Part shown: one piece after another, positions 1-64,000 of the stretch
Position numbering within the stretch: the first letter of the stretch is position 1
Layout of the letters: each line of letters starts with the position of its first letter
Assembly (NCBI RefSeq): GCF_004010195.1
Contig: NC_057755.1
Span: 9,826,891-9,890,890, forward strand
DNA from: Chiloscyllium plagiosum
Lineage: Eukaryota
Direction of reading: 5' to 3'
DNA: 64,000 nt
Notes under the pieces: model-generated
What the model saw: the letters and a program-made list of their open reading frames with translations, nothing else
What the model was told of the DNA's origin: nothing
Databases searched by the model: none
Program-made: the position numbers and the translations under genes

Positions 1-214
1 TGGTGTTTTAGATCACCCCCTCTTCTGGTTTGTCATTTTCCATCTTTCTCTTCTCAAATTCTTTCCCTCACACTTTCTTCCACTTTCTCTGCTCTCTCTT
101 CCTCTCAGTTTCCCCATGTTCTCCCTCCGTCTCCCTGTTTCTGTTTTTTTCTCTTCTCACCCTCTGCCGTCTCCTATTCTCTCACCACCTGTCTCGTTCT
201 CTCACTCATTGCAG

Positions 215-547
215 TAGAACCTGTGCCAGAGCTTCCAGTGCTGAAGACGGCCCCTGTGGTTTTGATGAAGACTAAATTGGGCCGAGGACGATGGCGGGCC
301 AAGAGCACGTGTGAGGAGCCAGAGTCCGATCCCACCTTGGAGCCCCAGTGGGAGTCTCAGTACTGGGAGAAGGCGTCACCATCTGCGTACGCTGTCCCAG
401 AAATTCACACGCACGTGGTCAACAGTGCGGAGCTGTCCAGAGAACATCCTGCTGATACACAGCCGGCCGCAGAGACCGAGACAATGCAGCTCATTTGCGA
501 GTCGGTGCCAGACCCTGACCAGAAGGATGAGAGTATTTCACTGGCGG
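215..547 (+). CDS. ZFP91: ZFP91-like zinc finger protein, first coding exon visible in window (internal exon)
   Basis: Long polypyrimidine tract, tandem acceptor gcag/tag (NAGNAG, start 215 or 218), donor G|GTGAGT at 547/548, open frame (EPVPELPVLK...ESISLA), phase 1-1 joins the next exon in frame. Protein here is poorly conserved, so the call rests on splice signals and phase. Confidence 0.7.
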
Positions 548-564
548 GTGAGTGCAGCTGGAAA

Positions 565-1195
565 AGATAGCATTTGGCATGCTTGCCTTGATCAGTCGGA
601 GCACTGAGTTCAGGAGTTGGTGTGTCTGTGATACGCTGTGTGGGATGTTGGTGAGACCACCTTTGGAATCCTGTGTCCAGTTCTGGTCACCCTGCTATTG
701 GAAGGATATTATTAAATTGGAGAGGTTGTGCAGAAACAAATGGCAAGGGTGTTGCCGGGACTGTTGGGTTTCAGTTAAATGGCGAGGCTGAGACTTCTTT
801 CACCGGAGCGTAGGAGGTTGAGGGATGACCTTGTAGAGGTTTATGAAATCTTGAGGGCCCTGGAAAGGATGAATAGCCAAGCTGCCTTTCCGAGGGTAGG
901 GGAGTTCAAAACTAGAGGGTGTAGATTTTAAGGTGAGAGGGGAACGATTTAAAAGAGACCTGAAAGGGCAATGTTTTCACAGAGGTTAGTGTGTATATCG
1001 CTTGAGCTGCTAAAGGAAGTGGTAGAGGCGGGTACAATTACAACATTTGCAAGACATCTGGGCAGATTTGTGAATAGGAAAGGTTTCGAGGGATATGGGC
1101 CAACGCAGGCAAATGGGACTGGTGTAGTTTGGAAAACCTGGAAGGCATGGATCAGTTGGACTAAAGAGTCTCTTTCTGTGCTCTGTCTCTTATGT
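565..1195 (+). mobile_element. CR1 3' fragment starting about 20 nt after an exon donor
   Basis: LVRPPLESCVQFWSP, FSQRLV, EVVEAGT motifs. Confidence 0.85.
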
Positions 1196-1549
1196 ATGTA
1201 ATAGACCGGAGCGTGGGGGCCCTCACATGGAGGTGTGCAGAATAGCAGACATTTGCTTCATTGTAAATAGGGAACAGGAGTTCAGCCTTTTGGGCCCACT
1301 CTGCCGTGCAGTATGATCATGGCTGATCTTCACCATTTTCTTGCGCTGTCCAGGCAGTTGTTTTGGATATGGAGAAATCTATGAATCTCAGCAGTTTAGA
1401 ATTGCTGAGATTCTGGAGTCGCGTGGCTAGACAGGTATGGATAGCAGATTCTTCAGAGATCATTAGTGACTCATGAGTTTGTACACTGATGGTTTCATCG
1501 TTACCATTACTGGTTCTACCTTTCTATTTCCAGATTTATCAATTAACGA

Positions 1550-1985
1550 GGAGGCAATGGCGTAGTTCTGTTATCACTGGATTGTTGATCCAGAGACCTA
1601 GGTAACTTTCTGGGGATCCACGTTCAAATCGTGCCATGGCCAATGGTGGAATTTTAATTCACCTATTAAAACAATCTGGTGTTAACATTCTAATGATGAC
1701 TACAAATCCACTGTCAATCGTTAGAAAGACCCATCTGGCTCAATCATGCCCTTTAGGGAAGGGAACTGCCCACCCTTGCCTGGTCTGGTCTAGCCTACAT
1801 GTGACTCCAGACCCACAGCAATGGGCTGAGGATGATGGCGGGCCAAGAGCACGTGTGAGAAGTCAGAGTCCAATCCCACCTTGGAGTCCCAGTGGCATCT
1901 CTTAACTGCGCTCTTGGTCAATTAGGAATGGGCAATAAATCTTGGCCTCGCCAGCAAAGCCCTCATCACATGAAAATGAATCTGA
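1550..1985 (+). mobile_element. Second tRNA-headed SINE family (other copies about 4355-4700, 9160-9470, 25720-26000)
   Basis: Shared head ggcaatggcgtag...gttcaaatc and body gactccagac...gggcaataaat across copies. Confidence 0.6.
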
Positions 1986-3129
1986 AAAATTGTAATTCTA
2001 TTAATGACTATCATGGATTGGCCCTGGAACATTAGTTTGTGACTTACACACACTGGTTCAGTCACACTGCATTATTGTATCACCATCTCCCTCAGGGAGA
2101 TGATTACTGTTCATTTTGCTTGTCAATATTGTTAATTCACTGCCACGCTGCCGAAGCTGCAACGTTTTCATTTGTCTTTGGTACCTGCATGGATCATTAT
2201 GATTGGATGCTTGCTCTCCCAATACAAGTTCCACTCCAGCCATGAGTAGATATTCATGAACCCTGGCATTGGCGGGCAATCGAGCTTTATGGATTCGCGC
2301 AATCGATCACCTCTGTCTCCCGCCACCACGTTCCTCTTCATTCAACCCACTTAAATTGTTTCCTGTACCATGGTGCCACGGTCAGTCTGCTGCGCCGCAT
2401 TCCAATCTCCTCGCTCATCGGGCAAGCTGCTGAACAGCTGCTAGGGCTGAGACCTAATCTGTTGGTCCCTCTACCTGTCACATCCTCATGACCTTGATCA
2501 GGGACTAGATGAGACGATGCTAACCGAAAAGGGTGTTAACGTCCTTCTAGAGTGCAGTGACCAAGCGACTTGTCCCCTTCCTGATGTAACATACTGTGTG
2601 TAGCTCTGCCTCCAACTTAAAATCTCTGAACTGAAGCTTCTTGAGTCATTTCTTGTGGATACAGTACTGATGTGGTCACCGTGGATTGCTATGGTATCCC
2701 GGATCTCCCAAGTGTTGTGCTCATGACACTTCAACTCAAGTGCCAACTTTATTCCATTAATTGTGTTTTTTTTTAATTATTTGCAGTTCCGCTCCTCACC
2801 CAACTCTCAGCTTCACACTTCACAATCACTGACAAGTCCCTGTCTTTATAAGAATTTTCAACTGGCCTTGTTTAGACATGTTCTGACACACAATACTGGT
2901 GAGGGTGGGAGTTGAATTCTGACTTTCTGGCCGAGAAGAAGGGACAGTACCACAAGAGCTGCATCCCATTTTTAAAAAAAATCAATTATTCAACTTTGCT
3001 CAAGTGGAGAAACCAGCGTAATTAACTGGCAAGAGCTGCTCTCGGAGAGCTTGTACCTCACTCAACCTGTCAATAGCTCTGGAAATTCTTTGCATCTCTC
3101 TTGTAAATGTTGCCACCTAATTTTGTGGT

Positions 3130-3610
3130 GTTTGCCAATGTGGGCGAAGTACATTTGTTTTCTCCCTCCAAGTCATTAATATAAATTATAAACACTTAGT
3201 CCCAGCACTGATCCGTGTGGAAACCCACTGGTTACAGATCGCTGACCTGATAAAGAGCCCTTGCCACCACATGTTTTTCCCTGCCCATTAGCCAATTTCT
3301 CTATCCGCGCCATAATACTACCTCTAACACTGGGTTCTTATCTTATGACTTAACCTTATGTGAAATACCTTGTTAAATACCTTCTACAAGTCCAAGTACA
3401 GCACATCTACTGGTTTCTCTCTATTCACTATGTTTGAGATCTCCTCCAACATGTCTACTAAGTTAGATTTACTGATTTTTCTTTTCACAACTGAATACAC
3501 TTGATTGAGTTATGATTTTCCAAATGTTCTTTACTTTATTGATTCCAAACCTTTTCCAACAGTAGATGTTGGGCTAATCGGTGTATAGTTATCTGCTTCT
3601 TGCCTCCCTC
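3130..3610 (-). mobile_element. Old CR1 RT fragment
   Basis: Degenerate PHGSVLG and AF.KV.H-like segments on - strand. Confidence 0.55.
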
Positions 3611-4705
3611 TGTGTCTTCAAGGTTTTTGTCACTTCGCTGCACAGAGAGAGAGAGAGAGAGAGAGACTTTCCCTGTTACTGTCTGGAGACTTTGGTTTGT
3701 GTTGTCATGCTGTGATATCTCTCGCCTCCACAATTGCACAAACCAGTCAACAGTCTGTCGCTGGACAATGTTTGCTTTGCACTCATCCATGGTTCATCCA
3801 TTGGTTCTTAGATATTGTCCACCCCTACTGCCTGAGCAAATCAACTGTGAAAATACAGTTCTGAGTGAATTCCAGTAGCTTGACCTTTTTTTCAAATTGC
3901 AGCTTCTACAGCCCTTGGTTTAAGACAATCCTTTTCACATTTTGGTCCACAGTCCAAAATAATAATTGTGGTCAATACAGCCCTGAGACTGAGGATAATA
4001 AATCCATACAAAGCCAAGACTGGATAAAAGGCTTTATGACCCCACATCTGCAACTCGTAGCAGGTAGATCACAAAGTTGAGGGAAACCACTTGCCAACAG
4101 ACTGAATATTCCCCCAGGCTTGGAGGTTTGGGCTAGTTGATCAAAGCAGCCATGTCTTGGAGACTTTTAACCTTTGTAAATTGGGCCCCCCTGAGTTGTG
4201 AAGTATAATTACCATTGTCTGTTGGACCAGTGAGCCACGTTTGAAGACAAACCGGCAACCTCCTTTTTCTCAATTACATGTTGGGGTGTTGGTGGTGGAT
4301 GCTGGATGGCTTCAGAGCACAAACTCTCATGAAATGGTGAAAGATGACACGGAAGGCAATGGTGTAGTGATAGTATTCCAGTCCAATTAATCCAGAGACT
4401 CAGTTATTGAGTGGCAGATGGTGGAATTTGATTTTGGTAAAAGAATCAGGAATCAACAGTCAAATGATGGCCATTAAACCATGGTTGATTGGCAGGGAAA
4501 AAGAAAAATCTGGATCACTGATGCCTTTTAGGGGAGGAAACTGCCACCGTTATCTGATGTAACGGGTGTGTGTGTCTGTCAGTCTGCGTGTGTGTGAAAG
4601 AGAGAGACACTCCAGAACGAGAGCACTTACCCTCTGGGTAAGTGGGGATAGACAATCAATGCCAGCCAACCTGTGACACCTACATCCTGTGAATAAAGTT
4701 TACAA

Positions 4706-5010
4706 AATTAGATTAGATTAGATTCCCTCCAGTGTGGAAACAGGCCTTTCGGCCCAACCAGTCCACACTCACCCTCCGAAGAGTAACTCACCCAGACCCA
4801 TTTCCCTCTGACTAATGCAATTTAACATGATCAATTCACCAAGTCTGCACATCTTTTGACTGTGGGAGGAAACTGGAGCACCGGGAGGAAACCCATGCAG
4901 ACATGGAAAATGTGCAAACTCCACACAGACAGTCGCCCGAGGATGGAATCAAACCCAGGTTCCTGGCACTGTGTGGCAGCAGTGCTAACCGCTGAGCCAC
5001 CGTGTCAACG
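4706..5010 (-). mobile_element. tRNA-headed HE1-like SINE (further copies about 5450-5600 -, 10017-10340 +, 37718-38045 +, 38338-38640 -, 51445-51805 -, 56380-56570 +)
   Basis: A box (tggctcagcggttagc) and B box (gggtttgattcc), conserved core, CR1-like tail and (tctaa)n end. Confidence 0.8.
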
Positions 5011-6439
5011 TGTTGCCTGTATCATCTGCCTCAATGTCCCACCTGCTCCAAAACCTCCGCACATAGCCTTCCATCCAAAGGCTCAACTGGACCTGCATGA
5101 GTGAAACTCGCTGAGGCTCCTTCAACACCGTCTCCCAGACCTGTGATGTTGACTGCCCAGCGTAGCAAGCCAGCAGAACCATTGGAACATCAACATTTGC
5201 AAGGTTCCATCCTGACTTGGAACCAAATCACTGATCCCTCAGTGCTGTTGGGTAAAAATGTACACTCTCTGACCCCCACATAGCCGTCCATACACACACC
5301 ACCCCACCATGTGTGCATGCCAAAACCCCTTTGCTTGTCAAGTTGAGTGTGGTTCCAAAATCCACAAGAGGCTTGGCCTCATGCAGGTTAAAGTAGCCCA
5401 CTTGCTGAACACCAATTTAAGCACTGCATCCTGTCTCCCCCCACTGTCACTAGATTCCCTACAGTGTGGAAACAGGCTCTTCGGCCCAACCAGTCCACAC
5501 CGACCCTCCGAAGAGTAACCCACCCAGACCAATTTCCCTCTGGCTAATGCAGTTTAACCTGACCAATTCACCAAACCTACACATCTTTGGACTGTGTAGT
5601 GGCTGCAGTGTGTGACATTGACACTTTGCGCTGCAGCAATTCCCCCTCTGAAACTCCTTCGACTGCATCTTCCAAACTTGCAGCCTCTACAGTCAAATGG
5701 TCACTGGGTCAAGAGTCAGGATGTCCCCTCCTGACAGCACTGTCAGTGTCCTCAAACCCATGTTTAACAGTGACGTTAAACCCAAGTTTCTCACACCACC
5801 TGGGACACAATTATTGGTGGGCATTGAATACTGGCCAGCCAGTGCTGTCCTAATCCCGTGAAACCGTAATGTTATAAAGTGTATTTTTCTCTTCAAGCGG
5901 TCATATTTTTGGGTCACTTGTAATGTTGGAATCTGTCTCTGATGTCTAGCATTCGGTTCTTTTAGTTGACAAACAAGGAAACAAGAATGGTCAACTTGGA
6001 CGGTAAAACCTGCACAAGCACTAGTGCCAAACAGAGCCAAAAGCTTTATCGAAACAGTGCTGCTTTGCAGCTTCCAATGTGAAAATTAATCCTCTCGCGT
6101 TCACCTATTAGTGGAGAATGAAATTGCATTGCCGTGCAAGACATTAAAGCCCTATGGCTGAATCACCCTATGGCTGCATGTATCAGACTCGCCTTCAGAG
6201 AGAGCTATTTAAGATGAGTTTGAGTTGGTGGGATTGAGAGGAGTTAGCAGTGCAGTTTTTCAGTGGGAGTACTGATAAAACTGCTGCTTTTCATCAGACT
6301 TGAAGTCCAGATATGAGTGCCCAAGATAAGACATAATGTTCCCTTGGCACGAGAACAATGGAAGTAACACCAGTGTTACCCAGCGTCTTCCTATTTCCCT
6401 TTCTCCCCAGTTGACTTTTCTCCTCTTTCCTCTTCCCAG

Positions 6440-6497
6440 GATTAGCTGCTGCCGCTGGTCTCCCTAATTCCGTCAGAGAGCCAGAATTGGAAAACAG
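6440..6497 (+). CDS. ZFP91: ZFP91-like coding exon (GLAAAAGLPNSVREPELEN)
   Basis: Pyrimidine tract + cccag acceptor, AG|GTAGGA donor; phase 1 to 2 bridges flanking exons without a stop. Confidence 0.65.
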
Positions 6498-7194
6498 GTA
6501 GGAGACAGCCCCTGCCCTGCCTCCTCAGTCATTCCTCTCCCTGACCATTTAGCACTTTCCAACCAGTTGTCCTTAAATATAGCAATATGATAGAACCTGT
6601 TCTCCCCCCCCCACCCTCCAGGGGTGCTGGAGACTTGGTCCATTGTCCGATAGTGTTGTGCTTAGGGGAATTTTGGGGTGCAGAAACTGGGGGCTCGGGA
6701 GGTATGGTGTATAACAAAGGTTGCGTGGCGTTGGGGTGATTCTCTTGTCTGACCGTTCTGAGAGGTTTGGTTCCAGATATTGTGGTGGTGAAGTGGGGTA
6801 TCATTTCACAGTATGTTGGGGAGACAGTGGACGGCTTACTCCAGGGATATGGCCACATGCGGAGATGATAACTGGGACGGCATGGATTGCGGACAGAATG
6901 CTGATTTGAGCATTAAACCATGGGCATGGGGTGACACAGGGTTTGACTGGAGACCGGTCGGATTGGGGACTATGAGCTCAGATCCAGACCATGAGGGTGA
7001 AGCAGGAGTCAGACCCGGGATGTAAGGGTGATGCGAGGGTTTGACTGTTTGGGGGGGGGGGGAGGTGACGCTGTTGGGTGATGAACTTTGCTTTTAGTGA
7101 GTGTCGAGGGAGATTGAAAGCTGTCATTACTGAGTTAGAGAGCGCCATGAGTGTTGTTCTTACCTCTGACTGGTCGCTCCTCTTGCTTTATTAG

Positions 7195-7287
7195 TGAGGA
7201 AGACGAACCAGAGTTGGTGGAGACTGACGATGACATCCCATTCCACGATGATCCCAAAGATGAAATGTATGAGCCGTCACCACACAG
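7195..7287 (+). CDS. ZFP91: ZFP91-like coding exon, acidic region (SEEDEPELVETDDDIPFHDDPKDEMYEPSPH)
   Basis: ttattag acceptor, AG|GTAACT donor; resembles the ZFP91 IPFKDDPRDETYKP motif. Confidence 0.88.
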
Positions 7288-7687
7288 GTAACTAGCTGGA
7301 GGGCAAAGCAAATCCTTTTGGACTCTCATTCCATGACCTGCTCCACCCATCCTGTTCCTTCTGTCTTTTGGCCTTGAATCCCAACACACTTTACGTAACC
7401 ACAGCTGAGGGGCTTGACTGGTTTGTTTCTCTCCACCTTTTCTCTCCTTGCCCGAGTTTGTGCTTCATCGCACTTGTCTTAGACCGTCACTTGTCCCAGG
7501 CTTGGCTGCAGTCCTGGCACTGTGATCTCTGTGCTGCCTCTTCTGCCCCCATCTCTGCTGTCATCCTCTCTCCTGCCCATCTTTCTGCCAGCCTTGCCTT
7601 CATTGCTGCCCAGGTCAGCAGCTGTTCTGCCTTCTGTAAACAGCTTCCCTTACCAGCAACCCTTCTGTCTCTCCGCTTCATGTTTGT

Positions 7688-8319
7688 TGTTATGGACCAG
7701 ATCAAACCCTCTCAAAACATACCAAGGGAACAGCCTAAACCCTAACTTTTACCTTACTTTGAAGGCAAGTCCAAGATGCTGCCTTCCAGATGTGATACGA
7801 TTGGTCAAACCTACTAGGCTTTACGCGACACATTACACTATGGCTAAAATACAAACAAACGACAAAAGAATTGTTAGAACTTGAGCTCTATTAAAAGACT
7901 TCACAAAATAATATTATTTAACTACTACTCATCAACTGTCCGACATGGCTGCATCCCATAAACACACCCTTGGCCAAGGCAAATTCAGCAAAACAGATTT
8001 TCCCTCACTTGTTTTCTTTTCCAACCCGGGCCAGAGGAAAGACCGAAAGAATGAATCTAGCAGCAGAGAGAAACCCCAAGCATTTTACAGCTTCAACTCC
8101 AAAAGCTGAACCTCAATAGCTGAAAGCAAAAGGTAAAACCCTGGATCTCTGTGAGCCTGACTCCACCCCCTCATGCTGCTTTTGACTAATGTAAAGAAAA
8201 GGCCCAAAGTTATTTTGTTTGCTTTCCATGGAGTAGACACCCTAGCAGCAAGTTCACTCAGCTCTTCTTCAAGAGAAACAGGACAGCACAAATCCTCCTT
8301 CAAGGCACATCTTGTCACA
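7688..8319. mobile_element. Solo-LTR-like element; related copy in opposite orientation at about 10748-11364
   Basis: TG...CA ends; tgttatggaccaga...ccctaactt matches the reverse complement of about 11305-11364. Confidence 0.55.
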
Positions 8320-8482
8320 TTTTCCTACTTTGTCCCATTCACATCTTCCGCCTCTCCTATCTGTCCCTTCACCTTGCCCCCTGCGCAGTGTTTTTATCTC
8401 GTTGGCAGTGTTTGCAGATTGTGAATCGACGAGCCTAACTCTCTTTCAGAGCACTCAACTTCCGATTTGTTCCAATTCACAG

Positions 8483-8569
8483 GGAGCGTGGGAAGCCGAG
8501 GCGGAAACCACGGAAAGAGAAGGAGAAAGTGGAGACGGTGGAGCAGGTGGAACCTCCTAAGAGTCAAAG
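8483..8569 (+). CDS. ZFP91: ZFP91-like coding exon (RERGKPRRKPRKEKEKVETVEQVEPPKSQ)
   Basis: ttcacag acceptor, AG|GTTAGC donor, phase 2-2; resembles the ZFP91 KPRRK...EKEK...EPP segment. Confidence 0.85.
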
Positions 8570-11497
8570 GTTAGCCACCACTGCCCTCATCGAGGGAGCA
8601 GTGTTGCCTTGTATTGCCCCCGAATGATCCCACCTCCTGCACTTGGTTCTAGTGGTGTCCCCCTCCTCTCTCATGTAACCTTCCTCATCCCCATTCCATT
8701 CACCTGTCAACTGAGTGTGCAGATGTCAGGAGCACTGATATGACTAATCCATGGAAGGCAAAAACTGACAGTCATGGGATGTGCATTCACAAGATGGCAA
8801 TGCGACAAGTTGTGGTCAGACGTTTACTTATAGAAATGTGCGCGGCTGTGCACGTACAGCAATGTTGAATGGAAAAGCAGGCAGAAAAATATGCTAAATC
8901 TTTGCAAACTCTTCAGCACTCGAACGGGTATTGTGTCATACTGTGTGCACCGTGTGCAAGTTGTGAAAGTGGATGTTTACCCCCCTGTTTTTCTCTGCTA
9001 TTAATGGCCTGCCTGTTTGTTGCACTACACCGACTCACAAGTGTGCACCTTGGTTAATGTTCGTCAACGCCCTGTTGAGGCTGCAAAACAAAGTTTACAT
9101 CGAAGATAGTTGGGCTTGAGTTATACGGAGTTTCCAGAGCCATTTGTGGAGTTGATATGATGTCGTTATCATTGGACTATTAATCTAGAGACCGTGGGGA
9201 CTTAGGTTTGAATCGCACTATGACAGACGGTGGAATTTGAATTCAGTAAAAATGTGGGATGAAGAGTCTAATAGTGACCATTGTTGATTGGTGCAAAAAT
9301 AGGCAACGGCTTCACTAATGTCCTCAAAGGTGAAATCCTTTTTGGAAATCTGTTATCCTTGCCTGGTGCGGCCACAAGTGATTCCAGACCTATAGCAGTG
9401 CCATCTTATCTGTCCTCTGGGCAGTAAGCATTAGCCTGGCCAGTGATGCCCACATCCTGTGAATGATTAAGAAAAGAGCTCGGGAGGTTAAAATGGCCCC
9501 TCGTGCCAATACCCCTCATTTTGGAAAGCCCAAGTTTTTTAACCTTCTCTGCTGGAAGGCTTCTTCATATACCAGAGCTCCTCATTTCTGGTGACAAGTC
9601 CTCACCACACTTTCTGAAAGTGGTCCCCAGGACTGTGCACTATACTCAACTCCAGCAGAAATATGAATTTTGTGGCTCTATTGTAACTTCTCTGTTTACA
9701 AAACTGCTCGAGGACACCACTTGTCACAGCCTGCCAATTTGGGAGAAAACCCCTGAGTGGTACCTTAGGAAGTCCAAATCAATTCCCTGTCCCAAATTTG
9801 CTTGCTTAATTATCTCTCGAACGGGTATTGTGTCATACTTTGTATTAAGCTGCAAAAGCTGCTCTATCATATCTGTTCTTGACGTGAGCTCAAAACTATT
9901 TATCTTTTCTTGGACGTCTCCTATCCATTCTCTCACCTTTCTCCCTGCGCAATGTTTTATCTAACTGTTGCCCTATGATTAGCTGTTCTTTCCTGTCTAC
10001 ATTCTTATCACTTACTGGTGACATGGTGACTCAGTGGTTGTCCCTGCTGCCTCTCACCGCCAGGGACCGGGTTTGATTCCAGCCTCGGGCCACTGTCTGT
10101 GTGAAGTTTCCACGTTCTCCCGTGTGGATTTCCTCTGGGTGCTCCAGTTTTCTTTCACAGTCCTGAGATGTGCAGGTTAGATGGTTTGGCCGTGCTAAAT
10201 TACCCGTAGCATCCAGGGATGTGCAGGCTAGGTGGTTTAGCCATGGGGAATGTGAGGTTGCAGGGATAGGGTAGGGGTGTGGGTCTGAATGGGATGCTTT
10301 TCAGAGGTGTGGACCCAATGGGCCAAATGGCCTCCTTCCACACTGGGCATTCTATGATATGGTATTCCTCCTATGTTTCCTGCATATCCCCAGTGTTCTC
10401 CTGGGACTTCACTGCTTAGATCTTAAGCAGCCAAATGTTTTCTCTTGTTCTCTATACCCTTGTACAATAGTGTGGCAATACCTGTGCCTTCAAAATTCTC
10501 GACACTGAATAGGAATGGGGGACGTTGATGGTGGATTGGTGGGCAATAATTAGTTTGTTCTCTTTTCAGCAAAGGTGGCTAGTGGGGTTTTATTGGAAGT
10601 GAGCAAAGTTGTGAAGAGTTTTATAGTAAATGAGTCTCATCAGTTTTAAATAACTGGTAAAGTAAGCAGAGAGAGAAGAACATTAGCTGCACGATACATT
10701 AAGGCCTAGAATGCGGCGGGAATCACTTAGATTTGAGACTATGCTCCTTGACAAGGTTGTGTTGTCAGTATTTTTTTCCAAAAATACTTGATGACACAGG
10801 TTCTGAAATCTCTGGGGTTGATTGACTTGAAGAAACTTTTAAGTTTTTTAAACAAAAACACTTGGACAGTGAAAGGGGAGTGGCCAGTTCTCCCAGCTCA
10901 GCTCATCTCTGGTTTGGGTTTTAGCAGTCTGCCTGTTTAGAGCAAGCAGTCAGTTTGTTTGAGGCTGCTGGTCAAAGGAAGAGTTCCATGCTGAATCTCT
11001 CTGCCATCTTGCTCTTGCTCTCGCTCTCTCTCGCTCTCTTCCCCCCCCCCCACGTAAGACCCTGTATTTGATTGTACCTTTTCTGTCAAGGGGCATTTAT
11101 GGGGGATTGTTGCAAGTATTTGGAACAGCATCAGAATGGATGATCTGTTGGGTTTTCAGGCAGGTTAAGTTATTCTGTATTCTGTTCTCTTTTGTTCGTG
11201 TTTCATTCGATAATCTTGTAAATCACTTGTTTAAACCTAAGTGATTGGGCCAGCTGCATCACTCCTGGATAATCTGCTCCACACCTTATTAAAGCAGCAA
11301 GCTAAGTTAGGGTCCGGGCTACTTCCTTGAAATGTTTTGAGGGGGACTGGTCTGGTCCATAACAGACTGATTTGTAAGGTTGTAAGTGAGCCTAAGTTGG
11401 GCAGCACCACCAGTGGATTGAATGAGCTCCTGTACTGTCAGATTGCAGTGATGTTACTTAACTTGCAAGGCTAACACCTTACTTTCTTCCTTGTCAG

Positions 11498-11548
11498 GAG
11501 GCCACGAAGATCCAAAGAAGATAGAGGACCTCGTCCACCCAAGAAGCG
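11498..11548 (+). CDS. ZFP91: ZFP91-like coding exon, basic NLS-like segment (RRPRRSKEDRGPRPPKKR)
   Basis: ttgtcag acceptor, CG|GTAAGT donor, 51 nt, phase 2-2. Confidence 0.88.
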
Positions 11549-11777
11549 GTAAGTCTGTTGCCGGGGAGGTGGGGACAGTGACTGGTGTATCACTGGGCTC
11601 GGTGCGTTTTTACCATGGGGGGAGCAGCAAGACCTATGGAAATATACCACAGACCTGCTTGATCTCATTACAGTGGCTGGGAAGGTTGGGGAGAATGCAA
11701 GAGGAAGAGAAGTCTAGGTTTTCCTGCAAAAGGTGTAACTGAATGTCCTGGTCAAACTGCTCTTTCCTCTGCCTCAG

Positions 11778-11856
11778 GAAGAAGCCTCCTATTCAGTACG
11801 TGCGCTGTGAGATGGAAGGTTGTGGAACTATCCTCGCCAATCCAAGGTATTTGCAG
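11778..11856 (+). CDS. ZFP91: ZFP91-like coding exon, start of zinc finger 1 (KKPPIQYVRCEMEGCGTILANPRYLQ)
   Basis: Nearly identical to the ZFP91 KKPPIQYVRCEMEGCGTVLAHPRYLQ motif; canonical AG/GT sites. Confidence 0.96.
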
Positions 11857-13217
11857 GTCAGTGCAAACTTAATCTGGTTGGCATACACCATGCTTTTTTT
11901 TTGCACAAAGAAGCTTTCTTTCAGATGTCTTCATCTGCAGAGGCTGAATGTCAATATCGTTCAGCCCTTGTCTAGAATACAGCTGTGCTGTTCGGATCTA
12001 GAATGGGATTAAGCTAAGAAGCAGTAGTAGGAGGATTACTGTGTGCAACGTAACCAGGATTTAGAATCAGCTTACCTGGCTGAAGAACATTGGAAATGCT
12101 CTGCAGGTCTGACAGCATTTGTGGAGCGTCCGAGAGAGAGTGGCTGTTTCAGGCAAAGGGTTTCTGTTCAGAGCCGTTGAGGAATGAGAAAATCAATAGG
12201 CAAGATTTCACTTCGTAGTTCTGGTTTACCACTCAAAACAAAATCAAGAAATATTAAATAAGAGTCACCAGTGAATTACAATCAATGTTTTCGACATTAC
12301 GCATTCAGAAGCAGATAGACGAGTATCTGTTGCAAGGTATTACCAAGTTTGTGAAATTTCTAAGACCGTCTACTAAGCCTGCAGGACTCACTTCAGCCCG
12401 AAGGTCAGTCAAACGTCTGGATTGGTACTGGCGACTTTTAAAGGTTCTATTTTACAGAAACAAAAATCACTAGGTTGATTCCAGAGTTGAGAGGGTTGGC
12501 GTTTGAGGAAGATCGAGTACACTGGGTCTATGCTCTTTAGAATTTAGAAGAATGATGGGAGGGATCTTATAGAAACGCACTAGATTATGAAGGGAATAAA
12601 TAAGATTGAGCAGGGAGGTTGGTGGGTGAAACTACACTCGGAGGCACGGCCTCAAACTGAGGGGCAGCAGATTTAGAGCTGAGTTGAGGAGGAAATTCTT
12701 TACGCTCAGGTTTGTGAATCTGTGGAATTCGCTGCCCAGTGAAGCAGTCGAGGCTACCTCGGTAAACATTTTTAAGGCAAAGATAGATTTTTGAAAAGTA
12801 AAGGAATTAACGTTAAACTGCAAAGTCACGCACGTAGAAAAGGTATAAACTTTGTGATTAAAAACTGCATAGAATCATAACAGTACAAAAGAGGTCATTC
12901 AGCCCATCAAGTCTGCACTGCCAAAGCTACACTCGTTCTAACTTCCAGCACCAGGCCCATGGCCTTGAATGTTAGAACACTTAAAGTGCTCATCCAAGTT
13001 TGTTTTATAAATGTTGTGAGGTTTGCCACCTCAACTCCTCTCCCAAGCAGTCCATTCCAAACCTCTGCCACCCTATGAGTGAAACAAATCCTCAAGCCCC
13101 CTCTAAACCTCTTGCCTCTCACCTTAAAAGTATACCTCTTGTTACTGACTGTTCAACAAAGGGGATTAACTGCTTTCTATTCATCCTGTCCATGTCCCTC
13201 AATCTTATACATCTCTG

Positions 13218-15081
13218 CCATGGTTGTTGGCATGTTCGCTGGGCTGGGATATTTATTTGCAGACGTTGCTTTGGAGCCTCCTGTGAAGCGCTGCTGTACT
13301 GTGTCTTCTGGAGTTTATTCGGTTCTGTTCTTGCTGCTTCTGGTTGCTGGTTCCAGCTGTTCGTTGTCATGGCCGGTATATTGGGTCCAGGTCGACGTGC
13401 TTGTTGATGGAGTCTGTGGATGAGTGCCATGCCTTGAGAAATTCTCTGGCTGTCCTCTGTTTAGCTTGTCCTATGATCATTGTGTTGTCCCAGTCGAATT
13501 TGTGGTCCTTCTCATCTGTGTGTATGGATGGTGTTTAGTGGCTAGTTGGTGTTCGTGGATACAGCTTGCTAGTTGTCTGCCTGTTTGTCCTATACAGTGT
13601 TTTGTGCGGTCTTTGCATGGAATCTTGTAAATTACGTTAATCTTGCAAGTGATGGATATAGAGTCTTTTGTCTTGTTGAGTTGTTGTCTGAGCGCGGTGG
13701 TCGGTTTATGGGCTCTCATGGTCCTGAATGGTCGGAGAAGTCAGTTCCGAGGCGTTTTTTTATGTAAGGTAGCATGGTTAGTGAGGTGGGTCGTGGCATG
13801 TCCTCGTTGTTTGTCTGTTCAGCATCTACGGATAAAGTTGCGGGGATATTCATTCTCGGTGACGACTCTGTAGAGGTGTTTTCTTTCTCTTTGCAGGTTG
13901 GGGGTGCTGCAGTGTGTTGTAGCCCTCTTCGAGAGTCATAGAGATGTACAGCATGGAAACAGACCCTTCGGTCCAACCCGTCCATGTCGACCAGATATCC
14001 CAACCCAATCTCGTTCCATATCCCTCCAAACCCTTCCTATTCATATACCAATCCAAATGCCTCTTAAATGTTGCAATTGTACCAGCCTCCATCACTTCCT
14101 CTGGCAGCTCATTCCATACACATACCACCTTCTGTGTGTGTTTGAGTGGTTGCTGCTGTAGTTCAGGATCTGCTCCGTGTGTGGCTTTTCTGCACACCTT
14201 TGTGGTGCATTCACCATTCTGTGTTCTTTCTGCCATCACTACTACAACAGCAACCATCCAAACACAGAGAAGAGAGGCTGTTTCAGTGTCCTATTCAAAA
14301 GGGTTACAATGCTGTAGCACTCCCGACCTGCGAAGAGAAGAACACCTCTACAAAGTATTTGCCAAGAACGGATATCCCTGCAACTTCATCTTCTGATGCC
14401 GAAACAGACAGACAACGTGACGAGGACGTGCCACAGCCCAGCACACGAGCCACGCTACCTTATATTAAAAATAAGTCTCTGAACTGACATCCGGACTTCT
14501 CCGATCACTCGGATTCATACCAGCCCTGAAAAGGGCAGTCACACTCAGATAAGAACTCACCAAAACAAAAGACCCTGTGCCCTTCATTTACAAGATAAAT
14601 GCTCTTCAGAAAAGTTCATGCAAACACTGCATGAAACACTACCTGGGGCAAACAGGCAGACAACTAGCAATCCGCATCCATTAAAACCAACCATCACTAA
14701 ACTCCACAACCAGCTGTCCCTAATAGCCATACACACAGATGACAAGGACCAAACGTTCGACTGGACAACACAACAAGCATAGGACAAGCTAAGCAGAGGA
14801 CAGCCAGAGAATTTCTAGAAGCATGGTACTCATCCACAGACTCCATTAACAAGCACATTGACCTAGACCCAATATACCAGCAATGACAACGAACAACCGG
14901 AAATAGCCGGAACGGAACCAAATAAATTCCAGAAGAGACAGTACAGCAGTGCTTCATGGGTCTCCAAAGCACTGACGATGTCGTCAAGACAGGGGACGAA
15001 ACATTTGCAAATCACCTTCCCAGCTCGGCGAATATACTCACAACCACAGCCATCGACACCCAAGCTACAAATCTTTAAGCA
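13218..15081. mobile_element. Inverted pair of Penelope-like element 3' regions (13218-13880 on -, 14243-15081 on +) with a CR1 3' end (13933-14130) between them
   Basis: GIY-YIG-type endonuclease peptide VIYKIPCKD..HCIGQTGRQLASCIHEH; arms are reverse complements; flanking direct repeat aatctta(t/c)acatctc at 13201 and 15082. Confidence 0.85.
14968..15009 (+). ncRNA. Minimal hammerhead-ribozyme-like motif in Penelope terminus
   Basis: gca-CTGACGA-t-gtc...gac-GAAA-catt-tgc: both core boxes, stem II and a 3-bp stem I. Confidence 0.55.
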
Positions 15082-15889
15082 AATCTTACACATCTCAACT
15101 ACGTCCCCCTTCAACCTTCTCTGCTCCAAAAAAAAACAGCCCGAGCTTATTCAGCCCCTCTTTGTAGCTAAAGCTCAAGATCACCTGGCTGAAGCACGTT
15201 GGAAATACTCAGCAGGTTTGACAGCAATTATGGAGAGTGAGACAGAGTGGATGTTTCAGATGAAGAACTTTTCAGAGCCAGTTGAGGAATGAAAAAGACC
15301 AGTGGGTAAGATTTCACTTCGAAATTTTGCTTTACCAGTCAAACAAAACCAACAAGAACGCTGAATTATGATCAAGGTGTTATAAATTACACATTTAAGA
15401 AGCAGATAACCCAGCGTCCACTGCAAGATATATCAAGTTTATGCAATTTGTACGACAGTCTGCTCAGCCTGTCGGACTCATTTCAGCCATAAGTTCAGTC
15501 AATGGTCTGGTTTGATAACTGGTGATTTTCAAGGGTTTTATTTTACAAAAGCAAAATTTCATTACAGTAAAATGTAAAAGGCGAATAAACTAGAGTAATT
15601 AATTTCCAAAATAAATCCCATATGATTGTGGTGATGTGACATTGATGTGTTCTGGTGCAACATGTCGGGCCTGTTGGACACCAATGTGATCCAGAGCGAA
15701 CACAACTGGACTAAGTATTTGCAGCTTTATTAACTTTGGATCCAATTTGAGGAGCTGTAGACATCATTCAACATCAAGGAGGGGGAGAGTTAGCTGGATA
15801 CTTTGTTTCACAGAGCAGTTATATAATTAGATGACATAATTCAAAATTGGCTGATGATCAGCGTCAACAGGGTGTGAATGTAGGTGAGG

Positions 15890-18350
15890 CCATTAGACCA
15901 AAAGACATAGGAGTAGAAGTAAGGCCATTCAGCCCATCGAGTCTACTCCGCCATTCAGTCATGGTGATGGGCATTTCAATGCAACTTACCCACACTATCC
16001 CTGGATCCCTTACTTCCTTGCGAGATTAAGAATTTTTCAATCTCTGCCTTGAAGGCGTTTAATGTCCCGGCCTCCACTGCGCTCCATGGCAATGAATTCC
16101 ACAGGCCCACCACTATCTGGTTGATGAAATGTCTCCTCATTTCCGTTTTAAATTGACCCCCTCTAATTCTAAGGCTGTGCCCACGGATCCTGACGGAAAC
16201 AAATTCCCAGCACCCACCCTTTGTAAGCCATGCATTATCTTGTAAGTTTCTATTAGATCTGCCTTCAACCTTCTAAACTCTAATGAATACAATCCCAGGA
16301 TCCTCAGCCGTTCATTGTATGTTAGGTCTACCATTCCAGGGATCATCCGTGTGAATCTCCGCTGAACATGCTCCAGTGCCAGTGTGTCCTTCCTGAGGTG
16401 TGGGGCCCAAAACTGGACCCACTATTCTAAATGGGGCCTAACCAGAGCTTTATAAAGTCCCAGTTGCACATCGCTGCTTTTACATTCCAACACTCCTGAG
16501 GTAAATGGCAGCATTACATTTGCTTTCTTAATCACGGACTCAACCTGCAAGTCGACCTTGGACTAGCACTCCCAGATCCCTTTGTACTTTGGCTTTAGGA
16601 ATTTTCTCACCATTTAGAAAATAGTCCATGCCTGTCTTCTTTTTTCCAAAGTGCAAGACCCTGCATTTGCTCACGTTAAATTTCATCAGCCATTTCTTCG
16701 ACCACTCTCCTAAACTGTCTGATTCTTTCTGCAGCCTCCCCACCACTTCAGAACTACCGGTCTGTCCACCTAACTTCGTATCATCAGCAAACTTCGCCAG
16801 AATGCCCCCTTGATCCCTATCATTAATATATAACGTGAACAGCTGCGCCCAACACTGAACCCTGCAGGATACCACTTGTCACTAGTTGTCATTCTGATAA
16901 AGAACATTGTATCCTAACTCTCTGCCTTCTGTCAGACAGCCAATCCTCAATCCATGCCAGTAGCTCACCTCGAACACCATGGGCCCTCGCCTTACTCAAC
17001 AGCCTCCTGTGAGGCACCTTATAAAAGGCTCTTTGGAAGTCGAGGTAGATAACATCCACTGAGTTTCCCTGGTCTAACTGGCTTGTTATCTCTTCAAAGA
17101 ATTCGAACAGGTTGGTCAGGCACAACCTCCCCTTATTAAATCCATGCAGACTTGTTATAATCTGACCCTGCACTTCCAAGAATTTAAAAATCTCATCCTT
17201 AACAATGGATTCTGGAATTTTACTGACAACTGAGGTTAGACTATTCGACCTGTAATTTTTTCATCTTTTGTCTTGATTCTTTCTTGAACAAGGGGGTTAC
17301 AACAGTGATTTTCTAATCATCTGGGACTTGCCCTGACTCCAGTGATTTTTGAAAGATTATAACCAACGCCTCCGCTATTTCCTCAGCCACCTCCCTCAGA
17401 ACTCTAGGATATAGCCCATCGGGGTCAGAAGATTTATCAGTTTTTAGACCTTTCAGCATTTCTAACACTTTTTCTCTTTTGTAATGGCTACCATACTCAA
17501 CTCTGCCTCTTGACACTCCTTAATTCTTGGGATATTACTCATGTCTTCCACTGTGAACGCTGACACAAAATATTTATTAAGTTCTTCAGCTATTTCCTTA
17601 TCTCCCATCACTAGCCTTCCTGCATCAATTTGGAGCAACCCAATTTCTGCTTTTGCCCCTCGCTTGTTTCTCATGTATTGAAATAAACTTTTACTACCAC
17701 TTCTAATATTACTGGCTCACTTACCTTCGTAGTTGATCCCATCCTTTCTCATTTCTCTCTTTATTATTTTCTGTTTGTTTTTGTAGTCTTCCCAATCTTC
17801 TGATTTCCAAGTGCTCTTAGACACTTTATAGGCTCTCTCTTTTTCTGTGATACATTTCCTGACTTCCTTTGTCAGCCATGGTTGTCTCCTCTCCCTCCCC
17901 GGATAATCTTTCTTTTCTTTGGGATGAACCTCTGTACTATGTCCTCAATTACACCCAGAAACTCCTGCCATTGTTGCTGTACTGTCTTCCCCACTAGGCT
18001 CTGCTTCCAGTCGATTTTCGTCAGTTCCTCTCTCATGCCCATGTGACTACCTTTATTTAACTGTAACACCATAACATCCGATTTTGCCTTCTCTCTTTCA
18101 AACTGCAGACTGAACTCTACCATATTATCATCGCTGCCTCCTAAGTGTTCTCTTACTTTAAGATCTTTTATAAAGTCTGACTCATTACATAGCACTAATT
18201 CAGAATAGCCCTTTTCCTCATCCATACAGGGAGTAAGAATCTCATACCTGTTGGACAAAGATCAAGGGCTGAGGCTCCTCCGCTCCTTGAGGCACACCTG
18301 AGCACCCTGGGGTTATAATCAAGAAGCCTCGGCCTGTGCAATTATCCAAC
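15890..18350 (-). mobile_element. CR1 LINE, degenerate ORF2 with deletion to an ORF1 remnant
   Basis: DFQRAFYKVPH, KFADDTKL, LEFRRLKADLIE. Confidence 0.88.
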
Positions 18351-18499
18351 AATTGCCTTTGTTGGTCAGAGCATTGACCAAAGGAGTTTGGGACATCATG
18401 TTTCTGCTGTAAGAGACATTGGTGAAGCATTTCTCGAATACTGCGTTCAGTTCTGGTCACCCTACTATTGGAAAGATGTTGTTAAACTAGAAAAGGTTT

Positions 18500-20385
18500 A
18501 AAACAGGTGAGGTGCCAGAGGACTGGAAGGTTGCTCATGTTGTCCCCCTGTCCAAGAAGGGTAGTAGGGATATTCCGGGTAACTACAGACCAGTGAGCCT
18601 GACGTCAGTGGTGGGAAAGTTGCTGGAGAAGGTACTCGGGGATAGGATCTATTTATATTTAGAAAAGAATGGGATTATCAGTGATAGGCAGCATGGTTTT
18701 GTGCTGGGGAGATCGTGCCTTAGCAACTTAGTAGAGTTATTTGAGGAAGTGACCAAGTTGATAGATGAAGGGCTGTTGATGTCGTATACGTGGACTTTAG
18801 TAAGGCGTTTGATAAGGTTCCCCATGGTAAAATAATAGAGAAAGTGAAGTCACATGGTGTGTAGGGCGTTCTAGCTAGGTGGATAAAGAACTGGTTGAGC
18901 AACAGGAGACAGTAGTCGTTGAAAGGAGTTTCTCGAAATGGAGAAAGGTGACCTGTGGTCTTCCGCAGGGGTCAGTACTGGGGCCACTGTTGTTTGTGAT
19001 CTGGAAGAGGGCACTGTTGGTATGATCAGCAAGTTTGCAGATGACACGAAGATTGGTGGAGTAGCAGAAAGCATAAGGGACTGTCAGAGAATACAGGAGA
19101 ACATAAATAGACTGGAGAGTTAGGCGGAAAAGTGGCAGATGGAGTTCAATTCAGACAAGTGTGAGGTGATGCATTTGGGCAAGCCTAATTCTAGAGCAAA
19201 TTATACAATGAACAGAAGAGCCTTGGGAAAAGTTGATGAGCAGAGAAATCTGGGAGTTCAGGTCCATTGTAACCTGAAGGTTGCACAGGTGGATAGAATG
19301 GTCAAGAAGACAATATAGTATGCTTGCTTTCATTGGACGGTGTATTGAGCATAAGATTCTGGATCAGTGGTGCTGGAAGAGCACAGCAATTCAGGCAGCA
19401 TCCGAGGACAGGCAAAATCGATGTTTCGGGCAAAAGCCCTTCATCAGGAACGTCGATTTTGCCTGTCCTCGGATGCTGCCTGAATTGCTGTGCTCTTCCA
19501 GCACCACTGATCCAGAATCTGGTTTCCAGCATCTGCAGTCATTGTTTTTACCTCTTACTATTGAGCATAAGAGCTGACCGGTCATTTTAAAATTGTACAA
19601 AGATATTGGTTTGGCTGCATTTAGAACACTGTGTACAGTTCTGGTTACCAAAAGGATGTGGATGCCTTGGAGAGGGTGCAGAGAAGGTTTACGAGGATGT
19701 TGCCTGGTATGGAAGGTGCTAGCTATGGAGAGAGGTTGAATAGGTTAGGTTGGTTTTCATTAGAAAAAAGGAGATTGAGGGGGGACCTGTTTGAGGTTTA
19801 CAAAATCATGAGGGGTATAGACAGGGTAGATAGAGACAAGCTTTTTCCCAGGGTGAAGAATTCAATAACGAGAGGTCACGTTTTCAAGGTGATTGGTGAA
19901 AAGTTTAAAGGGGATACACACGGCAAGTACTTTACACAGAGGGTGGTGGGTGTTTGGAATGCGTTGCTGGCAGAGGTGGTAGAGGCAGGCACGGTAGATT
20001 CATGACCATTGGTGTTCCACAGGGGTCAGTGCTGGGACCACTGTTGTTTGTGATATACATAAATGATCTGGAAGAGGGCACTATTGATATGACCAGCAAG
20101 TTTGCAGATGACACGAAGATTGGTGGAATAGCAGAAAGCATAAGGGACTGTCAGAGAATACAGGAGAACATAAATAGACTGGGGAGTTAGGCGGAAAAGT
20201 GGCACATGGAGTTCAATCCAGACATGTGAGCTGGACAGATGCATGAGTAGGTGAGGAGCAGAGGGATACAGCTGCTTAGGAATTGGGCGACAGGTTTCGA
20301 CAGTAGATTTGGAGCGGCTCAGGCTTGGAGGGCTGAACGGCTTGTTCCTGGGCTGTAAGTTTTCTTTGTTCTTTGTAGGCAGCAA
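18500..20385 (+). mobile_element. CR1 LINE RT/3' fragments (20001-20225 repeats 18955-19160)
   Basis: NYRPVSLTSVVGK, GVPQGSVLGP, FADDTK, LERVQRRFTRM. Confidence 0.88.
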
Positions 20386-20389
20386 TCTA

Positions 20390-23310
20390 AAGTGAACATA
20401 GGCCCTTTAAAGAACAAGGTTGGGGAAATAATGGGGATTAGGGAATAGCAGGTAAGTTGAGCAAATACTTTGCATTAGTCTTCATAGTAGGAGACATGAA
20501 TAGCATTCCAAAATTTCTAAGTAATCAACAGCCAAAAGAAGGAGAGGAAATAAATACAATAACTAATATTAGAGAAAAAGTGGGAAGGAAACTAATGGGG
20601 CTAAAGGCTGATAAGTCCCATGGAACCTGATAGGATACATTTTAAGATATTGAAAGAAGTCGCAACCGAGATTGTCGATGCACTGGTATTAAGCTTTCAG
20701 GAATCCTTTGATTCTTGGAAAGTCCCAGAGGATTAGAAAGCTGCCACTTCTGTTCAATAAGCAAAGAAGGAAAAAAAAATTGTGGGTCAGTTAGCTTAAT
20801 GTCTGTTATAGGGAAAATGTTAAAACATAAAGGATGTAATATTACAGCATTTAGAAGTGCATATTTGTATAATCAAGCAGGGTGAGTGTGGCTTCTTGCA
20901 AGAGAAATAATGCCTGACTAATTTATTAGAGTTCTTGAACAAGGTAACTAGCAGGAGAGACACAGGGAAGCAGTGGATGCGATGCACTTGGATTTTCAGA
21001 AGGTGTTTAATAAAGTACCACACCTTTGGCTTCTTCATAAATAAGTGTGTTGGAGATAGTACATAGCGTGGAGAGAGGATTGGCTTAATAACGGAAGACA
21101 TAGAGTTGGGGTAAGCAGGGCAGGTCATCTCAGAAAGCAATCTATAAACTACATAAAACATGACAGCGCAGTATAGACCCTTCGGTCCTCGATGTTGCGT
21201 CAACCTGTGGAACCAATCTGAAGCCCATCTATCCTACACGATTCCATTGTTATCCATATGTTTATCCAGTGATCATGTAAATGCCATTGAAATTGGCGAG
21301 TCTACTACTGTTGCAGGCAGTGTGTTCCACGCCCCTACTACTCTGACTAAAGAAACTACCTCTGACGTCTGTCCTATATTTATCACCCTTTAATTTAAAA
21401 CTATGTCCCCTTGTGCTAGCCATCACCATCCAATGGAAAAAAAGGTTTCACTGTCCACCCTATCTAACCCTCTGATTATCTTGTATGTCTCAATTGAGTC
21501 ACCTCTCTACCTTCTCTCTCTATTGAAAACAGCCGCAAGTCCCTCAGCTTTTCTTCATATACCAGGCAACATCCTAGTAAGTCTCCTCTGAACCCTTTCC
21601 AAAGCTTCCACATCCTTCCTATAATGCGGTGACCAGAACTGTATACAATAATCCAAACGCGGTCGCACCTGAGTTTTGTACAGCTGCAGCATGACCTTTT
21701 GGTTCCAAAACTCAATCCCTCTACCAATAAAAGTGAACACACTGTATGCCTTCTTAACAGCCCCATCAACTTGAGTGGCAACTTTCAGAATCTATGCACA
21801 AGGACATCAAGATCTCTCTGCTCATCTACAGTACCAAGAATCTTACCATTAGCCCAGACTCTTATTGCTGTTGCTCTTTCCGAAGAATCACCTCTCACTT
21901 TCCCGCATTAAACTCCATTTGCCACCTCTCAGCCCAGCTCTGCAGCATATCTATGTCCCTCTGTAACCTGCAACATCCTTCTGCACTATCCACAACTCCA
22001 CCGACCCTCGTGATATCCGCAAATTTACTAACACATCCTTCGACGCCCTCATCTGGATCATGTATAAAAATGACAAACAGCAGTGGCCCCAAAACAGATC
22101 CTTGCTGTACACCAGTAGTAACTGAACTCAAGGATGAATATTTCCCATCAACCACCACCCTCTGTCTTCTTTCAGCTAGCCAAGTTCTGAATCAAACCGC
22201 TAAATCACCGTCAATCCTGTGTCTCTGTATTTTGTGCAATAGCTTACCATGGTGAACCTTCTCAAATGCCTTACTGAAATCCAAATACACCACGTCAACC
22301 GCTTTACCCTCATCCACCTATTTGGTCACCATCTCAAAGATCTCAATAAAGTTTGTGAGGCACGACCTACCCTTCACAAAACCTTGTTGACTATTCCTAA
22401 TCAACTTATTTCTCTTTAGGTGATGATTAAATCCTATCTCTTTACCCACAACTGCAGTAAGGCTCACTTGTCTATAATTACCAGGGTTGTCTCTACTCTC
22501 CTTGAACAAGAGGACAACGTTTACTATCCTCCAGTCTTTTGGCACTATTCTTGTAGACAATGAAGACATAAAGATCGAACTAGTGGAGTACCACAAGAAT
22601 CAGTGCTAGCACAACACTCACTTAGAATAAATAGAAATGACTTGAATGAGAAAAGTGAATGTACTCTTCCTGAGTTTGTGAATGGCCTGAAAAAAAAACA
22701 GTTTGGGAGGCCAGCGATGAGGATTTAAAGGATGGATGTGGACAGGTTAAGTGAGTGGGGAAAAAATCTTGGTAGATAGGGAGTAATGTGTGGAAATGTG
22801 AGTTTATACACTTTGGCTGGAAGAATAAATAAGTTGACTATTATTCAAACGGAGAACTGAATATTCAACTGGCATTGGATGCTGTCTATTTGGCTGATAC
22901 CTGGTGTGGAGGGACTGTCTTAAAAAAGTTTGATTGGAATTTAAAAAGTGACCTTATTGAACCATGCAAAATTCGTAGGAAACTTGACAGGGTAGTTAGA
23001 GATAAGTTGCTTCCCCTTGTGGGAGTGTCTAAGACCAGAGATCATAGTCTCTGAATAAATGGTCTCTCACTGAAGAGACAGATAAGGAATTTACTTGCTG
23101 AGGGTATTAAATCTGTGGAATTCGCTACCGCAGAAGGTGGCTGAGGCTCGGTCCTTCAGTGTGTTCAATGCTGAGATCAATTTTTCAGTCAGGGAACAAA
23201 GGTTATTGGGAAAGAGCAAAACAGTGGAGTTGAGGATTATCAGATCAACCATGATCCCATTGAATGGCAGAGGAGCCCTCAAAAGCTAAATGGCCAACTT
23301 ATGCTAAGCC
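20390..23310. mobile_element. Older + strand CR1 interrupted by a - strand CR1 (about 21150-22580)
   Basis: RT motifs on both strands; + strand element resumes near 22577. Confidence 0.75.
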
Positions 23311-24765
23311 TTATGGTTTAAACTTCCTCAGAATTCTAGCTCGCTCCTTGTTCAAGAATTTAGCTGTAATTCCAAGCGGATGGGCGCTCCCAACCATCCT
23401 GAGATGGCCATGGTTTTCACCACGATCGCGACTTCTCCAGAAGCAGCCCAGCTCAGCTCTTCATCGCCCTGATGGCTTGGATCCTCCAGCTACTACTTTT
23501 TCCAAACTCTGGGGACAACCCTGTGCACTGTTTAGTCAGTCAATTACTTTGAAGGCACAGAAAGAGCTGCACTCTGGGATTTATTTCCTGTAGCCCACCT
23601 GCAGTATTTCACACCGTGATCCGAGTTTAGATGCTTCTGCGTCTTTTACAAGGGTCTATCTTTATTTTCCTTGCAATTTTCCCCAAGAGCTCCTTCTCAC
23701 TTTCATTCTCACTACTGTTTATCAAATCGTGTAGTCATACCAGTGACATGACTTTGTATTGTTTTAGACTTTTCATCTTCAGCATAATAACCAAAGATGT
23801 ATACATACGTACTAAATGTATTAATATCAACTAAATATCTGTAAATAAGATACATATGTTAATTTACTACCAGTAAGTCTCCATACTTGCTTCCAAACTG
23901 AGAATTCTAACTACTTTGCAAGAAGCCAATTAACAGGAATGAACAAAACTAAATGAAGTTCAGGATTAAGAGAATCAGATTTTAAGTAACAATGTAAAAG
24001 GAACTTAGTGAAAGAGATTTGTTGTTGAAATGAGACAAGTTGTCGATGGAGAATGTAATCAGTGTAAATGTAGTTTAAAGTCCTTTCTCGGTGAACAATC
24101 TTCAAGCTCACCCTTGACTTTGTGGCAGATATAGGCGGCAAACCAAATACGTACTCACTCAACCCTCGAGCGACAAGTCAAAATACCTAAACAGAATTAG
24201 GTGGTGCCAGGATGACCAGTAGAACGATAAGCTCTGCCCAATCATGGTGGAAATTTGGGCCCCAGTAGCTGCAGCCATCTACCTTCCCCTCCCTTTTAGT
24301 TAGGTCTCCATGACATTGTGGGACCAATCAAAATTGCTGCTTCACCGTGATGGAGAGGGAGTCAGTGATTGGGAGGAGCTGGGGAGAAGCAGGATCACTG
24401 CATGTTCTGTCTGTCTCAAATCCAGGGGCAATCATTCTCTGGTGTTGCCTCCCCATTTCTCCCACCAACCTCCCCCTCCCCCCCCCAAAAAAAAACCCTT
24501 CCATTATTGATTATTTTATTGAGTGTTTGATTGGGACAGTTTTCCCTGGGCAAAGTCACCCACCATCCCTGTATAATTGAAGTACTGGTCTTTTTAATGT
24601 GGTTTCAAGCTGTTTGCTTCCTCAGAAATTTGAAGGTTCACTTTCCCTCTTGTTTAAGGTGTGATTCAAAAGGAAAAAGCTCTGAAACCGGGATTAGTGT
24701 CCCTACCTGAATATTGGACAAGTCATCTGTTCAAGTTGTGGATTGCACACAAGCACGCGCGCGAA

Positions 24766-24768
<3 letters not shown>

Positions 24769-24804
<36 letters not shown>
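24769..24804. repeat. (CA)n microsatellite
   Basis: Directly visible. Confidence 0.95.
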
Positions 24805-24807
<3 letters not shown>

Positions 24808-25286
24808 CAGGGGGAGGCAGAGATGCACAGGCACACACACACAGGTCAAGACACAGGCAGAGATGCGAAGGCAAACACAGACACGAACAGACACACATCA
24901 TACCAAGTGGTGCTTGTTAAACTGTTAAACTGCATGCTGTAAGATTGATGTAAAATCTAGACCAGCAGTACAGTGTCACTCTGCTGGTAAATGAATTCAT
25001 ATAGTCTTTTGTGAATGTGGTTATATATGTCCATCCTTCTGTGGTAGTGACTTGCTGTTAAACTATCGTCTCAGTGTGTGTTGCCTTATTGAGTGTGTTG
25101 CTGTTAGTTGGCGTTATAGTTGCTCCTTGTGCGATATAAAGTTGCATTGTGCATGTCTCCTCCTCGTGTCACGGTGAGTTACTGTTACAGCTGTGCGTGG
25201 GATGTTGCATTGTGGTCTTGTGTAATGGATTTGTCGTGTTAACCTTGTACTTCAGGCTGGTGATAATGTGTGTCAACCTCTTTCAG

Positions 25287-25401
25287 CATCACATGAGGTA
25301 TCAGCACATGCTGAAGAAGAAGTACGTGTGTCCACACCCATCCTGTGGCCGGCTTTTCCGACTTCAGAAGCAGCTGCTACGGCACACAAAGCACCACTCG
25401 G
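25287..25401 (+). CDS. ZFP91: ZFP91-like coding exon, fingers 1-2 (HHMRYQHMLKKKYVCPHPSCGRLFRLQKQLLRHTKHHS)
   Basis: Diagnostic ZFP91 sequence; tttcag acceptor, G|GTATGT donor. Confidence 0.97.
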
Positions 25402-25746
25402 GTATGTACCAGCAATCGCGGGTGGGCACGGAATCAATAGTTGGCTAGTGTGAGGGAGGGGGTGGAGTGTCGTTGCCAAGTGTTAAGGCCTGAGTCTGTA
25501 TGGAACCCTGTTTTGCAGACTGCGAGAGGCTCTGTTTTCAGGTTCATATTCTGGATCCTGCATTATTCAGAAGCTAAGCAACCAAGGCAGAAGTTGCACA
25601 GGTGTCATTGGAATTATACTGAATTATACCACATTCTAACCCATTCGGTCATTTCAGTCCAAGTCAAAATGAACTTAATCAGCAATGAACTCAACGCCAC
25701 AGCCAGTGCGGTAGGATCGTGTTATGTAACTGAACTAGCCAACCAG

Positions 25747-26482
25747 TAGACTAATGATCTCGATAAATCGTGGCTGAAGAAATTTGTTAATTTCAGTTCA
25801 ATAAATAAATTCAGGAGAAAAATCTAGGACCAGTAATGATGACAGTGGATTGAGATAAAAGCACATTTACCTCATTAATGTGAGGGGAGAGTATCTGCTG
25901 TTTTTACTCAGTTGGACTTCCATGTGATTCCAGACCACAGTGGTGTGGTTGCTCTTGGTTGCCCTCTGAAATAGGCCAGCAAGCCACTCAGTTGTACAAT
26001 CCCTGCAGAAGACTACGGCGTCCAACATTAATCTAGGCACTGGTATCAGAACTGAGAAAGGAATGCCTAACCTCAGCGATTCTTTCAAGTTGCCCTCACG
26101 TTCTGGGGGGGTTTTAGACTAATGATCTCGATAAATCGTGGCTGAAGAAATTTGTTAATTTCAGTTCAATAAATAAATTCAGGAGAAAAATCTAGGACCA
26201 GTAATGATGACAGTGGATTGAGATAAAAGCACATTTACCTCATTAATGTGAGGGGAGAGTATCTGCTGTTTTTACTCAGTTGGACTTCAATGTGATTCCA
26301 GACCACAGTGGTGTGGTTGCTCTTGGCTGCCCTCTGAAATAGGCCAGCAAGCCACTCAGTTATACAATCCCTGCAGAAGACTACAGCGCCCAACATTAAT
26401 CTAGGCACTGGTATCAGAACTGAGAAAGGAATGCCTAACCTCAGCGATTCGTTCAAGTTGCCCTCACGTTCTGGGGGGGTTT
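25747..26482. repeat. Near-perfect 368 bp tandem duplication
   Basis: tagactaatgatctcg at 25747 and 26115; only a few substitutions. Confidence 0.95.
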
Positions 26483-26614
26483 TGCGTCAATCTCAGGAGC
26501 TGTTGGTCTGCAGATCAGTAACACCTACTGAGACATGCCTTCCAGCCAAAATCCTTGGCGCCTGCGTCATCCCTGGGAATGTCTTCACTGCAGACCCACG
26601 TAGTCTCATTATTG

Positions 26615-27010
26615 TCAGGAGGCTGAGGGGTGACCTTAGGGAAGTTTATAAAATCATGAGGGGCATGCACATGGTAAACAGACAAGGTCTTTCCCCCTGT
26701 CTTGGGGCAGTCAGCAACTAGAGGGCACAGATTTAAGGTGAGAGGAGAAAGATAGTAAAAGAGACCCAAGGGGTAACTTTTTCACGCAGTGTGGGGTAAG
26801 TGTACGAAATGTGCCGTCAGAGGAAGTGGTGGTGGTTGGTACAATTACAACATTTTCAAGGAATCTGAGTGGGTATATGAAAAGGAAGGATTCAGAGGGA
26901 TATAGGCCAAGTGCTGGCAAATGGGACTAGATTAATTTAGGATATTGGGTTGGCATGGACAGGTTTGACCAAAGGGTCTGTTTCTGTATTGTACAGCACC
27001 ACGACTCTAA
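26615..27010 (+). mobile_element. CR1 3' fragment
   Basis: RRLRGDLREVYKIMRG and CR1 3' UTR/tail. Confidence 0.8.
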
Positions 27011-27675
27011 ACATTAGGTAAAATGTGGGCAGAGAAGCCCAACTCCTCTTCTCCCACCCTCTCTTCCCTATTACTGGCTCAGCACTCCTCCATGTTGAAC
27101 AGTACTTGGAGGAAGAGTGGAGGGTAGCACGAACCAAATGTGTTCTGAGCATGGGTACTTCATTGCAAGAGTGGTTTGGTGGCACCAATATTGAGTAACC
27201 TAGCTGAATCCTGAAGGATCTATCTGTCGTATTAGATCATGAGAGAGCCAAAATGAGAGAAAACACAGATGAGCTTGTCCCCAACAAACTACTACTTGCA
27301 GGTACTTCTAATGATGATGGAATTGTTAGGAGCCTGTGCTTGTGGACAAGGAGTCCTGTCTTTACACTGAGGGCCCCGTCCTTCATATTGTGTGGCACTG
27401 CCAACACGTTAAATAGGATATAACAGATGGTGCATCTTAAAGCTCAGCAGCAGAAAGGTTACCTCCACAGTCCATAAGTTTCTGACTTTGGCACATCCTT
27501 CATTCCATATTGCCATCAAATGGTGGTGGGAGGGGGGGGTGCGGGGATCAATCCTAATTCAGGCAAGTGTGTGGAAGGTGCTATCTGTAGTATCAGGCAG
27601 AGTTTTAGAATGAGCTGCCAATCTGATGAAGGTACAACACAGGACAACATGTCAGCTGAACAATAGAAGCAGCAT

Positions 27676-27705
27676 TTCTTTCTTTCTTTTCTTTCTCTCT
27701 TTCTC

Positions 27706-27759
<54 letters not shown>

Positions 27760-27766
27760 CCTCTCT
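27676..27766. repeat. (CT)n / CT-rich microsatellite
   Basis: Directly visible. Confidence 0.95.
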
Positions 27767-28713
27767 GTGGACAATGGGTGTTGCTGTTAAGACTGGCATC
27801 TGATTTACATCCCCAATTATCCTGGTACCAAGTGGGTTGCTGGGCAGTTTCACAGTTGAGAGTCAGTCACATTGCTGCGGATCTGTACCTACATCTATGC
27901 TAGACCAGTAAGGATTGCGGCTTTCCTCCTTTCAAAGGCCATTGGTGAACCAGATGCAGTTTGGCAGGAGTCAATGATCTTTTCATGGTCATCATTACTG
28001 AGCTTCTAATTCCAGATTTATCGATCGACTTGAAATTCCACTAGTTGCTGTGGTTTGACCCCATTTCCCTGGAACATTCGCTGTTTTACTAGTTCAGTGA
28101 CACTGTGACTACTCCACTATCTAAACTCGATCGTACGCTAATGTCAGGCAAGTGAACAGGTCGGTTCAGGACTCCCCAGTCCTGCCACATCCAGTCATGA
28201 GTGCCAATAGAAAATTTTCATCTCCAGGCTCCCATTCCTGTTAGATGGACTCCAGGACCAGTGCAACCATCATCCACCAGAACAGTAGAGTGGATGATCC
28301 ACCTTAACTCCTCCTAAAATCCTTGCTGTCACAGAAACCCGATATCTTTTCTTGGATCTGCCCTTCCTGACTCCTCGCTACACCGGCACGTTCATGAACA
28401 CATAGAGCAGTTTCTCTCGCCAGACGAGTCTGAACTTCAGCTGTTCTTTCCCTTTGTCCCCTCCTCTGCGCCGATATCCCCACCCATCCTTGTTTCACCA
28501 GCAGACGTGGAATGGAATTAGCGGCGCCCCAGTGTTGAAACTTCATCGGTTGCAACATTCAGACTTGAAATTGATACCTGTATGCTGACTTTGTTTCCTC
28601 TGTATGACCAATCATCATTCTGTGTTGCTGCAATCATCTCTGCTGCTTGTCTGACATGATATTCTCTCTGTCCCTTGCCTGTTGTCCTTGATCATTCTGT
28701 TTGTGTCTGACAG

Positions 28714-28813
28714 ATCAGCGGGATTATATCTGCGAGTATTGTGCCCGTGCCTTTAAGAGTTCTCATAATTTGGCCGTTCATAGAATGATCCACACAGGAG
28801 AGAAGCCGCTGCA
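28714..28813 (+). CDS. ZFP91: ZFP91-like coding exon, finger 3 (DQRDYICEYCARAFKSSHNLAVHRMIHTGEKPLQ); not in ORF track
   Basis: Hand translation gives a C2H2 finger plus TGEKP linker; gacag acceptor, CA|GTAAGT donor. Confidence 0.97.
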
Positions 28814-29269
28814 GTAAGTACCAAAGACTTGTGCAGAGTTCCAGAGCTCAGTTTCCCTCCCCCGACCCCACCATCCCACTCTCACTCTCTCTTTCTGCCC
28901 CTGAACCTGCTGCCATTTTCATTCAACCCTGTTATTTCCATGCACTCTCTCCTTCCTACTCTCTTGTAAGTTCCCCCTCTGTCACCATGTCCTCCCTGCT
29001 TTGCACCTCCTTTCTCTTCTGGTCACCACTGTTGCCCAGTCTGCGCCAAACCCTTTCGCTTTTCAGCTCCTCTCTAGCTCAGCATTCTGCCTGTGAAACC
29101 AACTCCCCCCGACCCCAGCTTCCAATTCTCCTTCATCGTCTACCTTCTACAATAACCTGACCACAATAGGAAGGATGTTATTAAGCTGGAACAGGTGCAA
29201 AAGAAGACTTACAAGGATTTTACTGGGGTTTGGGGAGTTTGAGTTATAAGGAGAGGCTGGGTCGGCTGG

Positions 29270-29662
29270 GGGAACATCTCCAGGACACCCGCACAATTAC
29301 CCCATTGCCCCATGGCTCAACATTTCAACTCCCCCTCCCACTCTGCTGAGGACATGCGGGCCCTGGGCCTCCTCCACCACCACTCCCTCACCAACCGCCG
29401 CCTGCAGGAAGAACTCGTCATCTTCTGCCTCAGAACACTTCAACCCCAGGGCATCAGTGTGGACTTCACCAGTTTCCTCATTCACCCCCCCTCCAATTTA
29501 TCTCTCCACCCTGGATGCTCCCTGCCTTCATTCTTGATGAAGGGCTATTGCCCGAAACGTCGATTTTCCTGCTCCTCGAATGCTCCCTGACCTGCTCTGC
29601 TTTTCCAACACCACTCTAATCTAGACACTGATTTCCAGCATCTGCAGTCCTCATTTTTGCCT
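29270..29662 (+). mobile_element. Penelope-like 3' fragment inside a CR1 fragment (about 29160-30010)
   Basis: AQHFNSPSH...EELVIFCLRTLQPQGI peptide plus the terminal repeat seen at 38850-39010. Confidence 0.75.
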
Positions 29663-30049
29663 TGGTCTTTTTTTTCAGTAGGGCATATCAGGTTAAGGAA
29701 GGACCTTACAGACATTTACAAAATCATGAGGTGAATAGGCAATATTTCCCCAAGGGTAGGGTAGAGGGCATAGGTTGTAAGGTGAGGGGGGTGAGATTTA
29801 AAAGGAATCTAAGGAGCAACTTTTTGCACGCAGAGGGTGATGCGCATATGGAACGAGCTGCCAGAGGCAGTGGTAGAGGTAGGTTACAGTTGGCAGACAT
29901 TTGGACAGAAATGTGAATAGGAAAGGGTAGAGGGATACGGACCAAACTACTTCATGGGCATGGCCAAATTGCGATGAAAGGCCTTTTTCTCTGTGCTGTA
30001 TGACTCTGATTGGCTTCCTGCCCCCTTCTGCCCTCCGTATCTCGAGTGT

Positions 30050-33000
30050 ATAGAGTCATAGAGACGTACAGCACGGAAACAAACCCTTCGGTCCAACCCA
30101 ATCTAGTCCCACCTGCCAGAACGCGGCCCATCTCCTTCCAAACCCTTCCTATTCATATACCTATCCAAATGGTGCAATTATATCAGTGTCCTCCACATCC
30201 TCTGTGTGAAAAGGTTGCCCATTAGGTCTCTTTTATATCTTTTCCCTCTCACCCTAAACCTATGCCCTCTAGTTCTGGACTCACCGACCCCAGGGAAAGG
30301 TTTTTGCCTATTTACCCTATCCATGTCCCTCATAATTTTATAAATCTCTATAAGGTCACCCCTCAGCCTCCGATGCTCCAGGGAAAACTGCCCCAGCCTG
30401 TTCAGCCTCTCCCTATAGCCCAAACCCTCCAACCCTGGCAACATCCTTGTAAATCCTTTCTGAACCCTTTCAAGTTTCACAACATGTTTCCGATTGGAAG
30501 GAGACCAGAATTGCAATATTCCAACAGTGGCCTAACCAATGTCCTGTACGGCCGCAACATAACCTCCCAACTCCTGTACTTCGTACTCTGACCAATAAAG
30601 GAAAGCATACCAAACGCCGCCTTCACTATCCTATCTACTTGCGACTGCACTTTCAAGGAGTTATGAACCTGCACTCCAAGGTCTCTTTGTTCAGCAACAC
30701 TTCCCTAGGACCTTACCATTAAATGTATAAGTCCTGTAAGATTTGCTTTCCCAAAACGCAGCACCTCGCTTTTATCTGAATTAAACTCCATCTGCCACAT
30801 CTCAGCCCATTGGCCCATCTGGTCAAGATCCTGTTGTAATCTGAAGTAACCTTCTTCACTGTCCACTACACCTCCAATTTTGGTGTCATCTGCAAACTTA
30901 CTAACTGTATCTCTTATGCTCATATCCAAATCATTTATGTAAATGACGAAATGTAGAGGGCCCAACACCGATCCTTGTGGCATTCCACTGGTCACAGGCC
31001 TCCAGTCTGAAAAACAACCCTCCACCACCACCCTCTGTCTTCTCCCTTTGAGCCAGTTCTGTATCCAAATGGCTAGTTCTCCCTGTATTCCGTGAGATCT
31101 AACCTTGCTAATCAGTCTCCCATGGGGAACCTTGTCGAATGCTTTACTGATGTCCAAATAGATCACATCTACCGCTCTGCCCTCATCAATCCTCTTTGTT
31201 GCTTCCTCAAAAAACTCAATCAAGTTTGTGAGACATGATTTCCCACGCCATTGTGACTGTCCCTAATCAGTCCTTGCCTTTCCAAATATGTGTACATCCT
31301 GTCCCTCAGGATTCCCTCCAACAACTTGCGCACCACCGACATCAGGCTCATTGGTCTGTAGTTCCCTGGCCTGTCCTTACCACCCTTATTAAACAGTGGC
31401 ACCACGTTAATCAACCTCCTGTTTTCCAGCACCTCACTGTGACTATCGATGATACAAATATTTCAGCAAGAGGCCCAGCAATCACTTCTCCAGCTTCCCA
31501 GAGTTCTCGGGTGCACCTGATCAGATCCTGGAGATTTATCCACCTTTACCTGTTTCAAGACATCCAGCACTTCCTGCTCTGCAGTATGGACATTTTGCAA
31601 GATGTCACCATCTATTTCCCTACAGTCTATATCTTCCATATCCTTTTCCACAGTAAATACTGATGCAAAATATTCATTTAGTATCTCCCCCATTTTTGCG
31701 GCGCCACACAAAGGTCGCCTTGCTGATGTTTGAGGGACCCTATTGTCTCTCTCGTTACCCTTTTTGCGTAATGTATTTGTAAAAACTCTTTGAATTCTCT
31801 TTAATTCTATTTGCCAAAGCTATCTCATGTCCCATTTTTATCCTCCTGATTTCCCTCTTAAGTATACTCCTACTTCCTTTGTATTCTTCTGAGGATTCAC
31901 TCCATCTTTCCTGTCTATACATTACATATGCTTCCTTTTTATTAACCAAACCCTCAAAATTCTTTAGTCATCCAGCAGTCCCTACACCTACCCAGCCTTT
32001 CCTTTCACCCTAACAGGAAGATACTTTGTCTTGATTCTCGTTATCTCATTTCTGAAGGCTTCCCATTTTCCAGCCGTCTCTGTACCTGTGAACATCTGCC
32101 CCCAATCAGCTTTTGAAAGTTCTTGCCGAATACCATCAATATTGGCCTTTCTCCAATTTAGAACTTCAACTTTTAGATCTGGTCTCTCCTTTTCCATCAT
32201 TATTTTAAATCTAATAGAATTATTGTCGCTGGCCCCAAAGTTCTCCCCCACTGACACCTCAGACACCTGCCCTGCCTTATTTCCCAAGGGTAGGTCAAGT
32301 TTTGCACCTTCTCCAGTAGGTACATCCTGCTATCCCTTATCAAAAACGCCAGTCCCCCTCCTCTCTTGCCTCCCTTTCTATCCTTCCTGTAGCATTTGTA
32401 TCCTGGAACATTCAGCTGCCAGTCCTGCCCTGAGCCATGTTTCCGTAATTGCTATGATATCCCAGTCCCATGTTCCTAACCATGCCCTGAGTTCATCTTC
32501 CTTCCCTGTTAGGCCCCTTGCATTGAAATAAATGCCGTTTAATTTATTAATCCTACCTTATCCCTAACTGCCCTGATTGACTCGCTTCTGTTCTCAACTG
32601 TACCAGTCTAAGATTGATCTCTTTCCTCACTATCTCCCTGGGTCCCACCCTACCACCTTACTAGTTTAAATCCTTCTGAGCAGCTCTAGCAAATTTCCCA
32701 GATATTACTACTCTCGAGGACCTCCTTTTTAAATTCCTGCCTAGCTCTTTGTAATCTCCCTTCAGAATCTCGACCTTTTCTCTTCCCATGTCGTTAGTTC
32801 CAATGTTGACAATGACCTCTTGCTGGCCTCTCTCCCCCGTGAGAACATTCTGCACCGTGTCTTGATCCTGGCACCAGGGAAGCAACACACCATTCTTCTT
32901 TTTCGCTGCTGGCCACAGAAACGCCTGTGTGTACCTCGGACGAGAGAGTCCCCTAACACAATTGATCTCTTGGAAACCGACGTACCACTCGTTGCATTAG

Positions 33001-33714
33001 AGCCAGTCTCAATACCAGAAACTTGGCTGTTCGTGCTACGTTCCCCTGAGAATCCATCACCCCTCCATTTTCCAAACTGGCATACCTGTTTGAAATGGGT
33101 ATATCCAAAAAAGACTCCTGCACTAGCTGCCTACCTCTCTTACCCTTCCTGGAATTAACCCATCTATGTGACTTTATCTGCCATCCATCACATACTGTTG
33201 CTGTTGCAAATTCCTCATTGCTTCTAACTGTCTCTCCAACCGATCCATTTGATCTGATAAGATTAACAGCCAACAGCAATTATGGCAGATATAATCTGCA
33301 GTAACCCTTCAATTCTCTTTAAACTCCCCCATCTGTCAAGAAGTACATATCCCTCTATTAAAGGCCATTTTTTGTTCTTTCACAATCTACAGTCCCAGAA
33401 ATTAACCCCGTCTTATTCATTTACAAACACTACCCTAGTTTAAATTAATAGTTATGGCTTATATTTTAAGTTTAATCAAGAGACAAATCTCCAAAAACAC
33501 ATCATCAAAAAAAAACCCACTCCACTCACTACTGCAGATTCTCTGTAGGCTACACTTAAAACAACGGTTAACTTATTTGATTCTGTGCTGTGAACTTAAC
33601 CCATCAGATTCTCCAAGATAAGTTGGGAATTTCAGTGTTTGTTAATTTTCCCAGATACACTCCGTTGTCCAGTGATACATGAATTCAAACGGCAAAGGCA
33701 GTAACTGTTCAGAT

Positions 33715-33752
<38 letters not shown>

Positions 33753-33985
33753 GTCTCTCTCAATGACCTCACCATGTGCTTCCTTTGTCTGTTCTTCTCC
33801 CTTTTAAAACGGCTGTTCTTTTGACTTCTTTTTTCCAAAGTTCCAAAGCAATGCAACAGCATATAAAACAGTTATTGCTGCTCCTGGAATTTGAGGAAAT
33901 CACCTCCAGCATCTAAAATACCTCAAAAAAAAGGAGCATCTCTTACATCCAGAATTTTTTCCCGTCCTCCATATTGGATTACCCA
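30050..33985 (-). mobile_element. Near full-length CR1 (HER1-like) LINE with internal deletions, antisense in the last ZFP91 intron
   Basis: ORF1 SGNH/GDSL esterase motifs (GDSLVRG, CFPGA, NIGTND); ORF2 RT (NYRPMSL, DISKAFDKVPH, PQGSVLGP, FADDTK); ctatgactcta tail at 30050; 5' UTR to about 33985. Confidence 0.92.
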
Positions 33986-34021
33986 GCTAACCAGCCTCTC
34001 TGTCCTGTCCCTCCCTCCCAG

Positions 34022-34253
34022 GTGTGAGATCTGTGGCTTCACCTGCCGACAGAAGGCCTCGTTGAACTGGCACATGAAGAAACATGACGCGGACGCTAAC
34101 TACCAGTTCTCCTGCAACATGTGTGGGAAGAAGTTTGAGAAGAAGGACAGCGTGGTGGCTCACAAGAGCAAAAGCCACCCAGAGTTGGTTATCGCCGAGG
34201 CTCTGGCGGAGAGTGCGGAGTGTACCGTTCTGGACCCTTGCAGTGCGCCCTGA
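34022..34253 (+). CDS. ZFP91: ZFP91-like terminal coding exon, fingers 4-5 (CEICGFTCRQKASLNWHMKKH...CNMCGKKFEKKDSVVAHKSKSHPELVIAEALA...stop)
   Basis: Diagnostic ZFP91 sequence; branch-point-like GCTAAC at 33986, pyrimidine tract, acceptor; TGA at 34251-34253. Confidence 0.96.
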
Positions 34254-35710
34254 GACAGACTCGTGCCATTTGGAACATGCCCACCCCTTCCCCTCGATGT
34301 GACAGAGGAAGGGGCGGGTACCAGAGAGACAGACAGACAGAGGAGGAGGGAGACTCTCCTCAATTCAACTTAACCGGTGTACATGTGTGGATCGGAAGAG
34401 GGGCATCTTTATTCAAACCCAGACACCCTCCCCTCTCCTGGCCCAACCCGTTGCTCAGACAGCATCCCCAACAGCCTCCCCCAGAGCCGTGGAGAGACCT
34501 CCAGCCATAGCCCTGAGTCCTGTTGGAGCCCCCTCCCAGCGTCTGGATCGTTCTCCTGGGCAAGTTGCAGCAGAGATAGATGGACCAGGCTTGAAGTTTA
34601 CCACTGCGTTCGCAAGGCAGCTTATCAACTGCCTGGAGCGTCACTAGAGTGAATCTGGAGCATGTCACAGTGTGTGTGCATGCAGACACGTGTGTATCTT
34701 GTGCTTCAAGGAGATGAGGCATCTTGCATAGGATCAAAATGGATTCAGCGTAGGGAGACGGGAAGTCCAAACCAAGGTTTTTTGCCTTTACTGATTGCTG
34801 TCAGGTGATCTCACTGGGTGAGTGGAAATGAGCTAAGGGTTCTGCTCCTGATCACTGGGTTGGCCAGGGACAAGAAATGGGCCGGGGTCTATAAGCTCAT
34901 ACTTGAGGAGGGGCTTAGGGTTCTGAGTGCTCGCCTTTCCAATGAAAGGGCAGGTTGCTGAGGAAGCAGCTCCAACACGGCAAGGGAAAGGTATTCTCCC
35001 AAGCCGCCAATACTGTTGGTTCAGTGCTATGGGATCCGAGGCCCTCAGAGGCTGGGTTGGCCGTTGGTTGAGAGGATTGAAAGACAAGCATCCCATATTG
35101 TACCCCCATCAGAAAGTAGTGATGTTGCCACTGAGACAATGAGAGGGAGAGCATTTAGAGAAAGACATGTTGGCTGTGGGGGGGGGGAGAGCTGAGTGTC
35201 TGTACACACCGAGTGAAAGGTGTCTGAGCACGGTGGTGAGTCCCAATGAAGTGGGGTCTGGGTATGTACACATGTTCATATAAACGTGTGCTGCACAAGA
35301 GGTGATGGGGTGAGAGCACCGCTGAATGCTGGTGAGTGCTGAGGCGTGGCTGCGGTGGGTAACAAGCTCATACCAGACGGTTATTGAGAATTGCTGCACG
35401 AGGTTGTGTAATTGAGAGAATGTGAAAAGGTGTGTGTGAGTGTGCACGTGAAAAAGCATGCACAACGGTGAGCCTGTTCGTGCATGTTTGTGTGTGTGCG
35501 TGTGTGCGTGCTGGATCGGAGGTCTCTCTGCTCCTGATGGTGTAAATACCTGTAGTGAAGTGGGCCTGTAGTCAGACCCTATTGGAAGGAGTTGATGGCT
35601 GTAGTTGGATTTATACTGAGCTGGAAATCGCGGGGGTTTTTGTTACTGTTTCACGTTATGGATTGCATAGATGAAACCATTAGACTCCACTGTGAGCACT
35701 GTTTAGTAGA

Positions 35711-35780
35711 AATAAATCTGTATAATTAACTATTAAAAAAGAGCAATAAACACAGTATTTTCTTCCATTGTGTTGTCTTT
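35711..35780 (+). terminator. Likely ZFP91 polyadenylation region
   Basis: AATAAA at 35711 and 35745 followed by T/GT-rich sequence; repeats start soon after. Confidence 0.6.
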
Positions 35781-36529
35781 TTACGGGTCCTGCTCTATGT
35801 GCATGTCTGTACTCTGCATATGCATATCCCATTTGTGTGTTCTGTACATCTGTGTCCCTTGGATCACTGATTATAGACTCTACATGCCCACTTTCCTCAG
35901 GTCCAACTGTGTTCATCTCTGTTTGTGCTCTCCACAATGTTTTTGTCTACTGTTTTTCCATCTGCTTATACTTGCTGTAACAGCCCATTGTAAGTGAAAA
36001 ATAAACTGAAAGAACTGTGGATGCTGTAAATCAAACAAAAACAAAAGTTGCTGGAAAATCTTAGCAGGCCTCAGTATCTGTGGAGAGAAATCAGAGTTAA
36101 ATTTCGGGTCCGGTGATCCTTCCGCATCACCGGACCCGAAATGTTAACATTGATTTCTCTTCGCAGTTACTGCCAGACTATTGCATGTACTGTGTGCACG
36201 TGTCTGTATTCCTGTTTGTTGGAATTTTTTGTGCGTGCTGTTATAGTGTTGCTATTCTGTATGTGACCATGTTTTCTCCCTTACTGTGGTACCAGTCCAT
36301 TTTTCGTTGTCTGGCTTGTTCTCCCATCACAGTCAAAAAGTGTGGCGCTGGAAAAGCGCAGCTGTTCAGACAGTATGTCTGCCTGTATCCTCAATATGTT
36401 TTGTCCAGCTGTGCTGTTTACCTGTATCTGTAACTCCTGCATACTGCATTTGAGTGTCTGCTTGTGCTTTCTGCATGTATATGTTCTTTGAGTCTGTATT
36501 CTCTGCATGTCTGTCCATTTCTCACTTGT

Positions 36530-39010
36530 CAAAAAAGTGGGGTGCTGGAAAAGCACAGCCGACCAGGCACCATCCAAGGAGCAGGAGAGTCGACATTTCG
36601 AACATAAGCTCTTCAGGAATGTCGGGGAGGCACTAGGGGGCTGAGAACTGGAGCTGGGGCTAGGGGGAAGTTAGCTAGGAATGCGATAGTTGTTTGGAGG
36701 TGGTGATGGTGATAGATCGGAGCTTAGGGTGGAGTGGACAGGTGGGAAAGATGATGGACAGGACAGATTAAAAGGGCTGTGCTGCGTTGGAGGGTTGGAT
36801 CTGGGATAAGGTGGGTGTCGGGGAGATGTGGAAACTGGTGAAATCAGTGTTGATCCCCTGTGGTTGGAGGGACCAAAGGTGCAAGATGAAGCGTTTTCCA
36901 GGCACCAGGTTGCTTGAATCTGGCTGTGGAGGAGGCCCAGGACTTGCATGTCCTTGGCGGAGTGGAAGGGGAAATTGAAGTGTTTGGCCACAGGGTGGTG
37001 GTGTTGTTTAGTGTGTGTGTACCAGGCATGTTCTCTGAAACATTCTGCAAGTTGGCATCCTGTCTCCCCAATGTAGAGGAGACCACATCGGGAGCAACAG
37101 AAACAGTAGATGATGTGTGTGCAGGTGCAGGAAAATCTCTGCCGGATGTAGAAGGATCCTTGGATGGAGGTGAGGAGGGAGGTGTGAGGGCAGGTTTTCC
37201 ACTTCCTGCGGTGGCAAGGGAAGCTGCCAGGAGTGGAGGGTAGATTGATGGGGGGCTTACTCCCTATTCCTCTGACTCCGCTGCATCTGCTCCTGGGAGG
37301 ACCAATTCCACCGTAGAACTTCCTGGATGGCCGGCTCCTTCAAGGACCACAACTTTCCCTCCCACGCAGTCAATGATGCCCTCCAGCGTATCTTCTCCAC
37401 TCCCTGCCCTTGATTCCCCACCCCTCCAATCGCAACAATGACAGAACCCCCTGGTCCACACCTTTCACCCCACTAACCTCCGGATACAACACATCATCCT
37501 CTGCCATTTCCACCACCTACAAACAGGCCCCACCATCAGAAATATATGTCCCTCCCCAACCGATCTGCATTCTGCAGAGACCATTCTGCCCAAGACTTCC
37601 CTGTTTGGTCCATGCCCCCACCAACCCACCCTCTCCTCCTGGGACCTTGCCACTGCAGGACGTGTGAAACCTGCACACACACCTCGCCCCTTATCTCAAT
37701 CTAAGGCCCCAGAGGATCAGCACAGTAACTCAGTGGTTAGCATAGCTGCCTCACAGTGCCAAGGACCCAGGTTCGATTCCAGCCTTGGGCGACTGTGTGG
37801 AGTTTGCACATTGTGTCTATGTGTGGGTTTCCTTTGGGTGTCCAGTTTCCTCCCGCATCCAAAGCTGTTCAGGTTAGATGAATTGGCCATGATGAAATTG
37901 CCCACAATGTGTAGTTTAGGCACATTAGTCAGAGGAAAATGTAGAGTAATAGGGTTGAGGAATAGATCTGGTTGAATACTCTTCAGAGAGTCAGTGAGAA
38001 CGTGTTGGGCCAAATGGCCTGTTCTGCACTATAGGGATCCTATGATCCTTCCACATCTGGCAGAGATTTTCCTACACCTCCATACGTATCATCTACTGTG
38101 TCCGTTGCTTCTGATCTGGTGGTCTCTACATTGGGGAGACAGGACACCAACTTGCGGAATGCTTCCGAGAACATCTCTGGGACATGCAGTAAACAACCCC
38201 ACTACCTTGTGGCCGAAAACTTCAACTCCCCCTGCCACTCCACCAAGGACGTGCAAGTCCTGAGCCACTTCCACCACCAGATTTTAGCCACCTGATGCCT
38301 GAAGGAAGAAAGCCCCCAACCACATGAGATCAATGTTTAGATTAGATTACTTACAATGCAGAAACAGGCCCTTCGGCACAACAAGTCCACACCGACCCTC
38401 CGAAGCGCAAACCACCCATACGTTTACCTAACCTAACACTACGGGCAATTTAGCATGGCAATTCATCTGACCTGCACATCTTTGGACTGTGGGAGGAAAC
38501 CGGAGCACCCGGAGGAAAGCCACCCAGACACGGGGAGAATGTGCAAACTGCACACAGTCAGTCGCCTGAGGTGGGAATTGAACCCGGGTCTCTGGCACTG
38601 TGAGGCAGCAGTGCTAACCACTGTGCCACCGTGCCGCCCACGGTTTCAGGAGTTTCCTCATTTCCCCTCCCCTACCTTATCCCAGATCCGAACCTCCAAC
38701 TTGGAACCACCCTCTTGATATGTCCTACTTATCCATCTTCTGTTCTATGTATCCACTCCAACATCAGCTCCAACCTATCACCACCACCTCCAACCACCTA
38801 TCGCATTCCAGCCACCTTTCCCCCCCAGCCCCATCCCCCCTCCCATTTATCTCTGACCCCTTGGGCCTCCCTCACATTCCTGATGAAGAGCTTATGCTCG
38901 AAATGCCGATTCTCCTGCTCTTCTGGTGCTTGATTGGCTGTGCTTTTCCAGCATCACACTTTTTGACTCCGACCTCCAGCATCTGCAATCCTCCTGTTCT
39001 CCCTTCAGGT
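36530..39010. mobile_element. Second Penelope-like family, inverted arms (36530-37260 on -, 37262-39010 on +) with two nested SINEs
   Basis: LHIGETG..LAECFREH GIY-YIG-like peptide in both orientations; shared terminal repeat with hammerhead-like motif. Confidence 0.75.
38876..38912 (+). ncRNA. Degenerate hammerhead-like motif in Penelope terminus
   Basis: CTGATGA-a-gagc-ttat-gctc-GAAA; cleavage-site region mutated (tgcc). Confidence 0.45.
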
Positions 39011-40609
39011 CATAATTTTGAGAGCCTGGAGCGAGTCTACATTTCCTTACGTCCTGCTTCCACTCCCTGTCTGTGTTCCAGATGCTATTTTATCATGAAG
39101 TGTCTACACTTCCTATTTCCCTCCTGTAGTCTTTTGTATGTGTCTATTCTTTTTTTGTTTACCTAGCAAGTCTCCATGTGTTCAAAGTTTTCTTAGAATA
39201 AACGGAACATAGTTACTTACATGCAAAAAGAATGCACATTGTATTTTCCATGTTAGGAACTTACAATATACAGACAAAGGCTGCAGTGCTGTCTGTGCTT
39301 ACGTTTGAAATTAAAAGATGCTGGCAGATGTTTGCATGTTTTTTGTTTTGAAGATTGGATAACTGGAGTCCTACAGGATGCTACTGTCAGCACAACCTTC
39401 CTGGTCCATCCCCCCTGTTAGGTTCTCACCACTTTTACTGCTTCTACTGTCTGTGTCGCCGTTACCTCCAGAACCCTTGATTTACTCAGTATGAGGCACC
39501 ATCAAAGTGCCCCCTAAGTCACCCAAGTTGGCTCATGCAGCTTTGAATGAGAAAAGAGTGAGACACGGAGCAGGTTTGGATTGAGTGTGTTAAGGATATC
39601 TCACTAAACCTTGGGAGTTTGGATCGAGAAGCAGCACCAGTAACCCTTTGAGTGCATATTCAACTGCTTTTAAGTGTCCAACTGTTGAACTGTTTGTGAA
39701 GAAAATTATAGAATTCTAGGATGTGAGAGCGTATGCGTGTGGACTTTTTAAAAATAGATTTCAAAACTGCATCTTAATAGCAACTACTTTTCTGATGATA
39801 TGCTCAGCCAGAGCCTATTCTGCTCTTCCCGTTGGCTGTAAAAGATCCCACAGAGGTATTTCATTACTGGAACTGGGGCGTTGTCTAATCCAGCGTAAGT
39901 CCTGCTTGTGGAGTCACGCTATTCATAATTTGGCTGCACCTTTTCCTACATTTCAACAATAGACTGAATTTCAGCAGTTCTTTGCCTTTGGGAAGTCCTA
40001 GATCATGGAGATCTTAAAACACAAACTTATTATTTCTATTTAATACAATATGAGAGAGCTGGAATAAGTTAGTTTCTAATCCTCCTCTTTTGAACAAGAA
40101 TGAAACAGAATCAAGTTGCTGAAGGAGCTCAGCAGGACAGGCATCATCTGTAGGGAGAAAACAATATTAACGATTCAAATTAAGTGAGCCGTCTTCAGAA
40201 TAGATTGTGTCTGAGGCAATAAAAGTGGTATTTTCCTCAATGACAAGGGGTGGAATGGAGTGAGCTGATAGATAGGGATGGAGCCCAGAGAGGAGCAAAA
40301 GGGATTTGTTGATAAGTCAGGGAAGGAAAAACACTAGATGGGACAATGTATGGTGAGTTAATGTATGGTTGCTTAAAGTAACCCATGTCAGAGCAGAGTC
40401 TGGGGTGTGGGGTGCAAGCTCTAAAATTATGAACTCAGTATTGAGTCCTGATGGCTGCAAGTGGAAAGTCAGGTGCCGTTCTTCCAGCTTCCAATGAACC
40501 TCACTAGCGCACTGCAGCAGACCTGAGATAGTTATGTTCCCACTGGAACTTGGTTTGCTGAAGTGGCAGGCAACAGGAAGCTCAAGGTCAATTTTAGACG
40601 AAACTTTGG

Positions 40610-41350
40610 AATGTCATAGTCATACAGCACTGAAACAAACCCATTGGTCCAACAGGTTCATGCTGACTATAATCCCGAAATGAACTACCCCAACTATCTG
40701 TGCTTGACCCATATTTTTTCAAGCATTTATACTCATGTCCTTATCCAAATGTCTTTTAAATATAACCACCACATCCACTGACAGTTCATTCCATTCACAA
40801 ACCACTCTGTGCAAAAACGTTGCTCCTTGTCTTTATTAAATCTTTCTCTTCTCACCCTTTAAAAATATGCACCCTAGTCTTGAAGTCTCCAACCTGAGGG
40901 AAAAGACACCTGCTTTATCACTTTACCTGTACCCCTTGATAAGGTCACCCCTCAACCTCCTATGCTCCAGTGAAAAAATGTCCCAGCCTATCCAGCGCCT
41001 CATAACTCAAATTCTCCTCTCCCGGAAACAACCTGGTGAACCATTTTTGAACACACTCTAGCTTAATAATGCCCTTCCTAAAATAGGGCGACCTGAACTG
41101 GACACAATAATCCAGAAGAGGCCTCCTGTACAACCTCAACATGACATCCCAACTCCAACATTCAAAGGTCTCAGCAATGAAACCAAATATTAAATGCTAC
41201 CTTAACCATCCTGTTAACATGTGATGCAAACTTCAAAAAAATTACATGCATCAACCCCTAGGTTTCTGTATTCAACAGCACTCCCAAGCTCCTACTTTGA
41301 ATAAGTCCTGCCCCGGTTTGTTTTATCAAAACCCAATACCTCACGTTTGT
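40610..41350 (-). mobile_element. CR1 3' fragment
   Basis: RPLLDYCVQFRSP, LECVQKWFTRL. Confidence 0.8.
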
Positions 41351-42099
41351 CTTCAGAACATTTTTTTTCTTATCCTGTGCCTCCTTCTGACTCTGTCTCC
41401 CTCATTGTGATCTCTCTCTCTCTCTCCCTCTCTTGAATTATTTCCTTTGCTGAAACTGGCACAAACCCAAGAGGCTTGTCTTTCTCAGAAATTCCTTAAA
41501 GTGTTGTTTCATGTCGAAGAAATACCACAAGCTACCAGAAAATGGTGGGAGTTCTGAACAGGATTTGGACTGGGTTTGATCCCTTTCATTTCTCTTTCTT
41601 TTCACAGATGCTGCCAGATCTGTTGAGCTTCTCCAGCTTCCTCTGCGTTTCTTTCAAATTTCCAGCATCTGCAATATTCTGTTTACACTTTCCATATCAC
41701 AGCTGATTCCTTATATACTGGCTACTCCCAGTATTCTAACTTTATTTCTGTTTTCAGGTCATTTCTCTTGATTATTTTTCTCTCTCTTTCGCCTGTTCCA
41801 ATACTCTAGTCCGCATAACGATCCTGGAATAAATTCATGAACACTTACCTCATGGCAGGGAAGAGGATCTTTTCATTTGGAGGTGGGAATTGTTCTCCCC
41901 AGAGCAGAGAATGTTAATGGGGAGGTTGGTTTGATGTATTTTCTGCGCACAGTTGTTTTTGGGACACGACTGCCATGTTTGGTATAAACTTAAGACAAAC
42001 ACATTGATTTGTCAGGGAATGAAGTACTGTAAATTCAGGGAATTAACATTTCAAATTTCTGTTTGTAAGATTCTCAGTGGTATAGTTGTCAAATGGAAG

Positions 42100-45000
42100 C
42101 TTTGGTGACAAAGGTGATCGGTGAGGGGAGAACATTGGATGTTGCCTACTTGGAATTTAGTAAGGCTTTCAACAAGGTCCCTCATGGTAGGCTCATCCAG
42201 AAGATTAAGATGCATGGGATCCACGGTGACTTGGCAGCGTGGATTCAGAACTGGCTTACCAGTTCTGAAGGTAGGGGGTGGAAGGGTTTTTTTCCAGGCT
42301 CGAGTTCTGTGACTAGTGGTGTTCCGCAGACATCTGTACTGGGACCTCTGCTGTTTGTGATATATTTCAATGACGGATGAAAATGTAGATTGGTAACTTA
42401 CTAAGTTTACAGACAATACAAAGATTGGTGAAGTTATAGAGAGTGTAGAAGCTTGTCAAAGGATACAGCAGGATCTAGATCAGTTGCAGACATGGGCAGA
42501 AAAATGGCAGATGTGGTTTATCCAGATAAGTGTGAGATGCTGCACTTTGGGAGATCAAGTATTAGGGAAAAGTATATAGTTAATAGTAGGATCTGAACAG
42601 TATTGATGTTCAGAAGGATCTTGGGGTTCAAGTGGATACTGAGGCTGCTGGAGATTATAGTCAAGATTAGCGTGGTGCTGGAAAGGTCAGGCAGCATCCG
42701 AGAAGCAGGAAAATTGATGTTTTGGGCAAAGGCCCTTCATCAAGAAAGGCTCTTGCCCGAAACATCAATTTTCCTGCTCCTCGGATGCTGCCTAACCTGC
42801 TGTGCTTTTCTAGCATCACTCTAACTTTGGGGTTCAAGTCCACAGCTCCCTGAAAGTAGCCACACAAGTAGATAGCGTGGTAAAGAAGACACATGACATG
42901 GAACTGAGTACAAGACTAAGGATGTCATGTTGCAGCTTTGTAAGATTTTAGTCAGGCCAACTTAGAGTAATGCATTCAATTCTGGTCACTACATCACAGG
43001 AAGGATGTCAAGGCTTTGGAGAGAGTGCAGAAGAGGCTTACCAGGATACTGCCTGGATTAGAGGGAATAAGCTATAAGGAGAGGTTAGAAAAAACTTGGC
43101 TTTTATCTCTGGAGCAGCAGAGGCTAAGAGTAAACTTGATAGAAGTCTATAAAATTATAAGATGCATAGATAGGGCCCATCCCTGCGCTGTACAGTTCTA
43201 TTTATATGTTTTAAGATTTTTTTTTTCTAGTTATGCACCACATACAGGTTGTTCTGCTATAAGTATATACAGTTGTGCTCTTATGCAACATCACGCTGTC
43301 AAAGATTGCTAATAGAAAATCGCTATACCCAATCAACAGAAAGTTTGCATTGTCCAAACAATGTTGACAATTCATCAATCGCATTATAGCCAAGTTCGCA
43401 CTGATGCATTATAGCAGAACGACCTGTACATTTAAATGTTCAGTTACCTAGCTGACATAGGGTACATCAAAAGAAGCACATTTTATGAGATTAGGAAACC
43501 TGTTTTTTTAAAAAAAAATCAGCTTGATGACTGGACACAGAGGCTGGTGATGGAAGGTTGTTATTGGACTGGAGGTATGTGAACAGCACTAAGACACAAG
43601 GATCGGTGCTGGGTCCACTGCTTTTTGCCATTTATAATAAACCAGTTGGGTGGGAATATAGGAGGAATGGTTAGTAAGTTTGCAGATGACACCTAAATTG
43701 GAGGTGTCGTGGACAGCAAAGAAGGATACCTCAGAGTATAATGAGTCCTTGATCAGATGGGCCTATGGACCAAGGAGTGGCAGATGAAGTTTAATTTGGA
43801 TAAATGTGAGGTGCTGCATTTTGGAAAGACTAATCAGACTTGTACAACTGGTAGGGTTCTGGGGAGCGTTAATTAACAGAGACCTTGAGGTGCAGGTTAA
43901 TTGTTTACTGAAAGTGGAGTCACAGCTAGATAGGATAGTAAAGGCAGCATTTGGTATGCTTCCCTTTATGGGACAGTGCATTGAGTATAGGAGTTGGAGA
44001 GTTATATTGTTGCTGTACAGGATATGGGTTAGGCCACTTTTGGAATACTGTGTTCAATTCTGGTCTCCCTGCTTTAGGAAAGCTGTTAGACTTGAAAGGG
44101 TTCAAAAATGATTGACAAGGATCTTGCTGGAGTTGGAGGGTTCGACTTCTATGGAGAGGCTGAATAGGCTGGGGCTCTTTTCTCTAGAGTATTGGAGGCT
44201 GAGAGGTGACTTTATATAAGTTTATAAAATCATGAAGGGCACGAAGAGTGTAAATAGCCAAGGTATCTTCTTTTCCCCAAGGTAAAGGAGTCCAAAAACT
44301 AGACGGCATCGGTTTAAGGAGAGAAGGGAATGATTTAAAAGGGAACTGAAGGGCAATGTTTTCATGCAGGTGACGCATGTATTGGATGAGCTGCCGGAGG
44401 AAGTGGTGGAGGCTTGTGCAATTACAACATTTAAAAGCCACCTGGATAAGACCATAAAACATAGGAGTGCAAGTAAGGCCACTCGTCCCATCGGCCCACT
44501 CCGCCATTCAATCATGGCTGATGGGCATTTCAACACCATTTACCTGCACTCTCCCCGTATCCCTTAATTCCTTTCGCGATTAAGAATTTATCAATATCTG
44601 CCTTGAAGACATTGAATGTCCTGGCCTCCACTGCACTCCATCATCATCCATATGCTTATCAAATGACTGTTTAAATGCCCCTAACATTGGCTGAGTTAAC
44701 TACATTGGTATGCAGGGCATTCCATGCCCTTATCACTCATGGCATAAAATGGGGTAGCAAAATGCAGGGGATGGGGACAATCAAAATGTGGAGCTGGTTT
44801 AAGGAACAGATAGTGTGTGTCCTTGATAGGTATGTCCCTATCAGACAGGGAGGAAGTGATCAGGTAAGGGAACTGTGGTTTACTTAAGAAATTGTATCTC
44901 TTGTTAAGCAGAAGAGGGAGGCTTATGTGAGGTTTGAAACAAGATGGTTCAGATGAGGTGATGGAGAGTTATGGATTAGTTTGGAAGGATTTTAAGACTC

Positions 45001-46220
45001 TCTCTAAGAAGGCAGCGAGTGGTGATTGATGGAAAATATTCAGTCTGGAGCCGTTACTGGTGATGTCACACAACGATCTGTTTTAAGCAGAAGAGGGAGG
45101 CTTATGTGAGGTTTGAAACAAGATGGTTCAGATGAGGTGATGGAGAGTTATGGATTAGTTTGGAAGGATTTTAAGACTCTCTAAGAAGGCAGCGAGTGGT
45201 GATTGATGGAAAATATTCAGTCTGGAGCTGTTACTGGTGATGTCACACAACGATCTGTTTTGGGACCACTGTTTGTCATGTTTATAAATGACTTGGATGC
45301 AGGCATAGATGGATGGGTTAGTAAGTTTGCAGATGACACTAAAGTTGGTGGAGTGGTAGACAGTGTAGAAGAATGTTGCAGAGGGACTTGGATAAACTGC
45401 AGAATTTGGCTGAGAGTTGGCAAATGAAATTCAACGCTGATAAATGGGAAGTAATTCACTTTGGGAAGAACAACAGGAAGGCAGAATACTAGGTCAATGG
45501 AAAGATTCTTGGTAGTCTGGATGTGGGCAGAGAGATCTTGGTGTCCATGTACATAGATCGCTGAAAGTCGCCAGGTTGATAATGCTGGTTGATAATGCTG
45601 TTAAAAAGACATATGGTGTGTTATGCTTTATTGGTAGAGGGATTGAGTTCCAGAGCCATGATGTCATGCTGCAACTGTACAAAATGCTGGTGTGGCCTCA
45701 CTTGGAAGATGGCATACAGTTCTGGTCGCCTCATAACAGGAAGGATGTGGAAGCATTGGAAAAGGTTCATTGGAGATTGACCAGGATGCTGTCTGGTCTG
45801 GAACGAAGATCTTATGAGAAAAACCTGAGGGATTTGGGTCTGTTCTCATTAGAGAGAAGACTAAGAGGGGATTTACTCAAGAGATACAAGATGATCAGAG
45901 GATTAGATAGGGTGAACAGTGACAGCCTGTTTCCTAGGATGATGACATTGCCTTGTACAAGGATGCACAGCTGCAAATTGAGGGGTGATACATTTAAGAC
46001 AGATGTCAGAGGCAGGTTCTTTACTCAGAGTGGAAAGGGTGATGAATGCCCTACCTGCCAATGTAGTTAACTCAGCCCCATTAGGGAGATTTAAACAATC
46101 CTTGGATAAGCATATGGATGATGATGGGATAGTGTAGGGAGATGGGCTTAGATTAGTACACAGGTTAACACAACATCAAGGGCTGAAGGGCCTGTTCTGC
46201 GCTGTATTGTTCCATGTTTT
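42100..46220 (+). mobile_element. Cluster of three CR1 RT/3' fragments (about 42100-43175, 43520-44450, 44740-46220)
   Basis: Repeated FSKAFNKVPH, SVLGPL, FADDTK and QFWSP motifs. Confidence 0.85.
44904..45260. repeat. About 179 bp tandem duplication within CR1
   Basis: ttaagcagaagagggagg at 44904 and 45083. Confidence 0.93.
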
Positions 46221-46359
46221 ATGCTCTTGCTAATCTGCACTGATGTGTTGTGTTTCTACTCTCTCATTCTGACACATAAGGCAGTGGGAAGAGACAGGAA
46301 TATACAGTCAAATGGAATGAGGCATGTCTGATGAAGTGGCTGGGGGCAAGGGAGATGTG

Positions 46360-46645
46360 ACAGAGGGAGGGAGAGAGTGAGGGAGAGAGTGAGAGAGAGA
46401 GAGAGAGAGAAGGGAAGTGGAAGGGAGTAATGGGAAGTGGGAGGAAGACGGGGAAGGAGAAAGAGGAAGTTGAGGGAGGGAGAAGGGAGGGAGGGAGAAA
46501 AGGACACTAGGAAAGAGCTGGGAGGCAGGGAAGAGACTGAGGGAGGGAAAATATAGGACACTAGTAAAGAGCTGGGAGCAGGGAAGAGAGAGAGGGACAG
46601 AGAAAAGGACACAAAGAGCTGAATGATAGAAAGGAAGAGACAGAC
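46360..46645. repeat. Purine-rich low-complexity tract with a short repeat (aggacacta..aaagagctggga)
   Basis: Directly visible. Confidence 0.85.
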
Positions 46646-46673
46646 AAAGTTTAAGGCCAATGGAATCAATCAT

Positions 46674-46679
46674 TTTATT
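46674..46679 (-). terminator. Poly(A) signal of the CCCH gene
   Basis: AATAAA on - strand about 850 nt past the stop, followed by pyrimidine-rich sequence. Confidence 0.65.
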
Positions 46680-47521
46680 CAGTCACAAAATGAGAACTAC
46701 GTACATTCTACAGGGGTACAGGCCCTTACATGTGAGGATAAGTCTCAATCAAACAGGTTAATAGTGAACTGTGAAGTCACACTGCTTTCGTGGGGCTGGG
46801 ACAAGGTGAGAAACATTATAACTTGATGGCCAATCTTCACACCAGCCTAGATATGAAGTTTGTTCCATCCTGAACAGCCTTGTGCCCAGAGCAGGGAGAA
46901 GTTGGCAGAAATGATGGAGTAATCACTGGTCTTTCTGGATCCTGACCCCCAGTTTCCCCCAAGGCTCGGAGGACAGGAAACAGGGCTCGGCATGCACTAT
47001 GAGGCCTGACAGGAGTCCTACCTACCCACATGACTGAATTCTAGATTCACACAAAACAGAGAGCAGGGATGTAACCCCACGGTCAGCCTTAATAACGAGT
47101 GGAAAGACTATCAAAGCTTGGATACCACAAGACCAAACCAGTCGTGGTTGGAAGTTGGAAGTGTCCCATACTCTCCTTGGCAATCGCTAGCTCCCGCGAT
47201 CAACCTCGTGTGCAGCCCCCCAGTGTACTGGCTGGTAGGGATGGTTTTGGTAACAGTGGGCTGTCCTGTCCTTCGAGCCATCCTGTAGCATGCTAACATT
47301 TCCTGACAACCAGCCCTTTTACCAGAGACTGGGTCACAACACTTTCTCGGAGCCTCATTCCAGTCAGAAACGTCCCTACTGGTATTGGATCTGTTACGGA
47401 AGGCCTCAGCCTGTTCCATGAACTCAGACTTTCTCTGCTGCTAAGCCTGTTACAGTTGGCCAGGCCCCTCTTGACATTGGGCCTGTTCCACGAGCTCAGA
47501 CTTTCTCTGCTGCTGAGCTGA

Positions 47522-48047
47522 CTACAGTAGGCCAGGCCCCTCCTTGGCATGTTGGATCCAGTAATTCTTCACGATCCTCTTGGGGGGGGTGGGAGTTGCA
47601 CTCAGACCTGGCCTCTTTCTGCCACTCTTGCCCATAGGCACCTCACCGTTCTCCTGGGGTGGGGAGCCTGCAGGGCCAGGCCGGTAGTCTGGCAGGTCAC
47701 TGTCGTGGGCGAACTTGCAGTTGCTGCCGTAGCGGCAGCGGCCATCCTTGCGGTAGGCCAGGCAGATCTTGCTGCCCCCACCCGCTTCCTCCGTGCGCAC
47801 GCCAGCTGTCAGCCTCACGTGCTTCTCCAGCAGACTCAGGCGCTGGCGCCGCTCCTGGGTGAAGGGGTTAGCAAAGACTCCGGGCGTCTGGCTCAGGCCT
47901 CCCTCCAGCTCTGGTGGCGGGAGCTTCATGGGATTCGAGGTCCCCTCCTCTGCTTGCTCCTGGGACCCACCACCATCACTGCATCGCTCCTCAGTCCCAG
48001 ATTCTTCCGCCGGTGGAGCCTCTAGTCCGGACTCAGTGCTCCCAGTC
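47522..48047 (-). CDS. Terminal coding exon of an uncharacterised CCCH zinc-finger protein gene
   Basis: About 175 GC-rich open codons with exact C-x8-C-x5-C-x3-H (CLAYRKDGRCRYGSNCKFAH, 47705-47764), plus VFANPF and LLEKHVRLT motifs and a basic tail; acceptor tcttcggtctcag|G at 48048/48047; TAG at 47522. Confidence 0.88.
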
Positions 48048-49619
48048 CTGAGACCGAAGATAAACACAGAGCAAAGGGGTCAGACACAGAACGTACTCCA
48101 ACCTTTCCAGCATGCACAACCCTTTAATGGCCAGATCCAGCTTTAACTCAGGTACAGACGAATTCTCAACATTACCACCAACTAACGTTCCTCATGAATG
48201 ACAACAATAAAATCACTGCAAAGGAAATGCTGCAAATACATCAATGTTCTATTAGAGGTGAACTGCCAACTCAGAGATCTCTTCCCATATCTTCATGTGA
48301 TACATGTTTTTTGAGTAGGGAAAAGATACCCAGACTGGTGTCCATTCCCACACTGAACTTTAACCTCAGGATTAAATGTGACGTATGCAGGTAATATATG
48401 ACCTTCCTGTCAGAGTGAAATAGCGATGTAAAAAGCGGAAACAGACCCTTCAGTCCAACGCATCCATGCCGATCACAGAATGTACTCCTGCATATTTATC
48501 TGCACTGAAATTCATCAGACAATTATCTGTCCATTCTGTACATTCATTAATGTCCACTACTGAATTACAGCTATCAGTGCTGACCTTCCGTCCCAATTTG
48601 GCATCATCACAATTTAGAAAATTGTATTTTTGATTCCAAACTAAGTCATTCTGATTTCTGTGAATACCATTTCCTGCCTCTGCCATTCCGAATAACTAGC
48701 ATTGAATTCTGTTCTTAGCTTTCTGTCCGAAATCAATGAGCTATCCATTGTCACTTGCCCCAGTATTATATTCACTAAAAACTTATTAGTCGATTATGGG
48801 CACCATATCAAAGCCATTTGAAAATGCAGATAAATTACATGTACTATTTAACTGCTGAAGCTCTCTGCCAACACCAAAATTAAAATTGGAAAACAACATT
48901 CAATTTTCACATACATTCTAACTTAATAATCAAGACACTTGAAAATGCAATAGTTATATTCAACACCTCCTGTGTTTAAGGAGAAAGTGAGGTCTGCAGA
49001 TGCTGGAGATCAGAGATGGAAATGTGTTGCTGGAAAAGCGCAGCAGGTCAGGTTCCCTAGATGTTGCCTGACGTGCTGTGCTTTTCCAGCAACACATTTC
49101 CACCTCCTGTGTTTATCCAGCCTCATACTCCTCTCTCTCTACTCAAGATTGTCTGTTAACAAGCTCCTCTCACAGCAAGCAGCTGTCTCCCTGTGGCTCC
49201 CACTCTTCCACACTCATACCCCTGCAAGTCCGCCCCCATCAGCCCACCTCTTTCCCCAGCAACGCAATCCCACTTCCGCCCCAGTCCCTAGGCGTCTCTC
49301 TCCACCCCTGTACTCACACCTCTTCCCCTGACCACTCGCTCTCCCCTTGTGTCCCACAACACACCCTCTCTCCCTACCCCTCCATAACCACAGCTCAATC
49401 CAGTTACCTTTTTCACTCCCACTGTCTCATGCATTGCGTCTCACCGCCCTAAACTTCCCAACCTCACTGCTTTCTCCCATTCAAACATCCAAATCGTCCC
49501 AGTCCTATTTTCACTCCTCTCCCTGCTCACCCTAAACTCCTGCACTTCCCCAAACCGTCTAATCGTCCCCGGCTCGCTCCACGCCCCCACCCATCTCCTC
49601 TGCACCAGACACCACCGCT

Positions 49620-50225
49620 NNNNNNNNNNNNNNNNNNNNNNNNNNNNNNNNNNNNNNNNNNNNNNNNNNNNNNNNNNNNNNNNNNNNNNNNNNNNNNNNN
49701 NNNNNNNNNNNNNNNNNNNNNNNNNNNNNNNNNNNNNNNNNNNNNNNNNNNNNNNNNNNNNNNNNNNNNNNNNNNNNNNNNNNNNNNNNNNNNNNNNNNN
49801 NNNNNNNNNNNNNNNNNNNNNNNNNNNNNNNNNNNNNNNNNNNNNNNNNNNNNNNNNNNNNNNNNNNNNNNNNNNNNNNNNNNNNNNNNNNNNNNNNNNN
49901 NNNNNNNNNNNNNNNNNNNNNNNNNNNNNNNNNNNNNNNNNNNNNNNNNNNNNNNNNNNNNNNNNNNNNNNNNNNNNNNNNNNNNNNNNNNNNNNNNNNN
50001 NNNNNNNNNNNNNNNNNNNNNNNNNNNNNNNNNNNNNNNNNNNNNNNNNNNNNNNNNNNNNNNNNNNNNNNNNNNNNNNNNNNNNNNNNNNNNNNNNNNN
50101 NNNNNNNNNNNNNNNNNNNNNNNNNNNNNNNNNNNNNNNNNNNNNNNNNNNNNNNNNNNNNNNNNNNNNNNNNNNNNNNNNNNNNNNNNNNNNNNNNNNN
50201 NNNNNNNNNNNNNNNNNNNNNNNNN
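49620..50225. other. Assembly gap (N run) with GC-rich flanks
   Basis: Directly visible. Confidence 1.
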
Positions 50226-50230
50226 GCTCC

Positions 50231-50412
50231 TTGGCTGTAACCCCGCCCCCTGGCTGTAACCCCGCCCCCTGACTGTCTGACCCCGCCCACTTGCTGTGAG
50301 ACCCCTTCTTGGGTAGACCCGCCACCCGAATGTGACCCCGCCCCCTTGCTGTTTGACCCCTCCCCTGGTTGTGACTCCGCCCCCTGCCGTGATCTCCAGG
50401 CCTGTCCAATGT
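50231..50412 (-). promoter_or_regulatory. GC-box (Sp/KLF) array with CCAAT box; probable promoter of the CCCH gene
   Basis: About 8 units of 18-21 bp, several with CCCCGCCCC or near matches, CCAAT near 50406; abuts the N gap upstream of the - strand gene. Confidence 0.55.
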
Positions 50413-53400
50413 GGGTCATGACCCTTTCGCACTGACCCTGTACCACCCGTTCAGAAATCGTTATGATTCAATTAATTTTCACTGTGTCACAGTATAAGTA
50501 CACAAGTCAGTGAGTGTTCATCAATTTAAACATTATCCCTGTAGCTTCAACGTCACCCATTCCATATTGCTGAACATTTGCAACATTTAGAAATAAAAAA
50601 TATGCAACTTGTTTTCCAGCATTAAGGACGCAAAGTTTTGGAAAAAAAAATCTAATCTCATTTTTCTAAACTCCAGTTAAGATGTGCCTACTATTCTATT
50701 CCAACGACTTTGCAGTTTTTCTTCAATTAAATAGTACATGTATCCCCCACTATTCAGAAGTAGAGCATTCCTATGAAACCTTTCATAAGCCCTTCTTCAG
50801 GAACGTCGATTCTCCTGTTCCCTGGATGCTGCCTGACCTGCTGCGCTTTTCCAGCAACACATTTTCAGCTCTGATCTCCAGCATCTGCAGACCTCACTTT
50901 CTCCTCAAGAACAATAAGATACTGACAAAGAGTATCCCACACGGCAGTAATGAGATGGCCATGAAAACTGTTGCGTGGTTTTATGGACAGTGTTTGTGTG
51001 TACTTTAATTTAAATAATTTTTAGCAGTTTTTCTTGGTTTAAGTGGCATAAAGCAAACGTTCCAAAAGTAGGGGCTACCTGTACTGTGTGACTTACTCTC
51101 TTCCAAAGTGAGCAACTTATTTTCACTCAGACTCCATTCAACAACTTTTTTTCCCCCAATTAGGTATCCATTCATATCTCTCTGTAAATTGTTTGCACCT
51201 CCCATGCAGCCTGCCTTTCCACTCATTTTCACGTCACCTCAAATTTGGCAACAGTACTTCAGAATCCTTCCTCCAAGTCATTCATACACTTTTGTAAACT
51301 GACCCCTGTGGAACCACACTCAACAACGTGAAAAAATCAGCCTTAGCCCCACTTGGTGGTTCCTGCGCATTAGCTAATTCTCTAACCATACCGATGTACT
51401 ACCTTTAGCTCCATGAGCTCTTATCTTATGACTTAACCTTTTCACGAAATCCCTACAACGTGGAAGCAGTCTATTCAGCCCATTGTGTCCACATCGATTC
51501 CCTAATGAGCACCCCAACAAAACCCATCCTAATGCACCCATTAAGCAATGCCTGTAACCCCACATTTCCCATAGTTAACCCACATAGCCTGTATGTCCCT
51601 GGACACTGTAAACAACTTAGTATGGCCACTCTCCTAATCTACACATCATTGGACTGTCGGATGAAACTGGAACACCTGTAGGAAATCCACACACAGACAT
51701 GGGGAGAAAATGCAAACTCCAAACAGACAGTTGCCTGAGGCTGGAATCAAACCCAGGTACCTGGTAGTGAGGCAGCAGTGCTAACCACTGAGCAATAACA
51801 CCGTAAGGCACAGGAGCAGAAATTAGGCCATTCAGCCTATCGAGTCTGCTCTGCCATTCAGTCATGACTGATAGGTTTTTGAAACCCATTTTCCTGATTT
51901 TGCCCTGTATCTTTTGATCCCTTTGGCAATAAAGAACTCATTGGTCTCTGTTTTAAACATACTCATTGACCTGGCTGCCAAAACCTTCTTTTGGAAAGTA
52001 CCTTGCCAAACACTTTCTGGATCTTCAAATACAACAAAACCACTGGTTCGTCTCTATTCATTCTGCTTGAGACTTCCTTGATATGCTCAAATAACTTAAT
52101 TAGACCCGATGTCTCTTTCATGAAGCCAAGCTGACTTTGTTTTATTAGATTATGATATTTCCAAAGTTTTGCTTCTTTATTAATTCATTCTCATACATTT
52201 CAAACAATTCTGGTTCTCATATGTTTCAATCAACTCACCTCTCTCACCCTTCTATACCACAGCAGATACAATCTTACATGATCGTGTCTTCCCCCTTAAG
52301 ATATTCCTCACCTTCTTGGTATTGGTCCAGTAAAACCTCCCTGAAGTGCACCCAGCACAGTTCCATCCTTCCTGAAATAATGTGATCAATACCATATAGC
52401 ATTGCTAATGTTGTCTCAGCAGTGGCCTTGATGATTGAAAGACACTTTTGCTGTTAATCTCATTCCTGATAAATGGTAACAGTCTATTAGCTTTCTTAAT
52501 TACTTGTTTGATCTGAAAACTGACATTTTGTGATTCTCTTGTGTGTGAATCCAAACCCACTGCTTTCCTCGTAATCTGGACTTTTGTTGCCATTCATCAG
52601 AACTCAAAGTAGCTCGACAATCTAATACATTTGCTGATAACGGTTGGTGTGGAAGTGGGTGTGGGATTGGATAGAATACATGGAAACAGTGCTAGGAGGG
52701 AGAGAGAGAGAAAAAGAGAGAGAGAGAGAGAGTAAGGGAATAGGCCAAGAAAGGGATTGCTCATGATGGAAAACAAGCTGAATCTTTTCTATTTCTACAT
52801 GCTGCCAAAACTCAGTGACAAGTAAACAGTGATCTGAAAACTGCTGGGATTATGCTTAAACTGATGAGCACTTGCACCAACTCATGTATTCATAGTGTGA
52901 TCCAGAGAAAATTTAAAGGGGAGCTGGATAATGAAATGAAGTACTCACTGCTGATTTAAATGATTGAATTAAAAATCACACAACACCAGGTTATAGTCCA
53001 ACAGATTTATTTGGACGTACCAGCCTTTGAAGTGCCGCTACTTTGGCTGCAGGCATTGACTTTCCCAATGCTATATTTTGGAATTGGAAATTACATATGA
53101 AATGCGTCACTGGCGGTGCAGAACCGCGCAAAAAAGACTATGGTTCCATGTGCGAGATTTTTAGAACATTGTGGAGTCCAAAAATACAGACTCTCAGATT
53201 AGGGTGAGAAGGGAAAGATTTAAAAGGGAACTAATGGGCAATCTTTTTATGCAGAGGGTGGTGCATTTATGGAATGAGCTCCCAGAGGAAGTGGTAGAGG
53301 CTGGTACAATTACAACATGTGAAAGGCATCTGTATGGGTAAATGAAGAGGAAAGGTTGAGAGGGATATGCATCAAGTGCTTGCAAATGGGACTGGATTAA

Positions 53401-53839
53401 TTTAGGATATCTGGTCAGCATGGACGAGTTGGACTGATGGGTCCGTGTCCACAGTGGACAGCTCCATGACTCCATGACTATGAATTGATGTTGAATACTT
53501 TCATGTAATCGTCAAATTGAGTGTAAAAGAAAATCAGAATTAAAACCACTTTTCTGCCGCAATTTCAATTTGCAGTTGCATGACCTGACAACACAGGGAA
53601 GCCTGACAATCTTGCATCAGGAAAGAATAAATGTCAATGAAAATGTGAAACTTGAATAATTGGTGAATGTGAGTCTCAAACTCTTTAAAAAAAAGAGTTC
53701 AGGAGAACACTTTGTCCCCAGTTATGGTATAGCAATGTTTCCTTACTGCAGAATGTTTCAGGAAACATAAATCTGACATTCTGTATGCTTACCGATGGAG
53801 CAAAATGTAAATACCCAATGCAATGCATTTGTTGTTGTC

Positions 53840-54430
53840 ATCAAGTTAGCTTGTGCCACAATGGACACATGAAATTGTGTATCCACCATGGAAGGTGACA
53901 GTTACTATCACCAGTCTTGGAGACTGCACAGAAGTGGAGTGAATGGGGAAACCACTCCACTGGCAAGTCTCATACCTGGCACAAATAAAAATTGTTGTAG
54001 TTGCTGCACCTTGAGGTGAGGACATGACCACTTCGCCATAAAAGCCCCGTGAGGGGTCGGCAAGGATGTGTGTCCCTCGGCGAAGAAATCTTCAACTGCT
54101 TCATCAACTAACTTAATTCCACCACGAGGTCAGAAGTGGGAATGCTTGTTGATGAGTGCACAATGTTCAACACAACTTGTTACTTCCCAGTGACTGGACG
54201 CAGCCTGTGTGCAAATACGGCAGGATCGGGACCACACGCAGGGTTGTGGACAGGTGGTGCAAACAACGTGTCCATCAATTTCCATCTCCAGCCATTGTCC
54301 CTTGACACTCAGTGCCATTACAGTCACCAAATAGTCCACTGTCGTTGAGGTGGAGTCATCAGGAACTGGACTGGACCATCCACATACACCAAATGGCTAC
54401 AAAAGTAAGTTGGATGCCAGGAATTCCGCA
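53840..54430 (+). mobile_element. Degenerate non-LTR RT fragment (L2/CR1 group)
   Basis: IFNCFIN...EVGMLVDECTMF resembles the FADD region. Confidence 0.5.
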
Positions 54431-54439
54431 GAGTTTTTA

Positions 54440-56330
54440 AAAAATGCTTTATTCATTAAAAATACATACGCACTCACTAAAGCAGCTCTGTTCCATCCAG
54501 TAGCATATGGAGAAGCAAACATTGGCATATATCCAACAAGGAAGCCAAAGACATGTCTTTCTTATACATTGGATTTGCGACCCTGGAGTAGTGGGAGGGC
54601 GGGTTGGTGCTGTCTGATAACTGAACAGAGCCGCCATTTAACTTCAGCAGAAAGACCTGTGACATTGGCCTTTCCCCACTGTACCTTGGCTGCAGCTGCC
54701 CCAAGCATTAATGGAACCCTCAGTACGTAGTCATGCACCTTGGAATGTGTCAAGCTGCAACACTAGGTCGGGGTCAGCCCCTTGCTCTGAGAGACCAACA
54801 AGTTTTGGGCAGACCAAAGAGCACCTTTCACTGAGTTGATGGTCCTGCAGGCACAGTTGATGCTCATCCTGGAGCATATTCAGGGGTAAAGACCGCAAAT
54901 CACAGAGTTCTGCATATTGGATCTGTTCAGGACGAACCTTGACAAATGCCAGTGCACCCTTCTTCAGACTTCCTTTCCAAAGGCACATCCCAACTGGAGA
55001 TGTTTCAATGAGAATTAGGTCAAATCATCATGTGTACTCAAGTGCAGAAGTACAGTGCAGAGCCCACAATGTCGCCTCTCCTGGTGCCATCTTAGGTACA
55101 AAGAATCTATGTACAAACGTTAAATGCAAAAAGAGATAGAAAGAAGAAAAAAGTGGGGTTACCTTACAGTGATACATTGTATAGGTTATAAATAAGACAT
55201 AGCTAAAAGGATGAGACTTCGCAGTCAGATAAAGAGATTACTAATAAACATTATATTGCAGTATATGAGTGCAGGGGCTTCCACATGCAGAATGACCTAC
55301 TTACTTCCAGACCACTCCCATCCACCCCCCCCCCCTCCCCCCACCCCCCAACCCCCGCAGTTGTCAGTCGCTCCAGGCCTCCAACTCGCTACTCTCCAAC
55401 TCTCAGCTGGTCTACACCACTCCATGTCTGCATCCACTCTGTCCATTCGCCGACAGCCACTTCAAATTGATGCCGCACAGAGTCCAGGCTTACATGTCTT
55501 GGTGCTTGTTGGAACGTTCTGGTAATTTTTGCCACAAAGCCAGTGCTCAGGGAACCAGGTGGCGGGATCCATCCATTCCTTTCCCGCAGGGTCTCAGCGA
55601 TGCTCTGTGCTGACCAATTCCTGATGGACTGGTGGTCAAAGATATTTTTCTTTGCAAATTTCTCCACAAAGGACACTTAATATGGAACATTCCAACTACT
55701 TGGCGTGTTCTATTGCAACGAGGCCAGACCCTTCCTTCGCAACACTGGGCCGCAACACTTCAGTACATGGTGAGCCTTGGTGTTTGTGGAGAGAGGGTCT
55801 GTGCACAGCTTGACACAGCCGCACATAAAGGTAGCTGTCAGGACGAGAGTGCCATTGCGTATGTTTCTTCCCGACCCCCACATCCCAGGTCAGAGCTTTG
55901 CACACAGTATTCCTGCAGACAAGGTACACTTTTGAGCTCCAAATGAAGCAGAAGTTAGCTCGGGTGACTGCAACAGCGCAGTTTCTGGGAATAGGCCATG
56001 TACAACAACAGAGAGAGTGCCTCACACCTGATAACCTGGTGAATGGAAAGGGAGCAGTACTCCCAAAAGACCACTTCCTGCCTCACCTTTGGCCATATTT
56101 TCCTTTCAAGTCTTTGTGGCTGCCCAGCCTCCTCTGAAACATATTCCCAGCACCTTCCTTGGTTGTGGTGTTTCCTTCCTTTCTTTCCTGAATTCATGCC
56201 ACTCCTGAAATTGATTGGATTGCAAATGTTTAGAGAGGCCTTAAGGTTGAAAAATAAGCATGATTTGACCTTCATGTGTGATGTGGCATCCAATTCTCAC
56301 TTCAGAACTCAGTCTTCCTGAATGCTTGGA
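54440..56330 (-). mobile_element. Old L1/Tx1-group LINE 3' fragment (different family from the 60-64 kb copies)
   Basis: Degenerate ORF2 C-terminal peptides (SFVEKFAKKNIFDH, VKGALWSAQNLL) and AATAAA near 54450 on - strand. Confidence 0.6.
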
Positions 56331-56798
56331 AGGAAAAGATCAGAGTCTTCTTTGGGATAATTTAAGATAAGACAGTCCAGAGTTGTACAGGTTAAGTGAA
56401 TTGGCCGTACTAAACTACCCATTGTGTTCAGGGATGTGTACATTAGATGTGTTAGCCATGGGAAATGTTGGGTTACAAGTAGGGAGACAGGCTTGTGTAG
56501 GAAGCTCTTTGGTGGGTCGGTGTGGACTTGTTGGGCCGAATGGCCTGTTTCCACGCTGCAGGGATTCTGTGAAGATGATGAGAACTAAGGCTCAGCCGAG
56601 TTTGAACTTGTACTTTGCTGCTGAAAAAAAGGATATTATGCTTTGCTTCAACTTCCACGACATTTGATGACTGTAACAGTTAAACATCTTCAAATATACC
56701 CACTGATACTTTCAATAGCTGAAACTGTAATTTCTACAGAAAATCTACTCTGAAAGAGTTCGGTCCGGCTTAGTTAGTTACTTTCCTCTGATTGGTAT

Positions 56799-57034
56799 TG
56801 ACATACCTCCCCAATGGCCTACATCCCACTATCAAGTCACCCTTTATCTACACATGGATAGTACTTGAGAGTTGTTCAGCTCCTTCAGAGCCAGCTGTCA
56901 GAGTGAACAAAACACCTGACCCTACTGTTTATATCTGTCAGCCAGGGCTCCCTGAGTGGGACTTGGTAAACAGCCCCAATCAGGGAACTCAAATTCTGAG
57001 AGTCCACTTGCCTGACCTCATTGCATTCACTTCA
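56799..57034 (-). repeat. Gypsy 3' LTR (about 236 bp, uninterrupted) with TATAAA at 56928-56933
   Basis: TG...CA ends on - strand, adjacent PPT, homology to 60581-60707. Confidence 0.8.
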
Positions 57035-60000
57035 TTCCTCCTCCTACCCAGTCCAGGGACAGGAGCCTATTGCAACCTCTCCTGAGGCATTTTCACGTTG
57101 GGTCCTTTCCTTTGACACCATCTCGCATGCGGGCAGCATGTACTAGAGTGTAACCTGCCTCTTGTAACTAGAATATCTCGGAAGAAGTTCATCCCCCTCA
57201 TCGAGAATGCGACATGTCCCGTGCCATCTCAGACTCAGAGTCTCTTTCGAGGCTAGACGGAGCAGACAGGCGAGTTTTGCTCATTCCCCATTTGTACCTG
57301 TCATGTGGTCCACTTACTTCTTCAGCAAATGCCAGAACCTTCAACATCACAGGACCTGACCTTGCACTGACCATGCTTCGTTCCCCCATGCAGGACCATT
57401 CCTGTGGTTACAACATCAAACCCCGACCCCTGAAGTAAACCTCGCTTGCTTAGATGAGTCTTGTGTCCGGCCTTAGTGTTCCCATTGTCGATTCACCCTC
57501 ACCTCTCCACATCCAAGTCTGGGAAGATCAGTATTAAACTGGTGCTGAGACTTCTCCCCATGAACTGTCCCTGTTGTTGTATCTCTTATATCTCTTATAA
57601 TCAAACAGGAGCCGGGACAGTTGGTATTGAGTGAAGCTGTTGGCTCTTTCTTTAAACCTGCTTTCAAAGTTAAACTGTTCTTTTCGCCAGACCATTGGAC
57701 GATGGCTGGAATGGTTCTGTCTTTATATGCAGAATGCCATCTGACTTTAGGAAATGCTCCAACTTCTTGCTGGGAAAAGATGGCCTGTTGTCTGTGATCA
57801 ACACTTCTTCCAGCCTGGTAGTTCGAAAGATGCTCGCTGCTTTCCTGTTATTGTTCAAAATGTTTGATGAATGAATCACATGTACGTCCAACCACTTTGG
57901 GTGGGTGTCTGCAATGACGAAGCATATTAACCCACAAAAGGGCCGATATAGTCAACATGAAACAGATTTATCCAGCCATTCCTACCAAGCTGGGTAGCTG
58001 CCGATGGTAATTTTTGTCCTTGTTGGCATTCTGGGCACTGCCCCACCAACACAGCTATGTTGGCATCCAATCCTGGCCACCGGACATAGCATCTCGCCAA
58101 CATGTTCATTTTGGAAGCACCGGACTGAGCTCAGCCACTATCTGTACTCGGTCCAATTCCTCCTGCTCCCCACAATAATATGCTGTTCTCTACAGTGATC
58201 TGGTCTCACTGGGTCCAGAAAGGTTTCAATCCTCAGTGTAATGGCCATTCTGTTTCCCCCAACACCACCAGCTCTTTTACTTTTGCCAGGACGGGGACGT
58301 TTTGTGCCCACAATTGGATATTGTCAGCGGTGAGTGGAATGGTGTCCAGAAAGTTTAAACCCAAAAAGGACTCTTCCAGAGAAGGTGCGACCAATAATTT
58401 ATCTACGAGCTGGATTTGGCTCGAGACATCCAGATTTGCTACTTGACCTCACGGACGGTGTTCCAACTTGTGATTGGGCACACTCAGAATGAGAGTCCAC
58501 TGCTGAATTCGACCTGAAGCTATGGATGGCACAGCTCTATTCCCTTTAAGTAGCCCTCACGAGGGGTTGTGTTCTGTTGCTATTACAAATTTACATCCGT
58601 AAAGGTATTGGTGGAATTTTCTCACAAGGAAGACCACCAAACTATCCTTTCCTGTCTGCACGTATTTGCACTCTCATCAGCCAAAGTACAGGAAGTGTAT
58701 GCTATTGGGCGTTCATCTCCATTGGGCTCTCTCTGTGAATCTATACTTTTCCTGACACTATATCGGGCAGGCATTGCATGTCAACACCAGATCTCGCTTA
58801 ACACCTTAGTCAATGATAGTAGTTTCTTCACTTCCCTAAAGACTGCATTTTGCTTATGAGACCAATTCTAATGCTAGCCATTTCTTAATAGCAGATGGAA
58901 GGTTGCCAGACTGGTGGCCTGGTCATGTGTGAACTTTCCCGAGTAATTCAGCAGCCCAAGGAAAGTACCAAGCTCCAGAACATATATAGGAGCAGGGACA
59001 CCCTTATTTTCCAACAGGTGTAACCCAGTCTTGTAGACTCTGTAATCCAAGTAGGTCATTTTGGGCTCCTGGACCACTTATTGTTCCTTCTATGGCATGC
59101 ATTCACCTTGGAGAACTGTCTAAGCACTGTGTTGAAATTCTCCAAGAGCTCTTTATTGGTCTTCCCGGTTATTAGCAAATCATGCAGATAAACGGTGAAT
59201 GGGATAAATTTTGTAAAATGTTCTCCATGGACCAGAGGAAAATGGTACAGGCTGACGACACCCCACAAGGTACAAACCCTTACGGGTTTTCAATGTGGTA
59301 TATCTCTGGGAATCATCATCTAACCACAATTGCAGGTACACATAGCTGCTGTCCAGCTTCCTGAAGGGCAGTCTCCTGCCAGGTTAGTGTAGGAGTCCTG
59401 TATGTGAAGAATTGGTTGTTTGCCCAGCTGTGACAATTTGTTAACTGTTTGTTTAAAATCCCCCCAGCGGCAAACCGACCTGTCAGGTTTCACCAGTGTT
59501 GCCCATTCTGCAAACTGTACTAGGTTGATGATTCCTTCCCTTTCTTGCATCCTGATTTCTGCCTCTGCTTTTTCACGTAAGGCAAAAGGCACTGGGCAGG
59601 CCTTGCAGAATCGGGAAATTGCTTCCTGGTCAACATTCAAGGTGGCCTTTGCTCCTTTGGGAATCCCTGGATCTTCCTGAAACATGCTGGGTATTTCAAT
59701 CGGACTTCACTCGGGCAACAATTTCATATGCAAAAAATGATCAGCCAATAAAGTTGAACTTTCCTCAGGCAATATGCCCCCATCAGCCTTGGGCTGAGAC
59801 TTTTTCTCCAATCAGTGGAAACTGAACCAGCTGTTTCTCATACAAGCCCAAAACGGAAGTTGTCCCCTTAATGTGTAAAGGTTCACCAGGATAGGTTCTC
59901 AGTCCAGCCGAGCTCTTCCACCAATTTAAGAGTTGGAGTCCCCAGCAAACCTTGTGAAAGATTGGTTCTGCAATCACTGATACAGCTGTTGCTAGTATCC

Positions 60001-60580
60001 ACCTCCATTAGAAGCAAGCGACCATTTAACCAGACATTTACTAAGGTTGATTCTGTTATGGATTTGCTAAGCAATGTAAATGTTCCAAGCCATCTGTAGG
60101 GGGCTTTGCAGGGTATGCACTCGCCTGGAAACCGGGCTATGAGTTTTCTTATTCACTTCAGGCTTAGGAGGACTCTTTCACTGCCTCGAGCTCACATACC
60201 GGCAGCAACTACAATGGCTTGCCAGCTCCAATCCTAAAGAAAACGTTAATGGCTTGGGCAAGGTTTGGCTTTGTTTTGGGATTTTGGTGTGGGCTGACCT
60301 GTAGTTCGTCTGCTCAGGATATGTCCTGAGGTGTTGCAATTCCTTCAGTCAAATGGTGTCTCTCCCCACCCCACCCCCCCACCCCCCCACACACACACCG
60401 GTTCAGTTGGCCTGGTGTGAGTGTCCACTTCAATTGGCATGTGCTGTAACTGATATGCCCCATTTATCACATTTTCCAATGACACAGTGCGACGTAGTGT
60501 TGGTTGAAGTCTAGTAAGCCTGGGCTTCAGCTAGTAAGCGTTTTGCATGGTTATATCATTGGTCCCATTTTTGTTATCAC

Positions 60581-60707
60581 TAAACTAATTCCCGAGAGGT
60601 TGGTATCGCATCACCAAGTCACCATTTATTTGCATATATGTAGTACTTCACACTGATGTAACTCCCTCAGAGCCAGCTCTCGGAGTGAACTGTATCCTTG
60701 ACCCTCC
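60581..60707 (-). repeat. Downstream half of Gypsy 5' LTR, cut at the TATA region by the Tx1 stack
   Basis: Shares caagtcacc, cagagccagct, gagtgaac and tgaccct with the 3' LTR; similarity stops at a T run just before tttatatc. Confidence 0.8.
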
Positions 60708-60742
60708 TTTTTTTTTCTTTTTAGAACCGCTGACATTCCTGC

Positions 60743-62409
60743 TTTTTTTTTCTTCTCTTAACACCCACACTACTGCCTAACTGTGGTAGTGCTTATTTTA
60801 CCCCCAGCATCTATCTTGTGTATGTGCAGGTGTGAGACACAGTGAGAGACACACGGTGTACGAATCTTTATTCAATTTCAACCACCAGGAAGAAAGGAAT
60901 GACCCGAGTAGTCAGTGACAAGCAGTGCCGGCTCAGTTGGCCTGGTGTAAGTGTCCACTTCAATTGGCATGCGTTTAACTGATATGCCCCATTTATCACA
61001 TTTTCCAATGACACAGCGTGACGTAGTGTTGGTTGGAGATATCGCTGCAAGATCTGAAGGTGGAATTTCGCGACCTGGGTGCGGACGCACACCAGCGACT
61101 GACCACCCTCCTCAGTAGGGAAACTCAGAACCTGTACAGTGACCCAATGCATCTTTTTGTCCCAGAAGAAGTTGACCAACGTTCCCTGGCTGTCAGCGAC
61201 AAAGCCAGGAGGAGGGACCAAAGTAACCAGCCGGTACCACAGCATGGCGGCCACCAGCTGGTTTATGACCAGCACTCGACTCCTGTAAGATAGCACTCGG
61301 AGCAGTCCTGTCCAGCGGCCTAGGTGAGCCGAGACTTTGGCCTCCAGCTCCTGCGTGCTCGCCGGCTAGGATTCCTCAGCCAGGCTGAGGTAGACCCCCA
61401 GGTAGAGGAGATGAGTGAATCTCCAGCTGAACCCCAGTAACTCCTCCGGCAGAGAGTCCACCCACCACGGACCGAACAGTAGTCTGGAACATTTGGCCCA
61501 GGTGATCCTGGCGGAAGATGCAGCCGAGTGCACGGCCTGGCATTCGCACATCCTCCCCAGGTCAGTTGGGTCGGTAAAAGTGAGGAGCATGTCGTCGGCA
61601 TAGGCCGAGAGGACCACCCCGTGCCCACACCGCGCAGAACCAGCCCTGACAACCTCCTCCGCAAGAGGTGCAGGCAAGGCTCCATGCACAGGGAATACAC
61701 GTGGCTGGACAGGGGGCAGCCTTGACGCACTCCTCTCCCGAAGCGAAGGGGCACCGTCAGTGACCCGTCAACTTTAACCAGACACTCTGCTGCAGCGTAC
61801 AAAAGTCGGATCCGGGCGATGAACTGTGTCCCGATCCCAAATGCCCGCACAGTCCCGAGAAGGTACTCGTGATCGACCCTGTCGAACACCTTCTCCTGGT
61901 CGAGAGAGAGGAAGGTGATCGGCAGACCAGCCCGTTGACAGAAATGAATCAGGTCCCAGACCAGATGGACGTTGTCATGTATCCTCCAACCCGGGACCGT
62001 GTAGGACTGGTCCAGGTTAATCATGTGGGCCAGCATGGAAGCCAGGCGAGAAGACAACGCCCTGGCGAAGATTTTGTAGTCCGTGCTGAGGGAGACTGGA
62101 CGCCAGTTCTTCAAAGAATGATGACCACCCTGCACCAAGAAAGGGGCAGCTCTCTGGCATTAAGACACTCCCCCAGGACCTGTGCATAGTCGCTCTCCAG
62201 GATGTCCCAGAATGCCCTGAAGAACTCCACAGTCAGCCCGTCCAGCCCCGGGGACTTGCCCCTCGAGAGCCGATCAAGGGCGCTGGTCAGCTCCTCTAAG
62301 GTGACCGGAGCATCGACTCTTCCTGTGCCCTCCGGGCCGAGCTGCAGCAGGTCCTCCCACAGCACTCGCCGAGCATCCTCGCTGGACGGATCCTGAGAGA
62401 ACAGAGCCG
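60743..62409 (-). mobile_element. 5'-truncated, internally deleted Tx1-clade element carrying the RT domain
   Basis: KSPGLDGLTVEFF, NWRPVSL, DYKIFA, LSLDQEKVFDRVDH, GVRQGCPLS, AYADD, YLGV motifs; same 3' UTR and tail as the copy at 62817. Confidence 0.9.
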
Positions 62410-62415
62410 TATATC

Positions 62416-62640
62416 TTTTTTATCTTTTTTTTTATTTAACCCCCACACTACCACCTAAGTGCGGTAGTGCTTATTTTTTTCAAACCTCTTGTTTACTTTT
62501 TTTTCCTTTTTTTTATTAACCCCTACACTACCACCTAAGTGCGGTAGTGCTTATTTTTGCCCCAGCACCCATGGTGTGTGTGTGTGTGCGCAGGTGTGAG
62601 ACACAGTGAAAGACACAAAGTGCACGAATCTTTATTTTAT
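62416..62640 (-). mobile_element. Two short Tx1 3'-end copies (about 65 bp and 140 bp), each with terminal stem-loop and A tail
   Basis: Repeats of cactaccacctaagtgcggtagtgcttattt near 62445 and 62526, matching 62838. Confidence 0.85.
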
Positions 62641-62680
62641 TTTTTTATTTTTTTGTGGTCCACGGACTCCACAGCGCCAT

Positions 62681-62805
62681 AAGCCTACTGCACCTGGTAT
62701 TCCCAAGCGGTCTCCCATCCAAGTACTAAGCAGGCCTGAGTCTGCTTAGCTTCTGAGATCAGACGAGATCTGGCGTTTTTTTTTCAGACTAGTATGGCCG
62801 TAGGT
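62681..62805 (-). pseudogene. Full-length 5S rRNA-derived copy (retrocopy or SINE head)
   Basis: Reverse complement reads ACCTACGGCCATACTAGTCTG(A)9CGCCAGATCTCGTCTGATCTCAGAAGCTAAGCAG...GTACTTGGATGGGAGACCGCTTGGGAATACCAGGTGCAGTAGGCTT; box A and box C recognisable; expanded A run; no T4 terminator. Confidence 0.93.
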
Positions 62806-62816
62806 CACTCCTGTTT

Positions 62817-64000
62817 CTTTTTTTTTCTTTAACCCCACACTACCACCTAAGTGCGGTAGTGCTTATTTTATCCCCAGCACCCATGGTGTGTGTGTGCGCA
62901 GGTGTGAGACACAGTGGAAGACACAAAGTGGACGAATCTTTATTCAATTTCCACCACCCCGAAGATAGGAAAACACCCGGGTGGCCAGTGACAAGCACTG
63001 CCCTTCACATCAAAGGGCAATGCCATGTGATCAAAACAGTGAAGGGGAGGGGAGGGACTAAATCAAAATAGAGTTGGAGGGAGAAATAATGCACTCCACT
63101 CCCTGCGGCGCCCACCTCTCCCTGATAAACTCCAGGGTGTTGGTGGACATCGCGTGCTCCTTCTCCAAGGACACCTGGGCTCTAACGTAACCACGGAAGA
63201 GGGGCAGGCAGTCAGCCCTAACGACCCCCTCCTCGGCCCGCTGCCTAGACCTGTTAATGGCCAGTTTGGCCAGACCCAGGAGCAGACCCACGAGGAGGTC
63301 TTCAGACCTGCCCTCCCTCCCTCCGTACCAGGTGCCCAAAGATCAGGAGCGTGGGACTGAAGTGCAACCAAAAGCAGAGGAGGAGGTTTTTCAGAAAATC
63401 AAAAAGGGAGTGCAAACACTCACACCCAATATACACATGCTCCACAGCACCACAGAACAAGCAGTTGGGCTGGGAGTCCGTGAACCACCGCAACCTGCGG
63501 TTGCAGGGGACTACTGCGTGCAGCACCCTCCACCCCAGATCCCCGAGAGAAAGGGGGAGGACTTCCGCATAGAGAGCCCTCCACTGGGGATCACCACCGC
63601 CCGGTGGCAAATGGGCACGCCAAGGAAGAAGAGGTGGATGGTGTGCAGCAGCAGTCTATACAGGGCCCGCCTTTTTACATCCTTAAAAGAAACAAAATTA
63701 AAATTCCAGGGGCGGCTCAGGTTGTGGGGCACAGGCTCCCACGGGAAGTACGGGACGTTGGGGCCAATGTGAAATTCCATCCGGGCTGGGGGTGAGCGCT
63801 GACGGGATCCCACCGCACACCTGAGCGTCCTCCAACTGGTGCACTACGTCGGGTCCAAGCACCGCCGTTTTAAGGCGTCGGATGGCGGTGGCCACGTACC
63901 GGACGTCTACCGCTGCCCTGCTCGCTATGTCCAGTGGTAGCGTCCAGCCCAGGCCCCCAGCACCCAGCACGTCCCCGACCCTGGTCACCCTCACCGCCGC
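62817..64000 (-). mobile_element. Tx1-clade non-LTR retrotransposon, ORF2 C-terminus + 3' UTR + A tail (continues beyond window)
   Basis: Frameshifted ORF2 end with DLGWRVLH, CLFCG..HVYIGC zinc knuckle and LLGLAKLAI; stop 63058; AATAAA, terminal stem-loop, A-rich tail. Confidence 0.88.

Follow-up and report, generated by a model that had tools for sequence, protein, structure and literature searches.

A Tx1-clade LINE of the shark Chiloscyllium plagiosum prefers the TATA-like box of a fossil LTR, has an LTR-derived start and may use the LTR promoter

The window, which is the whole 64,000-nt stretch of Chiloscyllium plagiosum DNA that was analysed, contains a decayed Gypsy-type element and a stack of Tx1 pieces at its 5' LTR. 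The following features were identified:

56799-57191, minus strand: intact 3' LTR of the decayed Gypsy-type element, with TG...CA ends and a purine tract just before it
56900-56906, minus strand: initiator-like TCACTCT, its A at LTR position +26; predicted start of LTR and Tx1 RNA
56928-56933, minus strand: TATAAA hexamer, the empty target site (LTR positions -4 to +2; +1 is 56929)
57192-60580, minus strand: broken Gypsy-type interior, in the order protease-RT-RNase H-integrase
60581-60707, minus strand: downstream remainder of the 5' LTR, beginning at about +5
60708-60742, minus strand: A-run and 20-nt foreign LTR piece (+2 to +21); not a Tx1 unit
60743-60927, minus strand: A-run and Tx1 3' end of the older subfamily, 83% identical to the younger copy (62827 onward)
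60928-61038, minus strand: copy of the local Gypsy interior (60398-60509), 104 of 111 positions identical
61039-62409, minus strand: 5'-truncated part of Tx1 ORF2 (RT; RVT_1, E 7e-20)
62410-62478, minus strand: short junction, A-run and 43-nt Tx1 3' end, 98% identical to the younger copy
62480-62635, minus strand: foreign target motif and A-run with a Tx1 3' end that is cut short near its AATAAA
62636-62816, minus strand: A-run, 27 nt of Tx1 ORF2, a whole 5S rRNA sequence and a foreign target motif
62817-64000, minus strand: A-run and younger Tx1 copy, which runs 551 nt beyond the window into an assembly gap

The TATAAA and TCACTCT motifs, which we take to be core promoter motifs with TCACTCT as the initiator, are spaced about 30 nt apart in the LTR. 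The host element has two LTRs (only half of the 5' one is there), TG...CA ends and a purine tract, and its integrase follows RT and RNase H, an order derived from weak Pfam matches that are all below the curated cut-offs (RT_RNaseH, E 0.03; Integrase_H2C2, 4e-5; rve, 2.5e-3); the protease and RT motifs were judged by eye, and the decayed RT pieces had no match in Pfam or PDB. Homology of the 3' LTR to other genomic copies stops at about 56799, and its likeness to the 5' LTR remnant is only 73% over 104 nt. The LTR copies are old, with a mean pairwise identity of 77%, and among 21 intact copies the exact TATAAA is found in 8 and the exact TCACTCT in 9.

An earlier sequence-only reading of the window had reported the intact 3' LTR, the break of the 5' LTR at 60707, A-tailed pieces in one orientation and LTR-like motifs at their junctions, all of which were observed. 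Its count of at least five insertions was too high: four Tx1 3' stem-loop ends are present, which probably come from two to four insertion events. What it had read as the first unit (60708-60742) is the 20-nt LTR-like piece between two A-runs, in which no Tx1 3' end was found. The second is a mosaic of an older-subfamily tail (itself spanning 60757-60927), the 111-nt Gypsy interior copy, which stands in place of approximately 1.3 kb of Tx1, and the RT part, which shares about 83-91% identity with other Tx1 copies; the fourth holds the whole 5S rRNA sequence (62682-62805; Rfam RF00001, 86 bits). The last 144 nt of the younger copy are 91-97% identical to other genomic copies. The upstream LTR half was not found in the 20 kb after the window, where a 500-N gap intervenes.

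The inserted element is a Tx1-clade LINE. ORF2 of copy L098 encodes an APE-type endonuclease (Exo_endo_phos, E 6e-12) and then an RT (RVT_1, E 5e-37), which is 62% identical to that of Tx1L (E 1e-163; human L1 ORF2p, E 6e-42) and groups with Tx1L at 100/100 in a tree of 21 rows, chosen from 120 matches and including no L1 and no named Keno or Tx1-Mar rows. A-tails, 5' truncation and target site duplications (TSDs) are all present in Tx1 copies, and a common open frame is located upstream of ORF2, whose 325 aa have no Pfam match. The hairpin loop of the endonuclease, a structure linked to target choice (PMC1950540), is three residues shorter than that of Tx1L in all 16 copies read.

By searching the Tx1 3' end genome-wide, 28 loci were collected, in 20 of which an LTR half breaks at the site (19 by rule and L008 by eye); 5 lie elsewhere and 3 could not be placed. 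Reciprocally, among 29 LTRs picked by their upstream half, 5 had Tx1 at the site, 1 had another element and 22 were intact. In the other loci, upstream LTR halves end at a mode of +11 and downstream halves begin at a mode of -2. A background of 127,563 bases contained only two LTR matches touching the site, both of them the window's own, so that random insertion within 10 nt would have a probability of about 3e-4 or less, as against 20/28. The LTR-flank share in three locus sets, all consisting of top BLAST matches in which stacks are over-sampled, was 20/28, 9/29 and 11/30, which is above the rule for target-specific Tx1 families (one flank type in over 20% of copies; Kojima 2015, PMC4494074). 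At least 5 of the 29 long copies sit outside the LTR, and an LTR half is visible at only 9 of them, many ends falling in gaps. Taken together, these data support that the family has a preference for one site of the LTR, at which its copies share one orientation and form stacks. The targeting claimed by the sequence-only reading thus holds with regard to preference, orientation and stacking, but not exclusivity (5 of the 25 loci that could be placed lie elsewhere); it is a strong preference. The junction motif does in part travel with the element, which had been named as evidence against targeting, yet targeting still stands because LTR halves flank most stacks.

The TSD was 12-18 nt long in 12 of the 14 loci examined (10-11 nt in the other 2) and begins within the TATAAA hexamer. 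Since the 12-18 nt duplication includes this TATA-like hexamer, the upstream copy stays whole before the new Tx1, and the LTR promoter is not simply split, as had been proposed. It is the LTR remainder, rather than the upstream half, that loses its upstream region on insertion. The 3' end of a second family and SINE pieces were also observed at the same LTR site.

It is possible, if doubtful, that the endonuclease has just an L1-like preference for TAAA, and that the LTR hot spot results from RNA-DNA homology or safe-haven survival, a view that would be compatible with promoter use. The off-LTR TSDs with both ends read (L002, L019, L028 and L069) start with TAAA, which is in line with this explanation, as are the shortened hairpin loop and the sharing of the site with other elements. 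On the other hand, 5'-truncated copies that carry no LTR head reach the site equally precisely and in one orientation, and TAAA occurs everywhere, yet 20 of the 25 resolvable loci use the LTR site.

Full-length copies of the older type start with LTR sequence up to about +70. This LTR match adjoins the unique 5' UTR in 22 of 28 distinct places picked by that UTR alone, although several of these loci are near-duplicates and about 15 places are independent. An LTR stretch is present at both ends of a full-length copy in L189, L190 and L196; in the latter two, local alleles are common up to +26 and the first differences appear at +27 and +29. In L211, L213 and L273, the upstream LTR half passes straight into the Tx1 head. 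Heads that meet unrelated DNA begin at +23, +25, +27 and +29 (+19 is ambiguous), which would place the RNA start at the initiator (+26), an estimate based on 4-5 junctions in loci selected for heads by construction. Five other heads begin further in (+37 to +48), the alleles of L189 switch at +13 and the head of L169 does not match its downstream LTR, so that not every head fits the model. In the younger subfamily, which is the commoner one, all that remains of the LTR is +48 to +66, placed behind the subfamily's own 3' region; this region is copied as a head in 28 of 30 loci.

As full-length copies begin with downstream LTR sequence, the LTR promoter has likely been taken over rather than just broken. 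Overall, we consider it fairly probable, judging from the copies themselves, that this Tx1-clade LINE prefers the TATA-like box of a fossil LTR, has an LTR-derived start and uses the LTR promoter to make its RNA. Alternatively, targeting and homology-guided joining might be real and the head a passive relic, the LTR promoter being dead and the Tx1 promoter internal (lying in the head, in the 5' UTR or in the repeated 3' region, as for HeT-A/TART). The Gypsy family is indeed decayed (stop codons in about 130 of 149 other matches, no open frame longer than 299 aa), the younger subfamily retains little of the LTR, and four copies (L107, L096, L135 and L076) start at one internal point, 962-965 of the reference copy, that could mark an internal promoter. 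However, TATA and head start are separated by the canonical distance between TATA and initiator, an inserted element still has the TATA-like box and the upstream LTR before it, and foreign pieces as well as entire upstream neighbours travel with Tx1, as transcription from upstream would predict; we regard the relic explanation as unlikely.

The junctions within the window provide further information on such RNAs. The internal motifs are unlike each other and unlike the local LTR allele and are thus not duplications of this locus's target. The piece at 60708-60742 differs from the local allele at 7-8 of 18 places (by eye) and probably came with the next Tx1 copy as read-through sequence. A 164-nt piece with the 5S sequence is identical at 163 of 164 positions to an LTR junction on another contig (L138), and the 62636-62816 segment was likely carried over from a donor locus. 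Beyond the window, LTR-type motifs lie between two A-runs in off-LTR insertions (L002, L019 and L028), and of the recurrent motif-plus-body junctions, one was found at 4 unlinked loci and about 7 others at 2 loci each. The window's junction motifs, previously interpreted as local TSDs, are therefore foreign target copies, which read-through RNA is likely to have carried. That the A-tailed units all represent separate insertions and the motifs all local LTR TSDs, with no RNA-carried target sequence, appears very improbable. A local motif is repeated in many stacks (L013, L018, L022, L027 and L028) and R1 arrays arise in this way (PMC2718515), but the mutual differences of the window motifs, the near-identity of one of them to a junction on another contig and the presence of LTR-type motifs inside insertions far from any LTR all argue against it.

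Among 19 loci examined, the 5S variant was joined to Tx1 in two others (L138 and L139) and partially in L027, and these joins represent either a few chimeras or a very small family. A large family of SINE3 type, in which a 5S head is joined to a LINE tail, was not found; 17 of the 19 loci are 5S copies that lack the Tx1 tail.

The exact 5' junction of an older copy often recurs in new copies, an indication that joining is guided by homology. Of 29 headed copies, 7 have an upstream copy with the same junction that continues into the 3' end, which the downstream copy lacks there; the copies at L012 have one junction in common and belong to different subfamily variants. The less diverged copy was the upstream one in 18 of 25 groups (p 0.043). 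Mismatch between neighbours relative to background was 0.46 at 8-30 nt, 0.67 at 30-150 nt and 0.9 beyond, and rare variants are common to neighbours above expectation even beyond 100 nt, such that long duplications may explain some of the repeats. That whole-unit duplication alone produced the same-junction copies was rejected, on account of the differing continuations, the subfamilies and the age gradient. In a broader form, one or two insertions would have given rise to the stacks, through tandem duplication by unequal recombination or through errors of assembly. The similarity of neighbours up to 150 nt, the many assembly gaps and some duplicated loci agree with this idea, and single loci could be mis-joined because the assembly is gapped. 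Nevertheless, same-junction copies that run into different sequence, their differences in subfamily and age, and interleaved pieces derived from other loci leave it hardly credible.

The preferred reading, promoter use by a Tx1 LINE at the LTR site, could be described as a series of steps. Insertion duplicates 12-18 nt and leaves a whole TATA-like box before the new copy, as the observed TSDs indicate; older-type full-length copies are headed by LTR sequence, and the heads that meet unrelated DNA have starts at +23 to +29. Tx1 RNA may start at the initiator of the LTR (+26); immediately beyond the nick, the end of the cDNA may anneal to the LTR strand that matches it, so that the Tx1 start falls exactly at the LTR start. 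The younger subfamily, with its own 3' region before a shortened LTR remnant in the copies observed, may have arisen from a copy transcribed through an upstream truncated neighbour. A new cDNA may anneal to an older Tx1 copy at the site; the same 5' junction would thereby recur in a stack with different bodies, and stacks would tend to grow on the promoter side. Finally, owing to weak 3' end formation, RNAs made at one locus might extend through its target copy and from a few to a few hundred bases past it; carried to another locus, such read-through sequence would produce the mixed junction motifs of this window. In its fullest form, which we think about as likely as its opposite, the LINE would be a promoter parasite of a dead LTR: the first approximately 45 transcribed LTR bases would be captured as its 5' end, the target would be cut at the TATA, and a TATA-initiator promoter would be rebuilt before each full-length copy by cDNA-target annealing. 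The 3' region of the younger subfamily would serve as a terminal repeat docking on earlier copies, and site choice would be partly guided by RNA homology rather than by the endonuclease alone.

The aim of Tx1 elements at other mobile elements is usually ascribed to safe landing. The shark copies suggest that a promoter ready for use, whose start site is predicted exactly, is gained as well. They appear to record homology-guided second-strand joining, as modelled for R1/R2, in a vertebrate L1-like (APE) element, as well as a route by which a LINE acquires a terminal repeat. In annotation, a junction motif within such a stack cannot be taken for a TSD or scored as an insertion event.

The literature searched, which did not extend to Repbase or subscription journals and is thus weak evidence of absence, contained no LTR-derived Tx1 head and no shark Tx1 at an LTR TATA box; relative to those papers, the LTR head, the +23 to +29 start, the own-3' head and the re-use of 5' junctions appear to be new. 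The closest relative compared is Tx1L of Xenopus laevis (UniRef YTX2 protein), which belongs to the same clade (62% identity in the RT, 45% in the endonuclease region) and also uses one site in another mobile element, Tx1D (PMC4494074, PMC1950540). Unlike the LTR entered by shark Tx1, its target is a DNA transposon; its hairpin loop has 11 residues rather than 8, and it is described as stringent, whereas shark Tx1 is leaky. Crocodilian Tx1 families preferring LTR retrotransposons have been described (Kojima 2015, PMC4494074). For Tx1-8_Crp, Tx1-4_AMi and Tx1-Mar/SINEU, the main text of that paper names neither the LTR family nor the site and mentions no captured LTR head and no initiator match, although supplementary figures S3-S4 may name the site; the Tx1-8_Crp/Tx1-4_AMi/Tx1-Mar group clusters with Keno and is compared with shark Tx1 by description only (PMC4494074).

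R1 and R2 of arthropods resemble shark Tx1 in forming tandem arrays as new copies enter the TSD that lies at an older copy's 5' end, in precise junctions formed when target sequence present at the RNA's 5' end anneals to the target (in earwig R2, the 5' end carries 22 bp of downstream 28S) and in their dependence on transcription of the target, which is in their case a live rRNA gene transcribed by Pol I, with ribozyme processing in R2 (PMC2718515, PMC3774820). In contrast, shark Tx1 enters a fossil Pol II promoter that is dispersed and belongs to another retroelement, and the Tx1 junctions also appear to be re-used via homology to Tx1 copies already present.

HeT-A and TART of Drosophila are telomeric, jockey-type elements. 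Their likeness to shark Tx1 lies in head-to-tail arrays, transcription from upstream of the element (HeT-A) and a 3' sequence directly repeated at the 5' end (TART), but they have the promoter in their own 3' region, not in a foreign LTR (PMC1636488). L1 3' transduction similarly involves a read-through RNA that contains an A-run internally, flank and a further poly(A) (PMC3649969). In shark Tx1, the carried flank differs: in most cases it is a further target copy and so resembles a TSD.

All elements treated here lie on the minus strand of the window, and loci carrying L-numbers were drawn by similarity searches of the 3.56 Gb genome. The Tx1 stack is hosted by the following element:

56799-60707, minus strand, decayed LTR element (LTRs and broken pol pieces)

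The pol order is protease, RT, RNase H and integrase, with weak Pfam matches and with the protease and RT pieces assigned by eye. The 3' LTR is whole, and the 5' LTR, which starts at about +5 behind an A-run, shows 73% identity to it (numbering sets +1 at 56929, hence TATAAA at -4 to +2). Judged by its sequences, this Gypsy-type family is a fossil; stop codons, counted by eye, were found in about 130 of 149 other family matches, and 21 intact LTRs have a mean identity of 77% (maximum 88%). Among these 21, TATAAA occupies -4 to +2 in 8 and TCACTCT occupies +24 to +30 in 9, a distance that equals the usual TATA-initiator spacing. Elsewhere, a GC-rich tandem repeat in which long frames overlap adjoins an N run at 50218-50403, and a 307-aa open frame that by eye looks like a G-protein-coupled receptor lies about 13 kb beyond the window (L032, extended coordinates 77367-78287, minus strand).

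A search with the Tx1 3' end returned 30 loci, or 28 once the window and one overlapping locus were set aside. By rule, 19 of the 28 have an LTR half that terminates at the stack (upstream half in 17, downstream half in 14, both in 12), as does L008 by eye, in agreement with the sequence-only reading that Tx1 targets the TATA box of this LTR. Upstream halves end most often at +11 and downstream halves begin most often at -2. Of 14 loci, 12 had a TSD 12-18 nt long, and 127,563 bases of background contained two site matches, both from the window itself. Every locus set consists of best BLAST hits, in which stacks are over-sampled; among 29 LTRs chosen reciprocally by the upstream half only, Tx1 occupied the site in 5 and another element in 1, and 22 were intact. 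Targeting of the LTR site by Tx1 is almost certain. In five of the 28 loci (L002, L003, L009, L019 and L028) the insertion is away from the LTR; the other three are short contigs that gave no clear placement. Among long Tx1 copies, many of whose ends fall in gaps, the LTR was present in 9 of 29 and at least 5 were clearly elsewhere. TSDs of off-LTR insertions likewise start with TAAA. Taken together, site choice, as read from these insertions, is a strong preference rather than strict specificity; the site may be selected by the endonuclease or through RNA homology. Tx1 also targets, at the identical position, a second LTR subtype (L047, L199, L200, L204) whose sequence diverges past +8, and this subtype accounts for the second class of junction motif. 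Moreover, another 3' end, A-rich in its tail and apparently unrelated to the first, occurs at the same site (L044:1606-1811 on the element strand, L190:900-1420, L011 and L025); no long frame was found in 1 kb of it, and it may belong to a second family or to a non-autonomous partner.

The window's stack had been read as at least five insertions parted by target duplications, neither of which survived closer analysis. It has four Tx1 3' ends: the first supposed unit consists of a 20-nt LTR-like stretch flanked by A-runs, the second a mosaic including 111 nt from the local Gypsy interior, and the fourth contains 5S rRNA sequence. The last copy extends into a 500-N gap, and no upstream LTR half was found in the 20 kb beyond the window, in which this gap intervenes. 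The window's junction motifs differ from the local allele and from one another. The window's 5S piece with its motif matches an LTR junction on another contig (L138) at 163 of 164 positions, and the insertions L002, L019 and L028, all distant from LTRs, contain LTR-type motifs enclosed by two A-runs. One motif-plus-body junction recurs at four unlinked loci and about seven others at two loci each, remaining clusters having been excluded as element-internal or LTR-like matches. The window motifs very probably derive from read-through RNA, in which case only 2-4 insertion events would be required. Read-through RNA is already known for L1 (PMC3649969).

Several observations accompany these junctions. 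In L138, L139, L027 and the window (62682-62805), a 5S variant containing a short A insertion is fused to Tx1 ORF2 at the LTR site, possibly a nascent 5S-headed SINE. Many near-identical 5S copies with common flanks are dispersed over different contigs, often adjoining gaps (L140-L156); they either represent dispersed 5S units or stem from the assembly. In L051 and L108, tRNA-type SINE sequence sits between target motif and Tx1 piece, possibly through template switching. Local DNA was copied into the window's Tx1 at 60928-61038, and in L012 and L006 the stack's own junction is repeated shortly downstream of the LTR end, which points to a template switch or faulty joining close to the nick.

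The 5' ends of Tx1 copies were examined with unique 5' UTR sequence from older-type copies as query (30 loci in 28 places). LTR sequence up to +62/+70 adjoins the 5' UTR in 22 of the 28 places, about 15 of them independent once near-duplicates are collapsed. Past the 3' tail of L189, L190 and L196, the LTR picks up again close to the site, leaving this LTR stretch at both ends; local alleles agree to +26 in L190 and L196, first differing at +27 and +29, and switch at +13 in L189. In L169, head and downstream LTR disagree. A broader search set of 53 loci, for which the head was in part the selection criterion, yielded 50 rows (including one false anchor and some duplicates), with head starts at or before +13 in 40 (3 with the upstream LTR half), at +19 to +29 in 5 and at +37 to +48 in 5. 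In L224, +12 is fused directly to +25. From the head starts and the TATA-initiator spacing of intact LTRs, we infer that Tx1 RNA starts at about +26, and on balance the DNA junctions favor use of the LTR promoter by Tx1. Both off-LTR heads, L188 (1455) and L203 (1454), show a G immediately preceding the point where LTR-derived sequence begins; with no more than these two cases, the G could reflect a copied RNA cap. In the younger type, a copy of its own 3' region, ending at 1578-1598, precedes the LTR remnant in 28 of 30 loci (numbered on a 1726 nt reference copy running from 62826 to the gap, 3' end = 1726). Several of these heads begin at 962-965, which leaves room for an internal promoter.

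Within stacks, one 5' junction is repeated in 29 groups at 28 loci (88 of 208 copies). At 8-30 nt from the junction, neighbors mismatched at 0.46 of the background rate; the ratio rose to 0.67 over 30-150 nt and to about 0.9 further out. In 18 of 25 groups the upstream copy was less diverged (p 0.043). Subfamily variants also differ among those L012 copies that have one junction. Simple duplication cannot yield the differing continuations of 7 of 29 headed copies, in which an upstream copy runs from the common junction into a 3' end that its neighbor lacks there, and it is ruled out as the sole source. Homology-guided joining is the likely process, whereby new cDNA would anneal to an older Tx1 copy and acquire the same 5' junction with a different body; some long duplication probably occurred as well. 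On contig C18 (L085/L102/L121), a Tx1 body passes at 1588 directly into a second copy's head, resembling two elements with one terminal repeat in common. On contig C15 (L191-L192), two full-length tandem copies have an identical locus-specific LTR junction.

Endonuclease and RT domains were detected in a full-length copy. The RT shares 62% identity with Xenopus Tx1L (most fish matches, 43-50%) and groups with it at 100/100, the nearest relative in the tree being a stingray protein, which makes a cartilaginous fish the probable host. The endonuclease region is 45% identical to Tx1L; in all 16 copies read here its hairpin loop is 8 residues long, compared with 11 in Tx1L. In the literature searched, with Repbase outside its coverage, no initiator-aligned captured LTR head, derived terminal repeat or re-use of junctions was found. 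A heteroduplex model is published for R1 and R2 (PMC2718515, PMC3774820), and the own-3' head of the younger type recalls TART and HeT-A (PMC1636488). Kojima 2015 (PMC4494074) describes a preference of crocodilian Tx1-8_Crp and Tx1-4_AMi for LTR retrotransposons, tandem insertions around a TSD, and a 5' extension taken from the target, together with transcription possibly driven by the flank; its supplements may name the LTR site. LTR targeting and stacking are thus already known in kind from these crocodilian families.

Follow-up and report, generated by a model that had tools for sequence, protein, structure and literature searches.

Chiloscyllium plagiosum carries a locus at which a complete 5S rRNA sequence stands just upstream of the 3' end of a Tx1-like LINE, and this raises the question of whether the element is a site-specific, non-autonomous SINE that Pol III (RNA polymerase III) reads, or a chimeric retrocopy made by the LINE machinery. 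Both had been put forward in the original prediction. The window, i.e., the whole stretch of DNA that was analysed, comprises 64,000 nucleotides of contig C46, and the assembly contains 3.56 Gb in 101,977 contigs. According to our analysis, the element is best explained (with a probability of roughly 0.7) as a 5S/Tx1 chimeric retrocopy that moved in as a 3' passenger on read-through RNA of a Tx1 array, and a Pol III-driven SINE is unlikely.

All predicted parts were recovered on the minus strand at their predicted places, the positions being read from the sequence. Along this strand, Tx1 copy A is followed by AGAAACAGGAGTG, the complete 5S, 26 nt, an A-rich run and a Tx1 3' untranslated region (UTR); the A tail of this UTR is succeeded by a degenerate stretch resembling the target, by a very short tail and by Tx1 copy B:

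62831..64000, minus strand: Tx1 copy A, decayed, consisting of the ORF2 3' end and the 3' UTR; aligns to the Xenopus Tx1 ORF2
62806..62830, minus strand: A-tail and target copy (AGAAACAGGAGTG); 25 nt equal to the C10 copy, 13 nt equal to the native C7 target
62818-62806, minus strand: AGAAACAGGAGTG, target copy between the tail of Tx1 copy A and the 5S
62816-62806, minus strand: AAACAGGAGTG, target remnant upstream of the 5S
62681..62805, minus strand: complete 5S rRNA retrocopy (Rfam), in sense to the Tx1 pieces, no oligo-T
62655..62680, minus strand: 26 nt, one junction base and 25 nt of Tx1 ORF2, matched in Tx1 loci
62637..62654, minus strand: A-rich run of 18 nt, read from the sequence; the same pattern of piece and A-run follows 24/54 Tx1 tails
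62496..62636, minus strand: Tx1 3' UTR, from AATAAAG (62636) to the stem-loop and A tail near 62496; multicopy tail
62484..62494, minus strand: degenerate target-like stretch, 8/11 bases equal to 62806-62816
62417..62478, minus strand: very short Tx1 tail with stem-loop (hairpin) and A run, a separate array unit (repeat family D2)
60750..62415, minus strand: Tx1 copy B, older and broken, RT fragment and tail (Pfam RVT_1; Xenopus Tx1 ORF2)

Copy A extends beyond the window as far as a 500-N gap (C46:9891442-9891941), located about 1.7 kb upstream of the 5S, and is likely the carrier of the 5S unit. Judging by their sequence, the 25 nt at 62806..62830 were likely carried in from the source locus, and an origin in a local target is disfavoured. 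Near 60744, copy B ends at AAGCAGGAATG, a local target situated within an LTR-like repeat. No tRNA or further Rfam families were detected in the window. A piece of about 110 nt is present twice (60398-60509 and 60928-61038), one copy lying inside Tx1 copy B, where ORF2 sequence is missing. At 49388-50467, overlapping open frames are clustered on both strands with a strong GC skew, and this region is likely a simple tandem repeat.

The LINE of these arrays is, as far as its sequence indicates, Tx1-like, with an ORF2 closest to those of Tx1 elements. A reverse transcriptase piece showed 63% identity to the Xenopus Tx1 ORF2 over 76% of its length (E 1.4e-61), and Pfam RVT_1 was detected in copy B (E 6.8e-20); no Pfam domain was detected in two other pieces of the window, one of which was searched without a frame check. 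A target-like core follows 32 of the 68 tails, and the units are stacked in tandem arrays. Within the arrays L048, L059, L064 and L080, the same 5' junction (target and insert start) tends to be present in several copies, as though the sequence had been duplicated locally or the target duplications were very long. Tx1-8_Crp and Tx1-4_AMi prefer LTR retrotransposons as targets (PMC4494074).

The 5S copy is complete, as had been predicted, but it is not pristine. It matches Rfam RF00001 over model positions 1-120 (86 bits, E 6e-17); compared to a normal gene of the same genome, it has A as the first base, five extra A at positions 22-25 and the substitutions G47A, G71C and C95T. It is an RNA-gene sequence devoid of gene flanks and fused 5' of a truncated LINE, whereas a T run and a spacer accompany the normal genes. 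Normal single 5S genes with the same spacer flanks are dispersed over many contigs, often beside gaps; one 20-mer of the normal 5S has 154 exact matches, representing dispersed units or misplaced array pieces. The absence of an oligo-T after the 5S, and of any T4 until about 61801, proved correct: the first T4 lies at 61804-61801, after 878 nt. In the copies at C7 and C1 a T5 is located at +57/+66, and both continue beyond it; only the window copy reaches a tail without a terminator in between. Its Box A is unchanged; G71C and C95T fall in the internal control region of the 5S, where we assume the limits of IE and box C to follow the Xenopus numbering.

G71C was found in five copies (C1, C2, C7, C31 and C46), against 154 with G, and the A expansion at 22-25 in nine copies. 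Both recur in unrelated 5S retrocopies and are absent from the normal genes viewed; they may reflect error hot spots of reverse transcription or a minor 5S RNA variant. The A expansion was also considered as a mark of lineage and is a weak one, since five of the nine copies are unrelated. Given this recurrence of G71C and of the A expansion, the lineage of the window copy is traced by its shared start together with C95T and the junction.

The 26 nt downstream of the 5S, previously described as being of unknown origin, proved to be coding sequence of Tx1 ORF2. Twenty-five of the 26 bases match ORF2 in 28 of 29 Tx1 loci with 0-4 mismatches (exactly in eight loci), and they encode GAVESVDH within the C-terminal CCHC-type motif. 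At C7 and C1 the sequence past the 26 nt continues as ORF2; the C1 continuation aligns to residues 1164-1242 of the Xenopus Tx1 ORF2 (47.5%, E 8.6e-18). Because the 26 nt run on as ORF2, the core event is a 5S joined to a Tx1 that lacks its 5' part, the fusion point lying about 570 nt before the end of the Tx1. The spacer comparison suggested in the original prediction led to the rejection of a 5S spacer as the source, since normal genes continue with a T run and another spacer. Splicing as an explanation of the missing 440 nt was rejected as well: a GT follows the 26 nt at C7 and C1, but there is no AG acceptor at the join.

The 5S carrying these marks occurs at four places, on C46 (the window), C7, C1 and C10, and it is fused to a Tx1 piece at the first three. 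A search with the junction (best 40 of 358 candidates) showed the copies of C46, C7 and C1 running into the 26 nt, and the exact pattern with the two marker substitutions gave the same three loci; G71C and C95T are common to these three copies, and the start GGAGTG-A is shared by four, adding C10. The exact junction of 5S and 26 nt has two matches only, in C46 and C7, which differ at one position in 151 nt. The full join of 26 nt, A-run and tail was matched from its first base in the window only (best 40 of 1251 candidates). Thus, the genome search with the junction did not bear out a multicopy SINE family, the full join being single-copy and the 5S-26 nt junction occurring twice. The description of the element as a one-off holds for the full join, but not for the 5S/ORF2 chimera, which has been re-copied to four contigs.

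The surroundings of the other three copies differ. At C7, the 5S starts at +1 directly behind a native LTR-like target, with target copies downstream and a 3621-N gap inside, in which its own tail would lie. This target has the rarer G form (95 exact sites, versus 752 with T), which is also present in three of four downstream target cores at C7 and in the C46 and C10 copies; these G-form sites at C7 lend modest support to C7 as the likely birthplace of the chimera. The insert at C10 measures 107 nt and is flanked on either side by a different, local 15-nt target; it consists of 17 nt, an A-run, the foreign target, 5S bases 1-48 and a further A-run; its 25 nt upstream of the 5S are identical to those of the window. 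At C1, a local 16-nt duplication, unlike the target, brackets 3.4 kb composed of Tx1, a 2070-N gap, GGAGTG, the 5S and a Tx1 3' end. The 5S/Tx1 junction of C1 differs from that of C7 and lies about 10 nt away, an offset that needs a second switch or small deletions.

These observations can be arranged into a scenario of four steps. In the first, the 3' part of ORF2 received a full 5S in the same sense, immediately after a Tx1 target, an arrangement visible in the product, and template switching or RNA ligation would have made the fusion. In the second, the chimera would have been born at C7, abutting the native LTR-like target. In the third, an upstream Tx1 RNA would have read through its own A tail and the target copy into the 5S; the resulting sequence is present in the copies, and the transcription is our inference from it. 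Polyadenylation would have occurred at 5S base 48 for C10, 26 nt downstream of the 5S for the window and farther on than the Tx1 tail for C1, and Tx1 would then have inserted each of these RNAs. In accordance with this, the A-rich run at 62637..62654 probably represents the poly(A) tail of such an RNA, whose end lay 26 nt downstream of the 5S. In the fourth step, the window insertion would have taken place at the AATAAA of another Tx1 3' UTR, or would have been joined to it by a template switch, and either course would give the appearance of a 5S head on a Tx1 tail.

Several features of the family are in line with a passenger origin, and the involvement of the LINE machinery, one of the two possibilities originally raised, is supported by the 5S/ORF2 fusion and by the passenger layout at the sister copies. 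An A tail, downstream source DNA and a second A tail lie inside one local duplication at C10, C1 and C5:55.95 Mb. In addition, a target followed by a piece of 15-200 nt and a new A-run lacking the stem-loop was found after 24 of the 54 tails with a target core (16/31 loci), compared to 206 of 5000 background windows for such a piece and A-run. This excess indicates that RNAs ending without the tail are routinely inserted, transduction and short independent inserts being counted together. A poly(A) library yielded 237 reads on tail parts, with T-run loose ends at the tail; they fit polyadenylated Tx1 RNA at the level of the family, or internal priming, and are not attributable to the window copy.

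The search for a donor gave negative results within the assembly: no donor Tx1 was found for the re-copied chimera, no Tx1 lies upstream of the 5S at C7, and no close twin of Tx1 copy A was present among the best 40 of 2801 candidates, the best other copy reaching 90%. A single donor Tx1 for C46 and C1 is not supported, their identity being 92.0% against a family median of 91.0% in a star-like tree (31 sequences, 366-nt region); for C1, the visible upstream Tx1 was compared, because 2070 N hide the element next to its 5S. An unassembled or lost allele would explain the missing donor.

The tail of the window element is likely, from its sequence, a separate molecule from the 5S unit. It differs from the tail of the C1 chimera at several positions, and among 34 other loci, four have an A-run directly before the AATAAAG of the UTR (5 of 84 sites), with no 5S present. 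Target remnants had been predicted on both sides of the element; both stretches exist, but they do not form a pair. With 8 of 11 bases equal, they match too poorly to be a duplication of the same young age as the 5S unit: the binomial p is about 5e-5 if the 0.7% divergence of that unit is assumed, and 0.015 at 5%. Therefore, a unit of 5S and A-run inserted separately from the tail, the case that the original prediction had set against its own proposal, is the likelier origin of the join, and its 5' duplication would be expected at the 500-N gap. The stem-loop folds well when a 61-nt piece is taken from the short tail next to it (z -3.9), whereas for the 126-nt tail another structure is predicted as the best fold (z -0.7).

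The capture of 5S at Tx1 targets is not confined to the lineage of C7. Four further independent captures were found, two on C5 and one each on C15 and C31, and all five, including the C7 lineage, have the sense orientation and start at 5S base 1-4. At C5:62861304-62864324 there is a second 5S/Tx1 chimera, independent and full-length, with another target, another junction and a retained T run. Two copies of it stand in tandem and have their 5' junction in common, a local 12-nt target being present three times around and between them, and this locus (C5:62.86 Mb) is the clear case of a whole chimera within one pair of target duplications. The other captures, all in sense from base 1, comprise about 29 nt of 5S behind a Tx1 target copy at C5:55.95 Mb (in passenger layout), about 50 nt behind a Tx1 target at C15:22.83 Mb (joined to a SINE tail piece) and about 85 nt behind a Tx1 target at C31:38.11 Mb (joined to an LTR-like flank).

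Another six 5S copies (L004, L005, L019, L127, L128 and L130) are fused directly to the head of a tRNA-like SINE with AATCT-repeat tails, at junctions that vary a little. Each may have arisen as a chimera of its own, or together they may form a real SINE subfamily with a 5S head; in the latter case, they would be a better SINE3 candidate than the window element.

Among the alternatives to a passenger origin, an unlikely one is that a whole chimera of the C7 type was inserted with its own tail and later lost about 440 nt of Tx1 by deletion, leaving the A-run at the scar. The order and orientation of the parts fit such a deletion, the join is single-copy, and Tx1 copy A in the same array has several deletions. 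However, the supposed scar is an 18-nt A-rich run like the tails of the family, the join of A-run and AATAAAG recurs at five sites in 4 of 34 other loci lacking 5S, and the tail differs from that of the C1 chimera, the C7 tail being hidden in a gap. An exchange at the DNA level between Tx1 arrays, by gene conversion or ectopic recombination, could also have moved the 5S segment, and we regard it as very improbable. Target and tail sequences are indeed common to the arrays, the 5' junction is locally duplicated in the two tandem chimera copies at C5:62.86 Mb, and the junction and Tx1 part of C1 differ from those of C7, as they would after a crossover; yet the C10 insert has no Tx1 homology around it, ends in an A-run and is bracketed by a 15-nt duplication, and the window copy likewise ends in an A-run. 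Least credible is an assembly error at the join of 26 nt, A-run and tail. The assembly is fragmented (101,977 contigs), and the array, repetitive and rich in gaps, is interrupted some 1.7 kb upstream of the 5S, but a substitution and an A count peculiar to this copy are present, and its layout matches joins typical of the family elsewhere.

The reading as a nascent SINE3, in which a 5S-headed RNA made by Pol III was inserted in trans at Tx1 targets, deserves separate consideration, and we find it improbable. The same low expectation applies to the variant in which C7 served as a master giving a trimmed, adenylated RNA of 5S and 26 nt. In its favour, the C7 copy immediately follows a local target and starts at 5S +1, and the window copy combines an unchanged Box A with 878 nt free of T4. 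A Pol III transcript starts at or inside the 5S and cannot carry sequence upstream of it. Since such an RNA lacks upstream sequence and is expected to stop at T5, the foreign upstream sequence at C10 and C1, as well as the passage of T5 in the long copies at C7 and C1, count against Pol III, as do the single-copy full join and the lack of a duplication pair (8/11). Thus, Pol III read-through producing a site-specific 5S/Tx1 SINE, the other possibility of the original prediction, is not supported by the sister copies or by the window itself. G71C, found in five copies against 154 with G, and C95T also lie in the internal control region, whose IE and box C bind TFIIIA (PMC3123226); single substitutions in IE or box C were judged compatible with function in turtle NOR-5S (PMC8789306). 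There is little reason to expect that the Tx1 arrays, with their five or more sense captures of 5S from base 1, act as a SINE nursery, in which the window copy, having lost the T5 and gained a stem-loop tail, would be a Pol III-readable, target-directed SINE3 at birth, perhaps spreading in other individuals by now.

The passenger origin of the chimera can be compared to known systems. In LINE 3' transduction, transcription reads past the element's own A tail, and downstream DNA is carried along with a new A tail, one duplication enclosing all. The layout of C10, C1 and C5:55.95 Mb, with two A tails around downstream DNA in one duplication, resembles this process; unlike in 3' transduction, what is carried along is the following unit in a tandem array, headed by 5S, and the source allele is not in the assembly. 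In human 5S/LINE-1 and U6/LINE-1 chimeras, a small RNA is located 5' of a 5'-truncated LINE, and they are recurrent with junctions of their own; 5S accounts for 10.5% of 253 chimera candidates (bioRxiv 10.1101/2025.02.02.635956). The chimeras described here likewise consist of a small RNA fused 5' of a truncated LINE, but the LINE is the target-preferring Tx1 rather than L1. According to that preprint, human 5S/L1 chimeras are often antisense and truncated and U6/L1 chimeras do not propagate themselves, whereas the captures here are in sense from base 1-4 and the chimera is found on four contigs, likely as a passenger.

SINE3 has a 5S-derived head and a LINE-derived 3' end (Kapitonov and Jurka, 2003, as cited in PMC4494074 and PMC5786205). 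The window element shares the 5S head upstream of a LINE 3' end, but differs from SINE3, as portrayed there, in having no multicopy unit, no duplication of its own and no sign of Pol III-bounded copies. A start at the head with its own target duplication is a feature of SINE3, and C7 alone begins at a native target. SINEU elements with Tx1-Mar acquired RNA heads by template switching and are true families of shared structure; in PMC4494074, a family is distinguished from a sum of independent chimeras, and SINEU stand on the side of the family, whereas the 5S/Tx1 copies described here do not. Tx1 is not mentioned in the consulted passages of PMC5499810, and no title on a 5S-headed Tx1 element was found, although a named family may exist in Repbase, subscription papers or supplements, which lay outside the scope of the search.

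In conclusion, the window element is likely a further 5S/LINE chimera of a known kind, spread by read-through. It represents a tidy case of a known process outside mammals, in which a target-preferring Tx1 has repeatedly captured 5S RNA, and the tandem arrays likely allow such chimeras to be re-copied without a promoter of their own. The locus thus offers a traceable intermediate between a one-off RNA/LINE chimera and a true SINE family; if the window copy were transcribed by Pol III, the birth of a SINE would be testable on a single locus.
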